Of a DNA stretch of 20,000 nt, positions 1-20,000 are shown piece after piece. The DNA is from an uncultured virus (IMG/VR IMGVR_UViG_3300027127_000005) (Duplodnaviria > Heunggongvirae > Uroviricota > Caudoviricetes). The translations under genes and the position numbers were made by a program. The notes under the pieces are model-generated. The model ran no database searches, was not told the origin of the DNA, and was given only the letters and a program-made list of their open reading frames with translations. Location of the stretch: the IMG/VR virus record IMGVR_UViG_3300027127_000005, positions 51,416 to 71,415 of that record. One strand, given 5' to 3'. Each line of letters begins with the position of its first letter. Position 1 is the first letter of the stretch.

Positions 1-43
1 AAGTTTAGCAAACTTCTACCTTAAGCCTCTCGGTCACCTTTCT
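1..43 (-). tRNA. trnS: tRNA-Ser(GCT), 5' half only (cut by window edge)
   Basis: Minus strand reads AGAAAGG TG ACCG AGAGGCTTA AGGT A GAAGT TT GCT AA ACTT: acceptor 5' strand, D arm and anticodon arm with GCT. Confidence 0.85.
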
Positions 44-94
44 ATGTTGTCTTGAAGCAACCCATAAGGGTTTTATGTTGCCCGAAGGCAACAA

Positions 95-166
95 TTGGAA
101 TAGTGAGATTTGAACTCACGACTTCTGCGTTATCAGCACAGCACTCTACCACTGAGTTATATTCCA
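95..166 (-). tRNA. trnI: tRNA-Ile(GAT)
   Basis: Acceptor TGGAATA/TATTCCA, anticodon arm CTGTG-CT GAT AA-CGCAG, T arm GTGAG-TTCAAAT-CTCAC. No encoded CCA. Confidence 0.95.
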
Positions 167-171
167 TTATG

Positions 172-326
172 TGCCCTTGGTGGGGAATGATCCCACTCTC
201 AATAGACTTGAGGTTTCGTACAAGAAGTACCCTTACGAGGGGAATCTTATCAGTGTGGGTTCAGCACACCTATCTAAAACTACTTTGTCAAGTTGAACCC
301 TATTTCACCGTCCCAACGGCAAGGGC
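172..326 (-). ncRNA. tRNA-like structured RNA of unknown class, 155 nt
   Basis: 7-bp acceptor-like stem GCCCTTG/CAAGGGC plus A, T-arm-like GTGGG-ATCATTC-CCCAC, short D-like hairpin CCGT-TGGG-ACGG, and a ~100-nt internal domain with pseudoknot potential. Sits flush between tRNA-Phe and tRNA-Ile. Confidence 0.75.
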
Positions 327-329
327 AAG

Positions 330-403
330 CGGGAACAGTCGGATTTGAACCGACAACACCAAGATCTTCAATCCTGTGCTCTACCAATTGGAGCTATGTT
401 CCC
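330..403 (-). tRNA. trnF: tRNA-Phe(GAA)
   Basis: Acceptor GGGAACA/TGTTCCC, anticodon arm CAGGA-TT GAA GA-TCTTG, T arm GTCGG-TTCAAAT-CCGAC. Confidence 0.95.
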
Positions 404-431
404 AGTTGTTTTAAAATCCCAATAAAGGGAA

Positions 432-507
432 CACCGTAGAGGGGAGTCGAACCCCCAAAAATTCACCTTGAAAGGGTGATGACTTTAACCAGTTTGTCTA
501 CTACGGC
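432..507 (-). tRNA. trnE: tRNA-Glu(TTC)
   Basis: Acceptor GCCGTAG/CTACGGT, anticodon arm TCACC-CT TTC AA-GGTGA, T loop TTCGACT. Confidence 0.95.
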
Positions 508-572
508 ACACAGAGTAATCTAAAAGATTGTTAGATTACCTGGAATATGAAGTATCCCTAAAGATACTTCAA

Positions 573-646
573 CGACGATGAGGAGATTTGAACTCCCGAC
601 TTCTTCCGTGACAGGGAAGCACTCTAGACCGCTGAGTTACACCGTC
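573..646 (-). tRNA. trnD: tRNA-Asp(GTC)
   Basis: Acceptor GACGGTG/CATCGTC, anticodon arm CTTCC-CT GTC AC-GGAAG, T loop TTCAAAT. Confidence 0.95.
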
Positions 647-650
647 AAGG

Positions 651-732
651 TGGGAGAGACAAGATTTGAACTTGTGAAGGCAGAGCCGACGATTTTACAG
701 ACCGTTCCCATTAACCACTCGGGCACTCTCCC
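651..732 (-). tRNA. trnY: tRNA-Tyr(GTA)
   Basis: Acceptor GGGAGAG/CTCTCCC, anticodon arm ACGGT-CT GTA AA-ATCGT, variable arm GGC-TCT-GCC, T arm ACAAG-TTCAAAT-CTTGT. Confidence 0.95.
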
Positions 733-754
733 ATTAGATAAGTTTAATGACTTT

Positions 755-1348
755 CTAGGTCAAATGAGAATAAAGATTATTCAAATAATCTTTTTTGTCT
801 TCATCCGAAAGTTTTTGATAATGTGCCCATCTAACTCTAATAGTTTCAATACCTAATGATTTTAGATATTCATCTCTATAAAAGTTAGACTTAACTATCC
901 TTTCATCCACATAATGCTGTTCTCCATCTATTTCAAGAGCAATATCTCCGATACGGAAATCAATACTATAAATTGATACTGGTTGCTCCGAAATAAAAGA
1001 AACTCCTTTATCTAATAACCACTTTTCAAAATAACTTTCTGGGTAAGATTGTCCTTTCGAATAATGATTAAGTTTATAAGGAACTTTATCTGGATTTTCT
1101 TTCAGATAGTTTTTTCTAGCAATAGAGATTTTTTTCTTTGTTTCCTCAGTTAGTGGGTGGCTTGGCGCAAGTTTGCGTGCCTGACTCTTATTTCTGGAAA
1201 CAAAATCACCTCGTTGTTTTGCTTTGCATAGTGTAGCAGATGTGACTCCATATTTATTTTGGAGTTTCTCCCAAGTCATACCATCATTATGGTCCTTTTG
1301 AATAAGAGACCAATCATAACGTTTATGATATTTTGATTTGTTTTCCAT
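755..1348 (-). CDS. Free-standing putative homing endonuclease (HTH + NUMOD3-like + DUF559/Vsr-like nuclease domain)
   Basis: N-terminal HTH-like segment, NUMOD3-like HPLTEETKKKISIARK, and C-terminal IDF..IALEIDGEQHY..RDEYL..LGIETIRV typical of DUF559/Vsr-like nucleases. Inserted between tRNA-Lys and tRNA-Tyr. Confidence 0.8.
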   Translation of the reverse strand: MENKSKYHKRYDWSLIQKDHNDGMTWEKLQNKYGVTSATLCKAKQRGDFVSRNKSQARKLAPSHPLTEETKKKISIARKNYLKENPDKVPYKLNHYSKGQSYPESYFEKWLLDKGVSFISEQPVSIYSIDFRIGDIALEIDGEQHYVDERIVKSNFYRDEYLKSLGIETIRVRWAHYQKLSDEDKKDYLNNLYSHLT

Positions 1349-1352
1349 TATT

Positions 1353-1398
1353 TTGGTTAAGTATCTAACTTATTTATACAAGTATAATACTTAACCAA
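1353..1398 (-). promoter_or_regulatory. T4-type late promoter (TATAAATA, 1371-1378) inside a 12-bp inverted repeat
   Basis: TTGGTTAAGTAT...TATAAATA...ATACTTAACCAA, ending 4 nt before the ATG at 1348. Confidence 0.75.
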
Positions 1399-1470
1399 TG
1401 AGTTCGGTGGGACTCGAACCCACAACCTTCGCCTTAAAAGGGCGTTATTCTACCATTGAATTACGAACTC
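1399..1470 (-). tRNA. trnK: tRNA-Lys(TTT)
   Basis: Acceptor GAGTTCG/CGAACTC, anticodon arm ACGCC-CT TTT AA-GGCGA, T arm GTGGG-TTCGAGT-CCCAC. Confidence 0.95.
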
Positions 1471-1534
1471 AATAATATGGTAAATATTCAGTTTTCAAGT
1501 TTCTTTGAGGACTGCTTCCCCCACCGACTCAAGT

Positions 1535-1592
1535 AATATACCAGAGTTTGGACCCTGGTGGCAAATCATACGACCAGTTGAACAACTGGCAC
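1535..1592 (-). promoter_or_regulatory. Putative early promoter of the tRNA operon with upstream palindrome (copy 1 of 6)
   Basis: GTGCCAGTTGTTCAACTGGTCG, then TTGCCA-N18-TATATT with extended -10 TG. Confidence 0.65.
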
Positions 1593-1599
1593 AAGGCAT

Positions 1600-1634
1600 A
1601 AAAAAGAGGGAGAACCTTTTGGATTCTCCCTCTT
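1600..1634 (-). terminator. Rho-independent terminator
   Basis: AAGAGGGAGAATC-CAAAA-GGTTCTCCCTC followed by TTTTTT on the minus strand. Confidence 0.85.
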
Positions 1635-1657
1635 CATTGCTTTTATGGTTTGTTCTT

Positions 1658-1756
1658 TTAACTTTGACTTACCATATTCGCAACCAAGAGGGTCTCTCCA
1701 ATAAACCAGCGGTTCATCGGATAATCACTCTTAGGTTGTGTATGAAGGTTAGTCAT
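1658..1756 (-). CDS. Small ORF, 32 aa (not in ORF track)
   Basis: MTNLHTQPKSDYPMNRWFIGETLLVANMVSQS*, lying between a TATAAATA late promoter (1775-1782) and the terminator. Confidence 0.4.
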   Translation of the reverse strand: MTNLHTQPKSDYPMNRWFIGETLLVANMVSQS

Positions 1757-1785
1757 TGTTTTAAGTCGTTGTTTTATTTATAAGG

Positions 1786-1983
1786 TCAAGAAGCAACTTT
1801 TTCTGCTTTTTTAGCATTCTTTACTTCGGAGATTTCTGCTCTACGAGTCTTTGCAAGTTTTGCAATTTCTTGCAGAGCTTTCCTTGCTCTAGTTCCAGCA
1901 GAACTATTTCCAGTTTCAAACTTCTCATCTTCTTGTTTCCAAGTTTCAAAAACAGAAGCAATTTGATTTACAGTATCAGACAT
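1786..1983 (-). CDS. Histone H1-like (Hc1-family-like) small basic protein
   Basis: KFETGNSSAGTRARKALQEIAKLAKTRRAEI resembles the Hc1 conserved motif. Preceded by late (2010-2017) and sigma70-type (2024-2052) promoters. Confidence 0.75.
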   Translation of the reverse strand: MSDTVNQIASVFETWKQEDEKFETGNSSAGTRARKALQEIAKLAKTRRAEISEVKNAKKAEKVAS

Positions 1984-2009
1984 AATTGTTATAAAAATAA
2001 AATAATTAT

Positions 2010-2052
2010 TATTTATATATGTAATTTTAAACTATTAGTTTAAAATTGTCAA
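2010..2052 (-). promoter_or_regulatory. Tandem sigma70-type and T4 late promoters
   Basis: TTGACA-N17-TAAAAT (2052-2024) followed by TATAAATA (2017-2010). Confidence 0.7.
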
Positions 2053-2075
2053 ATTATCATCCTTGAATATAAGAA

Positions 2076-2921
2076 TCAACGATGGGTTCTCTTCCAATTC
2101 AATTCCACATTGTCTGGTTCATAAAGACTACCTTGCTCATATCCCTTTTTGATATGGTGCTTAACCTTCTTACCACCAACTCTAGACATATTTCTAAGTT
2201 GCTTAGCTGTTGGGTCAGATTTAACATTAAGACCAATTCCACTTTCGGGGTCATTAATCTCATTTCCTAATCTAAATGCCTTACGTCTTGCTTGTTTAGA
2301 CATTCTAGAAACAGGAAGGTCTTTCCTTTCTTCATACATATCGTATTCTTCACAAATACTTTCTCTCCACTCTTCACTCATATTCACCATAATTGCTTCT
2401 GCTGCTTCATAAGTATCAGCATATCCTTCATCAAGGAGGTGAGAAAGAACTAAATCATAAAGGTCAAAACTTTCTTCACTTACACCTCTTGCTATTTGTC
2501 TAGCAAGTTTCTTACCTTTTGGTTTTCCACCAGGACCTGATGGTTCACCTGCTTCTTCTGGATTATAGTCATATGAGTCAGTTTCATCAGCAGCTCTATA
2601 CATATTTCTATCACTTTGAGTCATAAATCTACGTTTACGACCTTGGTCAGATGATGTTGGTCTAGGATCAGTTCTTCTAGCATGACTTGCTGCCACATCA
2701 CCACCTTTAGTTCTCTTATCCTTGTTACGTTCCCTAGCAAGAGCACTAAAAGAAAGATGTGCCTTTGGAGTTAATCCATACGAACCTTCTGCTTCATCAA
2801 TATCTTGAAGATAAGGAGAAGCATAAGGCCAACGATTCATTACATTGTGCTCCTCAGAAGAAGCTTCTGTAAGAATTTGATGCGAAAGATAAGAAATGTT
2901 CTGAAGGTCCTTATAGTTCAT
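2076..2921 (-). CDS. Late hypothetical protein with the repeated 'SHLLDEGYAD...MSEEWRESI' module; possible internal virion protein
   Basis: 281-aa ORF with TATAAATA at 2947-2954. Module shared with ORFs 5785-5943 and 6447-7136. Confidence 0.8.
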   Translation of the reverse strand: MNYKDLQNISYLSHQILTEASSEEHNVMNRWPYASPYLQDIDEAEGSYGLTPKAHLSFSALARERNKDKRTKGGDVAASHARRTDPRPTSSDQGRKRRFMTQSDRNMYRAADETDSYDYNPEEAGEPSGPGGKPKGKKLARQIARGVSEESFDLYDLVLSHLLDEGYADTYEAAEAIMVNMSEEWRESICEEYDMYEERKDLPVSRMSKQARRKAFRLGNEINDPESGIGLNVKSDPTAKQLRNMSRVGGKKVKHHIKKGYEQGSLYEPDNVELNWKRTHR

Positions 2922-2949
2922 TGGTTTTTTATAGTTTTATATAATTTAT

Positions 2950-3789
2950 TTATAAAACTGAATCCAGAACATAGTTTGTAACTAACAATTCTGTTTTAAC
3001 GTTGTCCTGAGTTCCTTTTTCCCCACGATGAACCATTGAATATCGGAGTTTCCATTCATTCAAATTGTACTCTTTATAACGATTCAGCAACCAATCATTT
3101 AGATTATATGTAATCATAAAACGATGAGGGCACTTATCTACATCATCAGCAAATCTTTCGTGTGAGAATGATGAATGAAGTTTCCTTCCAGTTCCATAAA
3201 GGAAATCCTTGATATCATAAGGTGGGTCAAGAAATACAAATACTTCCTCACCAGGGTCATTCATTACCTCGGCATAATCAATATTAGTAATCTTCCAATT
3301 CTTGATAATATAAGAATACTTTGGAAGTTTATCAATTCCAACCAAAGAGAAGTTGGAACGTGATGCTTGAACTGAGAAAGTAGAATTCTCAGTCAAACCA
3401 GAATAAGAACACTTATTCAGAATAAAGAAAGCAACTGCTTGTTCTAATGGTTCAAGAGTTTCAATGTCACTCTGATACCGATCGAACAAGTCTTTATGTG
3501 CTTCATCATCTCCATTCACTTCTTCTTTGATTGCTCTTAATTTGTCTTTAAGAACTTGTCCATTATCACGGAGTTGAATCCAAAAGTTATAAAGATAAAA
3601 ATACTTATCATTTACCCAAATAGGAACTTTTGGATAGTTCTGCGAAACCATTAAAGAAATGCTTCCACCACCCAAGAATGGTTCTCTAAACTCCTTGAAA
3701 TCACTAGGAAACCAAGGAGCAAGAGTTTTAAGTGCTTTACTCTTTCCTCCGGGATAACGGAGCATTGTCTTTAATGGAAATTGTTTCAT
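2950..3789 (-). CDS. dam: DNA adenine methyltransferase (Dam/D12 class)
   Basis: RYPGGKS, motif I EPFLGGGS, catalytic LDPPY and C-terminal ELLVTNY. Confidence 0.92.
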   Translation of the reverse strand: MKQFPLKTMLRYPGGKSKALKTLAPWFPSDFKEFREPFLGGGSISLMVSQNYPKVPIWVNDKYFYLYNFWIQLRDNGQVLKDKLRAIKEEVNGDDEAHKDLFDRYQSDIETLEPLEQAVAFFILNKCSYSGLTENSTFSVQASRSNFSLVGIDKLPKYSYIIKNWKITNIDYAEVMNDPGEEVFVFLDPPYDIKDFLYGTGRKLHSSFSHERFADDVDKCPHRFMITYNLNDWLLNRYKEYNLNEWKLRYSMVHRGEKGTQDNVKTELLVTNYVLDSVL

Positions 3790-3794
3790 TTAGT

Positions 3795-4379
3795 CTATTG
3801 TGCTTGTTCCCAAATGTATTTTAGCAGAGTTTTGCTCTCAGGTACAACATTAACTTCTTCTACATCATTTATGCCATCATAAATCATTGTAATATCTTCC
3901 TGAGAAACTGAGAAAGTAATTCTCGATTTACCTTCAGTAAAGTTTTTAGAAAACAGAAGTTTTGCGTCAAGAACGGCAAGTCGGTGAGTCCAAGGATCAA
4001 TCAAAACAAACCATTCGGACCTAGTTTTGAACTCAGAAACTCCCGACTGAGTTTTTTTGAAATCCCAAGTTTTTGATTTGATCAACCAAGATTTCTTTTC
4101 TTGGGGTTCCAAACCAAATTTTTTCGTTTTTGCATCCCAAAGATGTTTTGTGCGATAAAGACCATCTGGGTCATTTTTTTCTTTCTTTTCTGATGCTTTA
4201 ATATCAATATATTTTGAGAAGGTTTCAATGAATCCAAATTCAATTGATTCACCCCTAGCAAAACAATCAATCCCTTCATTTAGGGGATACATCGCAGCAA
4301 CTTTATTTGCTTGAATGAAGAATTTTTTATATTCCTCAGAGGGAATAGTTTTCAAATCGGAAATAAACTGTTCAATCAT
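3795..4379 (-). CDS. Hypothetical protein, putative PD-(D/E)xK nuclease
   Basis: Start re-called to ATG 4379 because the ORF-track start lies inside tRNA-Leu exon 2. Contains RGESIE...NDPDG...WDAKTK. Stops 5 nt before the methylase start. Confidence 0.65.
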   Translation of the reverse strand: MIEQFISDLKTIPSEEYKKFFIQANKVAAMYPLNEGIDCFARGESIEFGFIETFSKYIDIKASEKKEKNDPDGLYRTKHLWDAKTKKFGLEPQEKKSWLIKSKTWDFKKTQSGVSEFKTRSEWFVLIDPWTHRLAVLDAKLLFSKNFTEGKSRITFSVSQEDITMIYDGINDVEEVNVVPESKTLLKYIWEQAQ

Positions 4380-4423
4380 AATACTAATAACTGAAATAAT
4401 GTGTGTTTGCCCTTTCGGGCAAG

Positions 4424-4766
4424 TGCGAGTAGGGAGACTTGAACTCCCACGGGCAATGCCCAACAGATTTTCTTACCACTATAGTTTTCACTACCCTTTC
4501 GGTTTGTGGTCTGGACTATACCTTCACCATACCTTTCAGTTTAGGTGTTCCCCGTCTAGTCTCTACACGTTTTGCATTTTCTAGATAATTCCAACCCTCT
4601 CTAGAAGCACATTGGGTAGCCGTTGTCTTTCCAACTGTCTTGCAACTTCGCTCGGTATTGCCATTTTACAGGTTTCACCGAATTTGAGGAATTACACTCA
4701 TAAGGTTTCCCAAATGAGGCTCAATTTTCATAAGTCTGGTGTGTCTACCGATTCCACCATACTCGC
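4424..4766 (-). tRNA. trnL: tRNA-Leu(TAA) split by a group I intron (exon 1 4766-4732, exon 2 4471-4424)
   Basis: Exon 1 GCGAGTATGGTGGAATCGGTAGACACACCAGACTT and exon 2 AAAATCTGTTGGGCATTGCCCGTGGGAGTTCAAGTCTCCCTACTCGCA join into a cloverleaf with anticodon T^AA and a Leu-type variable arm. Confidence 0.93.
4472..4731 (-). ncRNA. Group I intron, 260 nt, cyanobacterial/plastid trnL(UAA) type, no ORF
   Basis: Follows exon U and ends in G. P1 CUU/GAG with U.G pair, P2 CTCATTTGG-GAAA-CCTTATGAG, P AAATTCGGTGAA, Q AATACCGAGC, R GTGTAGAGACTAGA, S AAGGTATAGTCC (P7 GACTA/TAGTC). Confidence 0.92.
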
Positions 4767-4778
4767 TTGTATGAGACC

Positions 4779-4807
4779 ATTATAACTCAAAGAATCATAA
4801 TAGTCAA
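4779..4807 (-). promoter_or_regulatory. Sigma70-type promoter for tRNA-Leu
   Basis: TTGACT-N17-TATAAT ending 12 nt before the tRNA 5' end. Confidence 0.8.
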
Positions 4808-4808
4808 G

Positions 4809-4881
4809 TGCTCGTTACTGGGATCGAACCAGTCTATCAGGTCTTATGAGGACCGCGCTTTCGCCAGAGAGCTAAACGAGC
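4809..4881 (-). tRNA. tRNA with CAT anticodon (elongator Met or Ile2)
   Basis: Acceptor GCTCGTT/AACGAGC, GGTC-CT CAT AA-GACC, T arm ACTGG-TTCGATC-CCAGT. The 1:72 pair is closed and there is no 3GC anticodon stem, so not an initiator. Confidence 0.88.
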
Positions 4882-5291
4882 GTTTGTAGAAACTCTCCCC
4901 AACTATTACCATAATGAATTATATGATGACAGTTGTGGCAAAGAAGATCGCATTTATCTACTTCTTCTTTAATAGTATCCCATTTTCTATTAGCAAAAGA
5001 TCTCCCATCAAGTTTTAATTCTTTTTGGGAAGGATCTCTGTGGTGAAAGCATAGTGTTGCAGGTCTATCTTCACCACAAGTTTGGCACTTACCACCTTTA
5101 TATTGAAGTGCTTTCCATTTATTGGAATATGCACGTTCTTTTTGTTCGGTATAAGTATTTCTATTCACAACACAAGGATCATTTCTATACCTCCACCTTT
5201 GACGACAGGTTTCATTGCAATAAAGTTTTGCTCTTCCACCCTTTCTTTGGTGTTGTGGAACTTCTTTTCCACACGATTTACAGTTAATCAT
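4872..5291 (-). CDS. Free-standing HNH endonuclease with N-terminal Zn-finger-like motif
   Basis: CKSC...CNETC, then CQTC...FHHRDP...CDLLCHNCHHIIH. Start re-called downstream of late promoter TATAAATA (5318-5325); ATG 5312 is an alternative. Confidence 0.85.
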   Translation of the reverse strand: MINCKSCGKEVPQHQRKGGRAKLYCNETCRQRWRYRNDPCVVNRNTYTEQKERAYSNKWKALQYKGGKCQTCGEDRPATLCFHHRDPSQKELKLDGRSFANRKWDTIKEEVDKCDLLCHNCHHIIHYGNSWGEFLQTLV

Positions 5292-5362
5292 TTGTGTTAT
5301 GAAGATATACATACACCTATTTATAATAGATGCATTCGCTATTCGCAAATAACGAATAGCAA

Positions 5363-5450
5363 TACGAGTGCCTGGATTCGAACCAGGTCAAAGCCGCTAA
5401 TCTGGCGGAAAGAGTTTATAAGACTCCTCTGACTACCAAGTCTCACTCGC
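5363..5450 (-). tRNA. Atypical tRNA with TAT anticodon (Ile), 88 nt
   Basis: Acceptor GCGAGTG/CACTCGT, D arm GACT-TGGT-AGTC, extended anticodon stem GAGGAGT-CT TAT AA-ACTCTTT, variable arm CCGC-CAGATTA-GCGG, T arm CCTGG-TTCGAAT-CCAGG. Confidence 0.85.
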
Positions 5451-5463
5451 TTGAACCAGATCA

Positions 5464-5492
5464 ATTATAGAGGATCTGGAACTCTTTGTCAA
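5464..5492 (-). promoter_or_regulatory. Consensus sigma70 promoter for the TAT tRNA
   Basis: TTGACA-N17-TATAAT, a perfect consensus. Confidence 0.88.
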
Positions 5493-5707
5493 ACAGAAAT
5501 CAAAGTCCCATCTTTACGAAATTGAGAAATAAGTTTCCCAACACTATCAGCAACTTTAACCTGTTCTTTCACCAAAGTCAAGTCATTGCACTTGAAGACA
5601 TAAACTTGCTCTGGTTTGTAGGTGTAAGCAATACCTACCTGATTTTCAGCATAATCAAACTGAATCTTTGCGATAGCAGAAGAATCAGTGAACTCAAGAA
5701 CTTCCAT
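5489..5707 (-). CDS. KTSC-domain-like small protein
   Basis: SSAIAKIQFD...YVFK...ADSVGKLI matches the KTSC pattern (SS.I..I.Y...Y.Y...A.S.G). Confidence 0.7.
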   Translation of the reverse strand: MEVLEFTDSSAIAKIQFDYAENQVGIAYTYKPEQVYVFKCNDLTLVKEQVKVADSVGKLISQFRKDGTLISV

Positions 5708-5731
5708 CGGTTTTCCCTTGATTACCTAGTA

Positions 5732-5787
5732 ATCATACCACGGATGCTGCTGCGTGGCAAGGGGAGTGGACGGTTCGGAAAGTGTCA
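5732..5787 (-). promoter_or_regulatory. Putative early promoter with upstream palindrome (copy 2)
   Basis: TGACACTTTCCGAACCGTCC, then TTGCCA-N17-TATGAT with extended -10 TG. Confidence 0.7.
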
Positions 5788-5943
5788 GTCCTTAATAATT
5801 GTAGTGAACCAAGTCTCACTCATACCCTCAATGATTTTATTTGCAGATTCATTGTCATCTGCATAACCCTCCGAGATGAGATGCTCTATAAGTTGTGAAT
5901 GAATCTTATAGGTTTCCTGCAATTCTCTTGGTGTTGGTTTCAT
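5785..5943 (-). CDS. 52-aa stand-alone copy of the 'HL.EGYAD...MSE.W' module (not in ORF track)
   Basis: MKPTPRELQETYKIHSQLIEHLISEGYADDNESANKIIEGMSETWFTTIIKD*. Confidence 0.8.
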   Translation of the reverse strand: MKPTPRELQETYKIHSQLIEHLISEGYADDNESANKIIEGMSETWFTTIIKD

Positions 5944-5960
5944 CTGACTACTTTTTTCTT

Positions 5961-6368
5961 TTATTTATTCAAAAACCCTCTCATACCAGTAGTAGCAACG
6001 AAACTCTCAAGACCTTTGTTAATCGGACGAACTTTGATGTAAATTTCATCAGGAACTTCACCAAAGTATCCTTGCAACCAAGGGCACAACCAAACAGGAA
6101 GACACATAGTCGTATCAGTATAAGTTGTACCTTCTTCATCGGATACTTCTTTCACAAGAAGAGTATCATAATCATCAGGTTCTTCAAGAAAGAGAGAAAT
6201 CTCAACTTCATCACCTTCAATTGGATACTTCCCAGTCTTGAAGAAGCAATGTTCGTCAATTGCTTCTTCAGTTCCATTCATCAGAAGTTCTTCAACTGTA
6301 TCATTATGAGAATGATTGAAGTGGTAAAGATTGTCGTCTAGTTTGATTGCTACAACTGTAAGTTCCAT
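5961..6368 (-). CDS. Hypothetical acidic protein (resembles DUF6717-type proteins)
   Basis: Motif WLCPWLQGYFGEVPDEIYI. Start re-called to ATG 6368, downstream of the promoter. Confidence 0.75.
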   Translation of the reverse strand: MELTVVAIKLDDNLYHFNHSHNDTVEELLMNGTEEAIDEHCFFKTGKYPIEGDEVEISLFLEEPDDYDTLLVKEVSDEEGTTYTDTTMCLPVWLCPWLQGYFGEVPDEIYIKVRPINKGLESFVATTGMRGFLNK

Positions 6369-6388
6369 AAGAGTCTTGTGTTTCAAGT

Positions 6389-6446
6389 AGTATAGCACAA
6401 AAAAAGGTGCCTCGGGGACACCTTGGGACAGTTTGGGAAGTGGTCC
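6389..6446 (-). promoter_or_regulatory. Putative early promoter with upstream palindrome (copy 3)
   Basis: GGACCACTTCCCAAACTGTCC, 31 nt upstream of the TATACT -10 box (extended, TGC-TATACT). Confidence 0.65.
6399..6424 (-). terminator. Rho-independent terminator after the late gene cluster
   Basis: AAGGTGTC-CCCGA-GGCACCTT followed by a T run on the minus strand. Confidence 0.8.
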
Positions 6447-7136
6447 TCACCCGTGCTCTCCCATTGCTTTTTGCTTACGAAGTTTCTTTGGATTTTTGGT
6501 TATTCCACCTTCTCCTTTTGAAGTTGAAATTCTTCTTTCTTCGGGGTCTTGGTCTTTGCCATAAGTATAAAAATCGCTAGACCTTCTCAGTCTTCTTGTT
6601 TTTGGGTCTAATCCCTGTCTTACATTAAACCTAGATGGAGGAGTTGCTGTTTTTTCATCAAGAACTTCCTCTAGAACAATACTCTCTCTCCAATCTTCAC
6701 TCATATTCACCATAATGACTTCTGCTTGTTCTTGAGTATCAGCATAACCTTCATCAAGAAGATGTGAGAGGATGATGTCGTAATAATCATAACTATCCCG
6801 AATACCTTGCCCGTCACTTCTCATTAACCTATTCCCAAATGCTTTTTTCTTTTTCTCACCCTTTTCTTTGTTTGCTGCTGCCTTTGCCTGCGATTTTTCT
6901 GGATTGTGAAACGCACTAACAGCAAATTGATTGCTTGCTCTATTTTGCAATTTTTCACCTTCGGGAGTATTGCTGGGAAGTGTTCCAGCATACATATTTC
7001 CACGAGTAGCAGTTTTTTTTGATTTATTTAATAATTGATGTCCCCTGTTTCTTGCTTTATCTCCAAGGTCTTTATAACTTTCATCATAAACCTGATTATA
7101 AGCTTCTTGAAGGGCACGAAGGTCTTGTGAGTCCAT
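6447..7136 (-). CDS. Late hypothetical protein with the repeated 'SHLLDEGYAD...MSEDWRESI' module
   Basis: 229 aa, with basic segments flanking the module and a late-promoter-like CATAAATA at 7157-7164. Confidence 0.8.
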   Translation of the reverse strand: MDSQDLRALQEAYNQVYDESYKDLGDKARNRGHQLLNKSKKTATRGNMYAGTLPSNTPEGEKLQNRASNQFAVSAFHNPEKSQAKAAANKEKGEKKKKAFGNRLMRSDGQGIRDSYDYYDIILSHLLDEGYADTQEQAEVIMVNMSEDWRESIVLEEVLDEKTATPPSRFNVRQGLDPKTRRLRRSSDFYTYGKDQDPEERRISTSKGEGGITKNPKKLRKQKAMGEHG

Positions 7137-7171
7137 TTTTACAAATACTTTTTAGTTATTTATGTATATTA

Positions 7172-8020
7172 TCAGTCTGCCTTTCCGACCATCAATCCAG
7201 TTTTTGCGGACCTCTCAGTGCTTCTTTTGCCGAATGCTTTCTTATAAAGTTTTGCTCTCTTTTCTGCACCAGTTTTCTTATCTTCACCAGACATCACAGC
7301 AGTTGGTTTTCCAATCACAGTATCACCTTTCTGTGCTCCTGCTCTCTTTAAATGTTTTGGAGTATCTTTAAGTGCTTGAATAAAGTTTCTTCCTCTTTCC
7401 ATTTGTTGATGTTTATCACCTTTTCCAACTTCACTATCTCGGTGCATAATATCTACGGTATGAACTTTACCTGTCTTATTTGCACCTGTCTTTGTCATTT
7501 GCTTTTTCAAGTCTTTCACTCTTCTTACACTTTCACTTGAAGGTGCAGTCTTGAGTTTAGTCATTCCAGTTGCAGTTCTTCCTGCTGGTTTGAACTTCTT
7601 AATTAGTTGTTCTCCCTTTGCTGCTTTTCTTGCCGATGAATGAGTTCTGATGTAATGGTCTTGTTCTGTGCTGCCAATATCATCTTCAGTCCATTCACTA
7701 TCATAAGTTGTATAATCTTTTGCTTTGGTTCTCAAATCTTTAGTGGAATACTTACCAGTTCCTTTGAGTCCTGCTTTCTTTGCAACTGATGCTGTAGTTC
7801 TCTCTTGCCTATCCATATCAGCACCACGACCACGGGCAAGAGTTACTTTACCTCTGGTTCTTTTACCACTTCTTTCACCACCAGAACTTTCTTCAAGTTC
7901 TTCAATATCTTCTTTCACACAACGATTATAAGTCTTTCCAAAGAGTTTTTGAGTGCCTTTCTTTTTATATCCAGGCCAGCACTTCTTTGCTTCTGAAATA
8001 AATTCTTGATAAGTCTTCAC
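7172..8020 (-). CDS. Basic protein with a T4-like capsid-targeting sequence; putative internal head protein
   Basis: N-terminus MKTYQEFISEA versus the T4 internal-protein CTS MKTYQEFIAE. Very K/R-rich. Confidence 0.8.
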   Translation of the reverse strand: MKTYQEFISEAKKCWPGYKKKGTQKLFGKTYNRCVKEDIEELEESSGGERSGKRTRGKVTLARGRGADMDRQERTTASVAKKAGLKGTGKYSTKDLRTKAKDYTTYDSEWTEDDIGSTEQDHYIRTHSSARKAAKGEQLIKKFKPAGRTATGMTKLKTAPSSESVRRVKDLKKQMTKTGANKTGKVHTVDIMHRDSEVGKGDKHQQMERGRNFIQALKDTPKHLKRAGAQKGDTVIGKPTAVMSGEDKKTGAEKRAKLYKKAFGKRSTERSAKTGLMVGKAD

Positions 8021-8472
8021 TTTGAACCCCAGATAGAATATCTACCACCATACTTACCTCTCCAAGAATTTTCTGCATTACGTTTTGCTTGAACTCTATC
8101 AGTTGCAGTTGTTCCTGGTTTTGGTGCAGTCTTTGCTCCTCTTGCCTTCTTCACTCCTCTTCCAGAACCACCTTCACCGTGCTCGTGTGGTTTGAATCCC
8201 ATTGTAGGTCCTCCGTGGGTTCCACCTGCTTGAATTGCGGGAGCACCACCTACTTTACCTTGCCTGTATCTTCCAAGGTCAGCAACAGGATTGATTTGCT
8301 TTTTCTCAATAGTTCTTGTTTCCCACTTTTTACCACTACCTTCTGGTGCTTTTTGCACAGTTTTTTGTGTCTTAGTTACATAAAGAGGAGTCTTCTTCTT
8401 TCCCTTTACTTTATCCTCTTTACGCATCTCAACGAGGTATGCTTCTTCTAGGAACTCTCTGAAAGTTTTCAT
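8017..8472 (-). CDS. Basic protein with CTS-like N-terminus; putative internal head protein
   Basis: MKTFREFLEEA start, K/G/R-rich, ATAAATA late-promoter-like element upstream, 4-nt overlap with the next gene. Confidence 0.8.
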   Translation of the reverse strand: MKTFREFLEEAYLVEMRKEDKVKGKKKTPLYVTKTQKTVQKAPEGSGKKWETRTIEKKQINPVADLGRYRQGKVGGAPAIQAGGTHGGPTMGFKPHEHGEGGSGRGVKKARGAKTAPKPGTTATDRVQAKRNAENSWRGKYGGRYSIWGSK

Positions 8473-8511
8473 TTTTTTAACTTTTATTTTTATTTATCTT
8501 GTTTTTTTTTA

Positions 8512-9348
8512 CTAATCTTCTCCTCTTCTAGTCTTTCTTCTTGCTTTATTCACAAGAGTAGTGAAAGCTCTCATGGGACTAATAACATTATCAATATCTT
8601 TTAGTTTACTGCGATTAGTTCTTTCAAATGCGTGAAACTTGCTGTGATGAAATCCTGGTTTTTGTGGTTTAAACTTTGAGACTGTACCTTTATCAGCAAC
8701 AACTAGATTTCTTGGGTCATTGCCATGATACTTTTTTTCTTTTGCTTGCTTTTTCTTATGTCTCAATACATCACCAGGAGACATATCTTTCATTTCTTTA
8801 CCAGAGGTTTCTATTTCAGTTGCATGATGAACTTCTCCACCACGTTTTCTTGCCAATCTATGCTTATATTCAACCTTTGCTCTCTCTTTTGGTGTTAGTT
8901 GCCCTGTTGCCTTTTTAGTTCTTTCTTCACGGTCTTGTTTGTGCTTTTCTCTAGCTTGAACTGAAGCAATGCCATACTTAGGATTTTCTTTTGTTCCTCT
9001 ATTTTTAATGAAAGTTCCATCTGGCAATTTCCCTCCATGATGTCTCATTAACTCATCTTTAGTTGAGAAATGTATTCCTTCCCTAATTATTATTGATTCT
9101 TCCACAAACTCTTTGAAAGTCTTTTTCTTACGATTACGTGCTGGTTCAGATACTCTTGCACTATCTAAATTTCTATTTGCTTCTTTTCTTTTTCTCATTA
9201 GTTCTCCCATCAAAGGAAGACTGGGTGCAGCATCGTGCCCAGATCTTACTAATGATTGAGGAGATTGTGCAGCATTTGCAGCAAATGATAATGCCAAAAC
9301 TGCATTTGCTGCAACATCTCTTTTTCTACCTTCAGAAAGCATTTGCAT
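8512..9348 (-). CDS. Basic late protein with internal CTS-like motif and C-terminal HNH-like motif
   Basis: Start re-called to ATG 9348, after GATAAATA at about 9366-9373. Contains KTFKEFVEE and EVHH...GNDPRNL...HHSKFH. Confidence 0.75.
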   Translation of the reverse strand: MQMLSEGRKRDVAANAVLALSFAANAAQSPQSLVRSGHDAAPSLPLMGELMRKRKEANRNLDSARVSEPARNRKKKTFKEFVEESIIIREGIHFSTKDELMRHHGGKLPDGTFIKNRGTKENPKYGIASVQAREKHKQDREERTKKATGQLTPKERAKVEYKHRLARKRGGEVHHATEIETSGKEMKDMSPGDVLRHKKKQAKEKKYHGNDPRNLVVADKGTVSKFKPQKPGFHHSKFHAFERTNRSKLKDIDNVISPMRAFTTLVNKARRKTRRGED

Positions 9349-9364
9349 ACAAAAATACCTTTGA

Positions 9365-9520
9365 TTATTTATCAAAGGCAGGAGAATCAACATAAGAAAG
9401 AGACTTAACAAAAAGTTCAGTAAATCGTTCTTGTTTTTCTGGATGTACGTATGCTGGATTTTGCGAGATTGCCTTACGCAAAACATCCATTTCTTCAAAT
9501 TCTTCTTTACTTAAACTCAT
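9365..9520 (-). CDS. 51-aa hypothetical protein (not in ORF track)
   Basis: MSLSKEEFEEMDVLRKAISQNPAYVHPEKQERFTELFVKSLSYVDSPAFDK*, with AAGGAG RBS. Confidence 0.75.
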   Translation of the reverse strand: MSLSKEEFEEMDVLRKAISQNPAYVHPEKQERFTELFVKSLSYVDSPAFDK

Positions 9521-9592
9521 TAAATGCTCCTTATTTTTGTGTTAGTATTCTAACACATTATCTATCAATATGTAGTTTTCTTAAGAATTTAT

Positions 9593-9952
9593 TTATGTTT
9601 CTGTGAACTTTTGTAAAGTTTCAATATCTTTATCCAATTCGTTTTTTTGTCTTATTTTATCATAATATTCATAGAGGGAATTATGAACATCCATTAAATG
9701 GTCAACCCAGAAACCAGAAGGATAAATTCCAAGTGCATCTTGAAGTCCACGATGAGAAGTTCCTTCCTGTTCTGCCTTACACATAATGTAACAGATTGCC
9801 TGAACCATATCAAGTTTATCTTCTTCAGAAAGCATAAAATACTTTCCTACTGCTCGTTGCTTTGCTTCTTCATTTGCTTTTTGAATTTGTTTACATTCAT
9901 CAGAATCCCACCATTCTTGGAGAGAACGACCAAATTCATTAGGTTTAGTCAT
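9593..9952 (-). CDS. Hypothetical protein
   Basis: 119-aa ORF, coupled to the upstream gene by a TAATG overlap. Confidence 0.75.
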   Translation of the reverse strand: MTKPNEFGRSLQEWWDSDECKQIQKANEEAKQRAVGKYFMLSEEDKLDMVQAICYIMCKAEQEGTSHRGLQDALGIYPSGFWVDHLMDVHNSLYEYYDKIRQKNELDKDIETLQKFTET

Positions 9953-10176
9953 TATTCTCCAAACATAGTCCCAAAGAAACCACTACTTCCTGGTTTACGA
10001 TTTTCCAATTTATCAAGAAGTGCATCAGTGCTTTGGAGAGAATTAATACGATTGATAATATCGGCAATTACACTACAAACCATAGGTCGCTCTTGACGAG
10101 CAGCATATGCAAGAGCATTACGCAATGATGCTTCTGCTTCTTTCAGTGATTCTTCAACAGATTGTGATAATGCCAT
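9952..10176 (-). CDS. Hypothetical protein
   Basis: Start re-called to MALSQS at 10176, with AAGGAG RBS. Confidence 0.75.
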   Translation of the reverse strand: MALSQSVEESLKEAEASLRNALAYAARQERPMVCSVIADIINRINSLQSTDALLDKLENRKPGSSGFFGTMFGE

Positions 10177-10177
10177 T

Positions 10178-10813
10178 TCAATTCTCCTTAATCCAAAATC
10201 CATCAGCAGTCATAGTCCATCCAGCAGCAATTGTCTCATCATAAGTCATTTGTTTTTCAATTTTTTTAAGAAGATAAGAACCATCACCCTGATCCACCCA
10301 TTCAATTTGATCCCCTTCTTCTAGGTTTGCTGCCTCTAGAAGATCGTCAGGGAAAGTAACAAAGTATTCAGCACTAGGACCATCTACTTCAATGGGAAGT
10401 TGCCACTTGGTTACTTTATCCTTCTTTTGATTGGCAATGCCATACTCAAGATCACTGTGCCCCCAAGGACGCATACCATCATCCTTTTCTTCTTCTGGGT
10501 AATAATGCTCTTCCCAGAAGGAAGTCCAAGACTTTTTACATTCTGGTGATGGGTTATCTTTATCACATACAAGATTTTCTTTCTTCTCAAGATATTCATC
10601 ATATGCTGGGATATGTCCTTTACCATTACCATTTAATAATGCAAGGAGTTCATAACAACGAGAAGTCTGATTTTTGTAAGAATAATAGTTTTCTTCAACT
10701 ACTTTACGAATACAGTCATAAATTTCTTGTGGAGATGCTTCTGCAGAGTTTAGAGCATCTTCTACCCAAGTCTCAAGTTTTTCAAGAGAATACTTTTTAT
10801 AGTCAAAGTTCAT
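10178..10813 (-). CDS. Hypothetical protein with C-terminal AbrB/MazE-like DNA-binding domain
   Basis: YFVTFPDDLLEAANLEEGDQIEWVDQGDGSYLLKK fits the swapped-hairpin pattern. Confidence 0.7.
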   Translation of the reverse strand: MNFDYKKYSLEKLETWVEDALNSAEASPQEIYDCIRKVVEENYYSYKNQTSRCYELLALLNGNGKGHIPAYDEYLEKKENLVCDKDNPSPECKKSWTSFWEEHYYPEEEKDDGMRPWGHSDLEYGIANQKKDKVTKWQLPIEVDGPSAEYFVTFPDDLLEAANLEEGDQIEWVDQGDGSYLLKKIEKQMTYDETIAAGWTMTADGFWIKEN

Positions 10814-10961
10814 TAAGATAATCCTTGATTGCTTGCTCCATAATAACCTGAATCTCCTTCTGCGTCAACCCATTCATCCAAGACCATTTTGGGTCTTGTG
10901 GGTCCCAATCCATAGTATAAGACCCATCTTCATTTTGAGTGATTTTTAAAGTATCTTCCAT
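10803..10961 (-). CDS. 52-aa hypothetical protein (not in ORF track)
   Basis: MEDTLKITQNEDGSYTMDWDPQDPKWSWMNGLTQKEIQVIMEQAIKDYLNEL*, fills the gap with TGATG coupling. Confidence 0.75.
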   Translation of the reverse strand: MEDTLKITQNEDGSYTMDWDPQDPKWSWMNGLTQKEIQVIMEQAIKDYLNEL

Positions 10962-11161
10962 CACATATCAATATGAATATCAGATTCCCAAGATTTCTTT
11001 TCAACTTTACGAAGAGTTTTAAGTTCTTTATAAAGGTCTTTAATCTGTTGATATGCTTCCTCTGGTGAAATTTTATCACTAATTTCAAGACCAGCAATTA
11101 GAGCAACCTTATCACCAAATCGGGCAAGTGCTCTTTCGAATTCAGTTAGAGTTTCGTACAT
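10961..11161 (-). CDS. Hypothetical protein
   Basis: 66-aa ORF coupled to petF by a TGATG overlap. Confidence 0.75.
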   Translation of the reverse strand: MYETLTEFERALARFGDKVALIAGLEISDKISPEEAYQQIKDLYKELKTLRKVEKKSWESDIHIDM

Positions 11162-11451
11162 CAGAGATTCTCCTCTTGTTCGGTTTCAATCACACAATCA
11201 CTCAGAGGATATGCAACACAAAGCATAGAGAAACCTTCATTCATTTGGTCATCATCAAGGAAGGATTGTTCGGAATTATCCACTTCACCTTCCACAACTT
11301 TACCAACGCAGGCAGAGCAAGCACCAGCACGACAAGACGAAGGAAGGTCGATGCCTGCGTATTCGGCAGCATCAAGAATGTATTGGTCTTCAGGGCATTG
11401 AATAGTTTGTTCGGTTCCGTCAGCAGAACGGAGAGTTACATTAAAAGTCAT
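11161..11451 (-). CDS. petF: Plant-type [2Fe-2S] ferredoxin (auxiliary metabolic gene)
   Basis: [14 protein letters not shown]...QSFLDDDQ...[20 protein letters not shown]. Confidence 0.97.
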
Positions 11452-11693
11452 TTGTCTAAAGTATAATTGCTTAGATTGTAAGTTATGGGATGAATATTGT
11501 CAATCTTTTCTTGTAGTCTCTTTTCAACTTCATACAAACAGTTAGTGAGTTCTACATTTTCTTCTTCCAATCTTTTGATATCAAGAAGAAGAGCATTATA
11601 CTTTTCTTCCAAATCAATAATTTTATCAAAAAGTGACATATCAGTTGTTGGAATCTGGTAAGGTTTTAAAAAATCATCAATCCATTTAAACAT
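11448..11693 (-). CDS. Hypothetical coiled-coil protein
   Basis: 81-aa ORF with heptad-like Leu/Ile pattern, coupled on both sides. Confidence 0.7.
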
Positions 11694-11905
11694 TAGATTA
11701 CTCCTATTTCTTTAAGATATGCTTGATACCTCATAAAACCCCCAAGTCTTACTGGTCTTCCCAAACTATTGCAACATTCAACATAACTATTGAATTCAAA
11801 CCACGGTGTTGTCGGGTCGATTTGGGGGAATTGGCTCTTTTGTATGTAGTTGTTTGATGAATTTAGAAAGTTCTGTAGTTTCGTTCCATTCCCAGATTGT
11901 TCCAT
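11693..11905 (-). CDS. Hypothetical protein (start uncertain)
   Basis: The C-terminal half (DPTTPWFEFNSYVECC...) looks coding. The N-terminal half overlaps ORF 11796-11933. Confidence 0.55.
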   Translation of the reverse strand: MEQSGNGTKLQNFLNSSNNYIQKSQFPQIDPTTPWFEFNSYVECCNSLGRPVRLGGFMRYQAYLKEIGVI

Positions 11906-11933
11906 CTTTTTGCGTATAAGTTCTTTTAGTCAT
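11796..11933 (-). CDS. 45-aa hypothetical protein (not in ORF track)
   Basis: MTKRTYTQKDGTIWEWNETTELSKFIKQLHTKEPIPPNRPDNTVV*, ATGA-coupled to the upstream gene. Confidence 0.6.
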   Translation of the reverse strand: MTKRTYTQKDGTIWEWNETTELSKFIKQLHTKEPIPPNRPDNTVV

Positions 11934-12139
11934 ATTTTTTCAAAACACACACTATTAAAATTACCACAAACTCCCCTTAAAGTCAATTTTGTATGATAAG
12001 AATGAACGTTTACTGTTTCTACACAATACACAAAATTTTCAAATAAGGTGTTTCTTGGGTCATCATTGGAACCCCAATTAATTTGTGCTTGGGTACAACC
12101 AATGTAAATTACTTTATCCCCGTGTTTAAAGTTTTCCAC
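11930..12139 (-). CDS. Hypothetical protein
   Basis: 69-aa ORF with GGAGAGGT upstream. Confidence 0.7.
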   Translation of the reverse strand: MENFKHGDKVIYIGCTQAQINWGSNDDPRNTLFENFVYCVETVNVHSYHTKLTLRGVCGNFNSVCFEKI

Positions 12140-12341
12140 CTACCTCTCCTTCATAACGTCTGGATTCAGGGAAACCTTCCTGCCTCCCTTTAAGATAGTA
12201 ACGGGTCGCTGAGATACATTGCTCTTCAGTGAGAGACGTGATAAGTCCATTGTCGTCTTTGTCTGTTGAATACCAGAGTCCATACTTTTTTTCTCGAACA
12301 TAAAATGCATCATCATAAAGTTGTTCCACTCTTAACTCCAT
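12126..12341 (-). CDS. Hypothetical protein
   Basis: Start re-called to MELRVEQ; ends YEGEVGGKL. Confidence 0.7.
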   Translation of the reverse strand: MELRVEQLYDDAFYVREKKYGLWYSTDKDDNGLITSLTEEQCISATRYYLKGRQEGFPESRRYEGEVGGKL

Positions 12342-12519
12342 CGACTTGAATATAAATTGTAGTAGTATCGTTCCAATGCCTAATCGCATTGGCACATATG
12401 AATATGTTAGTAATAAAATAAGTTGCAAATAGAATTGTTCTAATAATTGCAACTTTATCTGCTTCCTTATTATTTTTTCCTACTTTTTCTCCCAGTGCCT
12501 TGCACCATAGTCTCCACAT
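12313..12519 (-). CDS. Small hypothetical membrane protein
   Basis: Start re-called to MWRLWCKALGEK; one hydrophobic segment VAIIRTILFATYFITNIFICANAI. Confidence 0.7.
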   Translation of the reverse strand: MWRLWCKALGEKVGKNNKEADKVAIIRTILFATYFITNIFICANAIRHWNDTTTIYIQVDGVKSGTTL

Positions 12520-12709
12520 CTGTTCCAGGTTTAATGAATAGTTGATAATCTGTTTTTTTGAACTTGGATTTAACAATATACTTTTCGGCATAATGCATAC
12601 TTTGAAAGTAACACTTTTTAGTGTCCTTCAATTCCTTTCCATCTTTATGTATAACAAGAATAGGAAATTGTGCGTGAGGGAACTCAATCGTTTCTGGTTT
12701 CTTTTTCAT
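12470..12709 (-). CDS. Hypothetical basic protein
   Basis: 79-aa ORF, ATGA-coupled to the upstream gene. Confidence 0.7.
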   Translation of the reverse strand: MKKKPETIEFPHAQFPILVIHKDGKELKDTKKCYFQSMHYAEKYIVKSKFKKTDYQLFIKPGTDVETMVQGTGRKSRKK

Positions 12710-12813
12710 TTGGTTTCATCTTCTTCGGTTGTTTCTTCTTCTTGTTCGTTTGCTGCTTCTCGTTGTGCTGCTATTTCTAACATTTCCTCATGAGTCAAGT
12801 ACTTTTCAGTCAT
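12706..12813 (-). CDS. 35-aa acidic hypothetical protein
   Basis: Start re-called to MTEKY with AGGAG RBS, downstream of the promoter at 12838. Confidence 0.6.
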   Translation of the reverse strand: MTEKYLTHEEMLEIAAQREAANEQEEETTEEDETK

Positions 12814-12837
12814 AGGTGCTCCTGGTATTCTCTCCAT

Positions 12838-12893
12838 ATTATAACACCCCCTCCCAAGAAGGGAAGGGGTGAGTGACACTTTATTGCGTGTCT
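12838..12893 (-). promoter_or_regulatory. Putative early promoter with upstream palindrome (copy 4)
   Basis: AGACACGCAATAAAGTGTCA, 30 nt upstream of the TATAAT -10 box (extended, TGT-TATAAT). Confidence 0.65.
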
Positions 12894-13102
12894 GCTTCAT
12901 AATATGCCGAAATTACTTTGTCGTCCCAAGCAGTTGGTAAATTGCGTTCTCTTGATTTCATATGATTTAATCCAGAAACTGGAAGACCCTCCAAGTCTTC
13001 TTCGTGTAAAATTCCATCCAACTGTTTAATTTCATTAAACGTATGAGGAAAACGAAGTGCGTAACGATGCATTCCGTCGAGATTACGATTTGTGCGAGAC
13101 AT
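12881..13102 (-). CDS. Hypothetical protein
   Basis: Start re-called to MSRTNR; motifs LRFPHTFNE and LPTAWDD. Confidence 0.7.
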   Translation of the reverse strand: MSRTNRNLDGMHRYALRFPHTFNEIKQLDGILHEEDLEGLPVSGLNHMKSRERNLPTAWDDKVISAYYEADTQ

Positions 13103-13134
13103 AATGTTTGTGAATAAACACAATACTAATTATA

Positions 13135-13377
13135 TCACTTTTTTTCCTTTTCTGCAAACTCTTTCATAAGTTCCTCTGCCAGTTTCATTGATTTCCTATA
13201 CATAAACCATTTTACTATTGGATTGCGTGGATTGTGAAGCACCCACCACTTTGTTTTTTCGTATTGAAACTTTACAATTTTAGATACTAACACAACAGCA
13301 TAAGCAACACTATTATCTGTTGCAATCAAATATGCAACAAACACAAAAATACAAAACCAAAAATAATAGGAAGTCAT
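13135..13377 (-). CDS. Hypothetical membrane protein
   Basis: 80 aa with hydrophobic N-terminus. Confidence 0.7.
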   Translation of the reverse strand: MTSYYFWFCIFVFVAYLIATDNSVAYAVVLVSKIVKFQYEKTKWWVLHNPRNPIVKWFMYRKSMKLAEELMKEFAEKEKK

Positions 13378-13535
13378 TTCTTTAATGAATAAAGATACTC
13401 TATAAGATTTATCTTCAATTCTTCCAATTCATATTCACAACCAAGTTTTTTTGCTGTTGTGCGAACTTCAACATTTTTTGTATGAAGGTCCTCAAGCATT
13501 AAATCAATTGCTTGGTTTTTTGATTGGTTTGGCAT
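13374..13535 (-). CDS. 53-aa hypothetical protein (not in ORF track)
   Basis: MPNQSKNQAIDLMLEDLHTKNVEVRTTAKKLGCEYELEELKINLIEYLYSLKK*, ATGA overlap with the next gene. Confidence 0.65.
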   Translation of the reverse strand: MPNQSKNQAIDLMLEDLHTKNVEVRTTAKKLGCEYELEELKINLIEYLYSLKK

Positions 13536-13710
13536 TTTTGTTTTCTTTTATAATGACTGGGCAAGATGGAACAATTTTTTTTATTTCTTCAATAATTTCT
13601 ACTTTTTGTTGATTATTTAAACCAACTACCTGTATTACATTATTAACCAATTGAATTGCTTGCGAACAAGATATAATGGTTGTTGAAAGCACCAGAGCAA
13701 CCATATCCAT
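13504..13710 (-). CDS. Hypothetical protein
   Basis: 68-aa ORF with AGGAG RBS. Confidence 0.7.
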   Translation of the reverse strand: MDMVALVLSTTIISCSQAIQLVNNVIQVVGLNNQQKVEIIEEIKKIVPSCPVIIKENKNAKPIKKPSN

Positions 13711-13730
13711 ACTCCTAATTCTATAGGTAT

Positions 13731-13994
13731 TTAATCTACAAATCCAAAACTACAATCACTAGTGTCTACTATTTTCCAATCCAAATCAAGTCCATCAAGA
13801 TAATCAATTAGTTCCTCTTCATTCTCAGGAAGAATCTCATCTTCATCAAATATAAAAGATGATTCACAAAGAGCAGGACCATATTCTGGTGGATCATAAA
13901 GAGTGGATGGATAAACCTGAACCATATCTTCTAAAACAGCACGAACATAAACAGAATTTTTGTTCTGTTGAAAAGTTTCAATTAAACTAATCAT
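13731..13994 (-). CDS. Hypothetical acidic protein
   Basis: 87-aa ORF with motif TLYDPPEYGPALC. Confidence 0.75.
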   Translation of the reverse strand: MISLIETFQQNKNSVYVRAVLEDMVQVYPSTLYDPPEYGPALCESSFIFDEDEILPENEEELIDYLDGLDLDWKIVDTSDCSFGFVD

Positions 13995-14151
13995 TTTTTT
14001 TGCGATTTTCTTTTTGAATGAATTTTTTTGCAGTTTCTAATGTATTGTGCATACATATCTGTTCACCATTGTATATGGAAATATATCTATTCCCATACGG
14101 AACTGCTGCCCACATCCTATCAGCACTGATGTATCCGTCAGTATTCATCAT
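13987..14151 (-). CDS. 54-aa hypothetical protein (not in ORF track)
   Basis: MMNTDGYISADRMWAAVPYGNRYISIYNGEQICMHNTLETAKKFIQKENRKKND*. Confidence 0.7.
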   Translation of the reverse strand: MMNTDGYISADRMWAAVPYGNRYISIYNGEQICMHNTLETAKKFIQKENRKKND

Positions 14152-14288
14152 CTGGACCAGTCATCAAAATCAACATCTGGATGAAGATACTCAATGTAGT
14201 CTTCACAATCAACCCCAAGGTATTTTGCAAATTCTTCCAAGTCTTCACGTTTATAAAAATCCACGAGTTCCTGAGTGTTTTGCATCAT
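14148..14288 (-). CDS. 46-aa acidic hypothetical protein (not in ORF track)
   Basis: MMQNTQELVDFYKREDLEEFAKYLGVDCEDYIEYLHPDVDFDDWSR*. Confidence 0.65.
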   Translation of the reverse strand: MMQNTQELVDFYKREDLEEFAKYLGVDCEDYIEYLHPDVDFDDWSR

Positions 14289-14301
14289 TTTTTTCCTGTG
14301 A

Positions 14302-14436
14302 TCAGTAACCATATTTTGAAATCATTTGGTCCATTCTATCTTCTCTATATTCTTCCTCTTGATTGTCTTCATCATAACTTTCTTGAAGATCTTCGTAGAT
14401 CATATCTGCGTTTTTATCCAGAAAAAGTTGGGTCAT
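14302..14436 (-). CDS. 44-aa acidic hypothetical protein (not in ORF track)
   Basis: MTQLFLDKNADMIYEDLQESYDEDNQEEEYREDRMDQMISKYGY*. Confidence 0.6.
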   Translation of the reverse strand: MTQLFLDKNADMIYEDLQESYDEDNQEEEYREDRMDQMISKYGY

Positions 14437-14481
14437 AGGAAAGAAAATGCAAGGTTGTTCTATATATCGCAGAAAAGGGAA

Positions 14482-15615
14482 TCATCCCTCTTCTGTGTTG
14501 TTTTGTTGAAACTCTGCGTCAATTTTGTCGTAGAGTTCTACAAAAGTGGATTTGGTTTCATCATCAAAACGATTCAGACAAACCTTAAGTGCCTTGTCTT
14601 TCTTACCGAAGATAGAATATGCCTTGATGATATGAACCAGACGACGAGTGCTGATGACTTCATCAATACCACCATCATTGAAGGTCTTACGAATAATCTC
14701 AGACCAAGTGCAAAGGTGCTTAACGAAATCAGTGTGCTCACCAATCATAGGAATATTAAGAGACTCTGCCACTTTCGTCAAGATTTTAGTCTCAATAGTA
14801 ATGGTAGGATACTCTTGCTCAAAGGTAATTGGGAATCGTTCCAGGAATGCCTCGTTAAGAACATTCGTGCCAATGAAACGACCGTCATCACTACCCTTAC
14901 CTTTAGTGTTTGCAGTTGCAATCACATTGAAACCTGCCTTGGGAGAAACGTGCTTACCGATTTTCTTAAGGAATACACCCTTACCCTCAAGCACCGATTG
15001 CAGGCACATAATCTTGTTAGATGCCAAGTCAATCTCATCCAAGAGTAGAATAGCACCACGTTCCATTGCTTCTACTACAGGACCATTGTGCCATACAGTT
15101 TCTCCGTTGACAAGTCGGAAACCACCAAGCAAATCATCAGAGTCAGTCTCAATAGTGATATTAACACGAATCAGTTCTCGTTTCAGTTGAGCACAAGATT
15201 GCTCAATGCTAAAAGTTTTACCATTACCAGAGAGACCAGTGATGAACACAGGATAAAAAATCCCAGATTGAACAACTTTTTTAACATCAGTAAAGTTGCC
15301 AAAGCTGACGAAGGTATCATCTTTTTCAGGAATAAGGTTTTGAACGACAGAATTCATAGTTGCCACACCAGGAACAGTATCAGTTCCCTCTGCGGCAGCG
15401 GAATTGTAAGTTTCTTCAAGTTCTTGCATAGTTTGCTCCAGATTCCATTTACCACGACCCACCTTGTATTGATTCAGATACTTAGAAAGAGTCGCATACG
15501 AAGTTCCAATTTCATTTGCAACTTATTTCACTGCATCAGCACCAAACTCGGTGCCAAACTTTTCTTTCAGAATGGAGATTGCTTGGTCGGTCATAATGTT
15601 AGTTTTAGTTGGCAT
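14482..15615 (-). CDS. cobS: CobS/MoxR-like AAA+ ATPase with an in-frame TAA at 15523-15525
   Basis: Walker A GLSGNGKT, Walker B LLLDEID, ATANTKGKG, NEAFLERF. The frame continues upstream of the ORF-track GTG (15462) to ATG 15615/15594 except for one stop. Confidence 0.88.
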
Positions 15616-15637
15616 CGGTTTGGTTGATTACTCTGTA

Positions 15638-15695
15638 ATTGTAGCAAGGAAAGGGGGGAATGGGGGTGCCCACTGGACAGTCCCCCAGGTGGTCA
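15638..15695 (-). promoter_or_regulatory. Putative early promoter with upstream palindrome (copy 5)
   Basis: TGACCACCTGGGGGACTGTCC, 31 nt upstream of the TACAAT -10 box (extended, TGC-TACAAT). Confidence 0.65.
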
Positions 15696-17885
15696 AGAGA
15701 CAAGACTAATGAAGGAACCCAGAAGTTTCTTGTTAGTTTTCTTTTTGCCCAACATTTTAGAAAAACTGCTCTTGATTTGTGCTTTTGTTGCATTATCTGG
15801 AACAGAGAACTCCTCTTCCTGGGCAAGAGAACTGGCAGCAATCACATTGAATTGGTCAAATCCAGTATCACTGAATTGAACACACCCACTCTTACGGAAC
15901 TCTCCCTTGACTTTTTCATAGTTCTCTACACCAGTTCCATACCAACGATGGCACATTGAGAAATCACGACTAGGAGTGATTCGGAAGTTAATCACATTCA
16001 CAGTTGGAAACCTATCTTTGACTGTTTGAAGGAGAACTTTTGCATAACGAGGAAAGTTATCATATTCCAGAGCAGCATAGACACGACCAGTTTTCCTATC
16101 ACGAATTGCAGTGCGATAATGCTTAGTGTTACCAACGTAAGAAGGAGAATCAGGATAACGACCCTTACGTTCAGTAGTCACAGAATTCTGATACCCCTCA
16201 CCATCCGTTAAGAAGATAACATTCACCTTCTGTAGTTTATTCTTTGCCTGGAAATCAGGAATCAAAGAGTGAAGTGCAATCAGACTTTCACCGATAGGAG
16301 AACCAGAAAGGTCAAGGTGAGGGGGAACAGCACCACTGCGTTTCTGATAAAAATAGCAAGCACACCAGATATTCTTGAGTTGTTCATCAAGAACACGATT
16401 GTTGGTTTTGCTGGTGAAGAAATTCATCAGACGGAAAGAGTTTTCAGGTGCAAGAACACCAGGAACTTTATCATACACAGGAGGATGATTTGGTTGCAGT
16501 TCCATATATGAGTGTGCGTCCAGAGTGAAAGCATACACTTCAAAGGGAATATTCACCTTACGGCAGAACCAAATTAGATTTAGAAGTTGTTTGTATGCAT
16601 CAAGAATGAAATCTCCCATAGAACCAGACCAGTCAAGAATGAAGATAAGACCGTGATTCTTACCGTCAGGCACCACGGAGACCTTCTTGAAGAGGTCTTC
16701 GTTGAACTTATAGGTATGGAGTTTGGAAGTATCTAGAAGACCTGTGCGAGCAGTGCTAGAACGAGCATACTGGTCTGCAGATTTCTTACATTCAAACTCT
16801 TTTACCAGATAAGAAACTTCTTTCTCTGCAGATTTCTTGTAAGTATTGTATTCATTACAAGCAACCTTGAATGATTCTGCAATGTAAGTTCCTTTCATCT
16901 CATAGTATTCCTTTGCCTTGCGGTGAATGAATTCATTAGGAATTACCATTGTCTCAAGATTCATCTTGGGAAGTTCCACATAATGAGTCTCCTGAGCATA
17001 TTTGTCCACAAGGTCTTGAGACTTTTCATCAAAAGAACGAGATGTCTTGGACTTCAGTTCATCTTGATTACTTTTATTGTGCTCATTACTTGCTTCTTGA
17101 CCAAGACCACCACCATCTGGTGCTTCCATAGACTTACTCATCTCATCACCAAGAGATTCTTCATCACTTTGAGATTGACCCTGTGAGTCTTGCTGAAGAT
17201 TAGTTTTATTCTGACCATCCTCATTCTCTCCATCCTCAGAAGAAGAGTTTTGTTGAGGAGTTTCTACTTCTTCACCACCAGGACCAGACATTTCATCTCC
17301 ACCACCTTGAGTAGGCATAGAGTCCACCTTTTGACGTTTGTATTGAACAAACTCCGTGATTTCACGAGCAAGTTGCAGCACTTCATCAAACGTTTCAGTC
17401 TGAGAAGCACGAGTCAGAAACTCATTCTCTTCATCAGAGAAAGCAATGTTGTGAAATGCACCAATCTTGAAGTAAAGATTGATTCGGTCAATGAAAGTTA
17501 GTTCATCCAGGTTCTCTTCCTTGGTAGAAAAGAAGTCATCAGAATTCAGTTCATTATAACCATTATAAAAGGTGCGAGAAAGACCAGGATACTTTTTCTT
17601 CATCAGACGTTCCACACGAACATCCTCAAGAACGTTCACAAAATCCTTAGGAACTTCGGGATATTCTACAGTCCAGTCAATATTATCTGTAAACAAACTA
17701 TGGCCCACTTCGTGGGCAACCAAAAGTGTATATACCGTATCACTTGCTTTGTCCCAAGTCGGTAAAGTCAATACTCTACGTTCAACATCAAACATAGCAG
17801 TTGGAACTTTTTTATGCTCAATGATAATATTTTCCATCGCAAGGCATTTAGCCAGCATTCCTTTAATTTCTAGATTTACCGACAT
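15693..17885 (-). CDS. CobT-like protein: N-terminal HExxH metallopeptidase-like domain, acidic linker, C-terminal VWA domain
   Basis: AHEVGH...NVLEDVRVE, D/E/Q/S-rich linker, MIDAS LDWSGSM and LTDGE. Adjacent to cobS. Confidence 0.88.
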   Translation of the reverse strand: MSVNLEIKGMLAKCLAMENIIIEHKKVPTAMFDVERRVLTLPTWDKASDTVYTLLVAHEVGHSLFTDNIDWTVEYPEVPKDFVNVLEDVRVERLMKKKYPGLSRTFYNGYNELNSDDFFSTKEENLDELTFIDRINLYFKIGAFHNIAFSDEENEFLTRASQTETFDEVLQLAREITEFVQYKRQKVDSMPTQGGGDEMSGPGGEEVETPQQNSSSEDGENEDGQNKTNLQQDSQGQSQSDEESLGDEMSKSMEAPDGGGLGQEASNEHNKSNQDELKSKTSRSFDEKSQDLVDKYAQETHYVELPKMNLETMVIPNEFIHRKAKEYYEMKGTYIAESFKVACNEYNTYKKSAEKEVSYLVKEFECKKSADQYARSSTARTGLLDTSKLHTYKFNEDLFKKVSVVPDGKNHGLIFILDWSGSMGDFILDAYKQLLNLIWFCRKVNIPFEVYAFTLDAHSYMELQPNHPPVYDKVPGVLAPENSFRLMNFFTSKTNNRVLDEQLKNIWCACYFYQKRSGAVPPHLDLSGSPIGESLIALHSLIPDFQAKNKLQKVNVIFLTDGEGYQNSVTTERKGRYPDSPSYVGNTKHYRTAIRDRKTGRVYAALEYDNFPRYAKVLLQTVKDRFPTVNVINFRITPSRDFSMCHRWYGTGVENYEKVKGEFRKSGCVQFSDTGFDQFNVIAASSLAQEEEFSVPDNATKAQIKSSFSKMLGKKKTNKKLLGSFISLVS

Positions 17886-17910
17886 CTGGTTTGCTTTTGA
17901 CTACTCCGTA

Positions 17911-17968
17911 ATCATACCAGGGACTAGTGCTCTTGGGATGCTTGGATGGACACTTGGAAAAGTGGTCC
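17911..17968 (-). promoter_or_regulatory. Putative early promoter with upstream palindrome (copy 6)
   Basis: GGACCACTTTTCCAAGTGTCC, 31 nt upstream of the TATGAT -10 box (extended, TGG-TATGAT). Confidence 0.7.
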
Positions 17969-18619
17969 CGGTCTTCCTTGAACCCAACCATCACCAGGGC
18001 ATTCATAACATAACTTTGTTTTATCTCCATTATTCCACCACTTTCTTCCTTTTCTTTTTTGACTTTGTTTCATTTTTGTTTCATCACTAACAATTTTCCC
18101 CAAATTGGTTCTTCTTGACTTTTCGGCAAAATCTTTTGTTTTGTATTTCTCACTTTTAGAATTAAATAATCTACCAAGAACCCATCCATCACCAGGACAT
18201 TCAATAGTATGCTTGTCTATTTCTCCATTATTCCACCATCTCCTTTGAGATACTTGTTGCGAAACCTTTTTCTTATGTTCTTCGGTAAGAGTTTTCCCTA
18301 TATTTGCTTGTTTAGTTCTTTCAATACAATATTCACTAGGTTTTCTTCCAGAACTTCCTTCTCCACCATAAGACATATTAATCAATAAACCACCTTCACT
18401 TTTTAAACCTAAAATAGTGATAATATAATTTTCGTGCTTATATGCATCAAACTCCGTTAGATTTTTCTTTAAAAATATTATTCTATCTTTTGGTGGAGAA
18501 GGCATATATTTATTGCCTCTTTTATGAGAACGATATGCTCTATTACCAATACCTTTACCAACATAGTAAGGGGTCATATCTTCTCTTAACCAAGCATAAG
18601 TATAATAAGTATTTTTCAT
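17924..18619 (-). CDS. Free-standing GIY-YIG-family homing endonuclease with NUMOD3-like and duplicated WWNNG...CPGDGWV.GR repeats
   Basis: YYTYAW...YYVGKG...R...E...LIN..GG nuclease pattern, TLTEEHKKKVS and IVSDETKMKQS repeats, late promoter TATAAATA at 18643-18650. Confidence 0.85.
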   Translation of the reverse strand: MKNTYYTYAWLREDMTPYYVGKGIGNRAYRSHKRGNKYMPSPPKDRIIFLKKNLTEFDAYKHENYIITILGLKSEGGLLINMSYGGEGSSGRKPSEYCIERTKQANIGKTLTEEHKKKVSQQVSQRRWWNNGEIDKHTIECPGDGWVLGRLFNSKSEKYKTKDFAEKSRRTNLGKIVSDETKMKQSQKRKGRKWWNNGDKTKLCYECPGDGWVQGRPGPLFQVSIQASQEH

Positions 18620-18654
18620 CAGGGACACGCACTATACACTATTATTTATAGCAG

Positions 18655-18746
18655 AAAAAAAGGGGCAGATGCCCCCCGTGTTCCACCAATCCAACCGTCC
18701 CACCACAGACGGGTCTTACAACTCAAAGATACAAAGTTGTGAAGAC
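18655..18746 (-). ncRNA. Candidate small RNA of about 92 nt
   Basis: Own sigma70 promoter, two hairpins and a terminator (GGGGCA-TC-TGCCCC-T7); no ORF in the transcript. Confidence 0.55.
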
Positions 18747-18752
18747 TTACTC

Positions 18753-18813
18753 ATCATACATCAAAGAATTTTAGGTGTCAAGTGTTGACAGGATATAAAA
18801 ATCTACCTAAAAT
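18753..18813. promoter_or_regulatory. Back-to-back divergent sigma70-type promoters
   Basis: Minus strand TTGACA-N17-TATGAT (18781-18753); plus strand TTGACA-N17-TAAAAT (18785-18813). Confidence 0.7.
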
Positions 18814-18837
18814 CACTCTGTTGGGGTTGAAGATAAA

Positions 18838-19386
18838 TTATAGCTCAGTATCTACAGGTCTTTCCCATTTAGTTCCTTCTTGAACTATACCATCTTCATC
18901 ACCATCTCTTGCGTCAGGGTTATAACCATCAGCAATCTTTTGTTCTAGTGTTTGTTCTGTGGATAAAGGTTCTTCTACTACTACAGGTTCTTCTACTACT
19001 ACAGGTTCTTCTACTACTACAGGTTCTTCTACTACTACAGGTTCTTCTACTACTACAGGTTCTTCTACTTTTACCCAAGGAAGAGGTAGTGGAGTAATAG
19101 GAGGATTGTATTGAGTCTCAATCTTATTTGTGATATATGTGTGTAAATATCCAACATCAAGGTTACTCTCCAACCAACCAATCACAGTTTCTTCAGTAAG
19201 AGTTGAATAGTCAGTAAATGCTTCTGGACTTGGTGAAGGAAGAGGATAAGAATTACTCATAGATGCAGATACACTGTTCTCATCTATTCCCGTAAGTCCC
19301 CAATGAATAACTTTTACAATATTAGTAAGTCCATTTTCTGCTGGAGCACAGTCTAATTTAGAAATACTCCAAGTATAAGTAATCAT
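18838..19386 (-). CDS. Hypothetical acidic protein with VEEPVV repeat linker and C-terminal DxDxDG motif
   Basis: 182 aa: globular N-terminal domain ending PLPW, repeats, then DARDGDEDGIVQEGTKWERP. Confidence 0.8.
   Translation of the reverse strand: MITYTWSISKLDCAPAENGLTNIVKVIHWGLTGIDENSVSASMSNSYPLPSPSPEAFTDYSTLTEETVIGWLESNLDVGYLHTYITNKIETQYNPPITPLPLPWVKVEEPVVVEEPVVVEEPVVVEEPVVVEEPVVVEEPLSTEQTLEQKIADGYNPDARDGDEDGIVQEGTKWERPVDTEL
18967..19069. repeat. Perfect 18-bp tandem repeat, 5 full copies plus 13 nt
   Basis: Unit aggttcttctactactac, in frame, encoding VEEPVV on the minus strand. Confidence 0.95.
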
Positions 19387-19392
19387 TTTTCT

Positions 19393-20000
19393 TTAGCATA
19401 CACCATATTTAGATTTGAGATTGTTGCATTGAGTCTCCATACTTTCAAATCCTTTAACTGTCATCCAAGTCACCATTGAATATCGGTTTCCTTTGGTGAC
19501 TGGTTCTACACCGTGACGATAATACCTGTTAGAAGGAAAGCACACTAGAAGTCCAGGTTCGGGACGAATGCGAATATGAAGGTCTGGAAATACAAAATCT
19601 CCACCTTCAAATTCATTGTTGAGATATAAGACCATTGATAAATCACGGTCTACTGTCTTTCTCCAGAGTTGTGTTTGGTCTGGTGCAGTCCATACACCTT
19701 CACCATCAATGTGAGGTTGGTAGTGCCCTCCTACACCATAACAGAGTAGTTGTGGAACTTCTGAACTATCAACTTCAAACTGATAAAAAGGATTGATGAC
19801 TTGCTTTACAATATGATGCATCAGTTCATTGACCTGTGGAAATACAGGTTCAATTGGAGCAATTTGAGTATCTCTTGTTCTCTTATCTGTAATCCATTCA
19901 GTACTTCTTGTCTGATTGGATTTGTCTGGATCAAATACTGAAAGGTCTTCTGTCTTGGAAGTTTTCATATGATTTACCAGTGCATCAATACCTTCTTGAC
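19393..20000 (-). CDS. 2OG-Fe(II) oxygenase (prolyl 4-hydroxylase-like), 5' end probably beyond the window
   Basis: HID...LYLNNEFEGGDF...FPS...HGVEPVTKGNRYS. The frame stays open upstream of ATG 19968 to the window edge. Confidence 0.92.
   Translation of the reverse strand, partial: QEGIDALVNHMKTSKTEDLSVFDPDKSNQTRSTEWITDKRTRDTQIAPIEPVFPQVNELMHHIVKQVINPFYQFEVDSSEVPQLLCYGVGGHYQPHIDGEGVWTAPDQTQLWRKTVDRDLSMVLYLNNEFEGGDFVFPDLHIRIRPEPGLLVCFPSNRYYRHGVEPVTKGNRYSMVTWMTVKGFESMETQCNNLKSKYGVC

What the first reader, a model, noticed from the sequence alone, without database searches (positions are those of the whole stretch)
172..326. tRNA-mimic RNA with a pseudoknotted domain in place of the anticodon arm
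Seen on the minus strand: acceptor stem GCCCTTG/CAAGGGC-A, mini D hairpin CCGT-TGGG-ACGG and a 5-bp T arm with variant loop ATCATTC. In the anticodon-arm position is helix AATAG/CTATT followed by ACTTGA/TCAAGT, separated by a 6-nt bulge GGTTCA. That bulge is exactly complementary to TGAACC in the loop of the internal hairpin GTGTG-CTGAACC-CACAC, giving a pseudoknot. A further stem (TCGTA/TACGA or GTAC/GTAC) follows. The element is spaced like a tRNA, 3 nt after tRNA-Phe and 5 nt before tRNA-Ile. It lacks the G3:U70 pair and tag ORF of tmRNA, and lacks group I P7 motifs. Inference: a processed phage ncRNA that mimics the tRNA elbow, for example a decoy for anticodon nucleases or a ribosome- or synthetase-binding RNA.
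Basis: partly seen in the sequence, partly recalled or inferred. Interest (0 to 1): 0.85.

Follow-up and report, generated by a model that had tools for sequence, protein, structure and literature searches.

The report
Cyanophage tRNA-shelled RNA with conserved core
A virus of cyanobacteria carries, among its tRNA genes, an undescribed 155-base RNA that has the outer shell of a tRNA but a strongly conserved folded domain where the anticodon should be; it turns up as a separate RNA in river samples, and its job, like that of the similar-shaped RNAs of phages T4 and T5, is still unknown.

Summary
Real and expressed, but of a known kind. Window 326-172 (minus) lies in the tRNA array of a T4-like cyanophage and has no Rfam match. 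18 distinct versions keep a tRNA shell (acceptor stem, small D arm, T arm; compensatory changes; T-loop swapped for canonical ones) around a 100-nt domain that is 97% identical while flanking tRNAs are 83%. The anticodon-position helix and a distal hairpin covary; the pseudoknot is complementary in 18 of 18 but has only one wobble change, so it is plausible, not proven. Three river metatranscriptomes cover only this element (depth 31-130), two ending at the same base by the acceptor 3' end, with no splice joint. It is not tmRNA (the phage has its own), nor a recognisable intron or ribozyme. It is accessory: the Phe-Ile slot of relatives is empty or holds two other unrelated RNAs. Closest kind: T5 RNA1/RNA2 and T4 RNAC (same plan, no homology, function unknown). 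Best guess: the shell gives processing and stability, the core binds a host protein, perhaps a defence RNase. The scan noted tRNA look-alikes on other phage DNA before.

The parts
172..326 (-). Whole RNA gene, 155 nt, tRNA shell plus inserted domain
   Evidence: single copy in the 71-kb contig; RNA contigs 175-309, 181-308, 175-302
320..326 (-). Acceptor stem, 5' strand (7 bp with 173-179)
   Evidence: 96% of cells paired, one both-sided change
172..179 (-). Acceptor stem 3' strand and discriminator A (172); next base C in all versions, CCA not fully encoded
   Evidence: A in 18 of 18; following base
308..319 (-). Reduced D arm; two interchangeable forms, both with a GG
   Evidence: 15 of 18 hairpin form, 3 of 18 second form
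300..304 (-). Helix in the anticodon-stem position, 5' strand (pairs with 201-205)
   Evidence: outer pair A-U in 8, C-G in 8 of 18
294..299 (-). 6-nt bulge, complementary to 258-263 (proposed pseudoknot)
   Evidence: 100% paired in 18 of 18, one G-C to G-U change only
288..293 (-). P2 helix 5' strand (pairs with 206-211)
   Evidence: 100% paired, wobble-only changes at 4 of 6 pairs
270..287 (-). Near-invariant A/U-rich joining strand; partner uncertain
   Evidence: 0 of 17 columns vary at element positions 41-57; rival pairings
253..269 (-). P3 hairpin whose loop pairs with the bulge
   Evidence: 100% paired, one wobble change
225..248 (-). P4 hairpin, conserved base and variable, covarying tip
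   Evidence: two both-sided changes; tip 75.7% mean identity with indels
212..224 (-). Near-invariant joining strand J4/2
   Evidence: 2 of 16 columns vary at element positions 100-115
201..211 (-). 3' strands of P2 and of the anticodon-position helix
180..196 (-). T arm, 5 bp and 7-nt loop; loop ATCATTC here, canonical TTCG-type loops in 3 of 18
   Evidence: the same ATCATTC loop occurs in ARAGORN-called phage tRNA-Phe, -Ile and -Thr
330..403 (-). Upstream neighbour tRNA-Phe(GAA)
   Evidence: 5' neighbour in 15 of 18 versions
95..166 (-). Downstream neighbour tRNA-Ile(GAT)
   Evidence: 3' neighbour in 15 of 18 versions

Best explanation
A stable, trans-acting phage RNA built as a natural tRNA scaffold. 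Step 1 (inferred from position; 3- and 5-nt spacers): it is co-transcribed with the tRNA array. Step 2 (inferred from the conserved acceptor stem, T arm and discriminator; end position partly seen in RNA data): host tRNA-processing enzymes (RNase P, 3' trimming, probably CCA addition) release it as a discrete 155-160 nt RNA and the shell protects it. Step 3 (shown by contigs): it accumulates uncut and unspliced. Step 4 (inferred from an invariant core that includes unpaired strands, inside a variable shell): the compact, probably pseudoknotted core is an aptamer-like surface that binds one conserved host protein. Step 5 (guess): that protein is most likely a host anti-phage RNase or toxin that the RNA titrates, as pseudoknotted RNA antitoxins and phage antitoxin mimics do. 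Steps 1-3 about 0.85; the whole chain with a defence-protein target about 0.35.
For: Shell kept by structure, not sequence: 7 both-sided changes, T-loop and D-arm swaps. Core 96.8% identical against 83.4% (tRNA-Phe) and 83.2% (tRNA-Ile) over 45 pairs of the set found by the T arm alone; the P4 tip inside the same RNA has drifted to 75.7%, an internal control against mere recent transfer. RNA contigs in 3 studies cover the element alone, depth 31-130, adapter joined at 175 in two, no joints. Accessory and exchangeable: of 20 related loci with tRNA-Phe before tRNA-Ile(GAT), 6 have an empty slot, 4 this RNA, 6 and 4 two unrelated structured RNAs; absent from 20 of 20 related records searched whole, 5 of them at least 90% complete; carriers are 100, 100, 68 and 64% identical in a marker protein while non-carriers are 88 and 85%, a patchy pattern typical of arms-race cargo. 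No neighbouring phage protein tracks it. The same contig carries an abiF RNA beside tRNA-Arg (48.8 bits) with no Abi_2 protein found; AbiF toxins are neutralised by a non-coding RNA (PMC12737573, passages), type III antitoxins are pseudoknots (PMC12283969, passages) and phage PhiTE escapes ToxIN by an RNA mimic (PMC3475682, abstract).
Against: No binding partner or target was identified; step 5 rests on analogy. The core matches no known antitoxin RNA in Rfam. The contig is 32% complete, so a phage-encoded partner or an AbiF gene may lie elsewhere. Most homologs were found with core patterns, which inflates core identity (controlled only for the 9 IMG/VR contigs found by T arm). RNA evidence is from assembled contigs, without strand or true ends, and 310-326 is not covered. 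The core fold has no both-sided covariation.
Confidence: 0.35

Rival explanations
1. Translation-machinery effector: a tRNA mimic that is aminoacylated or stays uncharged and binds the ribosome, EF-Tu, a synthetase or RelA, the pseudoknot standing in for the anticodon-codon helix.
For: Full acceptor stem, discriminator A in 18 of 18, T-loop and D-loop GG kept; it sits among about 25 tRNAs and a two-piece tmRNA; the bulge places U-C-A at roughly the anticodon position, paired in cis with a U-G-A (by inspection).
Against: Acceptor pair 5 is broken in 4 of 18; the 8-9 linker and D stem are abnormal; no complementarity to a cyanobacterial rRNA operon beyond shuffles (10 nt WC against 8-12); no conserved tag frame.
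Confidence: 0.25
2. The core is catalytic (a new self-cleaving or trans-cleaving ribozyme) or a small intron that is removed to leave a tRNA.
For: Invariant joining strands in a compact pseudoknot; strand order bulge-P2-...-loop-P4-J4/2-P2' resembles HDV-like ribozymes (recalled, by inspection); at 90% threshold ARAGORN reads 3 of 18 versions as tRNA(UCA) with an intron.
Against: No Rfam ribozyme or intron hit at E up to 10, while the true group I intron of the window scores 58.8 bits. At default score 0 of 18 are called and relaxed calls disagree on the anticodon. No joint in RNA contigs that span the core. No insert-free gene with the same T arm and acceptor among 35 loci or the same 5' shell among 9. 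The HDV P3/P1.1 arrangement is not present. A cut near 299/300 is not excluded: contigs pass it by only 3-10 letters.
Confidence: 0.12
3. Ligand- or ion-binding RNA (riboswitch-like fold or conformational switch) acting on processing of the tRNA array or as a metabolite sponge.
For: Competing folds within a few kcal/mol use the same invariant strands, as in switches.
Against: Not upstream of any protein gene; flanked by tRNAs; relatives process the same array with an empty slot; no riboswitch hit.
Confidence: 0.13
4. Functionless or selfish hitchhiker: a decayed tRNA with an insertion, spread recently by recombination between arrays and stable only because it is folded.
For: Narrow family (92% mean column identity), patchy and dispensable; no distant homolog found.
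Against: Compensatory changes in four helices and replacement of the T arm by other valid T arms; core far more conserved than the hairpin tip in its middle and than the neighbouring tRNAs.
Confidence: 0.15

Closest known systems
Phage T5 RNA1 (144 nt) and RNA2 (125 nt), 'tRNA-like stable RNA with unknown functions' (NC_005859 annotation)
   Same: Inside a phage tRNA array; predicted acceptor stem, D-like arm and T arm with the anticodon arm replaced by a larger domain; similar size; function unknown.
   Different: No sequence or covariance-model match; their inserts fold as simple stems with no pseudoknot seen in the minimum-energy fold; canonical T-loops.
Phage T4 RNAC (species 1 RNA) and RNAD (NC_000866; PMC3014915 and PMC9697503, passages)
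   Same: Small stable RNAs from the tRNA region of a T4-like phage, late-expressed, roles unknown; RNAC ends in a T arm and an acceptor-like 3' end.
   Different: No homology; RNAC has long simple hairpins and no D arm in its predicted fold.
tmRNA (RF00023, RF01851, RF04321)
   Same: tRNA-like domain with reduced D arm closing a pseudoknotted insert.
   Different: No G3:U70, no conserved tag frame, half the size; the same phage has a separate two-piece tmRNA.
GOLLD and ROOL RNAs (PMC12286853, passages)
   Same: Abundant phage RNAs of unknown function, often beside tRNA islands, pseudoknotted.
   Different: Those are 600-800+ nt and form cages; no tRNA shell of this kind; no Rfam hit.
RNA antitoxins and phage mimics: ToxI/pseudo-ToxI, tenpI, AbiFr
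   Same: Small folded or pseudoknotted RNAs with conserved single strands that bind a nuclease; functional analogy only.
   Different: No tandem repeats, no adjacent toxin gene, no Rfam match; carried in a tRNA shell.

Membership tests
tRNA-like stable RNAs of phage tRNA arrays (T5 RNA1/RNA2, T4 RNAC; an informal kind) | Lies in a phage tRNA array with tRNA-like spacing | tested here: met
tRNA-like stable RNAs of phage tRNA arrays | Acceptor stem and T arm kept, anticodon loop replaced by a larger domain | tested here: met
   T5 folds
tRNA-like stable RNAs of phage tRNA arrays | Accumulates as a discrete stable RNA | tested here: met
   contigs of 3 studies; strand and exact ends not shown
tRNA-like stable RNAs of phage tRNA arrays | Sequence homology to T4 RNAC/RNAD or T5 RNA1/RNA2 | tested here: not met
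   only weak tRNA-shell scores on ordinary tRNAs
tRNA-like stable RNAs of phage tRNA arrays | RNase P processing and CCA addition | not testable with these tools
   no raw reads offered
tmRNA | G3:U70 alanine identity pair | tested here: not met
   C3-G70 in 18 of 18
tmRNA | Conserved tag reading frame ending in a stop; covariance-model match | tested here: not met
   true tmRNA elsewhere
Decoding tRNA, with or without intron | 7-nt anticodon loop directly or after removal of one intron; insert-free relatives; splice joint | tested here: not met
   0 of 18 called at default score, inconsistent relaxed calls; no joints; no insert-free form
Group I intron | P7/R/S core and RF00028 match | tested here: not met
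Known small ribozymes in Rfam 15 (hammerhead, HDV-like, twister, pistol, hatchet, glmS and others) | Covariance-model match | tested here: not met
   E up to 10 on 168 bases
Small ribozymes | Self-cleavage | not testable with these tools
   contigs show intact core but cannot exclude partial cutting
Bacterial Y RNA (YrlA), manA, wcaG, abiF, GOLLD, ROOL | Covariance-model match | tested here: not met
   wcaG and abiF do ring elsewhere in related loci, showing the scan works
Type III RNA antitoxins | Tandem pseudoknot repeats upstream of a toxin gene | tested here: not met
   single copy, flanked by tRNAs
Type III RNA antitoxins | Binds and inhibits a nuclease | not testable with these tools
   needs experiment

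The most novel reading that the evidence does not exclude
The invariant pseudoknotted core is a new class of ribozyme (or other active RNA machine) that the phage delivers inside a tRNA scaffold, and phage tRNA arrays are docking sites for a set of interchangeable RNA effectors, the RNA counterpart of anti-defence gene islands; three unrelated RNAs share this one slot.
Probability: 0.12. Interest if true: 0.9.

Novelty: new variant of a known kind. Interest (0 to 1): 0.57.

Why it matters
The tRNA-like stable RNAs of T4 and T5 have had no assigned function for decades. This family adds what those lack: natural variants showing that the shell is a replaceable carrier and the insert is the selected part, presence as a discrete RNA in river communities, and a slot that closely related phages leave empty or fill with other RNAs. 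That turns a vague 'tRNA mimic' into a short, synthesisable test object (shell swaps, core mutants, pull-downs) and suggests that cyanophage tRNA arrays hide several undescribed RNA genes. If the core inhibits a host defence nuclease it would be a new form of RNA-based counter-defence.

Tried and rejected
Rfam: whole window, the 168-base stretch, and three divergent homologs gave nothing for the element. BLAST against 50,697 phage records: only tRNA flanks or 22-24 nt chance matches; S-SRM01 lacks it. GTDB genomes: 0 of 23 pattern hits were homologs. tmRNA-like tag: one frame begins like cyanobacterial tags but has no conserved stop; the short frame that ARAGORN proposes at relaxed score is only 5 codons. 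Hammerhead, HDV, K-turn and sarcin-ricin motif readings were tried by eye against recalled consensus and did not fit in all positions. Antisense to rRNA (one Nostoc-genus operon, not the likely host) or to the phage contig (longest match 12 nt): chance level. Linked phage protein: none exclusive to carriers among 69 ORFs within about 14 kb. My first register for the P4 tip (helix 9, 64% paired) was wrong and was replaced. Literature: ten searches, including four exact motifs of the element (0 papers), found no description; the tables of the Fremin 2023 viral RNA catalogue (PMC10690425) had no hit, but its alignment archives and PDFs could not be read, so it may be listed there as an unnamed candidate.

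Full report
Setting. The window is the end of a 71,415-base virus contig, 32% complete. Its CobS-like ATPase has best matches in Synechococcus myoviruses at about 72% and it encodes a cyanobacterial-type tmRNA, so it is a T4-like cyanophage (inference). The element lies in a minus-strand array of about 25 tRNA genes, between tRNA-Phe and tRNA-Ile.

Observation. Rfam gives nothing for the stretch, either in the whole window or alone at E up to 10, and ARAGORN does not call it.

Homologs. Pattern scans of IMG/VR found the same nine contigs by independent anchors: 8 of 55 loci with a pseudoknot pattern, 9 of 35 with the T arm alone, 9 of 10 with the joining strand, 5 of 11 with the flanking tRNAs alone, 9 of 22 with a relaxed core pattern, and 7 of 9 with the 5' shell, plus one cut at a contig end. 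A metagenome scan gave 17 of 70 loci, some of them the same contigs. After removing duplicates there are 18 distinct versions including the window's. None was found in cultured phages or GTDB genomes (0 of 23 hits). The family is narrow: 92% mean column identity.

Structure. On these 18 rows the model (acceptor, D hairpin, anticodon-position helix, bulge-loop helix, P2, P3, P4, T arm) has 97.1% of cells paired and 7 of 46 pairs with both-sided changes; no shuffle of 500 reaches this and slid controls give 36-45% (relatedness of rows is not removed by the shuffle). The clearest change is the outer pair of the anticodon-position helix, A-U in 8 and C-G in 8. The T arm occurs in six sequences, three versions having canonical TTCG-type loops, and the D arm in two forms, so the shell is kept as a shape. 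The window's odd T-loop also occurs in ordinary phage tRNAs. In the core, P2, P3 and the bulge-loop helix are 100% paired but vary only by wobble changes: six substitutions, all pair-keeping. The minimum-energy fold of the single sequence differs (-49.6 against -42.2 kcal/mol for the fold constrained to P2 and P3, to which the bulge-loop helix would add roughly -6 before loop costs), and RNAalifold offers further rivals; the 3' partners of the minimum-energy fold fail in homologs (70-72% paired). So the pseudoknot is the best-fitting model but is unproven.

Where selection acts. Among the ten sequences found through the T arm, the core is 96.8% identical against 83.4% for tRNA-Phe and 83.2% for tRNA-Ile of the same contigs (45 pairs). 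Over all 18, the P4 tip in the middle of the core is 75.7% and the 3' shell 85.3% identical. Unpaired strands of the core are the least variable. This is the reverse of what a pure elbow mimic predicts.

Expression. Four metatranscriptome runs were laid (of 22 listed). Three river runs from three studies have contigs on 175-309 (depth 48.6), 181-308 (87-130) and 175-302 (31.4) with no mismatch, and no same-strain cover of the flanking tRNAs; two end at 175 in adapter sequence, three bases from the discriminator. The fourth has one low-depth contig, 37-270, running through tRNA-Ile (precursor or DNA). No joints were seen. These are contigs, so strand, true ends and level are not shown, and tRNAs are commonly lost in such libraries (own knowledge); still, cover confined to the element in three studies fits a discrete stable RNA better than DNA carry-over.

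Distribution. Eighty loci fetched with a neighbouring 65-aa protein contain the element in 4. Of the 20 in which tRNA-Phe precedes tRNA-Ile(GAT), 6 have a 1-3 nt spacer, 4 this RNA, 6 a 118-119 nt RNA and 4 a 138-166 nt RNA, unrelated to each other (several loci are near duplicates). Twenty non-carrier records searched whole, five at least 90% complete and including the closest non-carrier, have no copy elsewhere. No nearby protein is confined to carriers. It is an optional, horizontally exchanged cassette.

What it is not. Not tmRNA (C3-G70 in 18 of 18; no tag; separate tmRNA). Not a group I intron or a known ribozyme. Not an intron-split tRNA as far as testable: relaxed ARAGORN calls disagree on the anticodon, no joint, no insert-free relative. 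No antisense match to rRNA or to the phage beyond chance.

What it resembles. T5 RNA1 and RNA2 are annotated as tRNA-like stable RNAs of unknown function inside the tRNA array and fold with an enlarged anticodon domain (the T5 lead came from earlier finding e1-5732831). T4 RNAC and RNAD come from the tRNA region and have unknown roles (PMC3014915 and PMC9697503, passages). None is homologous. GOLLD and ROOL are larger tRNA-island RNAs (PMC12286853, passages). Known cyanophage RNAs listed in PMC9964418 (passages: abiF, wcaG, manA, glnA, CfrI, PhotoRC-II) do not match. The tRNA arrays with variable spacers of PMC10910872 (passages) are a different, protein-linked arrangement. Ten literature searches found no description; unreadable supplements of PMC10690425 may list it.

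Mechanism. Shown: conserved shell and core, discrete RNA, optional presence. Inferred: release by host tRNA processing and protection by the shell; a binding surface in the core. Guessed: the partner is a host defence RNase or toxin, by analogy with pseudoknotted antitoxins and phage mimics (PMC12283969 and PMC12737573, passages; PMC3475682, abstract) and with the abiF RNA that these phages also park beside a tRNA. I give this 0.35, a translation-factor or ribosome target 0.25, a neutral hitchhiker 0.15, a ligand-binding switch 0.13 and a catalytic or intron role 0.12.

Verdict. A real, undescribed RNA family; a new, pseudoknotted variant of the phage tRNA-like stable RNAs. Interest 0.57: solid anatomy and field expression, but the kind is known, the function is open and no cultured carrier was found.

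Noticed in passing
L301:9061-9179 (also L302, L303, L307, L308, L319): A different 118-119 nt structured RNA (three hairpins) fills the same tRNA-Phe/tRNA-Ile slot; no Rfam hit in L319.
   Followed up: partly
L376:7270-7432, L342:10977-11142, L313:10141-10278, L315:3786-3923: A third RNA, 138-166 nt, in the same slot: 9-10 bp closing stem plus A, multibranch interior with a 7-nt-loop hairpin, visibly variable between phages; no Rfam hit in L315 and L376.
   Followed up: partly
L307:7169-7346, L310:3393-3531, L319:8876-9115, L305:800-984 and similar: Other gaps of these tRNA arrays (Asp-Glu, Asn-Thr, Arg-His) hold recurring G+C-richer stem-closed elements with no Rfam family in the loci scanned.
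   Followed up: no
G000:C1:48568-48861 (-), outside the window (L216:1094-1347): Phage-encoded two-piece (permuted) tmRNA, tag ANKIVAFSRQTALV*, Rfam cyano_tmRNA 84.9 bits; similar tags in L298-L303.
   Followed up: partly
G000:C1:13524-13560 (-): abiF RNA motif 4 nt upstream of tRNA-Arg(TCT), with no Abi_2 protein in the contig; same placement in L305, L310, L315, L316.
   Followed up: partly
window 4445-4780 (-): tRNA-Leu-like gene interrupted by a group I intron (Rfam 4490-4741, 58.8 bits), missed by ARAGORN.
   Followed up: no
window 755-1348 (-) and 4872-5348 (-): Protein genes inserted between tRNAs: a weak DUF559/REase-like nuclease (below cut-off) and a 158-aa ORF with no Pfam hit that recurs in many related arrays; possible homing endonucleases.
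   Followed up: no
window 5363-5450 (-); G000:C1:51149-51221 (-): Unusual tRNAs: an 88-nt tRNA with TAT anticodon and long variable arm, and a tRNA-Thr with AGT anticodon.
   Followed up: no
window 247-282 (-): One reading frame of the invariant core holds four stop codons within 12 codons, ending in tandem TGA TAA; may be chance.
   Followed up: partly
L218 and L220, just upstream of tRNA-Pro (also L221-L224): Small H-type pseudoknot-like element before tRNA-Pro in other viral contigs, with apparent covariation between two forms; no Rfam hit.
   Followed up: no
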